This document shows, one piece after another, positions 1 to 64,000 of a DNA stretch of 64,000 nt. The position numbers and the translations under genes were made by a program. The stretch comes from an uncultured delta proteobacterium (GTDB taxonomy: Bacteria > Desulfobacterota > Syntrophia > Syntrophales > UBA2185), in assembly GCA_963695875.1 (NCBI GenBank), contig CAVOID010000003.1, forward strand, positions 1 through 64,000, read 5' to 3'. A model generated the notes under the pieces. It made no database searches. It had not been told where the DNA came from and worked only from the letters and a program-made list of their open reading frames with translations. How positions within the stretch are numbered: the stretch's first letter is position 1; every line of letters begins with the position of its first letter.

Positions 1-4
1 CCTG

Positions 5-766
5 ATGAATCTCTTTCTTCATGGACTTGAGACTTCCATCTATCTCGGTGATTCCATCTATGAACCCTACCGGGGCAAATTACACAATTGCATTCTCACC
101 AATCCGCCCTTCGGTACAAAAGGCGCCAATCAGGCGCCGGAGCGAGACGACTTTACCATTGAAACGAGCAACAAGCAGCTCAACTTTGTCCAGCATTGCA
201 TGAACATTCTCAAGGATGGAGGCCGTGCCGCCATCGTCCTGCCCGATAATTGTCTCTTTGAGGACAAGGCGGGCGAGGTCTTTGAAATCCTCATGCAGGA
301 CTGCAACCTTCACACGATCCTGCGCCTCCCACGGGGAACATTCACGCCTTACAGTCCCGGCGTGAAAGCAAACGTCATCTTTTTCCAGAAAGGCATTCCC
401 ACGGAAAATGTCTGGATATTCGACGCCCGTTCCAACGTGCCGGGAATCACCAAGAAAGAACGCCCGTTGATGCCCAAACACTTTGAAGAGTTTGAAGACT
501 GTTACGGTAAAGACCCAAACGGCCGAAGTAAGCGCAAAGACCTGGGAGAGACCGGCCGCTTTCGAAAATTCCACATCAGCGACATCAAGGAACGGAATTA
601 CAAGCTCGATATTACCTGGCTCAAGGACGAATCCCTTGAAGATGCAAACGACCTGCCGGAACCGCAAGACCTCGCCGCCGAGGCGATCACGGAACTGGAA
701 GCGGTGGTGGATGAGCTTAAAGACATCATCGCACTTATGGAAAATGAGGAAGGTATGGTAAAATGA
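5..766 (+). CDS. hsdM: Type I restriction-modification N6-adenine methyltransferase subunit M (5'-truncated by window edge)
   Basis: Catalytic NPPF motif (ILTNPPFG), GRAAIVLPDNCLF and C-terminal LDITWLKDESL...LPEP typical of HsdM; overlaps hsdS start (ATGA). Confidence 0.93.
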   Translation: MNLFLHGLETSIYLGDSIYEPYRGKLHNCILTNPPFGTKGANQAPERDDFTIETSNKQLNFVQHCMNILKDGGRAAIVLPDNCLFEDKAGEVFEILMQDCNLHTILRLPRGTFTPYSPGVKANVIFFQKGIPTENVWIFDARSNVPGITKKERPLMPKHFEEFEDCYGKDPNGRSKRKDLGETGRFRKFHISDIKERNYKLDITWLKDESLEDANDLPEPQDLAAEAITELEAVVDELKDIIALMENEEGMVK

Positions 767-2107
767 TTGAATTGCCTGCAGGGTGGACATATACGAAAAT
801 CTCAGAGGTAGCCGAAGTCTTCTTAGTGAAACCCCCAAGACATGATTACGTTTCTGAAGGCAAATACAAAGTCATCAAATTTCGTGACCTAAAAATCGGC
901 ACGGTTGACTTCAAGAACGCCAAACAAGGTTTTGTCAAGGCGGATAAAAAAGTACATGCAAAGCTTAAAGAACTTCGCCAAGGCGATGTACTCATCACTT
1001 CTGCTGCACACTCTGGAGAAAATATTGGCGAGAAGTGTTCTACGTCTTTTCGTTACCTAGGAGTTGAAAAAAATTTTTTCACTGGTGAGATTCTAAACAT
1101 TCGATGTAACAACGAAACACTTGGTAAATGGGTTTACTTGTTTTTTCAGTCCAACAAAGGCTTTGAGGAAATCCAAAATGCTGTCACAGGTGTTCACTTA
1201 ACAGGCGGGCAAGCGAAACTTATGGCAGTTCCCATGGCACCCCTTGGTGAACAACACCGCATTGTCGCCAAGCTGGAAAAACTTCTCGCCAAAGTGGACT
1301 GCCTGCCAGGAACGACTGAATAAAATCCCGACACTCCTCAAACGCTTCCGACAATCCGTTCTCGCCGCCGCCTGCTCCGGCCGCCTCACCGCTGATTGGA
1401 GAGAAAAGAATGGGGAAAACCCTGACGAATGGTCAGAAGTGTTATTGAAAGAAGTTGCAGCTTCGAGGCTTGGTAAAATGCTTGATAAAGCAAAGAACGT
1501 GGGGAACCCCACCCGATATTTGAGAAATCTAAATGTTAGGTGGTTCTCCATTGAACTTACAGATCTGGCTTTAATGCGGGTGACACCGGAGGAAAGAGAT
1601 GAACTCTCAATCTGCGATGGTGATTTGCTTGTATGTGAAGGTGGTGAACCCGGGCGTTGTGCAGTTTGGAATAGTGGAAAGACTGACATCGCTTTCCAGA
1701 AGGCAATTCATCGTGTTCGTCCAAATAGAAACCTCTTGCCATATTGGTTGGCTTTCAACATAAAGAATGACGCTATCTCAGGTCGCCTAGAAGATTACTT
1801 CACGGGAACCACGATTAAGCATTTAACAGGAAAGTCACTTGCAAAGTACCAATTTAAGCTACCGACACTTTCTGAACAGATTGAGATCGTCCGCCGCGTC
1901 GAAGCCCTTTTCAAAATCGCTGACCAGATCGAAGACCGTTATAAGAAGGCGAGAGCCTTCGTTGACAAACTCACCCAATCCATCCTCGCCAAAGCCTTCC
2001 GTGGCGAACTCGTCCCCCAAGACCCCACCGATGAGCCAGCACCAGAATTATTAATGAAAATTAAAAATATACGTGCTCAAACGTTTAAAGTGGATATGAC
2101 TAAATAA
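763..2107 (+). CDS. hsdS: Type I restriction-modification specificity subunit S (one frameshift near 1300)
   Basis: Two TRDs with conserved repeats (PLGEQHRIVAKLEKL; PTLSEQIEIVRRVEALF; QSILAKAFRGELVPQDP) split across ORFs 763-1323 and 1244-2107; removing one base in GTGGACTGCC restores KVDACQERL. Confidence 0.9.
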
Positions 2108-2130
2108 TAGTAACGGAACAGAGGTAGAAT

Positions 2131-2811
2131 ATGCCAATAGATCACAAAGATGAATATGCAACCTTACGGCAAGAAATGTTGCAACGCTTTGACAGGATTC
2201 ACGATACAACAAAGTACGGAGTTGTCGTATTTATTGCCTTTCTGTCGTTTTACTTAGCTGCACAAGGTGCTCTAAAACTTGATTCTCTAGTTTCTCTTAT
2301 CATAATGAATTTTATCATTAGTTTGATTACTTTATCAGTTTATCATAATTTTGAAGTTATATACACGCATGGTACTTACATCGCTGTCATGATCGAAGAA
2401 GAGTCAGAAGCAAAATGGCACAGAATGCGACGTAGTTATCCAGACTATATAGAATCAATCAAAAAAAAGACCTGGCGTGATAAGTTAAGAATAAAGTGGG
2501 GTGGGGATTCTAAACAATTTTCTTATCTCATACTGGTTCTTACCCTCTTCAGTTTTGGTGTGATCTATTTGAAAGAGAAATGCTTAAATGCCTTTATGCC
2601 TTCATCCATTTCTGATTGGATAATTGCATTATTAATTCTTATCCTCCTTGCGATTAATCTCAGACATTCGTATAAATTATCATTTGGTATGAAAAAATAT
2701 AGAGAAAACATTGAGAAATACTGGATAAAATATAGAGATGCATTCGGCAAAGAATTTTGTGATCCATATAAAAAGCTGGACAAAGCAGGATGTCCCGATC
2801 AAAATCCCTAA
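2131..2811 (+). CDS. Hypothetical integral membrane protein (about 4 TM helices), AT-rich
   Basis: 226-aa ORF, GAGG RBS, four hydrophobic stretches, visibly more AT-rich than flanks. Confidence 0.7.
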   Translation: MPIDHKDEYATLRQEMLQRFDRIHDTTKYGVVVFIAFLSFYLAAQGALKLDSLVSLIIMNFIISLITLSVYHNFEVIYTHGTYIAVMIEEESEAKWHRMRRSYPDYIESIKKKTWRDKLRIKWGGDSKQFSYLILVLTLFSFGVIYLKEKCLNAFMPSSISDWIIALLILILLAINLRHSYKLSFGMKKYRENIEKYWIKYRDAFGKEFCDPYKKLDKAGCPDQNP

Positions 2812-2942
2812 TTTCAGCTTTTCTGGCAATCTCAGTTTTTTTTCAGAATATCCTTTGTAGTCGTGCCACCCTTCTACATGTCTTCGACCAAACGGCAGCG
2901 ATTTAGATTACTCGTTCAGCGATTCAAAGGGGATTTATGTGC

Positions 2943-2985
2943 TATAGTGTGCACCAGAAATAGGTTATTACGCTTAGAGAGTACC
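2943..2985 (+). repeat. 43-bp direct repeat, copy 1 (begins with -10-like TATAGT)
   Basis: 32/43 ungapped identity to 3822-3864, including identical TTATTACGCTTAG and GTACC. Confidence 0.75.
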
Positions 2986-3003
2986 CTTCAGGCTGAGGAC
3001 AGC

Positions 3004-3785
3004 ATGAGCTTCTTTGATCGTTATATAGGCATAGACTATTCAGGCGCACAAACCGCTGAAGCCGGCCTACCAGGTCTGCGCGTTTTTATTGCTGATGGAA
3101 GCGTTGCACCATGCGAAGTCAACCCGCCGCCGAGCCCGCGCAAATATTGGACGCGCCGGGTCTTGCCGAATGGCTTATGGCAAGCCTTCGTGAAACCCCT
3201 CGAACCGTCGTCGGCATCGATCACGGCTTTTCATTCCCATTACCGTACTTTGAGAAGTACGGAATCATGCAGAATTGGGATATTTTCCTCGACGACTTCT
3301 GTGACCACTGGCCGACGGACTCTCCGCATACTTATGTGGACTTCATCCGTGACGGAATCTGCGGAAAGGGTGCTGAACGGCTGGGTGATCGAAAATGGCG
3401 CCGCATCACGGAGACGCGCGCCCCTCACGCCCGCTCCGTATTTCATTTCGATGTACAAGGCTCGGTGGCCAAGTCAACTCACGCAGGGATTCCATGGCTC
3501 CGCTGCCTGAGAAGAGCGCTCAGTTCATCCGTACATTTCTGGCCATTCGACGGCTGGACACCGCGAAATGGAAGCCATGTAGTGGCAGAGGTCTATCCCT
3601 CTCTATGGCGAAGCCGGTATCCCAACGACGGCAGAACCAGAGATCAACAGGATGCCTTTGCTGCGTGTCGCTGGCTTCAAGAGACAGACCTCGCCAATGA
3701 TCTTAACCGGTTCTTCGATCCACGGCTTGCTCCCGGTGAGCGGCTCATTGCGAACATCGAGGGATGGATTCTTGGGGTCACATGA
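3004..3785 (+). CDS. DUF429-like predicted nuclease, RNase H fold (frameshift near 3160)
   Basis: N-terminal YIGIDYSGA, then VGIDHGFSFP, AEVYPS and DQQDAFAA motifs; halves lie in two frames joined by a missing G in CGGGT. Confidence 0.75.
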
Positions 3786-3821
3786 AATAACGAATTTGTG
3801 CAAAAAATACATTGCATGTAA

Positions 3822-3864
3822 TATAATTCGCATCCGAACTGAATTATTACGCTTAGGGTGTACC
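3822..3864 (+). repeat. 43-bp direct repeat, copy 2 (begins with TATAAT)
   Basis: See copy 1. Confidence 0.75.
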
Positions 3865-3965
3865 TATGCTGATCATTTCAGGATTAGGGAGAGAGTCAAG
3901 TCCATGAATGAAGGATCGCAAAGCAGACAACGCAGTGAGAAAGATCAAGCAGCAAAAGGTGTAAT

Positions 3966-4955
3966 ATGAATCAGGGAGAGATCATCATTTACCAAACAGA
4001 GGATGGTAAATCGTCGTTAGAGGTTAAATTGCAGGAGGACACCGTCTGGCTTACCCAGAAGCAGATCGGTGTCCTTTTTGAAAAGGACAGCGATACAATC
4101 GGGCTGCATATCAGGAATATATTTAAAGAAGGTGAGTTACGCCTGAGGCAATCCGAGGAATCCTCGGTAGTTCAAGAAGAGGGCGGACGGCAGGTCCGTC
4201 GTAAAATGAAATTCTATAATCTGGACGTCGTTATTTCAGTTGGTTACCGGGTTAATTCAAAAAGAGGCACCCAATTTCGCATCTGGGCAAATAGCATATT
4301 GAAAGAATATCTAGTCAAGGGATATGCTCTCAACGAGAAGCGATTGAAAGAACAACTGCAAAGATTCGAAAACCTCAAACAATCCATCAGACTAATCGAA
4401 AACGTTACTCGTCATAAGGCTTTAAGCATAACAGAATCTGAAGGATTATTAAAAGTCATCGCCGATTTTACTTATGCCTTGGATATATTGGATCAATATG
4501 ATTATCAGAAACTGCAGATCGTCGACACATCCCATAAAGCCGTTATTCCTATTTCTTACGAGGAAGCCATGCATGCGGTTCAGAAACTGCGGGGGAAGCT
4601 GAGCAATGCAGAGCTGTTCGGGCGGGAAAAGGATCATTCTTTTAGAACTTCTTTAGATACAATCTATCAAACCTTTGATGGAAAAAATCTGTACCCCAGC
4701 ATAGAGGAAAAGGCAGCTCATTTGCTCTATTTCATCGTTAAGAACCACTCTTTCATCGATGGAAACAAACGAATCGCTGCTGCTATATTTACCTGGTTTC
4801 TGGAGAAGAATCAGTTATTGTATAACGCCGATGGCACGAAACGAATTGCGGATAATGCTCTGGTGGCATTGACCTTGATGATCGCAATGAGCGATCCTAA
4901 AGATAAAGACATTATGATTAAGATCATTGTCAATTTAATCAACGAGCATAACTGA
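3966..4955 (+). CDS. RhuM-family virulence protein fused to Fic/Doc domain
   Basis: RhuM motifs TVWLTQKQ and YNLDVVISVGYRVNSKRGTQFRIWA; Fic motif HSFIDGNKRIA. Confidence 0.9.
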   Translation: MNQGEIIIYQTEDGKSSLEVKLQEDTVWLTQKQIGVLFEKDSDTIGLHIRNIFKEGELRLRQSEESSVVQEEGGRQVRRKMKFYNLDVVISVGYRVNSKRGTQFRIWANSILKEYLVKGYALNEKRLKEQLQRFENLKQSIRLIENVTRHKALSITESEGLLKVIADFTYALDILDQYDYQKLQIVDTSHKAVIPISYEEAMHAVQKLRGKLSNAELFGREKDHSFRTSLDTIYQTFDGKNLYPSIEEKAAHLLYFIVKNHSFIDGNKRIAAAIFTWFLEKNQLLYNADGTKRIADNALVALTLMIAMSDPKDKDIMIKIIVNLINEHN

Positions 4956-4961
4956 GGGACT

Positions 4962-5624
4962 ATGATGAAAAAAATCCAGGACATTCCCAAGCGTGACCGG
5001 CCCCGTGAGAAGTTGCAGGAGAAAGGCGCTCAGTCTTTGTCCGATCTGGAACTGATGGCCATATTGGTTGGTAGAGGAACAGAGGGTCATGACGTCATGT
5101 CCGTGGCAGAGCGCATCTTGAAGACTCTGGACTCATCTCACGGAAAGCTGAGGTTGGAAGAACTCCAGGAGATTGAAGGCGTCGGACCGGCAAAAGCGAC
5201 CCTTATTGCTGCGGCACTTGAATTTGCGCGCCGTCGAATTCGTCCTGAAGGATTAAAAATATCGTTCCCTCCCGATGTACTGCCATTGATACGGCATCAC
5301 GGAGATCGCAAGCAGGAACACTTCATCTGTATTTCTTTGAATGGCGCGAATGAGGTTATAGCGCATCGCGTAGTTTCCGTTGGACTTGTAAATAAAACGC
5401 AGGTTCATCCGCGGGAAGTTTTTGCAGATCCCATCACCGACCGGGCTTCAGCTATTATCGTTGCTCATAATCATCCTTCGGGTGACCTAAAGCCGAGTAA
5501 AGAAGATACTGAGATCACGAAGCAGTTAAAAGCCGCTGGTGAGACATTAGGGATTAAATTGCTCGATCATATCATTTTTAACCAGAAGGAATATTATAGC
5601 TTTTTGGAAAAGGGGATATTGTAA
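4962..5624 (+). CDS. radC: RadC family JAB/MPN-domain protein
   Basis: RPREKL...LSDLELMAIL, HhH GVGPAKA, VHPREVF, AHNHPSG, LLDHII. Confidence 0.95.
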   Translation: MMKKIQDIPKRDRPREKLQEKGAQSLSDLELMAILVGRGTEGHDVMSVAERILKTLDSSHGKLRLEELQEIEGVGPAKATLIAAALEFARRRIRPEGLKISFPPDVLPLIRHHGDRKQEHFICISLNGANEVIAHRVVSVGLVNKTQVHPREVFADPITDRASAIIVAHNHPSGDLKPSKEDTEITKQLKAAGETLGIKLLDHIIFNQKEYYSFLEKGIL

Positions 5625-5678
5625 ATTGGTCAGCAATTCTCTCCGTCTCAGGAGGGCATGGAAGGCCTAAGTGCCGCC

Positions 5679-6317
5679 TTAAGATTGAAGCATAGGGTTA
5701 AGCCGGCGTTCCTCTCCTATAGTGGTGGCTGCACCGTGCCCGGGATACACAATAGTATCATCGGGCAATGTCAACAGCTTTTCGTGAATGCTCTTTTTCA
5801 ATTGTTTGTGGTCATGACCGGGAAAAAGTCCGGGAAGGGTTACACCAATCCTGCGCCTGAACAATGTATCACCGCTGAAGACAACACCATGCCCCCAGAA
5901 ACTGACGCTATCCGAACTATGTCCCGGTGTATAAAGTACGGAAAAGTGTAAATCGTCAATATCTATGGTATCGCCATCTTTCAGCAATATATCCGGCTTG
6001 ATGGGCAATTCAAAGGGAACGAATACCAGTCCTTTTATCAACTGACTTGGTTCAGGAGGTGATTTTATATTGCCGGTATCATAGACTGCCAATTGAGCCT
6101 TCGTGTCATTCTTGACTGTATCAAGAGCACTGAAGTGATCAATATGCACATGGGTGAGTGCAATTAAAGAGACCGATATGTTCAGTTCCCCCACAGCCTC
6201 AGAGATGCGCTTCGCTTTAACGCCGGGGTCAATAATCATACCACGCCCGGTCGCTTCAGAGGCTACAATGTAGCAGTTTGCAGCGATGGAATCACCTTCA
6301 AGCACTTTGACAATCAT
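5679..6317 (-). CDS. MBL-fold metallo-hydrolase (glyoxalase II-like)
   Basis: THVHIDH, TPGHS, SGDTLF, YPGHG motifs. Confidence 0.9.
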   Translation of the reverse strand: MIVKVLEGDSIAANCYIVASEATGRGMIIDPGVKAKRISEAVGELNISVSLIALTHVHIDHFSALDTVKNDTKAQLAVYDTGNIKSPPEPSQLIKGLVFVPFELPIKPDILLKDGDTIDIDDLHFSVLYTPGHSSDSVSFWGHGVVFSGDTLFRRRIGVTLPGLFPGHDHKQLKKSIHEKLLTLPDDTIVYPGHGAATTIGEERRLNPMLQS

Positions 6318-6466
6318 AGTCCATTATCCCTTAACTCGTCATGCCCGCCGCTATCCTTCTTTTTCAAACTTAGAGTATTGGCAATCTGCCCATTGAATTG
6401 GTCATCTTTTCTCGAACTGACGACGTACAAGCCATAGCTCAATTTGTAGAATGCTGCCTTGTCCAT
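6314..6466 (-). pseudogene. Truncated N-terminal fragment of a flavin reductase-like / high-molecular-weight rubredoxin gene
   Basis: Manual translation MDKAAFYKLSYGLYVVSSRKDDQFNGQIANT resembles the flavin reductase domain start; similarity stops after about 31 aa; ORF is 50 aa. Confidence 0.7.
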
Positions 6467-6484
6467 TTGCAAATTTCCTTGCAA

Positions 6485-7183
6485 TTAATTTGACGGTCTT
6501 TCTCCGAAGATACTTCTTCCAACCCGCACTATGGTTGCCCCCTCCTCTACGGCAACCTCGTAATCCCCGGACATGCCCATGGAGAGTTCCCGCATCTCAA
6601 CACGACTTATACTTTCAGCAATGATCTTGTCTCTCAGTTCCCGGAGAGACACAAAATACGGTCTTGCATCCTCCGGGTCATCGAACCAGGGCGGCATGGT
6701 CATCAGCCCTTGTATCGAAAGATTATTGAGAGCCGAAACGTCTCTGATCAATTGTATGACTTCCTTATAGGGAACACCACTTTTCGTCTCTTCACCGCTG
6801 ATATTAACCTCGATCAGGACTTTCATCACAAGGCTGAGGGCCTTAGATCTCCTGTCAAGCTCTAAGGCTAAATCCATCCTGTCCACAGAATGGATCATAT
6901 CAAAGAGCCTCACAGCATATTTGGCCTTGTTGCTCTGAAGGTAGCCGATCATATGCCATTCTATAGGCCTCCCCATCTTTTCGATCTTTCTCTTTGCCTC
7001 CTGGATATAGCTTTCGCCGATAATATCCACTCCCGCTTTGATGGCCTCCATGATCCGGTCATCATCTACCGTCTTGGTCACGGCCATTAGCCTGACATCA
7101 GACGCCTTTCTACCGGATCGTAACGCCGCGTCGGCAATAATATTTCTTATTCTTGCAATGTTGTCCCTAACGGTTGACTCCAT
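6485..7183 (-). CDS. yggS: YggS/PROSC family pyridoxal phosphate homeostasis protein
   Basis: LMAVTKT, WHMIGYLQSNK, LSMGMSGDYEVAVEEGATIVRVGRSIFG. Confidence 0.95.
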   Translation of the reverse strand: MESTVRDNIARIRNIIADAALRSGRKASDVRLMAVTKTVDDDRIMEAIKAGVDIIGESYIQEAKRKIEKMGRPIEWHMIGYLQSNKAKYAVRLFDMIHSVDRMDLALELDRRSKALSLVMKVLIEVNISGEETKSGVPYKEVIQLIRDVSALNNLSIQGLMTMPPWFDDPEDARPYFVSLRELRDKIIAESISRVEMRELSMGMSGDYEVAVEEGATIVRVGRSIFGERPSN

Positions 7184-7190
7184 AGCATCC

Positions 7191-7788
7191 TCAGGTAAAG
7201 TCTATTGCCCCTACACCCTTCAGCACATCTACAACCTCGCACAGGGGAAGGCCCATGACATTCGTATAAGAACCGTGTATCTCCTTGATGAAGAAGGCTC
7301 CCATGCCCTGAACAGCATATCCTCCAGCCTTATCGTACGGTTCTTCTGATCCTATATACCAGGCCATTTCATCATCGGGAATTTCCCTGAACCGGACGGA
7401 AGACTCAATTGCATCCCTGATGAGAATATCAGCACTCCTCCTTGTGACAGTAAATCCAGTTAACACGGTGTGGACACGTCCGCTCAGTTTGTCGAGCATT
7501 TCTTTAGCTTCATCGGGAGTCCGCGGCTTGCCGAGGACCTCACCGTTAATGATGACGATAGTATCTGCACCCATTACCCAGGCATCCGGATGAGCTACGG
7601 CAGCCTTCTCTGTCTTCCCTTCCGAGAGTCTTAAGACATGCTCCCTTGGCAGCTTCTCCTTCCATGAATGATTCATTAACATGACTCGGCATGATCTCAA
7701 AGCGTAATCCGAGGAGACTTAAAAGCTCAATCCGGCGGGGAGATGCAGAGGCGAGAATAAATTTTCCTGATGTGATGATATTTGCCAT
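7191..7788 (-). CDS. maf: Maf family nucleoside triphosphate pyrophosphatase (frameshift near 7650)
   Basis: ILASASPRRIELL in ORF 7546-7788; GADTIV, KAGGYAVQG, NVMGLP in ORF 7191-7700. Confidence 0.9.
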
Positions 7789-7850
7789 GATATTGTGTAC
7801 AATCCAACTGGAAACCCTTTACAAAAGTTTTCAGAAATTCGTTTTGGGTA

Positions 7851-8927
7851 TTACAGAAATTCCTTCATTTTTTTATGTTCCAGGATCTCCACTACCTTCT
7901 TCACATCCTGCGAACAACCTCTCTTGCAGATCAAGAGAGAATCCTCCGTTTCTACCACAATGAGGTCTTCCACACCTACCATGGCAACCAACTTCCGGGA
8001 ACTTTGGATAAGAGAATTTTTGGCATCAATTCCGATAAAAAGAGTTTTTCCATGTGCGGCATTTCCACGCTCGTCTTTCTCCAAAACCTCCCAGAGGGCA
8101 TCCCAGCTTCCCATGTCAGACCAGCCGAAATCTCCCTTGACGAGAAGGACATTATCAGCCTTTTCCATGACACCGTAATCAATAGAAATCGATGAAATCA
8201 TACGGTACACGCGCTCGACAATGTTCTTTTCTTCATCTGTACCTATAGCTCCTTCTATCCGCAAAAGACCTTGATGAAGATCGGGAAGCCATTTCTTGAT
8301 TGCTCGCAATATTGTATCAGCCCTCCAGAGAAACATCCCGCTGTTCCAGTAAAACCCCCTCTTATCCAAAAATACCTTCGCCTGTTCCAGAGTGGGTTTT
8401 TCCCGGATGGATTTTACCTCATATATGTCTTCGCCCTTAATAGTCGCTTTCAGAATTCCCTGCTCAAGGTAACCGTAACCGGTCTCCGGGTAGGTCGGTT
8501 GAATGCCAATGGTCAGGAGAAAGTCATTTTGAGCGGCCACCTCGGCAGCAGTGGAAAGGAGGTGGCGAAACCTCGGTGCATCAGTAATCAGATGGTCAGC
8601 CGGCAATACAACCATAACATCATCGGGGGATTTACGTTTGATATGGAGGGCCGCAAGACCGATACAGGGCGCGGTGTTTCTACCGACCGGTTCAATAATT
8701 ATGTTTTTCTCAGGGATCTGCGGCAATTGCCTTGCCAATGCATCGGCGTGGCTGTGACCCGTGACGATCAAGATATTATCCACCGGGACAAGTGGTACTA
8801 TTCTGTCAATAGTTTCCTGGATAATGGTCTTTTCAGAAACAATATCCAGCAAGTGTTTAGGCATCCTCTCTCTGCTTTTGGGCCAGAAACGTGTACCCTT
8901 GCCACCGGCCATAATGACAGCATACAT
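7851..8927 (-). CDS. manC: Mannose-1-phosphate guanylyltransferase
   Basis: MAGGKGTRFWPKSR, EPVGRNTAP, PADH, WNSGMF, SIDYGVMEK, WSDMGSW. Confidence 0.93.
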   Translation of the reverse strand: MYAVIMAGGKGTRFWPKSRERMPKHLLDIVSEKTIIQETIDRIVPLVPVDNILIVTGHSHADALARQLPQIPEKNIIIEPVGRNTAPCIGLAALHIKRKSPDDVMVVLPADHLITDAPRFRHLLSTAAEVAAQNDFLLTIGIQPTYPETGYGYLEQGILKATIKGEDIYEVKSIREKPTLEQAKVFLDKRGFYWNSGMFLWRADTILRAIKKWLPDLHQGLLRIEGAIGTDEEKNIVERVYRMISSISIDYGVMEKADNVLLVKGDFGWSDMGSWDALWEVLEKDERGNAAHGKTLFIGIDAKNSLIQSSRKLVAMVGVEDLIVVETEDSLLICKRGCSQDVKKVVEILEHKKMKEFL

Positions 8928-8994
8928 AGGATAACTTTTCTCCTTATCTTCTTTTTTTCAAACGTGGCAAACGTACCAAAAGAAATGCTGATTA

Positions 8995-10146
8995 TCAATG
9001 CAAATCTGTGCCCAGAATATCCATTCTGAAGTGCTGGAGCACATCAATGAATCCTTGCGAATGAACGGGGTTGTCATGCATGGCAAAGAGGTGTGTCTCA
9101 CAGTAACAATCGGAAGATCCAAATCCCGGAACAGACCAGTCCGCGATCTTGCCTACAGCGAAAGCCACTTCATGCTCCAATGGTGTGTGGGATCGAATGG
9201 GGAGAGCGATGCACGTTTCAGCATGGTTTCTGAGATAATCTACATGCCAGAAAAATTTCTTCCTTTTTCTCAAATGTCTTTCTAACCGCTTAGTGAGATT
9301 TATTTTTGCTGATCCCACATAGATGTAATACCCACCTGAGAAGGTGACAGGCCCGAGACTGCCGATAGAAATGGTTACGTCACGAGGTACGTGAAGGATG
9401 AGCATGTAGCATCCACTGTCCCGGGCTTCCTCGTCCAGAATTCCCCAAGGTATCTCCAATTCTCGAACTTCTTTTCCAAGAGTGAGGGTTTCATTCCAGG
9501 TTACGGAGACGGCCCTGTATAAGAGCTTGTCTCTCAGATCGGCAAACGTCCGGGCAAAATCAAAATCCGTGTGATAATCAGGCAAGAAGAACCGGGCATG
9601 GGGCCAGTGCACTACAAAAATAACGCAGGCCCTCATGCCTCTGTCTGTCAGTTCGGCAAGGGCAAGCAAATGCCTCCGGCCCCGCTCCGTAACGGCATCG
9701 GGAAACATAGCGATGTCTTTTCCGAACAGGGTGCATGATTTAACTTCCAGGACATACGGAACGTTTCCCTTCTGTAAAAGGAAATCAAAGCGGCTTTTCC
9801 CGAATGTGGCTTCTTGCTTTATTATCTTTGCATGTTCCAGACCGCGAATTCTGTTTTTATCGAGCAGATATTTTACTACCGTGTTGGCCATCTGGGTGTG
9901 AAGTAAAACAGGCATATCTTCCCGCAGAACGGCGACAGCTGTATATATAGTATACCTGCCTGGCATCGGATCATGCCTCACAAGACTAATGGTTCTATCC
10001 GGGAGAAGGAGCTCCCAAAGACGTCCCGGGTTGGGAAGATGTGCACGGACAATTTCATTGTCCAGCGAGCACTCGACGGTAAACCGGTTGAGCCTTCTGA
10101 TGAATCTTCCTTGCATCACATTCGGGAAAAGGGAAACGCTTCTCAT
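8995..10146 (-). CDS. sfsA: SfsA nuclease-like protein fused to C-terminal DUF123 (GIY-YIG/Uri) domain
   Basis: RRLNRF, HLPNPGRL, SRFDF, EVKSCTL, FPDAVTERGRRHL; then GYYIYVGSA...RLERH...WHVDYL...GFGSSDC..C.THL. Confidence 0.88.
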   Translation of the reverse strand: MRSVSLFPNVMQGRFIRRLNRFTVECSLDNEIVRAHLPNPGRLWELLLPDRTISLVRHDPMPGRYTIYTAVAVLREDMPVLLHTQMANTVVKYLLDKNRIRGLEHAKIIKQEATFGKSRFDFLLQKGNVPYVLEVKSCTLFGKDIAMFPDAVTERGRRHLLALAELTDRGMRACVIFVVHWPHARFFLPDYHTDFDFARTFADLRDKLLYRAVSVTWNETLTLGKEVRELEIPWGILDEEARDSGCYMLILHVPRDVTISIGSLGPVTFSGGYYIYVGSAKINLTKRLERHLRKRKKFFWHVDYLRNHAETCIALPIRSHTPLEHEVAFAVGKIADWSVPGFGSSDCYCETHLFAMHDNPVHSQGFIDVLQHFRMDILGTDLH

Positions 10147-10209
10147 CTTCCATTGCATTTTAAGGAATAAGCCTGTACATTGCCAGGAATAAAAATTATT
10201 TCTCTCACT

Positions 10210-11403
10210 ATGAGTGATAAATATCCCAGAATAATCCTCAAACCGGGACGAGAAGCCTCACTGCTTAGGGGGCACCCATGGATATTTTCCGGAGCTGTTG
10301 CTTCAGTGGATGGACAACCGGAACCCGGTAACATTGCTTTTGCGGTAACAAATCAAGGGAAGCCTCTGGCCCTTGGCTTTTATAACCCCGCCTCGGACAT
10401 CTCATTCCGATTATTGACTACCGACACAACGGCAACGGTAAATCACCTCTTCTGGCAAAAGCGTATCCGGGCAGCTGTGGCCTTAAGAGAGAAAGTGGTG
10501 CCGGAGGGAGCAACGGCCTATCGCCTGATCAATGCTGAAGGTGACTGGATGCCGGGACTGGTCGTTGATAGATACGACAATTATTTAGTTCTTTCCATTG
10601 CAACAGCAGGTATGGAGAAACACAGCCAGAGTATTTTAAAGGTCCTTGCTGAAGAGATGCAACCTGTTGGTATCTATGAACGAAGCGAAGGCAAGGCAAG
10701 GCAGTTAGAAAAGTTAGAGGATCGCTCCGGCATAGCTTATGGTGATCACCCGCCCGACATTGTCGAGATTAATGAAAATCAACTTCATTTCAAAGCAGAT
10801 ATCATCACAGGGCAAAAGACCGGTTTTTTCTTTGATCAACGTCCTAACAGGGAACTTGTTGAAAAGGTCAGTAATCAGGCGACTGTTCTGAACTGCTTCT
10901 CATACACCGGCGCCTTTTCCGTTTACTGCGCCCGGGGAGGCGCCAGACGTGTGATATCAGTAGAAGCATCAGAAACGGCAAATGAAATAGCCCGGTGGAA
11001 TCTTCTAAGAAACGGCTTTTCATCAGATCAACACCCTATTTTCCGGGCTGATGTCTTTAACTATCTACGTGAGACAGACGAACTCTTCAATATAATTATC
11101 CTGGACCCGCCGGCCTTCGCCAGATCAAAAAAGGACGTGGCGAAAGCGGCACGGGGATACAAGGATATAAATCTTCAGGCAGCGAGATCCCTCAGGGAAG
11201 GAGGAATACTCGCCACATTTTCCTGCTCCAATTATATTGATAAGACGCTTTTTCAAAAAATTGTCATTGGTGCCGTTCGTGATGCCGGGAAATCTGCCCA
11301 ATTGCTTCAGGCCATGGGAGCCGGCTCGGATCATCCTACAAATCTTGCACACCCGGAGGGTAGTTATCTAAAGGGATTGTTATTGAGAGTTTCAAGAGAT
11401 TAG
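10210..11403 (+). CDS. rlmI: RlmI-like class I SAM-dependent rRNA methyltransferase
   Basis: PUA-like GHPWIFSG, GQKTGFFFDQR, VLNCFSYTGAF, ILDPPAF, TFSCS. Confidence 0.88.
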   Translation: MSDKYPRIILKPGREASLLRGHPWIFSGAVASVDGQPEPGNIAFAVTNQGKPLALGFYNPASDISFRLLTTDTTATVNHLFWQKRIRAAVALREKVVPEGATAYRLINAEGDWMPGLVVDRYDNYLVLSIATAGMEKHSQSILKVLAEEMQPVGIYERSEGKARQLEKLEDRSGIAYGDHPPDIVEINENQLHFKADIITGQKTGFFFDQRPNRELVEKVSNQATVLNCFSYTGAFSVYCARGGARRVISVEASETANEIARWNLLRNGFSSDQHPIFRADVFNYLRETDELFNIIILDPPAFARSKKDVAKAARGYKDINLQAARSLREGGILATFSCSNYIDKTLFQKIVIGAVRDAGKSAQLLQAMGAGSDHPTNLAHPEGSYLKGLLLRVSRD

Positions 11404-11694
11404 TGTTGGCTGCATCTTTCGGGTTTATACCAATCTTATTTCATTTATTTATAGACCATCGGCCCTATTGCACAAGCTGGATGTATTGCCCGACATTGAG
11501 GTATCTCCACTTGACATGACAGCCTTTTTCAGTCATGTTATGACAAATTGTCTCGCAATATAAATAGTATACGTATCTTAAATTTTATGCTCTCGGTCAG
11601 TTGAATTACTTGGGACGTCTCAGCTCTTGCAATGAGTATCAAATAAGTTCATGTTCTTGATTACAAAAACTGAACTTTCTGTCTGGTAATTTAA

Positions 11695-13446
11695 ATGAAG
11701 AATAACAGCATTAAAAGCAAGCAATTGGGTGAAACATTAAGAGATGGTGAAAACCTTTTTCTTTCCCTTGTGGATCGCATGGTCGATGCGGTAGCTATCA
11801 TCGATTGGGATGGCACTATTCTTTTCGTAAATAAGGCAGGGGCGAACTTGGTGGGGTTGGAATCCCCCGGTGATGGTATCGGTCTCAATGCCCTTCAATT
11901 TGCCCACTCGGACTTCCGTACTTTAATAATCAATGATCTTCTGCTCGTGAAAAATGGCAAACGGGAATCATTGGCCGACCACAGAATTTACAAGCTGAGA
12001 ACAAGGGTCGGCGAAGATAAGTGGGTGGAAGCTGTCGGCACAATGGTATATTTTGAAGGGAATACAGCGGGCCTTGTAACGTTTAGGGATATCACATTAC
12101 GCAAGCAAATGGAGAAGGAATTACGGAAACACCGTAACTACCTTGAGAAACTGGTTGAAGAGCGTACTGCTGAATTGCAAATAGCGAATGAAAAACTTCA
12201 TCTGGACATTACAGAACACAGGCGGATGGAAAGAGCACTTAGGGAAAGCCAAGAAAGATACAGAATATTCATCGAATCCTTGCCGCAAGTTGTCTTTGAA
12301 ACTGATGAGAATGGTGAGATTAACCTGGTCAATCATAAAGCATTTGAGACCTTTGGTTATACTCAGGAAGATGTAGAAGAAGGATTGAATGTGTTTCAAA
12401 TGGTTACTCCTGAGGAGAGGGAAAGAGCAAAGGAAAGAATCGAAAGGTTATTAAGTGGAGAAGGATTGCGCGCTGGTGAATATATAGGACTGAGAAAAGA
12501 CGGGGGTACATTACCTATCGTAGTACGCCTCAGTCCTCTAGTCTGTGACAATAAAATTGTTGGCATGAGGGGAATCGCTTCAGATGTAACTGAGATCAGG
12601 AAGACGCAAGATGCTCTACGAGAAAGTGAGAACAGATACCGCTATTTAGTGGAAAATTTGAATGATACTATCTATTCTGCCGATTTGCGGGGACTGATAA
12701 CCTATGCCAGTCCTCCCATAGAATCCCTTATCGGATACAAGCCTCCTGAAGTAATTGGCCGGTCATTTACTGAGTTCATCTATAGTGAAGACTTGCCGCG
12801 CATAGAGAACCAGTTTGAAAAAATTATCTCCGACATTATTGAACCAAGTGAGTACCGGATGGTGACGAAATTTGGCGAAACCCGCTGGGTACGGTCTTCC
12901 AGCAGGGCGATTTACAGAGGAGATCGTGTTATTGGAATACAGGGAGTGATAACAGACATCACCGAACGAAAGCAGGTAGAGGAAGCTCTGAGAAAAAGAG
13001 AAGAGGAACTGGTTAACAATTCCCGCATGCTTGAGGAAGTCAATACAGCATTAAGAGTTTTACTGAAACGCAGAGAAGAGGACAAAGAGGAACTTGAAGA
13101 AAAAGTTTCGGCAAGCATTAAAGAACTCGTGATGCCTTATTTAGAAATGCTGAAAAAGAACCAACCGGACAATAGAAACGCGGCTTGTCTTTCCATCCTC
13201 GATTCAAATCTGAAAAACGTCGTTTCACCATTTTCCCAGAAATTATCTTCAAAATATTTAAACCTGACTCCCAAAGAAATTCAAGTCGCCAGTCTTATCA
13301 AGGAAGGCAGAACCTCAAAAGAGATAGCAGATGTCTTGAATGTGGCTACGTCCTCAATTGATTTCCACAGATATAACATTCGTAATAAGTTTGGTTTGAA
13401 TAATAAAAGAATTAGCCTCCGATCCTACCTGTTATCCTTCTCGTGA
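11695..13446 (+). CDS. Multi-PAS sensor with C-terminal LuxR HTH (one-component regulator)
   Basis: Three PAS/PAC repeats (DITLRK, DVTEIR, DITERK); LTPKEIQVASLIKEGRTSKEIA...FHRYNIRNK. Confidence 0.92.
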   Translation: MKNNSIKSKQLGETLRDGENLFLSLVDRMVDAVAIIDWDGTILFVNKAGANLVGLESPGDGIGLNALQFAHSDFRTLIINDLLLVKNGKRESLADHRIYKLRTRVGEDKWVEAVGTMVYFEGNTAGLVTFRDITLRKQMEKELRKHRNYLEKLVEERTAELQIANEKLHLDITEHRRMERALRESQERYRIFIESLPQVVFETDENGEINLVNHKAFETFGYTQEDVEEGLNVFQMVTPEERERAKERIERLLSGEGLRAGEYIGLRKDGGTLPIVVRLSPLVCDNKIVGMRGIASDVTEIRKTQDALRESENRYRYLVENLNDTIYSADLRGLITYASPPIESLIGYKPPEVIGRSFTEFIYSEDLPRIENQFEKIISDIIEPSEYRMVTKFGETRWVRSSSRAIYRGDRVIGIQGVITDITERKQVEEALRKREEELVNNSRMLEEVNTALRVLLKRREEDKEELEEKVSASIKELVMPYLEMLKKNQPDNRNAACLSILDSNLKNVVSPFSQKLSSKYLNLTPKEIQVASLIKEGRTSKEIADVLNVATSSIDFHRYNIRNKFGLNNKRISLRSYLLSFS

Positions 13447-13800
13447 AATTGTAATTGTCGCCACCCCTTTTATTGTGCAGACGTATCACGTAAGAAGCTT
13501 CGCTATGTCTGCATCCCCGTAGTACTGTCTTCTAAATATTATTGTACAATTTCTATTTCTTAACTAATGATGGCGTACTTACTTGTTATTATTTCTAATT
13601 AGTCATCATTTTATATTACACTGAAAGAATCCAGCAGGTACCTGCTCCTGCTTAGAGAGGGAACTTTTTTATAATACCATCATTTTTTCTTAACGAATAT
13701 TAGCATAAGAGTGGCTATGAGAGTTAAAGCCATGGAAAAATAAAAAGAAGCAAAAAGGTGACTTGGGTTTATTCATATTTCTTCCAGGCATTATCAAATA

Positions 13801-14646
13801 TTAATTTAAAAAAGAGGAATAGACAGCCTGAAAGACAGCCCACAGTAAGATGACAAACGTTAGAACCATACAGCCTGCTGCCAGAACTCGATGAAAAATA
13901 TTTTCACTCTTCTTTTCATTATAGCCTGTCAGAAACGCAAACAGAATTCCTGAGATCACGCCTCCACCATGCGCCCAGTTGTTGATCCCCGGCACCAGTA
14001 GGCCGAATAAAACAAGCCCTATAACCCATCCCATGGCCTGCCTGTAAATGACCTCTCCATAAAAGCCCCCTCTGCTTTTGCCATAATAGATAATGGCACC
14101 GATGAGACCGCAGATGCTGGCTGATGCGCCGATTGTAAAAGAAATGCCAGCCAAATAGGACATAAAAAAACCCGCCACTCCAGTCAGTATATAAATAATC
14201 GCAAAACGGTTAAACCCGAATTCGCGTAACACGAACTGGCCAAGCTGTCCCAGCGCGGCCATATTGAAAAAGATATGAAGAATACCCCCATGGAGGAAAG
14301 AAGCCGACACCAGGGTCCACCAGCGTCCGTATCCAGCAATCGGTATGGTCCCTGTTGCACCAAGAAGGAAGAGACTCTTATCGGAGGGGGATAAAAAAGT
14401 CAGGGGATTTGCAGATAACCCCAGAGCCGATGGGCTCAGTAAAATTGATAAGATATAGAAGGCAATATTGATACAGATTATGATTTTAACAGTATCAAGG
14501 GAAGACGCCGAAAATATATTAAGTAAGTGGATTTTAAACCGTGAACCAGGCCTTGACAACCCACAATAGGGGCATACGGGTTCATTAGAGCTGATAAGTT
14601 TTCGGCAATTCGGACACAGAATTGAGGTTTTTTCTCTTACAGTCAT
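13801..14646 (-). CDS. Rhomboid intramembrane serine protease with N-terminal zinc ribbon
   Basis: CPNC...CPYC; WWTLV, FLHGGILHIFFN, GASA catalytic Ser, NWAHGGG. Confidence 0.92.
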   Translation of the reverse strand: MTVREKTSILCPNCRKLISSNEPVCPYCGLSRPGSRFKIHLLNIFSASSLDTVKIIICINIAFYILSILLSPSALGLSANPLTFLSPSDKSLFLLGATGTIPIAGYGRWWTLVSASFLHGGILHIFFNMAALGQLGQFVLREFGFNRFAIIYILTGVAGFFMSYLAGISFTIGASASICGLIGAIIYYGKSRGGFYGEVIYRQAMGWVIGLVLFGLLVPGINNWAHGGGVISGILFAFLTGYNEKKSENIFHRVLAAGCMVLTFVILLWAVFQAVYSSFLN

Positions 14647-15109
14647 GTAGAAAAACTATTTAAACCTCTCATGATTAAAATTGCAAAATGCAGACTGTAC
14701 AGGTCAGAATAATTTCTCTCCCACCCAGTGACAGGCAGTGAGTATTTTCATGATTCATAGTGTTCTCTGCGACAATCCACAATCTGGCGTTGATGCTGGT
14801 AAGAAATCTGTATTCAATCTGTCATCAGGAAACTTTGCAAAATGGATTTATCATTGGCGCGTTGTCAAATGGGGTCTCAGCTCGTTGAGTGCAAAGTGGA
14901 ATCGTAATTAGTGAGACACACAAATAACCTAAAACGGTTTGCTACATACCACGCACATAATATAAATCACAAGTAAGATTTCGCGCGGCTATTCCATAAC
15001 CAGTAACGCCCCTTTTAACTTGACATGCCATCTCAACTCGGCTATTTTTTTGCTCATGAACAAGACCTCAGTGGGTATTACAGAAGAATATTGAAGGAAC
15101 TTAAGAAAC

Positions 15110-15793
15110 ATGGATATAGAGAATTGGGCAGAAGAATTATTGAAGGACGTTTGTGAAAAATGGGAAACCTGTCAGTATAAGTATGATTTTGGCGAATGTG
15201 GCTTTCGGGTTTTTTATTCGCCAGTTTCCGCCAGTCCAGACCTGATGATCATAGGATACAACCCTGGTAAGTATGATAAGCCTTTTTGTAAGGAAGATGA
15301 CAGTCAGATTCCGGATTTTCATGAATACCTCTATCATGATTCAACAATGGCGAGGAAGATGAAATACCTGTTCGAAAGTATTGAGAGGCATGACTGGTTG
15401 GAAGAAAGCGTAAAACTGAACCTTGTTTTCTTCAGGAGTGAAAATGAAGCACAATGGGAAACTATGGACAGGGGCCTCCGGAGTGAATTGGAAATTTTCT
15501 GTTTTAAGAGGGTGAATGATATTATTGATACGCTTAAACCAAGGTTTATTATAACGGAAGGCCTTAAAGTTTTCGATCTCCTTATAAATACTGTTTTGAT
15601 GGGATGTGATAAACCAAAGGTGGAAATTGGAGTGGGCGGGAGAAAAATTTACGCCAGAAGCAGATACGGCCACAGTCAGATAATTGGCTTAGTTCATCTG
15701 ACTCAGGATCGAATAAGCTATCCTGATTGGAACAGTATTAAGGAGTATCTGAAGGCTGATTTGAAGGATCTGCAGCAAACATATCTGCACTGA
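15110..15793 (+). CDS. Hypothetical protein, uracil-DNA glycosylase-like fold
   Basis: LMIIGYNPG (UDG motif A-like), NLVFFRS, LKPRFIITEG and late His (LVHLT) resemble the UDG superfamily. Confidence 0.6.
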   Translation: MDIENWAEELLKDVCEKWETCQYKYDFGECGFRVFYSPVSASPDLMIIGYNPGKYDKPFCKEDDSQIPDFHEYLYHDSTMARKMKYLFESIERHDWLEESVKLNLVFFRSENEAQWETMDRGLRSELEIFCFKRVNDIIDTLKPRFIITEGLKVFDLLINTVLMGCDKPKVEIGVGGRKIYARSRYGHSQIIGLVHLTQDRISYPDWNSIKEYLKADLKDLQQTYLH

Positions 15794-15890
15794 AATGAAG
15801 CTCTTCATTAGTAAAGGGGGTGCATGGGGCTTCAAAGCAGAGCTGCATATCAAGTATGCTTTGAATGAGATAAATGTGGACAGGTGAATT

Positions 15891-16193
15891 TTGATGATTC
15901 ATGAAAAAGTTCAACTAACAAAGAAGCGAGCTGATGGTTATGTAATTCCACTTGGACCTGTCAGCCTGATTAACGTCGTAACTGATACCGGCATGGTGGG
16001 CTGTGGAGCCTTTGATATATCGGCACTGGATAACTTCGGTTACCCGGCAGCCAGGGTAAAATCCACCACGGGAAGCGCAATTGCCACAATTGAAGACCTT
16101 CTTACAGGTGTTGTGAAGGATGCAAATACGACAGCGGTCAACCGTGGTGTTAAAGTGGGAATGACAGGCAGGGAAGCTCTTGACCTGATATAG
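15891..16193 (+). CDS. YunC / DUF1805 family protein
   Basis: GMVGCGAFD, AARV, GVKVGMTGREAL. Confidence 0.85.
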   Translation: MMIHEKVQLTKKRADGYVIPLGPVSLINVVTDTGMVGCGAFDISALDNFGYPAARVKSTTGSAIATIEDLLTGVVKDANTTAVNRGVKVGMTGREALDLI

Positions 16194-16534
16194 AACATCA
16201 TACTTAACATCAACTGTAATATCTCTTCGTCTGATCCTCACGTCCGTTGAAGATAACCACGCAAGGACGAGGTTTGAGGGATGCATTTGTCTTAAAGCTA
16301 TCTGAAGAGATATTACTTCTCAGTGGCATATGACCTGGCTATGCCGCGACCACGCCCTTCACTGTCACGAAATTATAACGTATGCAACGGGCATTGCCGC
16401 CGAATTGATTTTATCGGATTAAGACGAACTCCCCTCGAACACCTTTATCGACGACGACTGAAGTGTGAAAATATGTTATAAGGTGCTTCCTAATAATTCT
16501 AGTCCTGTCAGGACAAAAAGGATTTCATGTTAAA

Positions 16535-16638
16535 TGTTCATATATCGAACGCTATGTGCGATATATGCACATATATAGATACTAATATCTCGCTGTATTT
16601 GTAGCATATAATATTTTAATCCGTGCTATAAACGCACA
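16535..16638. promoter_or_regulatory. Three related palindromic sites, candidate upstream activator sequences for a sigma54 enhancer-binding protein
   Basis: TGTTC-N7-GAACG (16535-16551), TGTGC-N7-GCACA (16555-16571), CGTGC-N7-GCACA (16622-16638), 140-245 bp upstream of the -24 box. Confidence 0.5.
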
Positions 16639-16777
16639 TATCCTATATGGGACGACTTATCAGCCTACCATTATTAAACCACGCGGTATAAACAGAACAC
16701 TCCATAATACATTGTAATTCAAAACAATTTTATATTATAAAATTCTCACTTCTTCTCAAGCGGAGAGTATTATCGGG

Positions 16778-16795
16778 TTGGCAATCTTTTTGCAT
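16778..16795 (+). promoter_or_regulatory. sigma54 (RpoN) -24/-12 promoter
   Basis: TTGGCAATCTTTTTGCAT: GG-N10-GC with TGGCA and TTGCA consensus flanks. Confidence 0.7.
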
Positions 16796-16804
16796 GATGT
16801 TTAA

Positions 16805-17164
16805 TCAAATGAGGAGACCTCTTGAGACAGGAAGAAACCTTTGGGATTTTAATCTTAATAAATTAATATATGAAAGGTATTTCTCAGAGGTCTCGCGGGA
16901 CTTATAATAAGTTATAAGATATTAAAGGAGAAGAAGCGCGGTTAGTTAAACAGGAATAAGAGTTAAGCAGTATCGAAAAGTGGTACTACTGTTCATGCAA
17001 GGTTCTTTTAAATTGGAAATCGGCGGGCGGCATTCCTCTTCTCCTTTTACCACCTGCCGCCTTTACTCCATATGCTCTGAAAGGGAGAATAGTATTCAAG
17101 AACCCTTTCAGTTTATTAATCGGTGGATGGTTTCTTTCCCTCCTTTTGCCATCCACCTTTTTTT
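16805..17164 (+). ncRNA. Candidate sigma54-dependent structured small RNA with two anti-SD-loop hairpins
   Basis: Follows the sigma54 promoter; four stem-loops; ends in a 9-bp GC stem plus T7; no convincing RBS-led ORF. Confidence 0.5.
17122..17164 (+). terminator. Intrinsic terminator-like hairpin
   Basis: GGTGGATGG/CCATCCACC perfect stem followed by TTTTTTT; the 18-nt loop is unusually large. Confidence 0.6.
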
Positions 17165-17284
17165 GTCCCAGATAACCAACAAAGAGAGAGCAGGAAATTC
17201 GAACAACGGCTGCTTTGCTAATAATCTGTCGGAGTTAAAAAACATGAGCATATATCATCGCGGGAGTAATGTGGAAAATCATAT

Positions 17285-17554
17285 ATGAACAGAATATATG
17301 TAGTAAGCCGGGAAAGTTATATCAAAGCACGCATCATTAAAATTAAGACAAAGGAACATATCTATATTGAAGAAGCAATCAGTCTGGCCAACAATGGAAT
17401 TTCTACTGAATTGTCAAGTCATTCGCAAACATCGGACGGATATCAAATGTTCATTCGTGATGATGCTGATGGCGTGTCAATATGCCGGCAAATTTTAGAT
17501 GCATTATTGCGATTGCCTCATGGAAACGTTGTTGTGGAAAAAATTAATTGTTAA
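17285..17554 (+). CDS. Small hypothetical protein
   Basis: 89-aa ATG ORF; no recognisable motif. Confidence 0.45.
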   Translation: MNRIYVVSRESYIKARIIKIKTKEHIYIEEAISLANNGISTELSSHSQTSDGYQMFIRDDADGVSICRQILDALLRLPHGNVVVEKINC

Positions 17555-17903
17555 AAGCAGTACATCAGCAAATCACAATTAATCAGGCTGCGGCAATCTT
17601 GCCGTTTTCTCTGTCGCTCGCTGACATCCTTTTTATCTCTCTGACTAACCATATGATCCGATAATCGTTTTACCCAAGGGCAATCTGAAGTTATCCTTTC
17701 CTATCTTCCCCGAAACCAACGCCTTGATCAGAACAAGCATCAAATTCCAGGGATGTCCATTAGTCAGAAGTCTATCATCATTGGGGATAAAACGATTGAC
17801 GATATGTATCACGAGTGCTACACATCAACCGGCAAGGGGGCAGCATTATACCCCTTCCACATTGAGATTTTCCAACAGTTGGCAAATTGTCGGGTACATA
17901 ACA

Positions 17904-18518
17904 ATGCAAAAACTTTTCCTGTTTGATTTTGATGGCGTCCTGGTCGATTCCCTAGAAGTATATGAAAGTAGAGTGAAGCTCTGCCTGGAAAAAATAGGGA
18001 GGCCGATTGTTCAAAGCCGGAATGATTTCCTGGGACTGTTTGAAGATAACTTTTATGAAGCGATAATGAAGAAAGGCATTGATCTCGTGGAATTTATGAA
18101 TGCATCAAGGTCAATCCCGACAAATGATGATTATGACCGGATGGCACCATTTGCGCCAATATTCCCTGTTCTTGCCGAGCTTAAGAAGGATAACATCCTG
18201 ACGGTCATTTCTTCCAATATATCGCAGGTCATCCACATAATCCTTTCCAAGTACGGATTTAGGAGCTGTTTCCAAAAGGTTCTGGGGGCTGATTTCGGAT
18301 ATAGCAAGGAGGAAAAAATTCTCCATGCCTTGAATTTTTTTCAGATGGGAAGAGACAGAACTTTCTATGTTGGTGACACTGTAGGAGATATTAAAGAAGG
18401 CCGCCTGGCAGGGGTGAAAACAATCGCCGTTACCTGGGGCTGGCACTCAAAAGAGAAACTGGAGACGGCAAGTCCTGATTATCTCATTGAAACTCCCGAC
18501 GATTTATTGAGTATCTGA
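17904..18518 (+). CDS. HAD family hydrolase (phosphoglycolate phosphatase-like)
   Basis: FDFDGVLVDS, SSN, K, YVGDTVGDI, VTWGW; start taken at MQKLF. Confidence 0.9.
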   Translation: MQKLFLFDFDGVLVDSLEVYESRVKLCLEKIGRPIVQSRNDFLGLFEDNFYEAIMKKGIDLVEFMNASRSIPTNDDYDRMAPFAPIFPVLAELKKDNILTVISSNISQVIHIILSKYGFRSCFQKVLGADFGYSKEEKILHALNFFQMGRDRTFYVGDTVGDIKEGRLAGVKTIAVTWGWHSKEKLETASPDYLIETPDDLLSI

Positions 18519-19010
18519 TTATAGATCGTAAAGGGTTTCGTCGATTCTGGGTTTCGGTTTTTTGCTTCCCCTTTGGGCCTTTGCCCCAAAGAGCAAGGGT
18601 TCTTCCCCTTCCAGCAAATCCCCCATCTCTTCTTCGATTTTTTCGGGGTCTTCCCCTCTTTCCATACGGCTCAGGGCCTCTTCCATTCCCGGTCCCAGAT
18701 TCATTCCCGTTGCATCAGAGAGCTTCCTCATCAGCATTGCAGCCTGACGGGGATCGTCTTCATTGATCTTATCTGCCTCACCGGCAAGCATAGCCATGGC
18801 TTTTTCCATCTTCGCGTCATCAAGAGGAGGCATATCGTCTGCGACTGCTTCTTCTTTGCCCCCGGACACCTTGGCAAAAATCGACATCTGACGCTTCAAT
18901 TTAACCCTTTTACATTTCGGACAGTTAGGGATCTTTTCAGTGTTAACGGTTCTGGAAAAGAAGCCATAAATCGTGTTGCATTTGTGGCAGTAAAATTCGT
19001 AGATCGGCAT
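18519..19010 (-). CDS. FmdB family zinc-ribbon protein
   Basis: MPIYEFYCHKC...CPKC. Confidence 0.85.
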   Translation of the reverse strand: MPIYEFYCHKCNTIYGFFSRTVNTEKIPNCPKCKRVKLKRQMSIFAKVSGGKEEAVADDMPPLDDAKMEKAMAMLAGEADKINEDDPRQAAMLMRKLSDATGMNLGPGMEEALSRMERGEDPEKIEEEMGDLLEGEEPLLFGAKAQRGSKKPKPRIDETLYDL

Positions 19011-19134
19011 TACCCTTCCTCACTATCTAAAATCAAAGATTTATTCCCACTCACAATTCTTCGTCAAGATAAGGAAGAAGCGGTGGGAAGGTCGATTTTT
19101 TATTTGGTGTAGTTTAATCGACCAGATAAAAAAA

Positions 19135-20403
19135 TCAAGATGCTTTTTTGTCTTCCATCCGCCGAAGCCGGGCGATTCTTACTGCCAGCGGTGGATGTGA
19201 ATAGTAAAACCAGGCATAAAAAGGATGCGGGTGAAGATTTGCAAGATTATCTTTCGCAAGGCATTTCAATGCGCTTATCATGGGTTTTACTGTACCAAGG
19301 AGATTTAAGCAATAGTCATCCGCTTCCCTCTCAAATTTTCTCATGAGTATTGCACCTATTGGCGTCAGAAAAAAGGCAATCGGTCCCATAAGAGCCGCAA
19401 TCAGCAGGAGACCGACATAAGGAAGGTTCTCGTTAAAGCCAAATGTATCATAGAGAAGAGGCCAGCCTAAAAGACGATATATAATATAAAAAACTGCAAG
19501 AGAAGCGATCTCAGTAAAAATCAACTGCTTCATGATGTGCCTCTTTTTCCAGTGGCCCGCTTCGTGGGCCAGTACTGAAAGAATCTCATCAGATGAATGG
19601 GATTTGAGCAGGGTATCATACAAGACAATGCGTTTCGTTTTCCCTAGCCCGGTGAAATAGGCATTCGTATGCTTGCTCCGTTTGCCCGCGTCAACCTGGA
19701 AAACCCCCTCAGTTTTCAGTCCTACTTTTGCCATCAGCGAAATAATGGCCTCTTTCAACACCTCATCCTGTATCGGCTCAAACTTATTGAAAAGAGGGGC
19801 TATCAGAACCGGATAGAGCCATACCATGAGCATCTGGAAAACGGAAAAGACAATCCATACCCAGAGCCACCAGGTATCTTTGGCATACCGGATAAGAGTA
19901 AGCATGGTGCTGAGAAGAATCCCCATCAAAATTGCGGATATCAAGAGACTCTTGATGAGATCGGCAATCCACAGTTTGATCGTGATGGTGCTGAATCCAT
20001 ACTTTTTTTCGATCACAAAGGTACTGTATAGACTGAACGGAATATCCAGAATACTGCTTAACAGGGCGAGGACGCCAAAAAAGATCAAACCAGACAGGAT
20101 AAAGTTTAGCTTACAAGAAAGTATTACGCAGACTAGCAAGGGGAGAAGTCCGCTCAATAGGATCACAAGGGTGACCACATCATCGAAGAAATGTTCGATA
20201 GATGCAAATCGTGAAGAATCTGCTGTATAATCACTCATCCGTGCGAGAGTAATTTCATCTATCTCCCCCTTGAATACCTCAGGGACATTGTGGCCATGCA
20301 ATCTCAGATGGCGGACATTTATGTATGTCAATAACCAGCGGAATATAGTGTTGACCGCAAAAAGAACGAGAAACACAATTAACAAGATATTCCATTGCAC
20401 CAT
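19135..20403 (-). CDS. M48 family (Ste24-like) zinc metallopeptidase
   Basis: NAYFTGLGKTKRIVLYDTL, HEAGH, FEREAD, YSHPP. Confidence 0.93.
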   Translation of the reverse strand: MVQWNILLIVFLVLFAVNTIFRWLLTYINVRHLRLHGHNVPEVFKGEIDEITLARMSDYTADSSRFASIEHFFDDVVTLVILLSGLLPLLVCVILSCKLNFILSGLIFFGVLALLSSILDIPFSLYSTFVIEKKYGFSTITIKLWIADLIKSLLISAILMGILLSTMLTLIRYAKDTWWLWVWIVFSVFQMLMVWLYPVLIAPLFNKFEPIQDEVLKEAIISLMAKVGLKTEGVFQVDAGKRSKHTNAYFTGLGKTKRIVLYDTLLKSHSSDEILSVLAHEAGHWKKRHIMKQLIFTEIASLAVFYIIYRLLGWPLLYDTFGFNENLPYVGLLLIAALMGPIAFFLTPIGAILMRKFEREADDYCLNLLGTVKPMISALKCLAKDNLANLHPHPFYAWFYYSHPPLAVRIARLRRMEDKKAS

Positions 20404-20421
20404 ATGGGGGAAACCTTCAAT

Positions 20422-20940
20422 TCATTTTTCTGATTGCTCAGCCAGTCTCTTATCAATTTCCTGGAGGACTTCCTCAACAGTTTTGACTGCAACGAAGTCA
20501 TGTTTGCCGGGAATTGAAAATTGAGGGGCGTGAAGACAAATGACGGGAGTGCCACTACGAAGGGACAAAGCTATCTCAGAGAGGGTGCCGGCACCGCCAC
20601 TCAGAGCCACCAGGATTTGCGGTGTTTTGGCATTGATGACATTTCTCGCATCATACATACCTGTATATATCGGAATGTCAATAAATTCATTGGGGTATTT
20701 TTCGAGGGGATGCTGCTTGTCATTTGGGAGAATACCAACGACGAGGCCGCCTGCCTTATAGGCGCCTTCACACACGGCTCTCATGACACCCGGCCCGCCC
20801 CCTGTCAGCAAAACGTAACCCCGACGAGCAATAGCCTCTCCCAAACGCCGTGCGTCTTTCATGACTACGGACGATTCGTCGTTGTGACTTCCCATCACCC
20901 CGATAATATATGGTTTTCTTGTAATTGAAATTTTTGACAT
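20422..20940 (-). CDS. LOG/SLOG family nucleotide-binding protein (TIGR00725-like)
   Basis: IGVMGS, TGGGPGVM, GILP, TGMYDARN, GGAGTLSE. Confidence 0.85.
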   Translation of the reverse strand: MSKISITRKPYIIGVMGSHNDESSVVMKDARRLGEAIARRGYVLLTGGGPGVMRAVCEGAYKAGGLVVGILPNDKQHPLEKYPNEFIDIPIYTGMYDARNVINAKTPQILVALSGGAGTLSEIALSLRSGTPVICLHAPQFSIPGKHDFVAVKTVEEVLQEIDKRLAEQSEK

Positions 20941-21054
20941 CTGGATGTCCTTTAGCAAATGGCGCTAAGGACCACAAGAGAAATATGAGCCTCTACGTTG
21001 ACAGAAAGTGTAAAACATGCTGAGATCACTATTAAGAAGGAGGATCTGTGGAAG

Positions 21055-22023
21055 ATGGTGGAGAAAATCGCGGAAAATTTTTACATGATTACCCTGCCTA
21101 TGCCGTTTCGTCTCAAGCATGTGCACGTGTTTGCACTCATTCATAATGGTAAGGTAGCGCTGTTCGACACGGGAGTAAATACGCCTGAAGCGTTCACAAA
21201 GCTCGAAGGGTCTTTGAAATCCATCGGTAAGACTATTCGTGATATTGACCGGATATATATTACCCATTTCCATACCGATCACTGCGGTACAGCCGGCCGG
21301 ATCAAGGAAATTTCCGATGCTTCTATTTTTATGTCTGAGATAGATACACGGCGAATACACACTGACCAGGATGAGGGACTCGATATTAATCGAATGAAAA
21401 TGTTTTACCGCGAGCAAGGGCTTGCCGAAAAGTCTATCGATGCCTTGGTGGAACTCCTTGATTCTTTCAAAAGGGCGACGCTTCCCTTTCGGGTGGATAT
21501 ATGCCTTACAGATCACGAGTGTCAGAGGGTCGGTGATATGGAATTTGAAACAATACCAGTACCCGGACACACCAGCGGTCAGGTGTGTTTTTATTTCCTC
21601 AAAGAGAAGATCCTTCTTTCCGGTGATCACATTCTACCGCATATCACCCCCAATCTCAGTCCTGATCCCCGTAATCATAGTTTTCGACCACTGAAAAGCT
21701 TTCTGGATTCTTTGACGAAAGTTGAAAATCTTCCTGTCGTAAAAGTTTATCCGGCCCACGGTGATCCATTTGCAAACCTCAAAGCGCGGGTAGAAGAAAT
21801 CAAAGAACACCACAGTGAAAGGAAAAGGCTGATACTTGATTCCGTGAAAGCAGGACCGAAGACTAATTACCAGGTCTCTCTGGATATATTCGGCGAAAAT
21901 CTGCCAGAATTCGATCAGTTTTTAGCCGTCAATGAAGCCTTTGCGCACCTGATCGAGTTGAAGGAAGAGGGGCTTATTAACCAGAGGAAAAAAGAAAAAC
22001 ATGTTTTTTATACGGCCGCTTAA
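21055..22023 (+). CDS. MBL-fold metallo-hydrolase
   Basis: THFHTDH, PGHT, SGDHILPHITPN, PAHG; AGGAGG RBS. Confidence 0.9.
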   Translation: MVEKIAENFYMITLPMPFRLKHVHVFALIHNGKVALFDTGVNTPEAFTKLEGSLKSIGKTIRDIDRIYITHFHTDHCGTAGRIKEISDASIFMSEIDTRRIHTDQDEGLDINRMKMFYREQGLAEKSIDALVELLDSFKRATLPFRVDICLTDHECQRVGDMEFETIPVPGHTSGQVCFYFLKEKILLSGDHILPHITPNLSPDPRNHSFRPLKSFLDSLTKVENLPVVKVYPAHGDPFANLKARVEEIKEHHSERKRLILDSVKAGPKTNYQVSLDIFGENLPEFDQFLAVNEAFAHLIELKEEGLINQRKKEKHVFYTAA

Positions 22024-22364
22024 CGTTTGGAGAAATCTGCTGACGAGGCGGGCGAGACTGCTACCATTTCCGTGGAAGGATACAGTCGAATTACAGGCGA
22101 CAGAAGCGTCTGATCCTGAACAACAGGCTCAATCCAGAGAGCTTCTTTTTCTTTCGCTAAAATCCTTGGCCTAGGAAGGAATTAGTCCCAGCGGAATTGA
22201 ACGAGACGATTTGCTCCATCATGGATTACGGCTCTATACCATGACTGGGCAGGACACCATTGACCGGCCTGTATTCATAGGATTACTTCTTGAGTATTAA
22301 AGGCCTCTGAAATAACGGACAAATCATTGATCAGAACAAACCGGCCACACATAAGTTATATTCT

Positions 22365-23546
22365 TTAATTTGTATGATCTCCTTGATACTTTAGGAAACG
22401 AAAAAGAGCAACGCTTATCAGGATCAGCACGCCAACCAATATAATGGCGGAGGCAAAGTGCCCTGCATCGGCCATTATTCCCATGCCTGCCGGAATTAGA
22501 CCGGCTCCGGCCAGGTAAGCGAAAAAGATTGTCATCGATACAGCAACGTTGCGGACATTCGGAGGGCTGATGCTGGATAGAAAGGTAAACGCGGCCGGGT
22601 AAAAACAGGCGGACATCATCGGCTGGATAAATACCACTAACAAGACCCATTTCCCGCTTACGATTCCCAAGAGGATCGTCATGATTCCGTTAAATGTGAG
22701 AACGATCTTCATTGTTTGCTTCGGCCCTATACGATCTGAAATCCAGCCGGCAAAAAAACCGATGATTATAGCGGGAATTCTCGATAATCCGAGGATTGTG
22801 TTGGCATAACTGCTCTCGAATCCTCTTTCCGCCACCAGGAAAAGGGGGAGCATACTGAACACGCCCATGCTTGTCGCTATGGCGACACTAAAAAGAATAG
22901 TCATGATCCAAAATACAGGTTGCTTCATGAGAGGCCGAACATTTTTGAAATTGGGCGGCTCGCCTTTAAAATCTCCACCCAGATTCAGGCGATAAAACAG
23001 CAGACCCAAAACAATCGCCGCAACGCCTATTGATGCCAGGACTCCCTGCCAAGTAAACCATTGGAGGAGTAATTCGGATATGAGAGGTGCAGCGATATAG
23101 GCAAGGGAGGGAGCCGTTTCATGAACCGCGATAGCCTTCCCCCAGTTGCCGGCCGATATTGAAGAAGTGATGGTGGTAATCCCCGAAGGCAGATATGCCC
23201 CGGCAGCCAAACCAAGAAAGACCAATCCCAGATAGATGGTCCAATGGGTTTTTCCGGCCGCGACAAAAAGCAAAGTAATACCCGTAGCAACGGAAGAAAG
23301 GGCGATCATCCTTCGATGGGTAAACCATCTGGAAAGATACCCTGATCCCACAAGCGACGCACAGTAACCGAGAGAAATCAGTAAAAAGAAGCTGCCTGCC
23401 TCTGTGTGATCCAGTCCGAGATCATATTCAATAGTAGGCATCAGCGGGGCTGGCAACAATCTGGAAAGGAAGTTGAAAAAGAATATTCCCGCTATCAGAA
23501 CGAGGAGTGCGACTTTTGATTTCCGAGGGGAAAAAGTTTCACTCAT
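22365..23546 (-). CDS. MFS transporter
   Basis: About 12 TM segments; GWISDRIGPK MFS loop motif. Confidence 0.9.
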   Translation of the reverse strand: MSETFSPRKSKVALLVLIAGIFFFNFLSRLLPAPLMPTIEYDLGLDHTEAGSFFLLISLGYCASLVGSGYLSRWFTHRRMIALSSVATGITLLFVAAGKTHWTIYLGLVFLGLAAGAYLPSGITTITSSISAGNWGKAIAVHETAPSLAYIAAPLISELLLQWFTWQGVLASIGVAAIVLGLLFYRLNLGGDFKGEPPNFKNVRPLMKQPVFWIMTILFSVAIATSMGVFSMLPLFLVAERGFESSYANTILGLSRIPAIIIGFFAGWISDRIGPKQTMKIVLTFNGIMTILLGIVSGKWVLLVVFIQPMMSACFYPAAFTFLSSISPPNVRNVAVSMTIFFAYLAGAGLIPAGMGIMADAGHFASAIILVGVLILISVALFRFLKYQGDHTN

Positions 23547-23551
23547 GGATC

Positions 23552-24001
23552 TCAGGTTTTTACTCCCGTTGTCTTTTTATTGCCATAAACCTGCACGATG
23601 ACCCGTCGCTGCCTCGGGCGATTGTCAAAATCAATAAAGACAACCTGCTGCCATGTTCCAAGAGAAAGGTGCCCGTCAATAACAGGAATAGCCAGGGATG
23701 GACCCAGCAGGGCCGCTCTTACATGGGCATGCCCGTTTCCGTCACCCCATCGCTCATTGTGTCTGTAATATTTATCTTCCGGAGCGAGATGCTCTATAGC
23801 TTCCTTCAAATCATCCACCGCGCCATGTTCATATTCAATAGTAGTTATCGCCGCTGTCGAACCGGGCACAAAGAGATGGACGTGTCCCTCCTCTATACCC
23901 GATACAACTAGTTTTTCAGATATCTGGCTGGTCATGTTGATAACATCAGTATTACCCGATGTGGAAAAAGCGAGATAAGAAGTAATTATGTCCAAAGCCA
24001 T
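23552..24001 (-). CDS. yjbQ: YjbQ / UPF0047 family protein
   Basis: GSTAAITTIE, H...GDGNGHAH, LGTWQ, DFDNRPR. Confidence 0.9.
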   Translation of the reverse strand: MALDIITSYLAFSTSGNTDVINMTSQISEKLVVSGIEEGHVHLFVPGSTAAITTIEYEHGAVDDLKEAIEHLAPEDKYYRHNERWGDGNGHAHVRAALLGPSLAIPVIDGHLSLGTWQQVVFIDFDNRPRQRRVIVQVYGNKKTTGVKT

Positions 24002-24095
24002 ATGACCTCATCCTTTCCTTTATTATGAAAAAATTCCCCAGTACCCTCTCCAAGAGGATATCGGGGAAGCAAAGTCCGATAGACATTTACAAACT

Positions 24096-24761
24096 CTATA
24101 TGTACGGGAAAACATTCTGCATGACCATCTGGAAGTTCGATTTTACCCGTTCGGCGCCATCAACGATCTCCATATGACCGGGAAAGAGAGTCTCGACCTC
24201 AAGCTTGGAAAGTGTCGTAATACTTTTTTTCAGAAGTCTGCCACTTCCTCCCGGAAAATCTGTTCTTCCCACGTTCTGGCTGAATATCACATCTCCCGGA
24301 AAGAGGACTTTTTTAGCGGGCCAGTATAACCCTATGGAGCCGGGCGAATGACCGGGGACATGTAATATCTGGAAGGTCTCATCTCCAAGGACAATATTTC
24401 CGGTTTTCATGATCAAATTGATCTTGACATCGGGAGGGTTTAATCCGAACAGGTTATATAATTTGGCGCCATCGCCTTTCATGAAAGCGATCTCGTCTTC
24501 ATGTAGGGCTATTTTCACATCGGAATCATTGAAGAGTCCCGATCCCTCGTAGTGGTCAGGGTGGGAATGGGTGTTAATAATATAGCGGATATCATTTCTT
24601 GCGATCCCGTCCAGTTCCATGCTTTCCAGGAGATTGGGCACATAAGACGTCAACCCAGGGTCAACTAGGGCCTTTACGTTACCGCTGATGTAGAAACTGT
24701 TGCAGTTATTGGCGTAATAATCCGTCCATTCATAAACATATATATCTTCCGTGAATCTCAT
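24096..24761 (-). CDS. MBL-fold metallo-hydrolase
   Basis: THSHPDH, PGHSPGS, GRTDFPGG, PGH; start at MRFTE after GGAG RBS. Confidence 0.9.
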   Translation of the reverse strand: MRFTEDIYVYEWTDYYANNCNSFYISGNVKALVDPGLTSYVPNLLESMELDGIARNDIRYIINTHSHPDHYEGSGLFNDSDVKIALHEDEIAFMKGDGAKLYNLFGLNPPDVKINLIMKTGNIVLGDETFQILHVPGHSPGSIGLYWPAKKVLFPGDVIFSQNVGRTDFPGGSGRLLKKSITTLSKLEVETLFPGHMEIVDGAERVKSNFQMVMQNVFPYI

Positions 24762-24882
24762 TTGCGCTCCTTTGTTAACACATGTTTTTTTACGATGGAG
24801 GTTTAACCATCCTGGCAATATTACTGTGGTATCAATTTACATGCAAGAATAATATGAAAGTCCTCGGATAGTAAAAAAAATA

Positions 24883-24919
24883 TTGACAAAAGGAAATATA
24901 GTTGTATGATACAACCATG
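24883..24919 (+). promoter_or_regulatory. sigma70 promoter with overlapping palindromic operator for marR-hgcAB (leaderless)
   Basis: TTGACA (24883-24888)-16 nt-TATGAT (24905-24910); perfect IR GTTGTAT-G-ATACAAC (24901-24915); ATG at 24917. Confidence 0.75.
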
Positions 24920-25378
24920 AAAAAGACCAAAAAGAATAATCAGGAAATCCTTGCTCTGATATCGGACCTCTGCCAGGTCATCCGCTGCTGCCGGCAGGAT
25001 GCCGTGTTTTGTGAGGATGTGACCTTTTCCCAGTTTCTCATACTCAATCAGGTGGCAAAGAAAGGTACTCTGAAAATGCTGGAGCTTCATCAAATCCTGG
25101 CTGTTGATAAGAGCACAACGACCAGGCTTGTGAATCCATTGGTCAGGCAGGGACTGATTAAGCGTGAGAGATCGGATCATGACTGCAGGGCAGCAAATTT
25201 AAAATTGACACCGGCGGGAAAAGAAGTTCACAGAAAAGTCTGGTTGTGCCTTGAGGGTTTTGTGGATGCCATTGGAGGAGGAATTCCCGATGAGAAAAAG
25301 ACAGATGTGTATGATGCCGTTAAGCTTTTTATCAGTGCGGTGAAAAATGCATCATCAGCCTGTTCGTGTAATGAGTGA
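24917..25378 (+). CDS. Cys-rich MarR family transcriptional regulator
   Basis: VTFSQFLIL...VDKSTTTRLVNPLVRQGLIKR...D.R....LT..G wHTH; LCQVIRCCRQDAVFC and C-terminal CSC. Confidence 0.88.
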   Translation: MKKTKKNNQEILALISDLCQVIRCCRQDAVFCEDVTFSQFLILNQVAKKGTLKMLELHQILAVDKSTTTRLVNPLVRQGLIKRERSDHDCRAANLKLTPAGKEVHRKVWLCLEGFVDAIGGGIPDEKKTDVYDAVKLFISAVKNASSACSCNE

Positions 25379-25396
25379 CTTTAAAGGAGAAATGCA

Positions 25397-26572
25397 TTGA
25401 GTCAAAATTATTGTGAAGTTAAAACAAGCAAGGTCGGCAAAAATGGTATTGAGGCAGCACCGATTATTTTTCCCGTGATATCGCCATTATTGAAAACAGG
25501 CGAGACCCGGACGAATCTTCCAGACCTGAAACAGTGCTTTGTCATTGGTTCGATTGAAACACCGGTCGGTCTGGTGCCGCAGGTTTCCTCTGCCTTAACA
25601 TGGATAGACCGCTGGGGAACCATTAAAGCACGCTGGGGAGTCGGCCGTATGAATTATGCTGTTGAGCCCGGTCTCTACGCCCTTGGGAACCCATACAGTC
25701 ATTCGCATGTACTGGTTACTGCGAATTACAAGATGAGCTTTGACCGTCTCCGTGAAACCCTTTCCGGCCGGGATGTCTGGCTGCTTGTTCTGGACACAAA
25801 AGGGATTAACGTCTGGTGTGCTGCGGGAAAAGGAACCTTCGGTACTGAGGAACTGGTGCGTCGGATTGCATTAAGCGGCTTGAACAAGGTCGTAAGACAC
25901 AGGGAACTCATTCTGCCCCAGTTATCCGGCCCCGGTGTTGCCGCCCATCAGGTTAAGAAATATTCCGGATTCAGGGTTCACTACGGACCTATCCGGGCTT
26001 CGGATTTAACGGCCTACTTAGAAGCCAGTCTCAAAGCGGCGCCTGGAATGCGTTTGAAGACTTTCCCGCTGCGTGAGCGGTTTGCCTTGATCCCAATAGA
26101 GATTGTGGCGGCTTTCAAGGTGAGCCTGCTTATTCTTCTCACTTTCTTCCTTCTGGGTGGTCTCGGAGGGCCGGACGGATACTGGGCCAATGCAATGAAT
26201 TATGGCCTTTTTGCCATTATTGCGATACTCTCGGCAATCATGGCCGGTGCCGTCCTGACACCGATCCTGCTTCCCATTCTTCCCGGGAGAGCCTTCTCGT
26301 TCAAAGGTTGTATTGTCGGTGTGGTCATTGCATTGACCCTCTTAATAGTGAGGAATCCTGACCTTGCCTTCTGGCCGGGCAGGTTAGAAATGGCGGCATG
26401 GCTATTACTGGTGCCGGCCTTAGCGGCGTATCTTGCCATGAATTTTACCGGCGCCTCAACGTACACTTCTCTTTCCGGTGTGAAGAAGGAAATGCGGGCT
26501 GCGCTTCCCCTGCAAATAGGGGCTGGCGTGGTCGGACTTGGACTCTGGCTGGTGTCACGATTTATTGCATAG
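25397..26572 (+). CDS. hgcA: Mercury methylation corrinoid protein HgcA
   Basis: Cap-helix motif GINVWCAAGKGTFG, VLVTANYKMSFD, C-terminal TM region with NFTGASTYTSLSGVKKEM; AAGGAG RBS before TTG start. Confidence 0.97.
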   Translation: MSQNYCEVKTSKVGKNGIEAAPIIFPVISPLLKTGETRTNLPDLKQCFVIGSIETPVGLVPQVSSALTWIDRWGTIKARWGVGRMNYAVEPGLYALGNPYSHSHVLVTANYKMSFDRLRETLSGRDVWLLVLDTKGINVWCAAGKGTFGTEELVRRIALSGLNKVVRHRELILPQLSGPGVAAHQVKKYSGFRVHYGPIRASDLTAYLEASLKAAPGMRLKTFPLRERFALIPIEIVAAFKVSLLILLTFFLLGGLGGPDGYWANAMNYGLFAIIAILSAIMAGAVLTPILLPILPGRAFSFKGCIVGVVIALTLLIVRNPDLAFWPGRLEMAAWLLLVPALAAYLAMNFTGASTYTSLSGVKKEMRAALPLQIGAGVVGLGLWLVSRFIA

Positions 26573-26582
26573 GAGCTTGCAA

Positions 26583-26912
26583 ATGGAAAACATGATCTAT
26601 CTGAAGGATGTAGTAACTCTGAATCTGAATGAGGAAAAATGTATTGGCTGCGGTATGTGCATCGAGGTCTGTCCCCATGCTGTCATCGGTATGAACGGTG
26701 CGGAGCGTGCATGGATTCAGAAGAGGGATGCCTGTATGGAATGCGGGGCATGCAGCCGCAATTGCCCCACAGAGGCAGTTTCCGTGCAGAGCGGTGTGGG
26801 CTGTGCTGCCGCCATCATAAATACAATGTTGGGCCGGAGCGACGCTTCCTGTTGTGGTCCGATTGATTCTTGTGAAAAGACAGAAAATCAGGGAAAGACC
26901 TCCTGCTGCTGA
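26583..26912 (+). CDS. hgcB: Mercury methylation ferredoxin HgcB
   Basis: CIGCGMCIEVCP and CMECGACSRNCP 2[4Fe-4S] motifs, GVGCA, terminal CC; AGGAG RBS; directly after hgcA. Confidence 0.97.
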   Translation: MENMIYLKDVVTLNLNEEKCIGCGMCIEVCPHAVIGMNGAERAWIQKRDACMECGACSRNCPTEAVSVQSGVGCAAAIINTMLGRSDASCCGPIDSCEKTENQGKTSCC

Positions 26913-27060
26913 AATAAGTTGCCCTAATGTCATTGCTTGGGTGAATTACAGGTCGGGAGCAGTACGAAAATATTAACACTCCTTTTGACTGCATACGTTA
27001 GATCATTTTTTCACCGATTAAATTATCCATTGACACCTGTTGTTTTTGCTCAGAACTCAT

Positions 27061-27104
27061 TAATAGTTCATTGAAGGGATATACTCCCGTCTTTTGAACT
27101 ATTA
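27061..27104. terminator. Hairpin between convergent hgcB and enoyl-CoA hydratase genes
   Basis: TAATAGTTCA/TGAACTATTA outer stem with inner GGGA/TCCC. Confidence 0.4.
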
Positions 27105-27319
27105 TGCAATGCTCCACTTACGAATCTTCATAACAGCTTTTTGTGATAAATGGTTAAGATTACGGTTTAAAAGTGAGAGTCGCTCCAGCGGCAGATGAGA
27201 CGTCTCTCATAACATATGCACATGTGGTGCGGGTCTACAGTTATTGACCTGCCATCTTACCAGGCTTGTGGCCTGGGTTTAGCGGGCGATGAGGAAATAC
27301 AGAAAGTTTCTTTGAAGAT

Positions 27320-28105
27320 TTACTGTCCCTTGAAGGTGGGCTTTCTTTTTCCTATAAAGGCTGCTATTCCCTCCTTTGCGTCCGCTGTTTTGCCAACCCA
27401 GATCATCCCTCGTCGCTCCAGTTCGAGCTGCCGCTCCAACAGTCCAAAGAAGGCGTTATTGAAGTTCTCCTTCACGATGGAGTAAGATACTGTCGGGCCT
27501 GAGGCAAGCTTCAGAGCAAGATCCATGGTAGTTTTTTCAAGCTCGCTGTCATCGACCACTTTATTGACGAGCCCCATTTGGAGGGCATCCTTAGCATCGA
27601 ATACAGGGTCCATGTACACCAGCTCTGACGCCTTGCTAAATCCGATCAGTAGCGGAACCAGTAGGGTCCATGCCCCGTCGGGAATCAGCCCTATTGAAGT
27701 GTAAGCCTGCCTGAACTTCGCGGATGAAGCGCATATTCTCAGGTCACACGCGGCAGCAATACTCACTCCGGCGCCGGCAGCCGTCCCGTTGATCATGGCA
27801 ATGACGGGCTTTGAAGTCCGGCGGATGCCAACGATGGTAAAGTGTAAGAACTTCGTCAGTTGCCGCAGTGTCTCGCTTGTATCAGGGGAGCTGTCAAACA
27901 GCGCCACGTCGCCTCCCGCGCAGAAGGCCTTGCCCTCTCCCGTAAGTACGATCACCTTTACATCCCTGTCATCTGCGCAGATTTCCAGGGCCCTGATGAT
28001 GTCGCTAAATAAATCAACATTAACTGCATTAAACGCTTTGGGCCGGTTGAATTTGATGACGCCAACTTGCTCCATCTTTTTAAAAATAATATTTTCAAAC
28101 TGCAT
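27320..28105 (-). CDS. Enoyl-CoA hydratase/isomerase family protein
   Basis: NRPKAFNA, AFCAGGD, INGTAAGAG, ACDLR, GLIPDGA, EGIAAFIGKRKPTFKG. Confidence 0.93.
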   Translation of the reverse strand: MQFENIIFKKMEQVGVIKFNRPKAFNAVNVDLFSDIIRALEICADDRDVKVIVLTGEGKAFCAGGDVALFDSSPDTSETLRQLTKFLHFTIVGIRRTSKPVIAMINGTAAGAGVSIAAACDLRICASSAKFRQAYTSIGLIPDGAWTLLVPLLIGFSKASELVYMDPVFDAKDALQMGLVNKVVDDSELEKTTMDLALKLASGPTVSYSIVKENFNNAFFGLLERQLELERRGMIWVGKTADAKEGIAAFIGKRKPTFKGQ

Positions 28106-28158
28106 TTCCCCTTCCTCCTTCATTCATTGATATCAGTAATTTTTTACCTTTTTAGTCT

Positions 28159-28180
28159 AATAGTTTGACATCAAACCATA
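28159..28180. promoter_or_regulatory. Putative MarR operator upstream of enoyl-CoA hydratase
   Basis: AATAGTTTGACATCAAACCATA, near-identical to the palindrome at 28624-28645. Confidence 0.7.
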
Positions 28181-28192
28181 TCTGCAAAAAAA

Positions 28193-28615
28193 TTAAAGGT
28201 TATTGTTGAGCTTTTTCAATAGATGAAACAGAATTTCTTTTTCATCGTTAGAGATACCCTTGTATGAATGGGCTCTCAATTTGTGCGCAATGAGTTGGAA
28301 GTCAGTTTTCAATGCTGTCCCCTTCCTGGTCAAAGTAATAAAATTGATTCGATTATCGGCATGATGTCGCTTTTTCTCCACTAAGCCCAGTTTGATCAAC
28401 TTATTAACTAGAGCTGTGATCGTAGACTTATCCTTGTCTATTATCCTTGCTATCTCCGACATGGGTAATGACCCACGCATCATCAGAGATCCGAGGATCT
28501 CGCCGTGAGACGGGGCCAATCCTTTGATGCGATGGGCCTTCATTTCATGAGTAAGGAACCTACTGGCCTTGTACTGTATACGTCCGATCAAAAAGATGAT
28601 CTGATCCTTTTTCAT
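28193..28615 (-). CDS. MarR family transcriptional regulator
   Basis: DKDKSTITALVNKLIKLGLV...DNR....LT..G. Confidence 0.9.
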   Translation of the reverse strand: MKKDQIIFLIGRIQYKASRFLTHEMKAHRIKGLAPSHGEILGSLMMRGSLPMSEIARIIDKDKSTITALVNKLIKLGLVEKKRHHADNRINFITLTRKGTALKTDFQLIAHKLRAHSYKGISNDEKEILFHLLKKLNNNL

Positions 28616-28621
28616 GGCTGT

Positions 28622-28650
28622 ATAATAGTTTTATATCAAACTATTGTCAA
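28622..28650 (-). promoter_or_regulatory. sigma70 promoter with MarR operator (leaderless marR transcript)
   Basis: Minus strand TTGACA-N17-TATTAT; palindrome AATAGTTTTATATCAAACTATT at 28624-28645; ATG about 7 nt after the -10. Confidence 0.75.
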
Positions 28651-28762
28651 GATTTATTTCCTGCTGAAATGTTGAATGAAAAGATGAAAGAGGAGGAAGG
28701 AGATCATTTGTCACACTTAAGAATCTTCGCGTCTATGATACGATAAGATTAGGTATGATCCT

Positions 28763-29206
28763 TCACTCTGATAGGGCACGCTTCATTGCGATGATGTCGA
28801 CACCCAGTTCAATCGCTGACCTGTTATTTTTCTGGCTTTGATTAAATAGCCAAAATAATGCGACGATTGCGATTAAACTCTCCCCGATAAAACGTCCGGT
28901 AATTAACACGAAAATAATATTGAACAATATCAGCACACATAGAGAAACTATTATGTACAATGTGTGTTTAGCCGTGACGTATCGGGTGTGTTGGCTGATA
29001 AGCAGAAATCCAATGAGCATGACTATGGGTGTGTCGTATATTATATAACCTGTTATGCCATATGACTTAACGTTCAATATAATGTATATCATAAGTACCA
29101 CATAAATGATGCCTCTGGTTCTGATTACTGCCTGCTTCCACTCATCGAACTTTTTAGCATCAACTCCAGGAAAATCGTATACAGATAAGTCTTTAAATGT
29201 TTTCAT
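28763..29206 (-). CDS. Hypothetical membrane protein with internal duplication
   Basis: Two similar TM hairpins, each containing ITG. Confidence 0.6.
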   Translation of the reverse strand: MKTFKDLSVYDFPGVDAKKFDEWKQAVIRTRGIIYVVLMIYIILNVKSYGITGYIIYDTPIVMLIGFLLISQHTRYVTAKHTLYIIVSLCVLILFNIIFVLITGRFIGESLIAIVALFWLFNQSQKNNRSAIELGVDIIAMKRALSE

Positions 29207-29725
29207 CTCAACCCTTTTCCCATGCTGGAGCTTTCCATAAGGAATAAATAGTTTTGTTTACGACGAAGCGAGGTTCCGACATTGTACCCGAAAATTACTC
29301 CAGTAATCTGCATCTTTATTAAAAATTTATCAAGTGTAGAATTTAGTCAATGATGGATTATACCAATTTCTGTCTAAAAGCTTTTATGATTTTAAAAATA
29401 AAAAGATTTAGGATACCAGCAATGAACAATTTCTAAAAGCCAGATATTTATGAAAAGCCCAAAAATCACTTGACAACTCCGCATCAATCTTTGAAAATAA
29501 AGACACTGAAGGATTTCTGTAACTTCGTTAACCTCACAAATTAACCATTTGAAATATTCTATCCATAATCAAGGTTTCTTTTTCTCTGAAGAGTAAACGC
29601 AAAGTGTCACCGTCCTTTTCTCGGATGTGTCCGGCTGTATGGCCATGACATAAGGAGCTTGGTCGCTAACTGCTAAGGATAGCTGATTTAGTTGTCGAAC
29701 AGGGAATCAGGGGACATAATATAAA

Positions 29726-29968
29726 ATGTTTACGGAGAAATCATGTGTGGGGTGTGGCTTTTGCTGTATAACAGCCACATGCTCAATCGGATTATTCTTA
29801 TATGGGCAAAACGGAAGATGCCCCGCACTTAAATGGAATGGAAGAAGATATCTTTGTGAGCTAGTTGATCTATACAAAAGCGCGTTAGCCATTGGTGGGG
29901 GATGTTGTGCCCCTCTCAATACATGGAGAGAGACGGTTAGAGATAGGAAGGACGTATTTTATCAATAG
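29726..29968 (+). CDS. Small Cys-rich protein (CxxCxxCC, zinc or iron-sulfur binding)
   Basis: CVGCGFCC...C...RCP...YLC...GGGCC: 9 Cys in 80 aa. Confidence 0.7.
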   Translation: MFTEKSCVGCGFCCITATCSIGLFLYGQNGRCPALKWNGRRYLCELVDLYKSALAIGGGCCAPLNTWRETVRDRKDVFYQ

Positions 29969-29984
29969 TTTGAACCCGGGAAAG

Positions 29985-30293
29985 TCATTTCCTTTCAAGT
30001 CCGCTTTCTCTGGTTCCTGTTTCCGGGGTCCAACTCATATGCTGGTATATCTTGGGGCCGATTTGCTCCACCCAGGTAATCTTTTTCACACACGGCGTTT
30101 GTGTAAGCTGCGAAAAACTCGATGACAACTCATCAGGATTACATCTCTTGGCATAATAGTAAACTGTATAATCCCCTAATATTTTCTTATCTTCCTGGAA
30201 ATAATACCAGACTGTCCAAAACAAAATAAATCCGATAATAGTCATTAAGATTGCTTTCATTATAATATACTTTTCGGAATCCGTATTCTTCAA
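29985..30293 (-). CDS. Small hypothetical membrane-anchored protein
   Basis: N-terminal TM helix and two Cys; start uncertain. Confidence 0.5.
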   Translation of the reverse strand: MKNTDSEKYIIMKAILMTIIGFILFWTVWYYFQEDKKILGDYTVYYYAKRCNPDELSSSFSQLTQTPCVKKITWVEQIGPKIYQHMSWTPETGTRESGLERK

Positions 30294-30838
30294 TGCATAA
30301 TTTTAGCAAACAGATATAAAAGTATCAAGAAGATATCGATTCAAGTAAGCCGGTTCTTCCTATTCTGCAGGTTGAAGTTTGTCTTCTTCTTTTGCTATTT
30401 GTTTGCCCGCATTTAGGTCAGCTCTTTTGAGAACACCAGCTTATCATCGCCGATGCGGTAAAACTTCTTGATACGCGCCACCAACTGGTATCCGTGCCGA
30501 AGAGGAACAATTTGTATTACAAATTATACAACAAGTACAGAGTCGATAATCTCTGATTATAAAAGCGGGATCAGACAATAAAGCAGCAGACAACACACTT
30601 GTTGATTATTTCGATAAGTATACATATTTTAAGAATGACTGCAAACCGTCTGTTACAGGTACTCCATAATAAGAATCCACATTCCCCGTTTTTCAAAATT
30701 AGCTATAGAAAATTGTCAATAGCATTTACAAACATTAATTTTTTTGTAATCCTGTAAAGCCTTATTTACCAGTTGTAATTGCCCACGATAAGGTTTAAAC
30801 ATTATATGTAAACACTGATTCAAAATGAGGTAGCAACC

Positions 30839-32188
30839 ATGGGAACAAGTCTCAAAAGCGGTCTAACTCGGATACAGTCAATTTTCACGGAGTTTTTTGG
30901 GCTCGGTAGATCTGTTGCACTAAGTGCTATTGCTCTGATCAGCCTGGTTACTATCTTTGCCATTTTCTGGTTCTTTCATTCGGCCCCGCCCAACACCATT
31001 ACCATCACGAGCGGTCCGGAAGGCAGCGTGTTCCGAACAAATGCCGAGAAATACAGCAAGATACTGGCGCGCAATGGCGTTATGTTAAAGATCATTACGT
31101 CCGATGGCTCGCAGGAAAATCTTAAGAGGCTGGCTGATTCTTCGTTCCGTGTCGACATCGGATTTGTTCAAGGCGGAGTAGTTGGCGATCTGAATATCGA
31201 TAAGCTGGTCTCACTCGGGAGCATCTCCTATGAGCCGCTCCTCATTTTCTACCGGAGTGCCAAGCCTTTGGAACTCTTATCCCAGATGAACGGCAAGCGG
31301 CTTGCGATCGGTCCAGTAGGCAGCGGAACGCAAACTCTGGCGTTGGCCCTACTCAAAGCCAATGGCATTGAGCCTGGCGGCGCAACTGTGTTGGCGGATC
31401 TGGACGCGGAAGACGCGACAAAGGCCTTGATCGAGGGCAAGGTTGACGCCGTGTTCATGATGGGAGATTCCGCCTCAACACAGATCATTCGTACGCTCCT
31501 GCGGACAGAGGGAATCCAACTTTTCGATTTCACACAGGCCGATGGTTATACACGCCGCATCGGCTATTTGAACAAGCTGATCCTACCGAAGGGATCCATC
31601 GATTTCGGAAAGAATATCCCCGATCACGATGTTCATCTGATCAGCCCCACAGTTGAGCTCATTGCACGCAACGATCTGCATCCAGCGTTGTCCGATTTGC
31701 TGCTTGAGACGGCGACTGAAGTACATGGGCGCGCGGGCCTGTTCAAGCGGTTAGGCGAGTTTCCTACACCACTCGAACACGAATTTCGCATTAGCGCTGA
31801 TGCGAGCCGCTTTTACAAATCGGGCAAGAGTTTCCTCTATAGGTATCTTCCATTCTGGATGGCAAGTCTCGTAAACCGCATCCTGGTGGTATTTGTGCCG
31901 ATGCTTCTGGTATTGATCCCGGGACTGCGAAGTATCCCTGCGATCTATCGATGGCGAATGAAGATGCGCATCTACCGGTGGTACCGACTGTTGCTGGCAC
32001 TCGAACAGGAAATGATTGCAAGTCCGGCGTCAGAGAAGCAGGGTGAATTGATAGGACGGCTCAATCATATCGAAGAGGAAGTCAACAAAATGAAATTGCC
32101 GGCGTCTTTTGCTGACCAGTTCTATGTACTCCGCGGGCACATAAACTTTGTCCGTAGCCGACTCATGGATAGCATTCAGTCGCACTGA
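30839..32188 (+). CDS. TAXI family solute-binding protein with membrane anchors
   Basis: ITITSGPEGS, GSQENL, DIGFVQGG, YEPL, GPVGSGT; N- and C-terminal TM segments. Confidence 0.85.
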   Translation: MGTSLKSGLTRIQSIFTEFFGLGRSVALSAIALISLVTIFAIFWFFHSAPPNTITITSGPEGSVFRTNAEKYSKILARNGVMLKIITSDGSQENLKRLADSSFRVDIGFVQGGVVGDLNIDKLVSLGSISYEPLLIFYRSAKPLELLSQMNGKRLAIGPVGSGTQTLALALLKANGIEPGGATVLADLDAEDATKALIEGKVDAVFMMGDSASTQIIRTLLRTEGIQLFDFTQADGYTRRIGYLNKLILPKGSIDFGKNIPDHDVHLISPTVELIARNDLHPALSDLLLETATEVHGRAGLFKRLGEFPTPLEHEFRISADASRFYKSGKSFLYRYLPFWMASLVNRILVVFVPMLLVLIPGLRSIPAIYRWRMKMRIYRWYRLLLALEQEMIASPASEKQGELIGRLNHIEEEVNKMKLPASFADQFYVLRGHINFVRSRLMDSIQSH

Positions 32189-32638
32189 GGTAGATAGAGA
32201 AAACTAGGTGCGAGAACAACTCAAACTATAAACCCTAAGCTCGTCTCCTTCGCCTGATTCTCATACCTGTACCTACGATCACAATAAACACCAAAAAATA
32301 AGGATACTCAATTAAGTATATTATCGGTACAAGCATCCACCTTATTTTACTGCATGACATTTACCTCCATTCTCAATTTTCATATTTAATTCTTTAGCAT
32401 CTACAAAATCAGAAAAATTGCATCATAAGATTCATTTATGATACTTTGGAAAAAAACAATGTGATGTTTGCATTCATAAATCATGTGTGATAAATTCAAA
32501 GAACTTCTCCTTACTATGAGCCGGCCATACCGATACTCTTCGGGAGGCAGGAATATTACAATAACATTGACGGTTTAATTTATTATAGCACTATTACCAT
32601 AGCAGTGGTCTGAGCCCATTGTTCAATAGAGGGTAACT

Positions 32639-34294
32639 GTGGCAATAACTCAGAAAAATATGCCTTCCTCCAAACCGCCGTCCACCATAAATTTGAAAAA
32701 GAAAAAAGTTCTTGTAGTAGAAGATTTCTTTAATTTCCGCCTCACCATGAGGAGGATGTTAAGGTCATTTAACATAAGCGATATTGACGAAGCTTCAGAT
32801 GGTGAAGAGGCCGTAAAAAAAATGTCTTACAAAAAATACGACATCATTCTTTGCGACTACAATCTTGGGTCCGGCAAGGACGGCCAGCATGTTCTTGAAG
32901 AGGCGAAATTTCGTGGATATATGGATTATTCTGCCATCTTTATGATGGTTACGGCATTGAATACCGCGGATATGGTTATGGGGGCCCTTGAGTATCAGCC
33001 CGATGATTATTTGATTAAACCATTTACTAAGGTGACCCTTGAAAAGAAATTAAAGAATTCTATCAAAAAGAAAGAAAATCTTAAAAACATTGAAAGGGCT
33101 ATCGAGAAGAATGACTATGCAAAGGCCATTGCTCTTTGCGATGAGCTAATTGACAGCAACACAAAAAACCTTACCGAGCTGCTAAAACTGAAGGGAGAAA
33201 TTCTTACAAAAAAAGGAGACTATACTGATGCGGCGGTATTCTATGATGAAGTACTATCCATGGGTAACCTGCCATGGGCAATGCTTGGTCTGGGCAAGAT
33301 TAAATTCATAACCGGCGATTATAATGCAGCAAAAGACATATTTGAGAAGATCATTGCAAAAAATGACAAGAACGTTGCTGCTTATGACTGGCTTGCCTTC
33401 ACCCATGAAAAGATGGGAAATCTAAAAGAAGCACAGAAGGTTCTTCAGGAAGCCATACATATTTCTCCAAAAGCTATCCTTCGACAGAAGGCTTTGGGAA
33501 ATATTGCATATAAAAATAAGGATCTCATTACAGCTGAGTACTCGTTTAAAGAGGCAGTGAAGCAAGGCAAGCATTCTTTTTTCAAGAGTCCTTCCGACTA
33601 TACAAGTCTGGCCAAGGTATTCGTGGATAAAAATGCTCCGGAAGAAGGTCTCAAAGTATTGAGCGATGCCGGCAGGGAATTTACTAATAATCCGGAGGCC
33701 GCTTTGCAGATTTCCGTGACGGAAAGTTTAGCCTTCAAAAAGATGAACCGTGAGAAGGACGCCAGAAAGGCCCTGGCAAAGGCGACCCAACTTTCGACCA
33801 CTCTGCCTAATAAACTACCCTCCAATGTTGAGCTTGATCTTGCAAAAGCCTTCTTCTTGACGGGAAATGAAGAAAGCGGCAAGGCCATCATCCAGCGTCT
33901 CGTTCAAAGCAACCACGAAGACCAGGAGTTAATAGGCGATGTCCAGGCTGTTTTTAAAGACCTTAATATTGCGGATAAAGGGCGGGAGATTATCTCCATG
34001 GCACGTAATGAAATCATTAAACTCAACAACGATGGCGTCAGGCTGGTCAAGGAAGGCAATCTCAGCAAAGCTATTGATTTCTTCGAACAAGCAGCGGATA
34101 ACCTGCCGGCCAACAAGGTAATCAATGCCAACGCTGCTCATGCCCTCGTGCTCTATATGCAGAAAAACGGCAGCAAACCCCTTTATCTTAGGAAAGCTAC
34201 GCGATTCCTCGACCGCGTAAAGAATATTGATCCTGCATACAAAGACCTTGAAAACCTGATGAAAATGTACAACGAACTGGACCGGGAGGAATGA
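32639..34294 (+). CDS. Response regulator receiver fused to TPR repeats
   Basis: VLVVED, IILCDYNLG, MVTA, YLIKPF; TPR-like helical repeats; no DNA-binding domain. Confidence 0.9.
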   Translation: MAITQKNMPSSKPPSTINLKKKKVLVVEDFFNFRLTMRRMLRSFNISDIDEASDGEEAVKKMSYKKYDIILCDYNLGSGKDGQHVLEEAKFRGYMDYSAIFMMVTALNTADMVMGALEYQPDDYLIKPFTKVTLEKKLKNSIKKKENLKNIERAIEKNDYAKAIALCDELIDSNTKNLTELLKLKGEILTKKGDYTDAAVFYDEVLSMGNLPWAMLGLGKIKFITGDYNAAKDIFEKIIAKNDKNVAAYDWLAFTHEKMGNLKEAQKVLQEAIHISPKAILRQKALGNIAYKNKDLITAEYSFKEAVKQGKHSFFKSPSDYTSLAKVFVDKNAPEEGLKVLSDAGREFTNNPEAALQISVTESLAFKKMNREKDARKALAKATQLSTTLPNKLPSNVELDLAKAFFLTGNEESGKAIIQRLVQSNHEDQELIGDVQAVFKDLNIADKGREIISMARNEIIKLNNDGVRLVKEGNLSKAIDFFEQAADNLPANKVINANAAHALVLYMQKNGSKPLYLRKATRFLDRVKNIDPAYKDLENLMKMYNELDREE

Positions 34295-34298
34295 TATC

Positions 34299-34991
34299 AT
34301 GGATGATAAAATGGACTTTCTCGATATCCTTGCATCCACTCTTCATGATACGAAAAATTCTCTCGGGATGCTCTTCAATACGTTGGAAGAGATCATCGAA
34401 CAGTGCAAAGAACAGGACTGCTCTTTATACCAGGGATTTTACATGTTTCAGTATGAAATCAAACGCCTGAATTACAGCCTTATCCGTCTGCTGTCTTTAT
34501 ATAAGGCCGAAAGATCTCAATTTATGATCAACATAGATTACTACTCTGTCTGTGAATTTATCGAGGATACAGTATTGCAAGCTGAACCTCTCCTCAGTTC
34601 AAAAGGGATAAAAATCGAAACTGAATGTCCGGAGGGATTATTTTGGGCCTTTGACCACAGCTTGATCTCCGGTGTTTTGGATAATGTGCTGAATAATGCT
34701 TTTCGCTATGCAAAGGACAAAGTAAGAATCAGTGCCGTTAAAGAAGGCGAATACCTCTTATTACAGATAGAGGACAATGGTCCCGGTTACCCGGAAGCTA
34801 TGCTTATTACCGACAAAAAGGATTCATCTTACAAAAGAACTATCGATATCAATACCGGAAGCACGGGACTGGGCCTCTACTTTTCCATGCTTGTGGCAAA
34901 ATCTCATACAAAAAAGGATAGGGAAGGTTACATATCTATAGTTAATGGCGGTTCCTTGGGGGGAGGCGTCTTTACTATCTATATGCCTTAG
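34299..34991 (+). CDS. Histidine kinase lacking a sensor domain
   Basis: H box HDTKNSL, N box NVLNNAFRYA, G1 EDNGPG, G2 STGLGLYF. Confidence 0.9.
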   Translation: MDDKMDFLDILASTLHDTKNSLGMLFNTLEEIIEQCKEQDCSLYQGFYMFQYEIKRLNYSLIRLLSLYKAERSQFMINIDYYSVCEFIEDTVLQAEPLLSSKGIKIETECPEGLFWAFDHSLISGVLDNVLNNAFRYAKDKVRISAVKEGEYLLLQIEDNGPGYPEAMLITDKKDSSYKRTIDINTGSTGLGLYFSMLVAKSHTKKDREGYISIVNGGSLGGGVFTIYMP

Positions 34992-35026
34992 GGTTACAGG
35001 CGCGGGGCAGATTTTCCCGCACTTAT

Positions 35027-35632
35027 TTATGAAGTGGTATTCGCGGGGAAATACTTATCAACCATTTCTTCCACATGTTTGAGCCATTCTCTCCGCTCTG
35101 CCGGTGTGCTCGTGGCGATAATGCCAAACATTTTTCGATAGAATTTCTTCACCCCACAGAGTCCAAAGATACAATCCTTCCATAATGCTTCCAGCGGATC
35201 ACCAAATACCTCCATTTCTCTTTCATTTGGTGTATTCGATGTATTGAATACAATGGCGGCTTTGGCTCTCAGCAACCCTATGGGAACGCCCTCGCCAGTG
35301 TCGCCTTCCTGAAATTCATAGGCCACTCCGGGTCGGAACACTCTATCAATCCATCCCTTAAGGATTGCAGGTGGTTGTCCCCACCAGTTCGGATGAATTA
35401 TCACAAAACCCTCCGCAGAGACCACTTCAGCACAATGTAATTCAATATCCGTTTGCAGGAAAGCATCTTTGGGGATCTCCTCATCCGGCAGGACGGGATC
35501 AAATCTTTCCTCGTAGAGATCGTGAAATCGGACGTTGTGTCCGTTTCTTCGTAACGTTTGCGTGGCGGTGTCAGCTATGGCTCGATTGAAACTTTTCACA
35601 TTTGGATGTGCGACGATTACTACTACATTCAT
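35027..35632 (-). CDS. Flavodoxin-fold NAD(P)H dehydrogenase (quinone)
   Basis: AHPNVKSFN, DLY, PNWWGQPPAILKGWIDRV. Confidence 0.9.
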   Translation of the reverse strand: MNVVVIVAHPNVKSFNRAIADTATQTLRRNGHNVRFHDLYEERFDPVLPDEEIPKDAFLQTDIELHCAEVVSAEGFVIIHPNWWGQPPAILKGWIDRVFRPGVAYEFQEGDTGEGVPIGLLRAKAAIVFNTSNTPNEREMEVFGDPLEALWKDCIFGLCGVKKFYRKMFGIIATSTPAERREWLKHVEEMVDKYFPANTTS

Positions 35633-35705
35633 AAATTTTTGAAGTGCTCACAATGGCATCAGATGTCCGATGCCATAAGTAATTTCATAACAGGACTACC
35701 CATGT

Positions 35706-37391
35706 CTATATTCTCGTCAACTGTCGGTACTTGATCCGGTGGGGCTGGTCGGCAGCAGCGCCAAGTCGCGCCTTTCTATCAGCTTCATACTCGGAATAGT
35801 TTCCATCGAACCAGATTGTTTTGCTGTCACCTTCAAAGGAAAGGATGTGCGTGGCGATGCGGTCGAGGAACCAGCGGTCATGGCTGATCACCACGGCACA
35901 ACCGGCAAAATTCTCAAGTGCCTCCTCTAGTGCCCGCAGGGTATTCACGTCAAGGTCATTGGTCGGTTCATCCAATAGGAGCACATTGGCTCCTTCCTTC
36001 AGCATCCGTGCTAGGTGAACCCGGTTCCGTTCACCTCCGGACAGGGTACCAACCTTTTTCTGCTGGTCTGTCCCGGAAAAATTGAACCGCGCAACATAGG
36101 CACGGGAGTTGACCTGGATATCCCCGAGCTTTATTGTATCGTAACCTTCGGAAATTACCTCCCAGATGGTCTTGTTCGGATCGAGAACGTCGCGGCTCTG
36201 ATCCACATATGCCAGTTTGACTGTTTCCCCGATCCTGATCGCACCGGAGTCCGGCGTTTCCTGGCCTGTGATCATCCGGAACAACGTAGTTTTTCCTGCG
36301 CCGTTCGGGCCGATGATCCCCACAATCCCACCAGGCGGCAGGGAGAAGGACATCCCTTCTACCAGAAGTCGATCACCATAAGCCTTTCCCACGTTTTCAG
36401 CCTCAATCACAACTTTGCCCAGTCGAGGTCCTGGTGGTATATAGATTTGCAGGTCTCCGGCGGTTTTTTCACTCTCCTGTTTCAGGAGTACCTCATAGGA
36501 ATTAATGCGTGCCTTTGATTTCGCATGCCTTCCTTTGGGTGACATTCGTATCCATTCCAGCTCACGCTGCAGGGTGCGCTGACGCTCTGTCTCTCTTTTC
36601 TCCTCTACTTGCAGGCGTTTCTGTTTTTGTTCCAGCCACGATGAATAATTCCCCTGCCATGGAATTCCTTGCGCCCGATCCAGCTCCAGGATCCAGCCAG
36701 CCACGTTGTCGAGGAAATACCGGTCATGCGTCACGGCAATGATAGTGCCGGGATAGCGCTGCAGGTGGTGCTCCAGCCATGCGACTGTCTCGGCATCAAG
36801 GTGATTTGTCGGTTCATCCAGAAGGAGTATGTCCGGTTTCTGCAAGAGAAGCCTGCAAAAAGCTACGCGCCGCCTTTCACCGCCGGAAAGGACTTTTACG
36901 GGAGTGTCTCCCGGTGGGCAGCGCAAGGCATCCATGGCCATCTCCAGCCGTGAGTCCAGATCCCAGGCATCAAGGGCGTCAAGCTTTTCCTGAACCGCTC
37001 CCTGACGTTCAATGAGCTTGTTCATCTCCTCATCCGACATCGGTTCGCTGAATTGTTCAGTGATGCGGTTAAATTCATTGAGCAGAGTCACAGTTCCCTG
37101 CACACCTTCCTCCACAATATCCCGCGCCGTCTTTGTTTCATCCAGGTGAGGCTCCTGTTCGAGAAATCCAACTGTATAACCTGGAGAAAGGATGGTCTTG
37201 CCGTTGAAGTCCTGATCCACCCCTGCCAATATCCGCAGTAGCGAACTTTTTCCTGAACCATTAAGGCCCAGAACGCCAATCTTCGCGCCATAGAAATAGG
37301 ACAAATAGACGTCCTTAAGTACCGGCTTCTTGTCATAATACCTGCTTACTCCGATCATAGAGTAAATCACTTTAGTGGTTTCATTCGCCAT
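35706..37391 (-). CDS. ettA: Energy-dependent translational throttle A (ABC-F ATPase)
   Basis: GAKIGVLGLNGSGKS, two NBDs, RELEWIRMSPKGRHAKSKAR linker, HRIKYRQL terminus. Confidence 0.96.
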   Translation of the reverse strand: MANETTKVIYSMIGVSRYYDKKPVLKDVYLSYFYGAKIGVLGLNGSGKSSLLRILAGVDQDFNGKTILSPGYTVGFLEQEPHLDETKTARDIVEEGVQGTVTLLNEFNRITEQFSEPMSDEEMNKLIERQGAVQEKLDALDAWDLDSRLEMAMDALRCPPGDTPVKVLSGGERRRVAFCRLLLQKPDILLLDEPTNHLDAETVAWLEHHLQRYPGTIIAVTHDRYFLDNVAGWILELDRAQGIPWQGNYSSWLEQKQKRLQVEEKRETERQRTLQRELEWIRMSPKGRHAKSKARINSYEVLLKQESEKTAGDLQIYIPPGPRLGKVVIEAENVGKAYGDRLLVEGMSFSLPPGGIVGIIGPNGAGKTTLFRMITGQETPDSGAIRIGETVKLAYVDQSRDVLDPNKTIWEVISEGYDTIKLGDIQVNSRAYVARFNFSGTDQQKKVGTLSGGERNRVHLARMLKEGANVLLLDEPTNDLDVNTLRALEEALENFAGCAVVISHDRWFLDRIATHILSFEGDSKTIWFDGNYSEYEADRKARLGAAADQPHRIKYRQLTRI

Positions 37392-37571
37392 TTAGCCTGA
37401 TAGTCTCCTTCTATTCAATAATTTCATAAATTCACATATGTTAAGGTATTCCCGATGGGACGAGCGACTCGCCTGTCTCAACCGTTTTACGTTCCCTTAT
37501 CGCATGTCCAAGACAGACGGGGCGCCTTTCCTACGAGTGATGATATGACAATGAACTTATACATGTCGACT

Positions 37572-38408
37572 CTATCCATCATTTGTAGCGGAAAGATAAC
37601 GGTCAAGTATCAAAGATGTTTGCTTTATGAGAACGCCGAACGCCTTTTCTCTTTTATTATCATCTATCATGAAGTGAACGACTTGAACCTCGGCTGAAAA
37701 CACACCCTGTAACAACCTGATGGTGTCGCATTTCCTCTGTTCCACCATTTCCCCTGTGCCATAGCTGTCCCCTTTCTGCTCGTTGGATCCGAAATCATCG
37801 ATTAGTAAAATGTGCCGGATTGCGCTTATGTTCAAGGCGGCTTTAAGAATTGCCCAGAACCGGGATTTGTTTTTATGGACACCTAGGTCTGCGGAGTTAG
37901 CCACGATAACTGGTGATGTATCGGGGGCAGCGGAGGCGGCCTTTGCTGCTATTGCCTGAACCTGGAATTCTTTAAGATATTTTACTATGTAACCCGTAGC
38001 TTCGGCGTAATGATCCGTAGCAACAATAACTCTAATGGAAGGATGCCCGCCTAATTTAATCAAAATTGGCTGCCATCGCCAGTCAATGCGGGAGTGACTA
38101 AGATAACTGTCTACAAATGAAGATGCTGCGTCGGAAATCTTATCACATGAGACAATAGACATATTCTTATGACAGATGGCACTTATCCTGTCTTCTATGA
38201 CTTTTTTATAGCCTGCTGTCGTTGTGCTCCCTTCCAGCCAGGTAGGATTGACGATCTGTTCCCAGAATATATCGGGACTGCTGATCCCCAGGTCCATCAA
38301 ACCGCTTTCTATGAGGTGATTCATTAAGTAGTCCGGCCTGGCGAATAATGTGGATTCAAGACTGAGTGTTCCTGAGTAATCGAAGATGATCAGCTTTTCC
38401 GGCACCAT
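37572..38408 (-). CDS. Hypothetical HAD-like protein
   Basis: IIFDYSGTLS, VATD, HK, LIDD resemble HAD motifs I-IV; follows thiE. Confidence 0.55.
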   Translation of the reverse strand: MVPEKLIIFDYSGTLSLESTLFARPDYLMNHLIESGLMDLGISSPDIFWEQIVNPTWLEGSTTTAGYKKVIEDRISAICHKNMSIVSCDKISDAASSFVDSYLSHSRIDWRWQPILIKLGGHPSIRVIVATDHYAEATGYIVKYLKEFQVQAIAAKAASAAPDTSPVIVANSADLGVHKNKSRFWAILKAALNISAIRHILLIDDFGSNEQKGDSYGTGEMVEQRKCDTIRLLQGVFSAEVQVVHFMIDDNKREKAFGVLIKQTSLILDRYLSATNDG

Positions 38409-38423
38409 GGTAGAAGGATTCCT

Positions 38424-39065
38424 TTATGTCGATCTTTTTCCCAGCGCTGCCTTGATGATGTCACAGAGTTCCCGGGAAGCCCTTAAAGGATCGGGAGCCG
38501 CGCAGATTGCGGAGACAACAGCGATGCAGTCGGCTCCCGCCATGACTGCATCTTTAGCATTAGATGCATTGAGACCGCCGATAGCGACCAAGGAATGGTT
38601 TGAATAGGCCTTGATTCTGGCCAATCCATCCAGTCCCCAGTTACCTTTCGTATCGGTTTTCGTCGGCGTCTCAAAAACAGGACTGACACCGAGATAGTTG
38701 ACATCGAGTTCCTGTGCCCTTACCACATCATCCCAGTTTTCTACAGAGAGGCCGATTATTGCCCGCGGTCCCATGAGCTTCCTGGCTGTCTCATAAGGCA
38801 TGTCTTCCTGACCGACATGAACTCCATCAGCCCCGGCGGCAAGGGCTACGTCCAGGCGGTCATTTATGATGAGAGGCACCCGGAATTGGGCTGTAAGTGC
38901 TTTTATTTTCCATGCCTCTTCCACGAAAACCCGCGTGGATACATCCTTTTCGCGTAACTGCACATAGGCAACTCCACCTTTCAGGGCCTGGCGTACGACG
39001 TCTTCAAGCTGTCTGTCACCACACATTTTTCGGTCAGTAACCAGATATAATCCCTGCACGGTCAA
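38424..39065 (-). CDS. thiE: Thiamine-phosphate synthase
   Basis: [35 protein letters not shown]. Confidence 0.96.
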
Positions 39066-39865
39066 CCCTCTATTTTGAGATAACGATTTATATCTTCTTC
39101 CGACAGCCGGTAAAGGGTATCCAGAAAGCGGACCTGAAGACTCCCAGGACCTGGTACATTCTCCGCAGCGATTTCTCCGGCAATACCCACAACCGCCATA
39201 GCTTGCGCTGCTGCTTCGGCAAACTTATGGTTGACGGCGGCAAATGCGCCACATATGGCAGTTGCTATGCATCCCATACCTGTAACTTTCGTCATCATGA
39301 GGTGACCATTCATGACTCTGGTTACATCATCCCTATAAATGATGTAATCTGTTTCTCCGCTGACACAGACAACGCTCCCGTAAATTCTGTTTAACTGGCG
39401 AGCCGCGTCAACTGCTGCATGCGAGGAGGTGGTGCTTTCCACCCCTTTTGTCTTTGCATCCTCTTTCAGAAGGGCCATAATTTCCGAGGCGTTACCTCTG
39501 ATGATCGCGGGCGGGACTTCCTGTATCAGCTCTCTTGCCGTACTGGTACGGTATGTGGTTGCGCCTGCGCCGACAGGGTCCAGGACTATCGGGATGTTCA
39601 TTTTTTTTGCCTGATATACGGCCCGGAGCATCGCCCGTATCCAGTGGGGGCTTAGGGTCCCGATGTTAATGACCAGAGCGCCGGCAATGTTAACCATATC
39701 TTCCACTTCCTCCTCTGCATGGGCCATAACAGGGGAAGCCCCTATTGCCAGCAATGCATTGGCCGAGTTGTTCATGACGACGTAATTGGTGATATTGTGA
39801 ACCACCGGCGAATTTTGTCTGATCTTTTCAACGCATGACCAAATACCGGAAGCAGAAACTTTCAT
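39062..39865 (-). CDS. thiM: Hydroxyethylthiazole kinase
   Basis: [44 protein letters not shown]. Confidence 0.96.
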
Positions 39866-40074
39866 AATGTAACTCTCCTCATATCAATTTAATCGGCCTT
39901 GGAATGTACCACATAAGATACCGGAATGTAAACAGGCTGTTGTTTTCAAAAAGTTTGTCAATTTCTCCTGTTGTGTGAGTTTGTTGAATATAGTAATTTA
40001 AATCATTCGGCACGAAATTTTATCAATAAAGTATGTAACGTGTAATAATGGACTGGGGTCTGAAAGGAGGAGCA

Positions 40075-40278
40075 ATGCCTTACGTAAATATTAAGATAAC
40101 AAAGGAAGGGGTTACACCGGAACAAAAAGCCGAACTTGTGCGCGGCGCAACGAAACTGCTGGTGGATGTCCTGGGGAAGAATCCTCAAACGACAGTTGTG
40201 GTTATTGAGGAAATCGAAACAGACAACTGGGGAATCGGGGGAGAAACGGTAACCGTGCGGCGGCGAAGAAGGCAATAA
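40075..40278 (+). CDS. 4-oxalocrotonate tautomerase family protein
   Basis: N-terminal Pro (MPYVNIKI), EQKAEL, NWGIGG; AGGAGG RBS. Confidence 0.92.
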   Translation: MPYVNIKITKEGVTPEQKAELVRGATKLLVDVLGKNPQTTVVVIEEIETDNWGIGGETVTVRRRRRQ

Positions 40279-40346
40279 ACGCATCACCGTTGCTAAAAGC
40301 CCAAGCCAGTATCCGGTTGTGTAATTTCGTAGAATTCGGATTTCAT

Positions 40347-41381
40347 ATGAACAGCATCGAACAAATTATTGAAAGACTGAAAGAAAATCAAGAAATTGCT
40401 CAAAAATTCTTCGAGATCGAAACAAGTGTTTTATCTATCCTCAATTTTAAGGATTTTTTGGAAAAACTGTTAACGGAAATACAGAATAAATTGAAGATTC
40501 CCTATGTGTGGATTTCGCTGATTGATAAAAGCGATATCACTGACATGATTCAAAAATCAGCAACATCGGAAATCCTGAGGGAGCGCACAAATGTTATTGA
40601 CAGGGATTTATTTCTAAAACTTATCAAGAATAAGACAGAGCCTATTCTCGTTAATGATGATTTAAGAACATTCTATGCACTTTTCCCCCAGCAGCATAAG
40701 CATCATATCCAGTCCCTTGCCGTTGCTCCACTGACGCTTGATGGTGAAATTATCGGCAGCTTGAACGAAGCGGATAATTCAAAGTCTCGATACCTGCCCG
40801 ATATGGATACGACTCTGCTTAAGCAGCTTGCCACTATCCTTTCTATCTGTCTGTCGAATGTTATGGCTCATGAAAGACTCAATATATTGGCATCGAGAGA
40901 TTCACTTACGGAATTGTTGAATCGCAGGTCCCTGGAACAGATACTCAAAAGGGAATTTGAGCGAGCAGTACGGTACAGGACACCACTTACCGTCGTTTTT
41001 ATCGATGTGGATGATTTCAAGATGGTGAATGATCGGTACGGCCACAAGGCCGGTGATGAGGTACTGAAATATGTGGCGACTCATTTATCGCACATGACTC
41101 GCGGGAGTGATGTTGTCGCAAGATTTGCAGGTGATGAGTTTATCATCATTCTTCCCAATACGCCTCTTGATGAAGCCTCTGAATTGACTAATCGTCTGCA
41201 GACTTTTTTTATCAATCATCCCCTGGATTTTGAAGGCATCCAGATCCAAGTATCAATAAGCTGCGGGTTATCGCAAATAGAAGAAGGGGCTGATGATGAC
41301 GCTACGTCTCTCTTGAAAAAGGCAGACAAGATGCTTTACAAGGCAAAGAAGAAAAAAAGTACAAGGCATTCCCACCTGTAA
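40347..41381 (+). CDS. GAF (DUF484-like) diguanylate cyclase
   Basis: DSLTELLNRR, DVDDFK, RGSD I-site, variant active site RFAGDEF. Confidence 0.88.
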   Translation: MNSIEQIIERLKENQEIAQKFFEIETSVLSILNFKDFLEKLLTEIQNKLKIPYVWISLIDKSDITDMIQKSATSEILRERTNVIDRDLFLKLIKNKTEPILVNDDLRTFYALFPQQHKHHIQSLAVAPLTLDGEIIGSLNEADNSKSRYLPDMDTTLLKQLATILSICLSNVMAHERLNILASRDSLTELLNRRSLEQILKREFERAVRYRTPLTVVFIDVDDFKMVNDRYGHKAGDEVLKYVATHLSHMTRGSDVVARFAGDEFIIILPNTPLDEASELTNRLQTFFINHPLDFEGIQIQVSISCGLSQIEEGADDDATSLLKKADKMLYKAKKKKSTRHSHL

Positions 41382-42306
41382 ATCCGATTGCCCTATCTTA
41401 CTAACGAGACGACCCCGCAACTTCTCGATGGATTGTTTCGCGGCAGAAGGATTCTTAAGCCTGATGGCGCCGATGATGTAACGGCCAGACTGCTCCACGA
41501 ATACGCCTCCATACAAGGGATCGACAGCTGCTATGGAGATTCGATCGGAAAGCTCGGTCACTTTCATGCCCTGACCCTCAGTCTTCAGATAAGAACGATA
41601 TTGATCAACGGCCTTTCGAGCAGCATCCTGTGAATCCTCGGGCACCACGAAGACCTGTACCTGTTCGTCTTCTAGAATTGCATCAGCTATAATGCCCCGG
41701 CGGAAAAAGGCATATCCCAGGAGGCTTTTGGCGATATATCGTTCACTCTTCGGCACTATCCCCGGTATTCTTAGAATCTCAAGCTCTCTAGGAGGGCCTG
41801 CATTTAAAGGGAGGTTCTGCGAGACAGCTCGACCACAAGCAAAGAATATGTCCTGTTTCAGGCTCGTCGTTCCGGTAACTTGAATTCTGACAAAGTACCT
41901 GTCCTGATAAAACATCAGTTGAGACGAAGAAACAAATCCCTCGGCACCTATGGTAACCCACGAAGCATTCGTCTTCCGGTAGTTGGAATAAATCCCGAAG
42001 GCATCTATCAGGGAACCCATCTTATAGACATCGGCTATAATCCACAACTCCGGGTTTCTTCTATTCACATATGTGGCCGTGGCGAGCACCTCAAACCCGT
42101 AAGGAAAATAGAGCTCCGCTTCACCATTAATATGATCGAACAAATTATCCTTATTGAAGAGAGTTGCCTTGTCCTTAATAACCCAGTCTTCAGAACACCC
42201 GCCCGCAAGCAGAACATTCCCCATGGACCTGTCAGCAGCAAACAGCGGGACCTGGTGCACAAAATACGCATATAATCATTAAGTAGATCATGCCGGATCG
42301 GCACAT
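41268..42306 (-). CDS. DUF6599-like exported protein (N-terminal frameshift; C-terminus uncertain)
   Basis: LFDHINGEAELYFPYGF, DAFGIYS, LLGYAFF; GGAGG RBS and hydrophobic leader from 42306 are in another frame. Confidence 0.7.
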
Positions 42307-42380
42307 TGATAACCTCCGTGTCAGCAAGAATTAAATTGTTCGAATACCATGCCATGTTTATGAAATAATGCTTTTCCCCA

Positions 42381-42499
42381 GGCTGTTCAATAACGCTCAG
42401 ATGCAAGGCCCCGAAATCCTGAGGCGCGAGGTGTACTAGGGTGTACGCCGCAGCGATGAAGGATGAGGAAACGCCGCAGATTGGCATTTGTCAACAGCA
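42381..42499. mobile_element. MITE-like palindromic element
   Basis: Imperfect terminal IRs GGCTGTTCAATAA / TTTGTCAACAGC around an internal hairpin centred on GTGTAC-TAGG-GTGTAC. Confidence 0.6.
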
Positions 42500-42500
42500 C

Positions 42501-43676
42501 CTATACCAGTAATTTTCTGGCCCTCTCCATCTTCTTTGGAATATCAAGACCATTGACGCATCTTGCTACACATAACGAACAGTCAAGGCATACAGCGGCG
42601 GACATAGCAGAAGGGATCTCATTGTACGTAGAACGTGCAAGTTCAGCGCTCTTGTATGCCTCTGCATACATAAGGCAACGGTTGACCGTACTGATCGCCA
42701 CTCCCTTTGGACAGGTCGTTTCGCATTTTCCACAGAGGTGGCAGTAGTAGGGCCGCACAGCGGAGCTGTAATTTTTCAGGATAAGATTGTCCATGAAGCC
42801 AAATTTCATTCCCATTATAGCAATGTCTTCCCTGAGCTCTGCCATGTCTCTCATGCCGGGAATTGCAGCGGTGATATGCTTATTTTGAAGAGCCCATTTT
42901 AGGGCTGCCTGGTGGGGGCTGATCGGACCCAGTGCATCAGTTTCATAACCTCCTGCCTGTGTCTTCATCGCAATGATCCCGATTTTTGCCTGTGCGGCCC
43001 TTGCTATTGCTTCCTTTACATCCGTGTTGCTCTTGAAGTTGTACCCCACAAGGGCCATGTCGAAGAACCTGTCGCGATCGTCTACAAGCGCATTGAGCAC
43101 GTCTGCCTGATTTGTGTGTGAGGTCACCCCGAAGAAACGCACCTTCCCCTGCTCTTTCAGTTTTATAAGGGCTTCTCGAGTCTCCGGGATGAATACACGG
43201 TCCTTGCTTGTCAGATTATGCATCTGGATTACATCAATATAATCGGTCCCGAGTGCCCTGAGACTTGTTTCAACATCATCGAATATATCCTCTTTCGACT
43301 TCGAGGAGGGTTTTATCTTCGTCGCTACATACACCTTATCACGCTTGCCTTTTAATGCCCTTCCGACAATTTCTTCGTTCTTGCCGCCCATGTATCGCCG
43401 CGCAGTGTCGACGTAGTTGACACCATGATCGAAGGCGATCCTCATCACCTCTGCCTCCGGCGTCAGCATTGCCCCAAAGCTCACGATCGTGATCTTCAGT
43501 CCTGTTCTGCCAAGGGTTCTGTAGACGGGCGAGGGAAAGACGAAAGAGTCCGATGATGCATAGTCCATTGCATTGGCAAGGCCTTCCCACCCGAGCAGCG
43601 CCGATGTCGTCCCTGCCAGCCCAACCTTCAAGAAATCTCTTCTTTTCATTCCGGAATATCCTTTTCTTCTGTACAT
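42501..43676 (-). CDS. Tat-exported aldo/keto reductase with C-terminal 4Fe-4S domain
   Basis: KRRDFLK Tat motif, YRTLGRTG, NYVDTARRY, SLRALGTDYID, CHLCGKCETTCP and CLDCSLCVARC. Confidence 0.9.
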   Translation of the reverse strand: MYRRKGYSGMKRRDFLKVGLAGTTSALLGWEGLANAMDYASSDSFVFPSPVYRTLGRTGLKITIVSFGAMLTPEAEVMRIAFDHGVNYVDTARRYMGGKNEEIVGRALKGKRDKVYVATKIKPSSKSKEDIFDDVETSLRALGTDYIDVIQMHNLTSKDRVFIPETREALIKLKEQGKVRFFGVTSHTNQADVLNALVDDRDRFFDMALVGYNFKSNTDVKEAIARAAQAKIGIIAMKTQAGGYETDALGPISPHQAALKWALQNKHITAAIPGMRDMAELREDIAIMGMKFGFMDNLILKNYSSAVRPYYCHLCGKCETTCPKGVAISTVNRCLMYAEAYKSAELARSTYNEIPSAMSAAVCLDCSLCVARCVNGLDIPKKMERARKLLV

Positions 43677-43710
43677 GGCGTCCTTCCTGTGATTCAGTAA
43701 ATCGTAGTAA

Positions 43711-44181
43711 TCACTTATTTAACTTCAGTACGTCCAGAATTTCTCCGATATCGGGTAACTGCTTGATGGGGTAAACCTTGACGAATATGACCTTCCCTGC
43801 CTCATTGACAATCACATTGGCCCTCTCCGAGAACCCTTCCGAGCGCAGGAGACCCATAGATTTAGCGACATCTCCGTGAGGCCAAAAATCAGCTAAAATT
43901 TTTGTCTTTTTGATCTTCAGGCTTTTGGCCCATGCTGCCTTGCAGGGTACACTGTCCACGCTCAAGCCAACCGCCACAGTGTTTAGTTTATCAAAGGACC
44001 TTATATTCTTTTCCAGAGCCTGCATCTGCAGGGCACAGATCGATGTCCAGGCCAGGGGATGAAATGACAAGAGCACTTTCTCACCCCTATATTCTGACAG
44101 CTGGAAATCCTGACCGTTCTGATCCTTCAATATAAAGTCGTTTACCTTCTTACCTGTTTGTATCAATATCTTTTTCTTCAT
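43711..44181 (-). CDS. AhpC/TSA (peroxiredoxin-like) redoxin
   Basis: FHPLAWTSIC (PxxxTxxC), SVDS, ADFWPHG, SERA. Confidence 0.88.
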   Translation of the reverse strand: MKKKILIQTGKKVNDFILKDQNGQDFQLSEYRGEKVLLSFHPLAWTSICALQMQALEKNIRSFDKLNTVAVGLSVDSVPCKAAWAKSLKIKKTKILADFWPHGDVAKSMGLLRSEGFSERANVIVNEAGKVIFVKVYPIKQLPDIGEILDVLKLNK

Positions 44182-44214
44182 AATAAAACCTCCATTCTTT
44201 TTTCAAGGTTTAAG

Positions 44215-45385
44215 TTATGGAACATATGGCGTCTTTAGATAATTCCTTGCCTCTACCTGAGCAGCACCTTCTCCACCTTCTACTTCCAGGGCATTGCAAT
44301 AGTATTCCTCAGCACGCTCCCTTTCTTTATAAGCATCCTTGAATCATTCCCAGACGCACAAAAGACCAGGCCCTAACCCGGGCGTTATAAGGGGATGTGT
44401 CCTTCAGAGCACTGAGGAAATATTCCGTTGCTTTTGCATATTCGCCCTTGCTGAAAAAAATCCTCCCCATTAATTGATCATAACGGGGCTGGAGTTGAGG
44501 GACAAAAGGAGGAGTGCCTGCCTGGATACCTTTTTCGATCCCTCGTGCTATGGCAAAAGCCTCTTCGAATCGATGCAGATCGGAAAGAGTATTGGCCAGC
44601 TGAAATGAAAAATTATAATTGCGGGGAAACTTCATCTTTAATTCCCTCGCAATGGGCAGAGCCCGGGCAGGTTGTTTTTCGAAATTGGTGTAAACCGAGG
44701 CGAGTTCAGCTTGCGCAAGTTCTCTCAGAAGATCTCCCTTTTGAGCAGCCAATTCCAACTCCTGGAGTCCTTTCTGGTGGTCCCCGGGAGTGATCATCCA
44801 GGAAGAAAAGACGCGGGTCAAACCCGAGAGATGATCGAGATGGTAATGGAGCAGGCCCATGGGAAAATTAATGTCATACCTTTGCGGATCTTCCTCCTTC
44901 CCTTTTTCCAGATAATCCCAAACATTCGAGGTCTCCTGCGCAATAACAACGTACTTTTTTTGGGAGATTGCCCAGCGAATTTTAGCTATTTTTGCCAGGG
45001 CCATGGCAAAGTAAGCCTGGCTATCTTTAGAATCCTTCTTTATCCTTTTCTCCCCTTTGCCTAAGGTTTCACTGACGTACCGAAGCATAGCCTCTTGATT
45101 TTTTTCCCGGTCCTTTGGTTCAAAGCTCATCTCATAGAAAAATAGATGAGCCAATGCCAGGAAGGCATATCCGGTCGGGTCATCACGGTCCAGCTCCACA
45201 GCTTTTTGAAAGTAGGTGTTTGCACTCTGAGTTTCCAGGTCAAAAGTTTTTTCAATTCCCTGCCTGAGATAGGAATGGAGTTGGGTAGGCCGCAATTGAG
45301 CAGCCTCCATGTCAGTTGCAATAAGGGAGATTTGGAAAAGTATACAAAGGGTGAGGATAAAGATTATAAGCCCTTTTTTCTTCAT
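44215..45385 (-). CDS. Exported TPR-repeat protein (frameshift near 44340)
   Basis: Signal peptide from MKKKG, TPR helices; C-terminus DAYKERERAEEYY...YVP* continues in another frame. Confidence 0.75.
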
Positions 45386-45554
45386 AAGCTTAACCTCAGA
45401 AGGCTGATTTCTCTTTCTTCTGCAATGATCTGCCACTTTTGTTTGGCTTGAAGTAAAATCTTTTTTGACACTAGCAGTTAAACTCATATTCTATTTCGAA
45501 CCTATTTATATCTTGAAATGAAACTGAAACCGGAATGCCGGAATGATTGTTAAT

Positions 45555-47249
45555 TTACAATTTTCCCGAACGAAAAATGGATATCAATAGCCAGACACCC
45601 AAGACACCGGCAATGGTATATCCTACAAGGCCAAGCATGGAAAAACCGAAAAGATGAGGGCCCAGGTTTGTCGTTATAATGAGAGATGATCCGATAATGA
45701 TAGAGGCTATAATCAGGGAAAAGGCAATCCTGTTTGATGACCGGTCCATTTCAAAGATAAAATTTTCAAGCCCCCGATGTTCAAACCGTATTCGCGATTT
45801 TCCTTGTTTAATCTGCGTCAGGATATCGTGCAAATCTTCAGGAATTGACTTCAGGAGTTGAACAAGCGCGCCGCCGGATTCAATAAAATCGCCGAGTAAC
45901 CTTTTGGGGTGCATCTTCTCCATCTGCAGTCGTTTGATGAAGGGTGCCACCCTTTCCGTCATATCGAAATCAGGGTCCATCAAAAGGCCCACTCCTTCAA
46001 CCTCTGTCAGGGCTTTGACCATAAGGAAAATATCGGGTGGCAGCCGCAATCGATGGCGGACAAATAGTCCTAAGAATTCCTGGAGAAGATACCCCATGCG
46101 TATTTCCTTTAGAGGTTTGTAGAGATGCAACTCCATGAAACTGGCAATGTCCCTTTCGAGTGCATGGCGATCCGGTTCGTTCTCCCACTCTACAATTTTA
46201 AGAGTCGCAGTCGCGATCTTTGATTCATCACGGAGGACATATCCATAAAGAATGGTCGCAAAGTTGTGTCTTGATTTTTGGTCGACATGCCCCATCATGC
46301 CGAAATCAAGGTAACAGATGACGTTGCCAGGCAGAACACAAACATTTCCCGGATGTGGGTCGGCATGGAAAAAACCGTTCACGAAGATCTGCTCGAGCAT
46401 CAGATCTGCTCCGCGGGAAGCAATAGTCTTCCGATCAAATCCTCTCTGATCCAATGACGTAATGTCTGATACCTTGATCCCCTCGACATATTCCATTGTC
46501 AGGACATGTTCCGTTGTCAACTGTCTGAATATTCTGGGGACGTAGATATTTTCGTTGCCCAGAAACTGCCTGGCGAAGCGTTCCACGTACGATGCCTCAA
46601 TATTGAAGTTGATTTCCTTCTCCAGAGTAACGGCAAATTCTTCAACGATTCTTGTGGGCCGATATATCTCCAGTTCTTCAATGTACTTTTCAGCCAGCGC
46701 AGCCAGGTGAAACATGATTTCCAGATCCACGTCTATGATTTTTCGCATACCCGGACGCTGCACTTTGACAATTACCTCTTCACCTGTCTTCAGCTGCGCC
46801 CGGTGAACTTGCGCAATAGATGCTGCTGCCAGGGGCGACTCATGAAAGTGGAGAAAAGTATCGGTGAGAGAGGCGCGCAATTCACGCTCCACAATCTCTT
46901 TCACCTGAGAGAAGGGAAACGGAGGGACATTATCCTGCAGTTTTTCTAGCTCCCGGATAAATTCAACGGGGATGAGGTCGGGACGGGTAGAGAGGATCTG
47001 ACCCATTTTGATGAACGTGGGGCCCAATTCCTCAAATGTCATGCGGAGACGTTCATATCTACTCAGAACATCAAATCGCTCGCGTGGCTTGCGGGAAATC
47101 ATGCGGATGCCGATATCCAGGTACTGGCCTAGATGGAGTCTGTCGATAAGGCTCTCAAATCCGTATCTGAACAATACGGCAAGTATCTGACGATATCGGC
47201 TGATGTTACGGTATGTCCGCGAGACAATACCAATCTTATGGATACGCAT
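45555..47249 (-). CDS. AarF/UbiB/ABC1 family kinase-like protein
   Basis: LGPTFIKMGQILSTRPD, AAASIAQVH, VKVQRP, FFHADPHPGN, DFGM. Confidence 0.93.
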   Translation of the reverse strand: MRIHKIGIVSRTYRNISRYRQILAVLFRYGFESLIDRLHLGQYLDIGIRMISRKPRERFDVLSRYERLRMTFEELGPTFIKMGQILSTRPDLIPVEFIRELEKLQDNVPPFPFSQVKEIVERELRASLTDTFLHFHESPLAAASIAQVHRAQLKTGEEVIVKVQRPGMRKIIDVDLEIMFHLAALAEKYIEELEIYRPTRIVEEFAVTLEKEINFNIEASYVERFARQFLGNENIYVPRIFRQLTTEHVLTMEYVEGIKVSDITSLDQRGFDRKTIASRGADLMLEQIFVNGFFHADPHPGNVCVLPGNVICYLDFGMMGHVDQKSRHNFATILYGYVLRDESKIATATLKIVEWENEPDRHALERDIASFMELHLYKPLKEIRMGYLLQEFLGLFVRHRLRLPPDIFLMVKALTEVEGVGLLMDPDFDMTERVAPFIKRLQMEKMHPKRLLGDFIESGGALVQLLKSIPEDLHDILTQIKQGKSRIRFEHRGLENFIFEMDRSSNRIAFSLIIASIIIGSSLIITTNLGPHLFGFSMLGLVGYTIAGVLGVWLLISIFRSGKL

Positions 47250-47267
47250 TAATTATTCCTTGGACCC

Positions 47268-47555
47268 TCAAGGTTTTTCCAACCGTTCCAGTCTTTCCTT
47301 TATTTCATCAAGTTCTTTTCGCGTGGGGATATTCATTCGATTCAGGAAACCGGTAATTATTTTTTCCACTTTTTCTTCCAAATCTTTTCTAGCCTGTTTC
47401 GATTTTTCTACAAATTCATTAACGGCCTCACGCGCCTCTTTCTCTGTCATCTCTCCTTTTTTCACGAGATCATCCATCATTTCCTGGATTTTTTCTGTTG
47501 TAATAATAGCCAATCCTGCACCGGCCAATGTCATTTTCCTGATATAATCAAGCAT
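47268..47555 (-). CDS. Phasin-family / PHA granule-associated small protein
   Basis: LAGAG...DLVKKGEMTEKEA...IPTRKEL..IKERLERLE; typical partner upstream of ABC1 kinases. Confidence 0.8.
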   Translation of the reverse strand: MLDYIRKMTLAGAGLAIITTEKIQEMMDDLVKKGEMTEKEAREAVNEFVEKSKQARKDLEEKVEKIITGFLNRMNIPTRKELDEIKERLERLEKP

Positions 47556-47721
47556 TACGATCCCTCCTCTGCATTTTATTTATTTAATTTTAATTTTTAT
47601 ACAAGGAAATGTCAACATATTGGTTATTTCTCTGTTTTTTACATATGACATTTGCGCTCTACCGTCGTATATGATAGAAAGCAGGCTGGATAAATCAGGG
47701 CGATAATCACAAGGTATAAAT

Positions 47722-49914
47722 ATGAAAGCCAGCGAGATGATCGGGAAGGCAAGGGCTGAAGGAAGAACTGCACTGACGGAGGCGGAATCAAAACAACTTT
47801 TAAGGCATTTCGGCGTGCCCGTGGTTGATGAACTTGTAGCATATAGTATTGACGAGGTTATTTCACAGGCCGAAGCTGCTGGTTTTCCAGTGGTCATGAA
47901 AGGCCTGGGTACCCGGCTGACACACAAGACAGAACGCGGGCTTGTAAGGCTGAATTTGAAAAGCGCTGACGAAGTCCAAAAAGCCGCAATAGAGATTGTC
48001 GAAGCTGCAGGCGATGACCTTGAAGGATTTCTCGTATACCATATGGTTGAGGGCAGACGAGAATTCATGGCCGGGCTATTTCATGATGACCAATTCGGGC
48101 CTGTTATAATGTTTGGTCTGGGTGGTATTTTTGCTGAGGCATTGAGTGATGTAGTATTTCGAATTACACCACTTGATGAATCACATGCTTACGATATGAT
48201 AAATCAAATTCGAGCGATCGACTTACTGGGAAAGTTCCGTGGCGAGCAGGCAGTTAGGACTGAGCAGATAATCCAGACCCTTGTTGGTCTATCCCGGCTA
48301 GGTATTGAGCATCCGGAAGTGAAAGAGGTCGATGTCAATCCACTTCTCGCCGGTCCTGATGGATGGGTGACTGCCGTGGATGCACTCGTCATTCTCAATG
48401 ATGCGCCTTTGAAAAAATCTGTCCGGAAACCCATAGACCCGGCAGCGATACGAACCATCTTCCACCCTCGTTCGATAGCAATCATCGGTGCATCTTCCAC
48501 ATTCGGCAAATGGGGATACACGCTGTTCATCAATGTTGCTGCAGGAAATTTCAAAGGGGAGATTTATCTGGTCAATCCTAGTGGTGGTGAGATTGCAGGA
48601 AGGCCTGTATACAAATCTATGGCAGATATTCCCGGTCCTGTAGACCTTGCTGTCATAACAGTCCCCGCAACTAAGGTCATCGATCTGATACCTCAACTCA
48701 AGGCAAAGAATATTAAAAGTGTAATTTTAGTCACTTCAGGTTTCAGTGAGACGGGGAAAAAAGGGATGCGTTTAGAGGAACAATTGGTAGAAGAAGCGCG
48801 TGAGGCTGGCATTACTATTCTCGGACCGAATACAATGGGTATATGTAACCCACATGTAAATTTATTCTGCTTGTATCAGAACTCACAGCCAAAGTCCGGC
48901 TCAACGACATTAGTCGCCCAATCAGGTAATCTGGGAACACAGCTTCTAGCATTTGCCGAAAGTGAGGGTATCGGCATACGGGCGTTCATAGGGTCCGGAA
49001 ATGAAGCGATGATAACTATTGAAAATTACATGGAATTTGTTGAATTTGATGACTTGACAAAAACGGTAGTCTTATACATAGAGAGCATAAAAGACGGCCG
49101 GCGCTTCTTTGAGACAACCAGGAGGGTAGCCCGCAAAAAACCTGTTATTATGCTTAAAGGGGGACGCACCAGCGCAGGAGACCGCGCTGCCACCAGCCAT
49201 ACAGGTGCCATGGCTTCCGATATCAAAGTCTTCGCTGCAGCATGCCGTCAGGCGGGAGTTGTCATTGGAGAGACTTCCATGGAACTCCTTGACCTCTCAG
49301 CTGCATTTTCTTCGTTGCCGTTGCCCGAGGGCAGAAGGATTGCCATCATGACTTTGGGTGGAGGCTGGGGGGTCATTACAGCCGATCTGTGCATTGAACA
49401 TGGGCTGGAAGTCCCTGAACTTTCGGCGAATATATTATCGAAGATCGATCAAGTCCTTCCTCCATACTGGAGCCGCTCCAATCCAGTTGACCTTGTTGCG
49501 GAAATGGATCTCTCTGTTCCGGTGATGCTGATTGAAGAATTAGTGAAGTGGGATGGGTGCGATGCGGTTATTCATCTCGGTATTCTTGGACGGCAGCTAT
49601 TTGTTAAGAGGATGATTGAATCCTCTCTCAAGGTTGATCAGACCTCTGACCGTAAGTTATTTGAAAAAATTCCCCGTCGGTTGGCGGAGTTCGAAATCAG
49701 TTATAATGAACATGTGGTACGTTTGATGGAAAAGTATGGAAAACCGATATTAGGGGTCTGCCTCCTTTCTGACGAGAATACCCGCACTATTGCAGAGATC
49801 GAGGGGAGTCCTTATAAAGGGGTGGCCTTCCTCACACCCGAGCGGGCTGTAAAGGCGCTTGCCGGCATGTATTCGTACAAACGCTGGCTGGCTCTTGAGG
49901 GGATTTCATCATAG
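47722..49914 (+). CDS. Acetate/acyl-CoA ligase (ADP-forming), ATP-grasp domain N-terminal
   Basis: HKTERGLV, FGPVIMFGLGG, DVNP; CoA-binding IAIIGAS, GPNTMG, QSG, SHTGAMA. Confidence 0.92.
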   Translation: MKASEMIGKARAEGRTALTEAESKQLLRHFGVPVVDELVAYSIDEVISQAEAAGFPVVMKGLGTRLTHKTERGLVRLNLKSADEVQKAAIEIVEAAGDDLEGFLVYHMVEGRREFMAGLFHDDQFGPVIMFGLGGIFAEALSDVVFRITPLDESHAYDMINQIRAIDLLGKFRGEQAVRTEQIIQTLVGLSRLGIEHPEVKEVDVNPLLAGPDGWVTAVDALVILNDAPLKKSVRKPIDPAAIRTIFHPRSIAIIGASSTFGKWGYTLFINVAAGNFKGEIYLVNPSGGEIAGRPVYKSMADIPGPVDLAVITVPATKVIDLIPQLKAKNIKSVILVTSGFSETGKKGMRLEEQLVEEAREAGITILGPNTMGICNPHVNLFCLYQNSQPKSGSTTLVAQSGNLGTQLLAFAESEGIGIRAFIGSGNEAMITIENYMEFVEFDDLTKTVVLYIESIKDGRRFFETTRRVARKKPVIMLKGGRTSAGDRAATSHTGAMASDIKVFAAACRQAGVVIGETSMELLDLSAAFSSLPLPEGRRIAIMTLGGGWGVITADLCIEHGLEVPELSANILSKIDQVLPPYWSRSNPVDLVAEMDLSVPVMLIEELVKWDGCDAVIHLGILGRQLFVKRMIESSLKVDQTSDRKLFEKIPRRLAEFEISYNEHVVRLMEKYGKPILGVCLLSDENTRTIAEIEGSPYKGVAFLTPERAVKALAGMYSYKRWLALEGISS

Positions 49915-49982
49915 GATTTTAGTCGAACCCGTCTTCATCCCCCAGCACGTCATCAGGCCGTGTCTTCTATTGCGAACAGACG

Positions 49983-50429
49983 TCAGACCTTCTTGCGATC
50001 TTCCACCCGTATTTCCATCACGATCCGTCCCCATCCTTCGCATGCTACACCGACGTCAAAGCATCCTGACCGTTTGAATCTCATTTCATTAGGATCGGCA
50101 GCAGCATAAAGAAACTCTTGTGCCGTGAAAATCTGAGGCACAATCGCATTCAATGCATAAACACATATCCTCTTGGGAGATTGTGCCGTTAGCAGATTTC
50201 CGGCGCTGTCAAAATAGAACTTATCGCCGACCTTGTGCTGAGAGTTGCAGCCATGCGCGTCTACTACTTCTGCAATGATTGTCTTATTCATCAGCTCGGG
50301 CACCCTGGATAAGATATCTTCATTACGCGGGTTTGCCCGAAATTTCTTCATTTCCTCAGCGTTATAGCCCAAACGGTTTTGTATTATCTGCCACTTTTGG
50401 TTCTCCCAGATTGTATCCTTGTTATTCAT
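49983..50429 (-). CDS. TIGR04076-like Cys-containing protein
   Basis: GCNSQHKVGDKF, ICVYAL, GCFDVG..C.GWG. Confidence 0.65.
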   Translation of the reverse strand: MNNKDTIWENQKWQIIQNRLGYNAEEMKKFRANPRNEDILSRVPELMNKTIIAEVVDAHGCNSQHKVGDKFYFDSAGNLLTAQSPKRICVYALNAIVPQIFTAQEFLYAAADPNEMRFKRSGCFDVGVACEGWGRIVMEIRVEDRKKV

Positions 50430-50465
50430 AAGCGCCTCCATAGTCCATCTTTCTAAGTTATATTT

Positions 50466-50884
50466 CTATCTTCTCTCCCACGATTCAATATCACCTTCAA
50501 CTACCTTGAAGAGCGGGTGAGCTTTCGGCTTCTTAACTGTGCGAATCTTTCGATATCCCGACAAGTCGCGTGATTTCAATTTCGTCTTGAGGTGATTCAA
50601 TTCATATTTGAGTTGCCCGTCTGTAACTGGAATTCTTAAACAACGATGCTTTGGGCCAAGTTTGCCAGCATAAAAATGATAGCCGCGCCTGACGGCTTCT
50701 GAGTAGACGTACCATAGATAGCAATCAATGGCTGCGAATTAGCTCTAAATCTATCCAATTGGGGATGGTGCTTGTAACCTTTGGTCTGGTGCAGGAGAAC
50801 TTTCCGGGCAAGCAAACCTTCTCGCCAGAGAGACAGAAGCCCCTTAGCATCAAGGTACCCTGGATGTAAACACCACAATCGCAC
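50466..50884 (-). pseudogene. Pyrimidine dimer DNA glycosylase / T4 endonuclease V-like gene, frameshifted
   Basis: MRLWCLHPGYLDAKGLLSLWREGLLA...GYKHHPQLDRF; second frame IDCYLWYVYSEAVRRGY...PVTDGQLKYELNHL...HPLF...IESWER*. Confidence 0.8.
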
Positions 50885-51185
50885 AGACTATAGTTCCACC
50901 GTCGTTCCCATATACATCTATGCCTGCTTCCCAGTTTTACGGGCGATGACGACCTTGATTATCATGGCACAGTATCTAAAATAATAATTCTTAATTTATG
51001 TTTATCCACGAACTTTAAAATACTATCTTTTTAGAATATTACAAGCTTTTTCATAAGTTGCATCGTCGTCGTTGCGTACGTACCTATAAACACAAAAAGA
51101 CCCTTGCCATAGAAGGCGGAGCGTTGTATTTAGCAGTTTCTTTTTTGTTTGGACGGCTATTGTAATCATCATAGATAAATGAGTG

Positions 51186-51246
51186 TTCATTCCTGCGAAG
51201 AGTCGATCCAATAAAAGCCCCGGATCCTCGCCTCCGCGGGAATGGA
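51186..51246. repeat. Degenerate REP-like inverted repeat pair
   Basis: TTCATTCCTGCGAAG...GATCCA / GGATC...CTCCGCGGGAATGGA. Confidence 0.6.
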
Positions 51247-51298
51247 TTCTTGACCGCGGGGGGAAGAACAACTGGAAGCATGGGAGAATTTGTTCATT

Positions 51299-52243
51299 AT
51301 GGAGAAGGATAGGGCTGCTGTTGTATTTCCGGGTCAGGGGGCGCAACGACCCGGAATGGGAAAAGATTTCTATGACAATGTTCCTGCAAGCCGCGAAGTT
51401 TACGAAGAGGCTTCGCAAGCGTTGGGGTGGGATATTGCCGCCATGTGTTTCGGGGATGATGAACGCCTCAACCTGACGGAGTTCACCCAGCCATGCATTC
51501 TGACGACGGAATTTGCCATGCTCCGCGCCATGCAGACCCTTTTCGGATTTTTACCGGTACTCTTCGGCGGTCACAGCCTTGGTGAATTTACCGCCCTAGT
51601 TGCTGCTGGTGCCCTTCCCCTATCCGAGGCAGTACAGATCGTCCAGATTCGTGGTCGGTTGATGCAGGAGGCCGTCCCAGTCGGCATCGGGGCTATGGCG
51701 GCGGTTATTTCCGATAATATAGATATAGAATTAGTCTGCCTGGCATTGAAGGATCTCCCAATTGACGTTGCGAATATCAATTCGGCCAATCAGGTAGTGA
51801 TAAGTGGTGAGGCCGGGGCAATGCCAGAGGCAGAGACCAGACTTCAGGAGGGACTAGCTAAGAATGGACCGTTTCGTTTTATACTGCTCAACGTAAGCGC
51901 GCCTTTCCATAGTCGTTTCATGAGTACAATCGTAGAGCCGTTTGGAGATACGCTACGGACGGTCGGGAAGAAAATGGATCACGAAAGGTCAATAACGGTA
52001 ACCTCTAATTTCAGGGGAGGATTTCATTCCGGCCTTTACGAAGACCTTATTAACAACCTAGTGTCCCAGTTGAATCACTCCGTCCTTTGGGTAAATAATA
52101 TGAAGAGCCTTGCTTCTCCGACGAGTGCTATTTACGAGGTTGGCCCTGGTCGCCCTCTGCGCGACTTTTTCAAGACAATCAACGTAAGCTGTACATCGAT
52201 TACAACTCTCTCAACGGCTGAGCGAACATTTATAAAACCATGA
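51299..52243 (+). CDS. fabD: Malonyl-CoA:ACP transacylase
   Basis: VFPGQGAQ, TQP, GHSLGE, RGRLMQ, ANINSANQVVISG, VSAPFHS, EVGPG. Confidence 0.93.
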   Translation: MEKDRAAVVFPGQGAQRPGMGKDFYDNVPASREVYEEASQALGWDIAAMCFGDDERLNLTEFTQPCILTTEFAMLRAMQTLFGFLPVLFGGHSLGEFTALVAAGALPLSEAVQIVQIRGRLMQEAVPVGIGAMAAVISDNIDIELVCLALKDLPIDVANINSANQVVISGEAGAMPEAETRLQEGLAKNGPFRFILLNVSAPFHSRFMSTIVEPFGDTLRTVGKKMDHERSITVTSNFRGGFHSGLYEDLINNLVSQLNHSVLWVNNMKSLASPTSAIYEVGPGRPLRDFFKTINVSCTSITTLSTAERTFIKP

Positions 52244-53100
52244 GAAGACCAATCTTTAGCGTTCTCATCGTGCTGTTTCTATCAGCAGGTGCACTTTCTT
52301 TCGTTTCCGGCGGGTTCCCCTTTCTAATCGGATGTGTCGCGTCTGGACATGCAACTTCTCAAGATAAAGGTCTAAACCTCTTACCCATAGACACGACGGG
52401 AACAACTCTTCACAGAATACAGGTGGTCAATGTTTACCCCCATGATCCCGAAGCATACACACAAGGGCTTGTATTCCATGAGGGATTTTTTTACGAAGGG
52501 ACGGGGCTCATGGGACACTCGACCATCCGCAAAGTCGAGTTGAAGACAGGAAAGGTTCTAAAGAGTCATCGCCTAGCTGTTACATACTTCGGCGAGGGGA
52601 TTGCTATATTCGGCAACAAGCTGATCCAACTTACATGGCAGTCGCATACCGGGTTTATCTATGACCTTCAATCTTTCCGTCTCCTGGGAACATTTTCCTA
52701 TCCAACCGAAGGCTGGGGAATCACCTGTGACGGCAAACACCTCATTATGAGCGATGGCACTGCGATATTGTACTTCCTCGATCCCCAGACATATAAAATA
52801 ATGAAACAGATAGAGGTACGGGATCGAGGTAACATTTTACAGAATATTAACGAGCTTGAATATATTAAAGGTGAGATTTATGCCAATGTTTGGGGTACGG
52901 CATACATCGTTCGAATTTCGCCGAGGACAGGGCAGGTACTTGGCTGGGTCGATCTCAGAGGTTTATACCAATATGTTGGTGCGGGCAGAAAGATGGATGT
53001 ATTGAACGGTATTGCCTATGATGCAAAGAATGACCGGCTGTTTGTAACGGGTAAATACTGGCCAAGTATCTTCGAGATCCGTTTAGAGGCTTCGAAATAG
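52240..53100 (+). CDS. Glutaminyl-peptide cyclotransferase
   Basis: YPHDPEAYTQGL, FGEG, LTW, EGWG, NELE, VLNGIAYD, VTGKYWP. Confidence 0.93.
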   Translation: MRRPIFSVLIVLFLSAGALSFVSGGFPFLIGCVASGHATSQDKGLNLLPIDTTGTTLHRIQVVNVYPHDPEAYTQGLVFHEGFFYEGTGLMGHSTIRKVELKTGKVLKSHRLAVTYFGEGIAIFGNKLIQLTWQSHTGFIYDLQSFRLLGTFSYPTEGWGITCDGKHLIMSDGTAILYFLDPQTYKIMKQIEVRDRGNILQNINELEYIKGEIYANVWGTAYIVRISPRTGQVLGWVDLRGLYQYVGAGRKMDVLNGIAYDAKNDRLFVTGKYWPSIFEIRLEASK

Positions 53101-53109
53101 GCGGTAATC

Positions 53110-53796
53110 TTATAGCAGAGGGGATGTCCAACCCTTTTCCCGGTCCTGACTTTCCTGATCTTCCCTCGTGTCATCCTCAATTTGTTTTCGCGTCCTCTCA
53201 AAGGTTTCATCATCCAGGTGAGCGGGGACTATTAAGGGATCACCCCACCTGACAAAGATTGTACTAAAAGGTTTTGGAATAAGAGTGCGATCCCAGCTAT
53301 TCAACACCCAGGCTCTATTGACGGAAAGGTACGCCGGGAAGATCGGCACACCTGATAATTGAGACATTACAACAATGCCCGGCTTCACGACTCCTTTGGG
53401 TCCTCTTGGTCCATCAAGCACATGTACAGCGAATGGATTTTGAGAAAGGTCTGCGATGATCGCAGCCAGGGCCTCCCTGCCTCCTCGTGAGCTCGATCCC
53501 CTGACCGGTCTAAAATTAAAACGGCTGTATACGTCAGCAATCATATCACCATCACGGCTCTGACTTATCATGACGGAAGGCTTGTAGGCGCGAAACCTCT
53601 TGGCATAGCCTAATGCCAGAATAATACGCTGATGCCAGATTGCGCCTATGACCGTCTGGTCACTTTTGAACCGGTTCATAACCAGATCTTCATTAATGGT
53701 CCTGATTCTTATCGAAGAAAAGTATATGCGAATGAGATAATAGGCAAAGGGAATCAGGCCAAATTTTATAGCAAACCGCGAAAGATGCTTGATCAT
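53110..53796 (-). CDS. DUF374 lysophospholipid acyltransferase family protein
   Basis: IWH, SQSRDGD, RGSSSRGG, DGPRGP, SWD...PKPFS. Confidence 0.88.
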   Translation of the reverse strand: MIKHLSRFAIKFGLIPFAYYLIRIYFSSIRIRTINEDLVMNRFKSDQTVIGAIWHQRIILALGYAKRFRAYKPSVMISQSRDGDMIADVYSRFNFRPVRGSSSRGGREALAAIIADLSQNPFAVHVLDGPRGPKGVVKPGIVVMSQLSGVPIFPAYLSVNRAWVLNSWDRTLIPKPFSTIFVRWGDPLIVPAHLDDETFERTRKQIEDDTREDQESQDREKGWTSPLL

Positions 53797-53808
53797 GTGA
53801 CCAGTTTT

Positions 53809-54876
53809 TCAACCTCTATTTACGTAAATGTGATTTGAAAATATCCAGGGCAGGTATTTACCAAAGATCTTCAAATAGGCTTCGACCCTATACACCCCCT
53901 GCTGGCTGATGTTGCACGTCATATTATGTGTGATCTCCTCCCTGTAGAGGGCCCCATTTCTGATGATGCGGATCTTTGCAGTCGCAGGAAGCATCGTGGT
54001 GAGGCGGGTCTCACCGTCAAGCATAAATTCATCACCCATGGTCGCACCCCGGCTGTTATCCTGCAAAATGAAGGAGAATCCCTTTGCTTCACGGTAATAT
54101 TCTTGGGCCACATATACCCGTCCCCGCTTAAGTGCAGAGATCAGTAATTCAATATCCCTTGCATCATCTCTGGTAAAAGGTTTTTCTGTTATCACGTGTG
54201 TCCTCACCAATTTAAAGGCCTTCGTAAAGGGAAAAACAGAGAAATTAAAACCAATTATTTTTTTCATGGTGTCGTGATTATCGAGTTCGCCGATACCGAC
54301 GACCCTGGAGTTCCGGCTTAGTTGATCCCAGCGTTGAAGTGTTTCCTTTTTTGGTCCTCTGAGGAAAAAGGCAGGAAAGATAAAACTGAAAAGGGAATTG
54401 ATGTATCCGTTCAGCGTACTCTGCCAGTCTGTCATGAAGTCCCATATACCTATGCCCGTGTAACCGGTCACTGTCCAGTTTGACCAGGGGTAATGTTTCA
54501 CGTGAAACAATTTTGTCCCTCCGTGGTCAGGGTGAGCAACAAAACCTATCCCCCCTTGTGCTTGAACCTGATTCATGTATATCTGGGGATCAATATTCAA
54601 TTCGTCCTCGTTAACGATTATCGGTGTATTAATCTGGAAGGCCAGATAATGGTTGAAGCGGGGAGCAATCTCCTGCCCAATGACGAGCAGAGTATTTCCA
54701 TGCCAGCCTTCAAAACCTTCTTCCCTTGCCCGCAGGTTGGAGTGGTCCGTGAGCATGATAAAATCGATGCCATTACTCCTTGCCGCTTCCAAAATATCCG
54801 GCACGGAGACTCGACCGTCAAACGAGTAAACGGAGTGGACATGAATGACACCCGTATAGTCGTATAGGTTCAACAT
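53809..54876 (-). CDS. PHP-domain metallohydrolase (CehA/McbA-like)
   Basis: HVHSVYSFDG, LTDH, GQEI, NHYL, AHP, DNH. Confidence 0.85.
   Translation of the reverse strand: MLNLYDYTGVIHVHSVYSFDGRVSVPDILEAARSNGIDFIMLTDHSNLRAREEGFEGWHGNTLLVIGQEIAPRFNHYLAFQINTPIIVNEDELNIDPQIYMNQVQAQGGIGFVAHPDHGGTKLFHVKHYPWSNWTVTGYTGIGIWDFMTDWQSTLNGYINSLFSFIFPAFFLRGPKKETLQRWDQLSRNSRVVGIGELDNHDTMKKIIGFNFSVFPFTKAFKLVRTHVITEKPFTRDDARDIELLISALKRGRVYVAQEYYREAKGFSFILQDNSRGATMGDEFMLDGETRLTTMLPATAKIRIIRNGALYREEITHNMTCNISQQGVYRVEAYLKIFGKYLPWIFSNHIYVNRG
54494..54509. other. parS: parS centromere-like site
   Basis: Perfect 16-bp palindrome TGTTTCACGTGAAACA matching the canonical ParB site. Confidence 0.85.
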
Positions 54877-55554
54877 AAAGACTTTATCGGTTTAATAGAC
54901 TGTGTGTAAAGTGGGCAGACATCACATCGGGGATCGCTGTTGCAAAAAAATTTCCCGGTATTAACGAGGAGGGCATGATACTGATTGTACAGAGGGACAC
55001 TTTTAGGAAGGTGGGTCATGAAAAGACTCTGAATCTCTTCATAAGTCGCATCCCTCTGAATAATATCATGTCTCTGTAAAATCCTTCTGGTGTACGCATC
55101 AATGATGAATATAGGCTTGTTTCCCGCATAAAGAAGGATGCTATCGGCTGTTTCCTCACCAATTCCCTTGACTTTGAGCAGTTTCGCTCTCAGGTACCAG
55201 AGGTCTTCGGCAAACATATTATCCAGGTCGCCATTATACTCTTCATAGAGAAACCGTATAAATGACTTCAACCTCTGGGTCTTGATGTTATAATATCCCG
55301 CCGGCCTGATAAGGTCAGCGAGTATTCGGTCATCTATCTTTAATAGTCCCTCCGGGACAAAGGATCCCTTCCGATTTCAGTTGTGATATGGCGCGTTCGA
55401 CATTCCGCCATGCCGTATTCTGCGTGAGTATTGCGCCGACAATCACCTCGAAAGGAGAATCACCCGGCCACCAGTGGAGGTCACCAAAATGAGCATTCAG
55501 CGTTTCATAGATCGCAAGCAGATGTTGGCCCCTATTCATACAGAAATCCGGCAT
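54870..55554 (-). CDS. Endonuclease III-related HhH-GPD protein (frameshift near 55355)
   Basis: WWPGDSPFEVIVGAILTQNTAW; second part IRPAGYYNIK, KGIGEETADSILLYA, DAYTRR, CX5CX2C. Confidence 0.88.
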
Positions 55555-55577
55555 ATTCCTTCATATAGGGGTTCTAA

Positions 55578-57056
55578 TTACTTACGCAGGCTTACAAAAT
55601 ATGTTGCCTTACCTCGTTTTATTAAAAGAAGGACGCTCTTTTTTGCACCTTTTTTCGATATTTCCCTCAGGTAATCTTTCAAGGAGGAAATTTTCACTTT
55701 ATTTACCTGCAGAATGATATCCTGGGGCTGGATACCTACCTCATCGGCCGGGCTTCCGTCTTTGACATCAACAACAATCACGCCACTCTTGCTGGCAATT
55801 CCGAGATATTGGGCAATCTCAGGTGTGATATCCTGTACGATCATCCCGAAGTTTTCCGACGACTCTCTGGCCGAGGCTATTTCCGGTTGATCCTTTCTCT
55901 CTGTTACGACAATATAAAAAGTCTTTTCCTGTCCATCCCGCAGGACCTTAACCTCAATCTTATCCCCGACATGAAAAGAGGCTATTGTGAGCAACAATTC
56001 ATGGGTATCTTTTATTTTTTTCCCGTTCACCTCTGTGATAAGATCGCCCGCTTTCAGACCAGCCTTGTCGGCTGGGTCTCCCTTGAATACTTCTGATACC
56101 AGTGCACCACCTGTATCTTTAAGTTTAAGATTCTTGGCGATTTCATCTGTAACGTCCTGGACAGAAACGCCCAGCCAGCCACGGGTGACTTTTCCTTTTG
56201 ATTTTAGGTCAGGCAATATGGTTTTGGCCATATTAATCGGTATAGCAAACCCGATACCCTGCCCCTGGGCCACGATTGCCGTATTAATGCCTATTACCTT
56301 ACCCTCCATATTGAATAGAGGCCCACCGCTATTCCCGGGATTGATTGAGGCATCAGTTTGAATGAAATTATCATAGGGACCAGCGCCTATGACTCTGCCT
56401 TTGGCACTGACAATACCTGCAGTTACCGTCTGCTCAAGACCAAATGGATTACCAATGGCGATCACCCAGTCGCCGACACGCAGTTTTTCGGAATCGCCTG
56501 TTTCAACTACGGAGAGGCTTTCTCCCGGTTTAATTTTTATTAGCGCAAGATCTGTTTTTGCATCCTTGCCAATGACCTTGGCCTCATACTCCTTTCCTGT
56601 CGAAAGTTTAACCAGAATCTTGTCAGCCTGTTCAACGACATGACTATTTGTAAAAATGTAGCCGTCATGACTGATGATAAAACCGGATCCGAGGCTTCTC
56701 TGTTTGAATTCTCTCTTGGGTATATCACCAAAGAATCTTTCAAAAAAATCATCTCCCCAGAAGTATCGGTCAAACGGTGACTCGCCAAAAGGTGATCTAA
56801 ATTGGTTTCCACTACCGGCCCGTATTGTTTTCGTGGTACTGATATTTACTACAGACGGTTTCAATTTTTCAGCCAGGTCAGCAAATGAGGCTGGTGCACG
56901 AGGCGGTTCCGCTGATGAAACCGCAGGTACTGTTTGAATATTATACCCAACAGGAACAAAAGACGACCTCAACACCTCCACGAGAGAAACGACAAAAGAC
57001 GCTATCAGAAAAGCCAGTAGAAACATTATAAAGGTTTTTCTGTTCTTATTTTCCAT
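55578..57056 (-). CDS. Do/DegP/DegQ serine endoprotease with two PDZ domains
   Basis: SLGSGFII, TNSHV, DLAL, QTDASINPGNSGGPL, two PDZ domains. Confidence 0.95.
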   Translation of the reverse strand: MENKNRKTFIMFLLAFLIASFVVSLVEVLRSSFVPVGYNIQTVPAVSSAEPPRAPASFADLAEKLKPSVVNISTTKTIRAGSGNQFRSPFGESPFDRYFWGDDFFERFFGDIPKREFKQRSLGSGFIISHDGYIFTNSHVVEQADKILVKLSTGKEYEAKVIGKDAKTDLALIKIKPGESLSVVETGDSEKLRVGDWVIAIGNPFGLEQTVTAGIVSAKGRVIGAGPYDNFIQTDASINPGNSGGPLFNMEGKVIGINTAIVAQGQGIGFAIPINMAKTILPDLKSKGKVTRGWLGVSVQDVTDEIAKNLKLKDTGGALVSEVFKGDPADKAGLKAGDLITEVNGKKIKDTHELLLTIASFHVGDKIEVKVLRDGQEKTFYIVVTERKDQPEIASARESSENFGMIVQDITPEIAQYLGIASKSGVIVVDVKDGSPADEVGIQPQDIILQVNKVKISSLKDYLREISKKGAKKSVLLLIKRGKATYFVSLRK

Positions 57057-57180
57057 CTTTATTTATTAACCTCCTTTGGGTTCATATACTTCGCCTTAAA
57101 ACACTACTGTGGAATTATCATATGAATTTACAAAATACCATCATTTTTCATTCATGGACTCAATAATTCCAACGCGGAGC

Positions 57181-60100
57181 TTAGTGGATTCGTCTCCTGC
57201 CTGATTTCCTCATGTTCTCGTGTATTCTCAATGCTTGTAATAGAAATACTTCCAGTTTTGCTGTTATTACCTGTGGGAAGAGGTTCCCGTCGCTTTCAAT
57301 AGCCAGAAAGGGAAGTTCGGTACCCATCTCTCTCGACAATATGGCCTCTGAGAGACGATTGGGCATACACCCGAAAGGACCGATAGCTATGACCCCGCAG
57401 TAATGGTGGGGGATTTCCGTTATAGCTGCCCCAATAGTTAATACTGCCTCACCTGTAAGGCTTGGATTGATCAACTGGCTAACGTTACTGATCAAATGCT
57501 CGACATCATCAAGCCTGTATTGGAATAAATTCGACCTCTCCATGATTTTCTTGAACGTTTTCTCATATCTCCTCATCCATGTTGATCTCAACAAAAGGGA
57601 GACCCGTTCCCGGAGGTTGGGTACAGCAGCCGATAAACCCTTTTTAAAGCACCAGTCAGTATAATAAACCCACTCCATCACGCTGGAAACCTTGGTTGTA
57701 AATCCCTGCTCAGCTAGTTTCTCAACAAGGAATTGTCTGGAAAGATCATCATGTCGGACAAAGATTTCCCCTGTGAGTAAAATTGACGGAGTATCATGCA
57801 CATGTCTCTTTACCGGTATCTTTTGAAGATTATCGGCTGCCTTCGCGAGGACCTTTAGAAGATCTTTAAAATTCGGGGATCGTTCAAATATCTCAATGAG
57901 TTTTTTCGATTCCTTATTATGAATTTCCAGAGCCGCATCCTTGTCCACGGCGTTTGTCAGGATAACTGAATAAATATCCTGCATCATATCAGCTACCACA
58001 AGGCATGACCACAGTTTCAAGGTGAGTTCATTGCCAAGCTCATTGTAACTGTTTTCTCCTTGGAGGGAGAATACAGCAACATCTTCTATCCCATTCCTGG
58101 CAATAAGCTGACTAATGAAAGGAGAGTATTGGCCGAACCGACACGGTCCTGAAGCAGTGGGCATGAAGTAGACTAAGAGTTCGTCCGAACTATCCCTCTC
58201 TTTCAAATATTTAAGGAGACTGCCTACTGTAAGTAATAGAGGTAAGCACTCCTTACAGCTGGTGTTTCCCCTTCCGATCTTGAGGGCTTCATCATCTGCG
58301 GGTAGAAGTACCGATGAGCGGATGCCTATCGATCTGAAAACGGCAGAGGTCGCATCGTTCAGGAAACGTCCCATGGAAGGAATGACGAGATGTATCTGCG
58401 GGTGATGAAGAGGGTACCCTTTCCCTTTTGAATCAATGAATTCTTGTTTCTTGTAATCAAAGGACGCCGCTTTTTGTAAAGGATGATGTGTAGCAGAAGA
58501 ATCTTTTTGCCATTTACACAATTCCCTGTAATTTTTGATGATATCCATGAAGGCCTCGATTCTCGTTTCCAGTCCTGCATCGGCCACGTGAGAATCCAAT
58601 TCAAGTATTAGAAATGGTTTTTTCCCCATTATATTACGAAAGTACCCCACAAGGAAAGAATCCGGTCCACAGGAAAAATTAGTAATGTAACATCCAAAGA
58701 GTTGGGGATGCCTTTCTATGAACGTCGATCCTTTGAGAATAGACTGCCCTGTTGACCAGTACATAGTATCCTGGATCGGCTCTCCTTCTAAAGGAAGGAA
58801 ATTAAAGGGGATCACGGGTACCCCCCTCGACGCAAATTTATGAGGAATCCCCATATTAGCCTCTGATACAAAGGCATTGTAAGATCTCCCAAAGAGGACC
58901 ACAGCGGACTGGTCAGGATTTTTTTCAAGCTCATGTAAAAAACGTAAACCGGCTTCCTTCATTTCTTTTTGAGTATCTATCTGAACTTTGACCGCTTCAG
59001 AAAATGCCTTGCGAGCTACTCCCTTCCGGCAGCCAAGCTTCCTTGCCGTGGATATGAAAGCATCTTCTGCCATCTCATACCCTTCAGAAAAGTCAATAAC
59101 GGGAGTTATAATTTTACTATTTTCCTTTAGTTTTCTGAACATCTCAAGATCCTGAAAGGCACTTGATAGATAATAGGGTTCACCTTGTGACAAGGGGCAG
59201 GTTGTGCTTCGCTTGTCCCAGTTTTCCACTTGTGTACCTTTTACCTGGGGAAGAAAAATATAATCCGGCTTCTTTTTTAATAGGTTGAGGAGGAAGCCAT
59301 GTGAAATTTCTGCGGGATAGCAAAATGGAGCTCTCTGACGATCAACACCTTCCTGTTCTGAAAGGTCCGAGATTAGTATACGAAAACCAATCCGCGAAAA
59401 AAAATGGTAGTACAACGGATAATATGTATTTACTAAAAAAGATTTATTGATCCCGATAGTTTTCGAATTTGCTTCAACTCCAAGTTCTTCCGGTCGGGGA
59501 ATATACTTATGAAAAGAAAGATTCTCATGCATTTGGACAAGATTCAGATTCTCTGTATCAATTTTAATATTAAAACGTTGATTATACCATCGGTTACAGG
59601 CACCACCAAACGGGTATGTTTTTCCTTCTATTTTTATCCTTGCAATTTCACACTTCCGATCACACTTTTCTTTTCCACCATTACATGCAAACGGTTCCCC
59701 GTGTTCAATGGTCCTGTCTCTTAATTGTTTAAGAGAATATTCTTTTTCCTCTAAGAGTTTTAGCTGCAACATACGCTTTACTTCCAGCGCAACGCCGAAG
59801 GCACCCATCAGTCCGGGTTCCGGTGGAACAACAATTCGCTTTCCTGTCAGGACCGCCATGGCCATTGGCACCGCTTTGTTATAACAGACGCCTCCCTGCA
59901 TAAATATATTGTTGCCCACAGGTCTGTTTCCCTTGACCCGATTGTCATAGTTCATGCAAATGGAATATACGAGTCCGGCTACAATATCTTCTCTCGTCGT
60001 GCCTTCATGAGAGGCGTTCTTTATATCGCTGCTGATAAAAGCCGCACACTGATCATTGAAGTTTGGAGGGCTTTTACCCTGAATCGCTATGCGGCCGATG

Positions 60101-61456
60101 TCCTCCATTTCGATCCCCATTGATTCTTTTGCAGCTTCCTCCAGAAAAGAGCCCTGTACCAGCGCTGCAGGCATCATTCATTGCGTAGTCTGAAGGTACT
60201 CCATTTTTGATATAGGTATATTTGGCATCCTGGCCGCCGATCTCGAATATTGTGTCCACCGTCTTATCAAAAAAGAGTGCCCCGGTAGCATGGGCAATAA
60301 TTTCATTTACTATACCGCGTGTCATGGCATGCAATCCGGCTATCTGCCTGCCCGAACCAGTTACACCCACGCCGACTATTTTTATTTTATCTCCGAGTTC
60401 ACCCAGCCGAGTATAAAGATCAGCATAACATTCTCTTGATGCCTGAACAGGATTACCTTCAGTCCGCAGATATACGGAAGCTAATACTTTATCATCTGTT
60501 AGTCTGAGGGTTACAGCCTTTGTAGTTGTTGATCCCACATCAAGTCCTATTACACAACGCTCATTTTCCTTGGCTATCCCTCTCTCCGCTGTTTTAAAGT
60601 CGACTATAACGGCAGAATTGTTCAAAGGTGGCAGGAAGAAAAAAGAATTCTCCCCTCTTTTGAAGAGCTTTTTCTTTTCCGGTAAATTTATCGTTTCGTG
60701 ATCAAGAGCCCACAACGCAGATCCCAGGGCTTCGAAGTAAGGAGCTTCTTTCGGGACGATTAAGTTTTTTATCTCTTTTTGAAGATAGCTGACCATTACG
60801 GGATTTTGTGCGGTTCCCCCTATAATCATAATGTTATTTCTGGGAATCTGCTTGATAATTTCGAGGATTTTGCCGGCCATCATCTTGCACAGCCCCGCAG
60901 CTATCCTTCCCTTTGGCACCCCTTTGTTCGTCGCATGCGTACAATCACTTTTGCAAAATACACTGCAGCGTCCTGATACCTTATATGGTTTTTCTTCGTA
61001 AGCATAATGAATTGCATCGCTTATGGATAAACCAATTCTCCTGAGTTGCTGAATAAAAAATTCTCCCGTTCCAGATGCGCATTTATTCCCAGTTTGAACC
61101 GAGCAGATTCTTCCATCTTTTCCTAGGACATAAACCATGAAAGTTTCCCCCCCGGCGCTGATGATGGCGTCGAGGTCCGGTCGATCGCCATTTAAATGAG
61201 CAAGCGCAGCTTCAACCGCTTCCGGTTCTGAAATAGATGAAAGATTTACTGTATTTCTGAATTTCCTACCGGTCACGGCTATTTTGTCATAGCCATCCAC
61301 GCCTATATTTATAAGGGTTTCAAGGAGGGTTCCCCGGGGGTTGCCGTTGTGAGGTCTGATCTGTACGGATGTCTTATGAACTTGATCCTTTTCATCTCTT
61401 TCAATACCGACGGCCGATAATGTCGATGCACCTATACAAATACCAAGACTTTTCAA
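57181..61456 (-). CDS. Acyl-CoA dehydratase activase (two BadF/HgdC ATPase modules) fused to DUF2229/HgdB-like domains (frameshift near 60150)
   Basis: KCASGTG, GRCSVF, GLDVGSTTTK, EIGGQDAK, ACSAGTG|SFLEE, FSCGPD, GPCRFGQY, PFGCMP across ORFs 60074-61456 and 57181-60177. Confidence 0.88.
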
Positions 61457-61503
61457 CGTTTTACCCTCGTATAATTGTATCGGTTATCGGAACATCGATT
61501 TAA

Positions 61504-61612
61504 TGTCATTTCGACCGAAGGATGTTAATTCAATCCACACTCCCCGATCAGGTTAGAAACAAGGGGAAATCTTTACTACATTTATAAAATTTTCGCTTTA
61601 CTCAAAATGTCA
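61504..61612. repeat. Degenerate REP-like element
   Basis: TGTCATTTCGACCGAAG...GGGAAATCT...AAATTTTCGC...TCAAAATGTCA imperfect inverted ends. Confidence 0.45.
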
Positions 61613-61738
61613 GCGTTTAAAGCTAGTTTTTTAAACGGTCTTTTAGTTACATGACTCTTTTCTTAGTATATATCGCATTGTCTTTTTGTCAATAATGACT
61701 ATTTCGCCAAAATCTCAAGTTGTACATTCTCAGATACC

Positions 61739-62608
61739 TTAATCACCCAGTACAAGCGGCTTTTGAAGTCTTCTACTCCCAGAATAAAATATGTTCTTTT
61801 CATTATTTTCTCGTTTGACAGGATTCGTCAACTGACCTATTTTTTCTATGTCTATGGTTACAATGTCGCCATCTTGAAGGTATAGCGGGGGTTGTCGTGT
61901 AAAACCGACACCCTCCGGCGTACCGGTCAAAATAACCGTGCCAGGCAGCAACGTCATAGATCTTGAAAGATCACTCACGATTGCAGGGATATCGAAAATC
62001 ATGTCGGAGGTATCAGAATCTTGGACGGTGTTACCGTTCAATATCGTGCGAATACGAAGATGTTGGGGATCCGGAATTTCATCTCGCGTGACTAGATAAG
62101 GTCCCAAAGGGCAGAATGTGTCAAAGCTCTTCCCTCTGGCCCACTGCTTCTTTTGTTTTTCAATCTGCCAGTCCCGGGCACTGACATCATTGGCACAAGT
62201 GTAGCCTAGAATACAGTCCATTGCTTCAGAGGGCGGGATATTTTTAACCTTCCTTCCAATGATAACGGCAAGCTCAGCCTCATAATCAACATTTTCCGGG
62301 CCTGCTTCAGGAAGGAGAATAGGTGACATATGTCCAACTACACTGGTAGTCGCTTTAATAAAAACTATCGGAATTTCGGGATATGACACGTTTGTTTCGT
62401 CAGCATGTTTCCTGTAGTTGAGCCCCAGTGCCAAGATATTGCATGGAGAAACAGGTGGCAAAATACTATGAATTTTAGCCAATTTCGAAGTGACTTCAAA
62501 ATCTTCAAATATGTCTCCCCGAATTACCAGAGCCTGATTTGGGAGTTCCGGTTCATATAGTCCGCAAATTTCTTGATTTTCCCCGGTAAGGAAGCGAATG
62601 AGTTTCAT
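61739..62608 (-). CDS. Fumarylacetoacetate hydrolase family protein
   Basis: GLNYRKH, DYEAEL, ANDVSARDWQ, GKSFDTFCPLGP, TGTPEGVG. Confidence 0.93.
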   Translation of the reverse strand: MKLIRFLTGENQEICGLYEPELPNQALVIRGDIFEDFEVTSKLAKIHSILPPVSPCNILALGLNYRKHADETNVSYPEIPIVFIKATTSVVGHMSPILLPEAGPENVDYEAELAVIIGRKVKNIPPSEAMDCILGYTCANDVSARDWQIEKQKKQWARGKSFDTFCPLGPYLVTRDEIPDPQHLRIRTILNGNTVQDSDTSDMIFDIPAIVSDLSRSMTLLPGTVILTGTPEGVGFTRQPPLYLQDGDIVTIDIEKIGQLTNPVKRENNEKNIFYSGSRRLQKPLVLGD

Positions 62609-62801
62609 AATCTATCTCCTGAAGTATCTTAATAATTTTTCCTTCTCCAAAATATTCAGAAAAGGATTTTTTAATATTCTATAGTAGCATTATTTCCTTC
62701 AATTTTAGAACAAAGACAATATTTGCGCTTCCATTTACATTATGTTAGCATTCATTGCAATTATAATAGAGAATTTTACAATTACTGAAGAAGTCAAACG
62801 C

Positions 62802-63588
62802 ATGCTTGATCTTATTGAAAACATTGGTAAAACAAGCATAAGTGCTACCAGATCATTTCTCGATACCCTTTCCTTTGCCTTTGCAATCATTTTAAAAATG
62901 TTTAACAAGAATTCGTATAGCAGTGCCACGAGGATGGTTCTTATTAACCAGATATATTTTACATCTGTGCAGATCTTACCTTTATTTATAGGCATATCTA
63001 TCATATTTGGTTCTCTCCTTATAGGTATTGTATTTCAAATTATAAAGAACCCTGGGGCTTGCCGAATATCTGGGCCGAATTCTGATGGGCTTGGTGGTTA
63101 CAGAGCTGTCACCGTTTGTCACAGTGCTTTTAATTGCCCTTCGTTCAAGTTCCGCCATAAATGCTGAAATTGCCGTAATGAAGGTTAATAAGGAATTGGA
63201 CACATTAGATAAATTCAATATAGATGCGATCGACTACCTTTTCTTACCAAGGGTTATAAATGGTGTTATATCTGTCGTTTTACTTAGTTTCCTATTTTCC
63301 ATCCTGGCTTTGACAAGTGGTCTTTTATTTTCAAAAGTGTTGTTTGGTATGAGTTTGGATACCTATTCAAATGTTTTATTAAATTCGGCTAATTTTTATG
63401 ATATAGTAATATCTCTCATAAAATGTTGCACATTTGGCTTTTTTATTACGCTAATCCCGATACGGTTCGGCTTGCACGCTTCAAAGGATTTGACCAGTAT
63501 TCCTATAGCAGTTCTGAATGGTATGATTGACGTTTTTATAGCTATCGTTCTTATTGAGGTGCTGTCATTAATTCTAATCTTCATTTAA
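62802..63588 (+). CDS. mlaE: MlaE-family ABC permease (frameshift near 63050)
   Basis: QIYFTSVQ, ELSPFVT.LLIALRSSSAINAEIAVMKVNKELD, PRV; two frames joined at AACCCTGGGG. Confidence 0.8.
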
Positions 63589-63608
63589 GACTATTTGAAG
63601 ATGAAGTC

Positions 63609-64000
63609 ATGCTGGATAAAGCACTCTACGACTTCACTATGGAAAACAAGCAAAACCTGGGGCTGGTTTCTCTGGATGTACCATTAATCTCAAACCTGGA
63701 TGTGTGGATTAATATTGCCCTGATCAAGCAATATCATGAAAACTTGCCCGAAGATAAAGCAGAACTCTTAGTTCGCAAATATTTGCGTGGATATGGGATA
63801 GAGCATATTGCCAATAAACGCAACCCCGCATTAACTAATAAAGAACGATTTTGTGCGATGCTTTTAAGGGCGGCTATGGTTATAGATTCCATTGTTGTAA
63901 TTGATAGACCTTTCAAGATTATACCTGATGTTCCAGATGACCAATTTATTTATGATTCATTGAAAATTATTGATGATTCATTTAAAGAATGCCACATCTT
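63609..64000 (+). CDS. Degenerate ABC ATPase-like protein (runs off window end)
   Basis: Manual translation MLDKALYDF...PLISNLDVWINIAL...NKRNPALTNKERFCAMLLRAAM...IVVIDRP; frame open to the end. Confidence 0.6.
   Translation, partial: MLDKALYDFTMENKQNLGLVSLDVPLISNLDVWINIALIKQYHENLPEDKAELLVRKYLRGYGIEHIANKRNPALTNKERFCAMLLRAAMVIDSIVVIDRPFKIIPDVPDDQFIYDSLKIIDDSFKECHI

Follow-up and report, generated by a model that had tools for sequence, protein, structure and literature searches.

How the mercury methylation genes hgcAB are controlled, and what native purpose they serve, are questions in mercury biogeochemistry on which the locus described here bears. So far a single hgcAB regulator has been tested, an ArsR-type protein from one Desulfovibrio-like strain: passages of a preprint report that ArsR2 (DND132_1054) of Pseudodesulfovibrio mercurii ND132 controls hgcAB and is arsenic responsive (Gionfriddo et al., bioRxiv 10.1101/2022.10.17.512643). 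In the window, the whole 64,000-nucleotide stretch of DNA analyzed here, the gene directly upstream of hgcAB encodes a MarR-type protein. Is this protein the switch for hgcAB at this locus, and what would it sense? As far as sequence comparison goes, a conserved cysteine-rich MarR and a DNA site before hgcAB point to a switch that controls methylmercury production by sensing a metal or arsenic.

ArsR2, as described in the same preprint passages, is likewise a winged-helix regulator rich in cysteines, and its gene lies immediately before hgcAB. ArsR2 differs from the window protein in family (PF01022 versus PF01047) and in the arrangement of its cysteines (Cys47, Cys49, Cys86, and Cys88), and those passages describe no operator for it. 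Passages of two further papers (McDaniel et al.; 2023, PMC10349881) concern a regulator next to hgcAB: in 112 genomes a "putative transcriptional regulator" without a name is placed immediately upstream of the pair, and a MarR upstream of hgcA has been mentioned in passing. That regulator has the same position relative to hgcAB, and the permafrost MAG series used by McDaniel et al. overlaps the loci analyzed here. The passages containing these earlier mentions offer no analysis of the family, operator, promoter, or cysteines of the upstream regulator, nor of the TGA-bearing clade described below.

Layout and promoter of the marR-hgcA-hgcB locus

The genes marR (24917..25378; 153 amino acids), hgcA (25397..26572; 391 amino acids), and hgcB (26583..26912; 109 amino acids) all lie on the + strand, with intergenic gaps of 18 and 10 nt, as a sequence-only reading of this DNA had described them. 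The corrinoid protein HgcA matched the profile NF040863 with 460.6 bits (cut-off, 275) and carries the cap-helix motif N(V/I)WCA(A/G)GK in the form NVWCAAGK. HgcB, a 2x[4Fe-4S] ferredoxin with Fer4 domains, matched NF040864 with 117.4 bits (cut-off, 99), and its translation contains two CX2CX2CX3C motifs and a C-terminal CC. Since both profiles scored above their curated cut-offs, the identification of the pair by that reading holds. The regulator matched the Pfam families MarR and MarR_2 (PF12802, 42.8 bits with a cut-off of 27; PF01047, 38.4 bits with a cut-off of 24.6). In the window copy hgcA has a TTG start at 25397, is preceded at a distance of 7 nt by the Shine-Dalgarno sequence AAAGGAG (25383..25389, + strand), and contains no in-frame TGA. 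The window scan found neither a promoter-like nor a terminator-like site in the 18-nt gap between marR and hgcA, either of which would have spoken against the operon proposed earlier. We infer that marR, hgcA, and hgcB form one transcription unit with a single sigma70-type promoter.

The promoter upstream of marR consists of a -35 hexamer TTGACA (24883..24888, + strand) and a -10 hexamer TATGAT (24905..24910, + strand) separated by a 16-nt spacer. It matches the consensus at 11 of 12 positions and was the best of five promoter-like sites in 24000-27600; as 4.6 sites were expected by chance, the number of sites alone is not significant. The -10 box lies inside a perfect palindrome, GTTGTAT-G-ATACAAC, and the marR ATG adjoins it, so that the promoter architecture of the sequence-only reading is confirmed by the letters themselves. 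This palindrome is the predicted MarR operator, GTTGTA-N3-TACAAC (a 6-3-6 arrangement at 24901..24915, with no strand assigned); it covers the -10 box and ends 1 nt before the ATG. The ATG begins 7 nt past the last base of the -10 box, too close to it to accommodate a leader or a Shine-Dalgarno sequence. Transcription is therefore predicted to start at or beside the marR ATG and to give a leaderless mRNA. Literature searches for an hgcAB promoter combined with a palindrome found nothing.

The operator pattern, with at most one mismatch allowed, occurs once in the window, where 0.09 occurrences were expected and 9 of 100 shuffled sequences reached one. In the organism's own genome (2.86 Mb, 82.6% complete) the exact operator is present in a single copy. 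The regulon search of that genome gave no second exact site and three sites with one mismatch, a number close to chance (by our estimate, 12 fixed bases should recur about 6 times in 2.86 Mb, although a control with the reversed pattern yielded 0).

Conservation of the module and its palindrome

MarR orthologues were located directly upstream of hgcA wherever flanking DNA exists. Among 61 related genomes, 20 of 22 MarR loci precede hgcA; one of the others has an 89-residue hgcA remnant, and one hits a contig end. hgcA is directly downstream in 78 of 80 loci from other genomes, the remaining two ending at contig edges, and all 12 matches of at least 136 bits in a 401-genome phylum sample adjoin hgcA. 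Flanking genes are rarely common to these loci (MBL-fold and UPF0047 genes occur at only 15 and 13 of the 80, respectively), indicating that marR-hgcAB is the conserved unit. The gap between marR and hgcA is at most 35 nt in 70 of 78 loci (median, 3 nt, with TGA read through in hgcA), and the median gap between hgcA and hgcB is 10 nt. In the other 8 loci the marR-hgcA gap measures 82 to 252 nt and could hold signals of its own. An inverted repeat lies within the long gap at loci L087 and L090. In the 17 loci whose gaps are longer, no further operator with fewer than four mismatches was found ahead of hgcA.

This MarR is absent from 13 of 35 hgcA-positive related genomes and is thus not obligatory for hgcAB. 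Among the hgcA loci without it, L116 has acr3 upstream and L120 an ArsR-type gene, the latter replacing MarR in a genome of the window's own family. Fen_ and bog_ permafrost MAGs are among the MarR-hgcAB loci, and the Syntrophales, which carry the module, are named as peatland methylators in the title of one paper. Overall, the MarR and its putative operator are conserved in about a hundred related bacteria.

The survey of marR-hgcAB loci that had been proposed as a check found the palindrome conserved. Of the 80 loci of other genomes, 63 carry the operator without change and 17 with a single mismatch; all 8 phylum-sample loci analyzed (L131-L138) have it in exact form. TTGAC stands 18 to 20 nt before the palindrome in 78 of the 80 loci. 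An in-frame ATG follows 1 nt after the palindrome in 75 and 4 nt after it in the remaining 5, and the leaderless ATG suggested for the window is conserved in these loci. The orthologues inspected read TA-N3-T at the -10 positions.

The central six bases of the palindrome double as the -10 box, and its right arm is the discriminator by the start. The palindrome could thus be a promoter or leaderless-start element, with structural cysteines in a MarR that senses nothing or an organic ligand; MarR proteins often bind small organic ligands. We regard this as very improbable. The arms are conserved beyond the -10 box, and the left arm, GTTG, which lies outside the box, is as conserved as the right. 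In paralogues and in a sister clade both outer arm bases are altered symmetrically (ATTGTA..TACAAT and TTTGTA..TACAAA), as expected for binding by a dimeric protein, and the mismatches in the palindrome do not show the compensation typical of an RNA stem. The pattern of conservation argues for an operator, and the properties of the MarR protein described below bear on the same question.

Cysteines of the MarR protein and its arsenic-linked relatives

The AlphaFold2 model of the window MarR (mean pLDDT, 81.4) has six helices (residues 2-26, 37-49, 54-61, 65-77, 99-121, and 125-146) and a beta wing (81-97), which is the fold of the MarR family. The best Foldseek matches were MarR structures (E of about 3e-7; TM, 0.58 to 0.75), and sequence and fold searches of the PDB gave generic MarR relatives only. 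Local confidence was poor in the alpha1-alpha2 loop (pLDDT of about 61) and in the tail (about 46). The protein has cysteines at residues 19, 24, 25, 32, 90, 111, 149, and 151, at the positions described from the sequence earlier. Cys24-Cys25 (codons at 24986..24991) are placed at the end of helix alpha1, Cys32 (25010..25012) in the alpha1-alpha2 loop, Cys111 (25247..25249) in the middle of helix alpha5, and Cys149-Ser-Cys151 (25361..25369) in the C-terminal tail, all codons being on the + strand.

The sequence-only reading had treated these cysteines together as a sensor whose residues should be conserved. Counted over 74 distinct MarR orthologues, this stood for Cys32 and Cys111 (74/74 each), for Cys25 (72/74), and for the C-terminal CxC or CC (Cys151 in 71, Cys149 in 56, and a cysteine at position 152 in 30 of the 74). 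Conservation of Cys24 is partial (56/74), whereas Cys19 is found in 21 of the 74 and Cys90 in the window protein only. The invariance of Cys32 extends to MarR_ars-type proteins and to more distant clades.

The closest characterized relative, judged by homology, is one that the earlier reading had missed. It is MarR_ars of Achromobacter deleyi As-55 (AdMarR_ars), described in passages of a preprint as an autorepressor released by As(III) and Sb(III), for which Cys36, Cys37, and Cys157 are essential (Yu et al., bioRxiv 10.1101/2021.08.12.456183). Both proteins have the MarR fold, with cysteine immediately ahead of alpha2 and again at the C terminus. When the two types are aligned, Cys37 of the MarR_ars type matches window Cys32, and the CC at its C terminus (Cys157/158) matches the CSC tail. 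However, the position of MarR_ars Cys36 is occupied by Phe31 in the window MarR, although the equivalents of Cys37 and Cys157 are present; the published triad is not intact, and we therefore did not file the window protein as a member of MarR_ars. It also differs in its invariant Cys111 and near-invariant Cys25, both absent from MarR_ars-type proteins, in its predicted leaderless mRNA, in a predicted operator that overlaps the -10 box, and in its putative targets, which are hgcAB rather than arsV, arsN, and arsP. The upstream regions of MarR_ars-type genes contain GTTG-N7-CAAC palindromes, a form common to the hgcAB operator. That these genes keep this form without being leaderless is a further argument against a promoter element alone, as are the invariance of Cys32 and Cys111 and the existence of a candidate selenocysteine variant. 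The analysis documents the gene order, the promoter and predicted operator, their conservation, the set of conserved cysteines, and the homology to MarR_ars, and marR-hgcAB is a real conserved module.

Identity between the window MarR and two arsenic-island MarRs was 22-25% (tblastn E values of 7e-8 and 3e-7). A search of 72,556 plasmids with the window MarR retrieved mostly generic MarRs aligned over half of the protein, 83 of 99 being from Ralstonia. Of the four records aligned over 80% or more of the window MarR, three matched the ArsP-linked MarR of locus L146 as well. The two plasmid MarR surroundings inspected were beside arsN1/arsD/arsA and arsQ/arsL/arsM/arsR, and one arsenic-island plasmid MarR has cysteines at 36, 37, and 157. 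In the window itself, five query proteins detected no ars-type gene, and by this search marR does not lie in an ars operon or island. An ars-type gene lies within 2.5 kb in 8 of the 80 related loci. Locus L073 has, on one strand, acr3, a thioredoxin-like gene, and a gene for an ArsP-like permease, followed by marR-hgcAB; at L103 marR-hgcA-hgcB is followed by an AhpD-like gene and then acr3; and at L155 and L156 an LMWPc (ArsC-type) gene comes after hgcB.

Genes for AhpD-like CxxC, VKOR, and thioredoxin-like proteins beside some loci would also suit a thiol or selenol redox switch that involves no metal. In OhrR and other MarR sensors that work by cysteine oxidation, an alpha1-region cysteine and a distal cysteine are combined with an AT-rich palindrome over the promoter. 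By analogy with OhrR, MexR, and MgrA, Cys32 and Cys111 (or a tail cysteine) would become bridged by a disulfide, selenylsulfide, or persulfide when the protein meets oxidants, electrophiles, or sulfane sulfur, and the repressor would be released. Sensing of reactive oxygen species and sulfane sulfur through cysteines has been reported for MarR proteins, in passages of one paper (PMC11211675), and the best NCBIfam match of the window protein was OhrR (NF052638), at 41.7 bits far under the cut-off of 200. Membership in OhrR was rejected at this score, with the alpha1 Cys19 present in just 21 of 74 orthologues. The fold is the same as that of OhrR-type sensors, but this low count means that the cysteine at the OhrR-like position is not conserved here. 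In addition, the nearest characterized relative answers to As(III) and Sb(III), arsenic genes recur in the neighborhoods, and induction of an oxygen-sensitive corrinoid/Fe-S pair by oxidative stress would be physiologically implausible. We consider a redox switch unlikely and favor a site that binds a metal or metalloid.

A TGA-bearing clade and the proposed switch

Three loci (L138, L159, and L160) have an in-frame TGA at the Cys111 column, in 3/3 DNA instances. The reading frame runs on for 45 to 48 codons past the TGA, and 11 of 12 related gene calls terminate at this column. Two of the instances are metagenome contigs found by a metagenome scan; the genome of the third (G407) encodes SelB (361.9 bits; cut-off, 242.25) and tRNA-Sec (76 bits; gathering score, 47). 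From 13 nt after the TGA there is a hairpin with a 7-bp stem and a 7-nt loop, conserved at the nucleotide level in all three instances and absent from the 11 Cys-form orthologues folded. Over the 67 nt that follow the TGA, the predicted fold did not surpass that of shuffled sequences (z, -0.19), only the local hairpin being conserved. No further TGA case was found among six matches in the same order and class as G407. The TGA at the cysteine column, the SECIS-like hairpin, and the selenocysteine machinery (in G407) are features of this clade and not of the window protein. With an in-frame TGA in precisely the Cys111 column and a conserved SECIS-like hairpin behind it, the clade is a candidate selenocysteine transcription factor, probably with selenocysteine at residue 111. 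Cys24/25 are replaced by Ile-Phe in this clade, so that three soft ligands are kept. No paper listed by the literature searches linked MarR with selenocysteine or SECIS, and neither the Haft and Gwadz preprint nor a 2026 selenoproteome review mentions MarR. A CU-type TGA occurs in the N-terminal extensions of hgcA at L049, L051, and L053; HgcA and HgcB themselves occur as selenoproteins, according to passages of a preprint (bioRxiv 10.1101/2022.07.06.499078).

The variant bears on the alternatives that involve the cysteines. The exchange of cysteine for selenocysteine is typical of redox-active residues, and its occurrence at residue 111 counts in favor of the redox switch discussed above. It also bears on a structural or corepressor metal site, in which Cys25, Cys32, Cys111, and Cys151 would ligate Zn(II) or an Fe-S cluster. 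The protein would then bind DNA in its loaded form, and loss of the cofactor (when metal or iron is limiting, or by the action of O2 or NO) would derepress hgcAB. Four conserved cysteines would also suit Zn or an Fe-S cluster, and an arrangement of three N-terminal cysteines and one distant cysteine recalls cluster ligation of the FNR type. The models for such a metal-loaded binder are AdcR and ZitR. Passages on AdcR place its Zn ligands E24 and C30 in the loop and E107, H108, and H112 in alpha5 (PMC6224198). These elements, namely, the end of alpha1, the alpha1-alpha2 loop, and the middle of alpha5, coincide with those that bear the window cysteines in the model, four of the cysteines are near invariant, and ZitR structures appeared at ranks 41 and 49 of the fold matches. 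However, the ligands of AdcR and ZitR are His and Glu rather than Cys, and metal activates their DNA binding. The window protein reached 18.8 bits with the AdcR/ZitR model (NF038251; cut-off, 175), and membership was rejected. The three soft ligands of the TGA clade suit trigonal binding of the As or Hg type better than four-ligand Zn or Fe-S binding, and the homology to MarR_ars indicates release on binding. A structural metal site is in our judgment improbable, although the sign of the response could be opposite to that proposed here, since AdcR and ZitR, with the same structural elements, bind DNA when loaded with metal.

The reading we favor, and consider moderately probable, is a single leaderless marR-hgcA-hgcB unit that is autorepressed by MarR at the palindrome and released by a thiophilic metal(loid). 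A MarR dimer would bind the 6-3-6 palindrome over the -10 box and start site and repress its own gene together with hgcAB. The sensor would be a soft-ligand site formed by Cys32, Cys111 (probably selenocysteine in one clade), and C-terminal cysteine, with Cys24/25 as accessory residues, and binding of a thiophilic metal(loid) to it would free the repressor from DNA. Homology to MarR_ars makes As(III), Sb(III), or a trivalent organoarsenical the likeliest ligand, with Hg(II) as a further possibility. We infer repression, the transcription start, the site geometry, the ligand, and the direction of the response, and with them the autoregulation and inducibility of hgcAB.

As the genes regulated would be hgcAB, the protein might also be a dedicated sensor of Hg(II) or methylmercury, with an S2(S/Se) site that binds Hg(II) and methylation genes induced by their known substrate. 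Three-thiolate sites bind Hg(II) in MerR, and the affinity of Hg for selenols is very high. On the other hand, thiolate sites of every kind take up Hg(II) in vitro, which makes specificity for Hg hard to argue, and hgcA is reportedly not induced by Hg. The recurrent neighbors are arsenic genes, and mer genes were absent among the neighbor genes translated and scanned, mer not being among the five queries. The occurrence of HgcA and HgcB as selenoproteins, noted in the preprint passages cited above (bioRxiv 10.1101/2022.07.06.499078), would fit an Hg sensor; but in the system that has been tested, ArsR2 of ND132, hgcAB responded to arsenic, according to the passages on that strain (bioRxiv 10.1101/2022.10.17.512643). 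We give a dedicated Hg sensor little credence and return to the autorepressed unit released by a metal(loid) of the arsenic type.

The analysis defines a second, widespread candidate module for the control of hgcAB, with a 15-bp predicted operator, a leaderless promoter, and three to four candidate ligand residues. If selenocysteine is indeed inserted in the TGA clade, this would be, as far as our literature searches show, the first selenocysteine-containing transcription factor; the clade would add a regulator to the bacterial selenoproteins and points to residue 111 as the functional center. Tentatively, and as a possibility short of an expectation, we propose that Hg methylation is governed by a dedicated switch for soft metal(loid)s in which residue 111, selenocysteine in one clade, acts as the sensing nucleophile. 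As(III), Sb(III), or Hg(II) would be bound at an S2Se site made up of this residue, Cys32, and the C-terminal cysteine, and methylmercury production in Syntrophales and related peat and sediment anaerobes would then be induced by metalloids instead of running constitutively as a side activity. Should the repressor be freed by arsenite, antimonite, or mercury, methylmercury formation would depend on metalloid exposure, and such release would tie the native role of HgcAB to detoxification of the arsenic type.

Layout and conservation of the marR-hgcAB module

The family assignments of MarR, HgcA, and HgcB are firm. marR (24917-25378, + strand; 153 amino acids) matches PF12802 (42.8 bits) and PF01047 (38.4 bits), hgcA (25397-26572, +) has a TTG start behind AAAGGAG and matches NF040863 at 460.6 bits (cutoff, 275), and hgcB (26583-26912, +) matches NF040864 at 117.4 bits (cutoff, 99). 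The genes are co-oriented with gaps of 18 and 10 nt, as the sequence-only reading had described. In the window, hgcA lacks an in-frame TGA, and its N terminus contains a single Cys. A second, Cys-free MarR gene (28193-28615, -) adjoins an enoyl-CoA hydratase gene (27320-28123, -); it is 35% identical to the hgcAB-linked MarR across 68 residues and looks like an ordinary unrelated regulator.

Three samples were searched: 61 related genomes of the same family and order (orthologue threshold in the protein search, E value of 1e-36 or better), a genome collection of 185,579 species, and a 401-genome sample of the phylum. A MarR orthologue was found in 22 of the 61 related genomes, two of which carry a second copy. 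Among the 22 primary loci, 20 carry hgcA directly downstream, and hgcB comes next in all that extend far enough; in one of the other two, hgcA is down to an 89-residue remnant, and the last locus stops within marR. Both second copies likewise adjoin an hgcA. The species collection yielded 196 stretches coding for a relative, of which the best 80 were analyzed; these 80 are titled Syntrophales, Smithella, Desulfomonilia, Desulfobacterales, Desulfatiglandales, or unclassified (delta)proteobacterial metagenome-assembled genomes. hgcA is just downstream in 78 of the 80; contig ends truncate the remaining two. All 12 matches of at least 136 bits in the phylum sample adjoin hgcA. The unit that travels is marR-hgcAB, since the MBL-fold hydrolase and UPF0047 genes, which with an MFS transporter gene diverge from marR in the window (22365-24761, -), occur in just 15 and 13 of the 80. 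These genes and the MFS gene (3 of 80) are conserved in the closest relatives only and were rejected as parts of the module. hgcA itself is present in 35 of the 61 related genomes, 13 of them without the hgcAB-linked MarR; among these 13, the position directly upstream of hgcA is taken by an ArsR-type gene in one genome and by acr3 in another.

With the longest hgcA frame, the marR-hgcA gap is at most 35 nt in 61 of 78 loci. Many of the larger gaps vanish when TGA is read through in an N-terminal extension of hgcA, which brings 70 of 78 loci to 35 nt or less (median, 3). The in-frame TGA follows Cys in L049, L051, and L053 and Thr in L050, L052, L054, L055, and L089; a Cys-TGA pair has been published for HgcA selenoproteins (available text of bioRxiv 10.1101/2022.07.06.499078), and the extensions with in-frame TGA agree with that form. 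Eight of the 78 loci still have a gap of 82 to 252 nt, with an inverted repeat there in L087 and L090, and no second operator was found in the longer gaps.

Regulator decay was seen at two loci. In L034 (G004:C11), marR breaks off after roughly 32 codons and continues into hgcA, and the operator survives with one mismatch; in L025 (G059:C54), a deletion has removed the first 36 marR codons and the operator, and the -35 box is retained. hgcAB is intact in both despite this decay, and the two may be natural derepressed variants.

Paralogous second cassettes (40 to 43% identity) occur in L155 (G013:C33:20600-24200) and L156 (G020:C48:3200-6800) in the order VKOR, marR, hgcA, hgcB, LMWPc (ArsC-type) gene; the first cassette of G020 is reduced to the 89-residue hgcA remnant. 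A sister clade of Cys-bearing MarRs with the motif FCxGVTMSQC (L139-L142, in G104, G351, G141, and G265; 87 to 90 bits to the profile) does not lie beside hgcA. In L140 and L142 of this clade, a TTTG.A-N3-TACAAA repeat follows TTGACA, exact in L142 and with one extra mismatch in L140. More distant Cys-rich MarRs lie directly upstream of hgcA in L158 (G060:C1:280000-283200) and L143 (G448:C41); three vicinal CC pairs mark one of these clades, and a CC..QC motif marks the second. Recruitment of MarR to hgcAB seems to have happened more than once, from distinct lineages.

Promoter, predicted operator, and proposed leaderless start

A promoter scan of 24000-27600 yielded a sole near-consensus site, TTGACA-16-TATGAT (11 of 12 match), with the -35 box at 24883-24888 (+) and, after a 16-nt spacer, the -10 box at 24905-24910 (+). 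The scan on its own proves little, since it returned five promoter-like sites versus 4.6 by chance. The -10 box is enclosed by a perfect palindrome at 24901-24915, the predicted operator, confirming the earlier observation of such a palindrome over a sigma70-type promoter. The pattern has a single occurrence in the window (expected, 0.09) and, without mismatch, a single one in the organism's own 2.86-Mb genome (82.6% complete).

The palindrome proved to be kept in homologous marR-hgcAB loci: GTTGTA-N3-TACAAC is exact in 63 of the 80 loci and has one mismatch in the other 17, and the central bases across the 80 read TA-N3-T. TTGAC lies 18 to 20 nt 5' of it in 78 of 80 loci, corresponding to an interhexamer distance of 16 to 18 nt. 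The window marR ATG starts 7 nt past the -10 box; across the set, an in-frame ATG follows the palindrome by 1 nt in 75 loci and by 4 nt in 5, and none of the 80 has space for a Shine-Dalgarno site before marR. This layout fits the leaderless marR start proposed from the sequence. In the window, Shine-Dalgarno sites are present before both hgcA and hgcB.

The left arm of the palindrome, outside the -10 box, equals the right arm in conservation; single mismatches are without the compensation that an RNA stem would show; and both outermost bases are altered symmetrically in the paralogous cassettes and one sister clade. One or both outer bases are changed in L155 and L156, with ATTGTA..TACAAT in L155. 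These patterns favor a protein operator rather than a mere promoter element. We consider it very likely that marR-hgcAB is one leaderless operon with a predicted operator over the -10 box and that it is autorepressed.

Conserved cysteines and a candidate selenocysteine clade

The MarR had been described as Cys-rich, and every listed Cys is present in the window protein. Counted over 74 distinct orthologues, the best conserved are Cys32 and Cys111 (both 74/74), Cys25 (72/74), and Cys151 (71/74); Cys24 and Cys149 are found in 56 each, and Cys at position 152 is found in 30. Cys19 is kept in 21 of 74, and Cys90 is confined to the window MarR. AlphaFold2 predicts an ordinary MarR (mean pLDDT, 81.4), and a fold search with the model returned generic MarR structures only. 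Cys24 and Cys25 end alpha1, Cys32 lies in the alpha1-alpha2 loop, Cys111 is in the middle of alpha5, and the CSC tail (Cys149-Ser-Cys151) is floppy. Cys32 and Cys111 fall in elements that form zinc sites in AdcR, where two such sites are built from the loop and mid-alpha5 (accessible text of PMC6224198); because of this likeness, a metal site bridging the DNA-binding and dimerization parts of the modeled MarR is plausible. That the site holds a corepressing zinc or an Fe-S cluster, as an AdcR-type reading would have it, is nonetheless very unlikely in our estimate.

In three hgcAB-linked orthologues, referred to here as the TGA clade, an in-frame TGA stands exactly at the Cys111 column: L138 (L138:1813-1815; genome G407) and two further instances from a metagenome scan (L159:2304-2306 and L160:493-495). 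SelB and tRNA-Sec are both above thresholds in G407. In L159 and L160, the frame runs 45 to 48 codons past TGA to the conserved C-terminal Cys, hgcA lies behind marR, and the operator and ATG lie in front. With the 113-residue N-terminal part as query, the protein collection gave 12 clusters (54 to 100% identity), of which 11 comprise 100 to 117 residues and end one residue before the Cys111 column; the twelfth (86 residues) ends earlier. Beginning 13 nt past the codon is a conserved hairpin with a 7-bp stem and a 7-nt loop; in L160, a single U-G change affects the stem base. The hairpin was not found in 11 Cys-form orthologues that were folded. Conservation of the bases after TGA exceeds the protein requirement. 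In this clade, residue 111 is read here as a probable selenocysteine and the MarR as a candidate transcription factor containing selenocysteine. The Haft and Gwadz preprint and a 2026 prokaryotic selenoproteome review contain no mention of MarR in their text. Because Ile-Phe replaces Cys24/25 in the TGA clade, three soft ligands would be left to it (Cys32, residue 111, and a single Cys at the C terminus), which points to residue 111 as the functional center. Sensing by the hgcAB-linked MarR through Cys or selenocysteine is likely.

A Cys-less relative of the clade (L161:2001-2506; 40% identical) is without Cys at columns 32 or 111. A near-palindrome precedes this gene; directly behind it come a second palindrome and another open frame, at which point the contig ends.

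Relation to MarR_ars and a possible inducer

According to the available text of bioRxiv 10.1101/2021.08.12.456183, AdMarR_ars of Achromobacter deleyi As-55 represses its own gene and arsV, is released from DNA by As(III) as well as by Sb(III), and requires Cys36, Cys37, and Cys157. Among plasmid records, four reach a coverage of 80% or more of the window MarR, and three of these also match the ArsP-linked MarR of L146. The two with inspected neighborhoods lie in arsenic islands, one beside arsN1, arsD, and arsA and the other beside arsQ, arsL, arsM, and arsR; their MarRs are 22 to 25% identical to the window MarR, and one of the pair carries Cys at positions 36, 37, and 157. In the alignment, its Cys37 corresponds to window Cys32 and its C-terminal CC to the CSC tail, whereas its Cys36 aligns with Phe31, and window Cys111 and Cys24/25 have no counterpart in the arsenic-island proteins. 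GTTG-N7-CAAC palindromes, the same operator type, lie upstream of the arsenic-island MarR genes. By these comparisons, the hgcAB-linked MarR is a probable sister of MarR_ars, with a shared anchor Cys, tail Cys, and operator type and an apparently relocated third ligand; it was kept outside MarR_ars because it lacks the published Cys triad. A dedicated Hg(II) sensor is a very unlikely reading.

An ars-type gene lies within 2.5 kb in 8 of the 80 loci, and five queries found no arsenic-type gene in the window. In L073 (2-2298), acr3, a small thioredoxin-like gene, and an ArsP-like permease gene lie upstream of marR-hgcAB on one strand, and in L103 (4489-5439), an AhpD-like CxxC gene and then acr3 lie downstream of marR-hgcA-hgcB, co-oriented. 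The L155 and L156 cassettes have the ArsC-type gene after hgcB and the VKOR gene upstream, and more distant Cys-rich MarRs lie beside a gene for an ArsP_1 permease or a DsrE-like one. A switch responding to redox state or sulfane sulfur is improbable. A trivalent metalloid as the natural inducer is a tentative proposal, just short of an even chance.

A regulator upstream of hgcAB was already known: an uncharacterized one in 112 genomes (accessible text of PMC7438021) and MarR in a one-sentence mention in that of PMC10349881. Zhang et al. report MarR in front of hgcA for Geobacter daltonii FRC-32 and Dethiobacter alkaliphilus AHT1. The only hgcAB regulator known to have been tested is an ArsR-type protein (accessible text of bioRxiv 10.1101/2022.10.17.512643). 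A literature search covering few subscription journals found no paper on hgcAB with a promoter palindrome. What this analysis adds is the predicted operator and leaderless promoter, both backed by counts; a conserved set of candidate ligands; a link to MarR_ars at the level of single residues; and the TGA clade. Taken as a whole, it is somewhat probable that hgcAB in these bacteria forms a leaderless autorepressed operon whose MarR would sense a thiophilic metal(loid) through Cys or selenocysteine.
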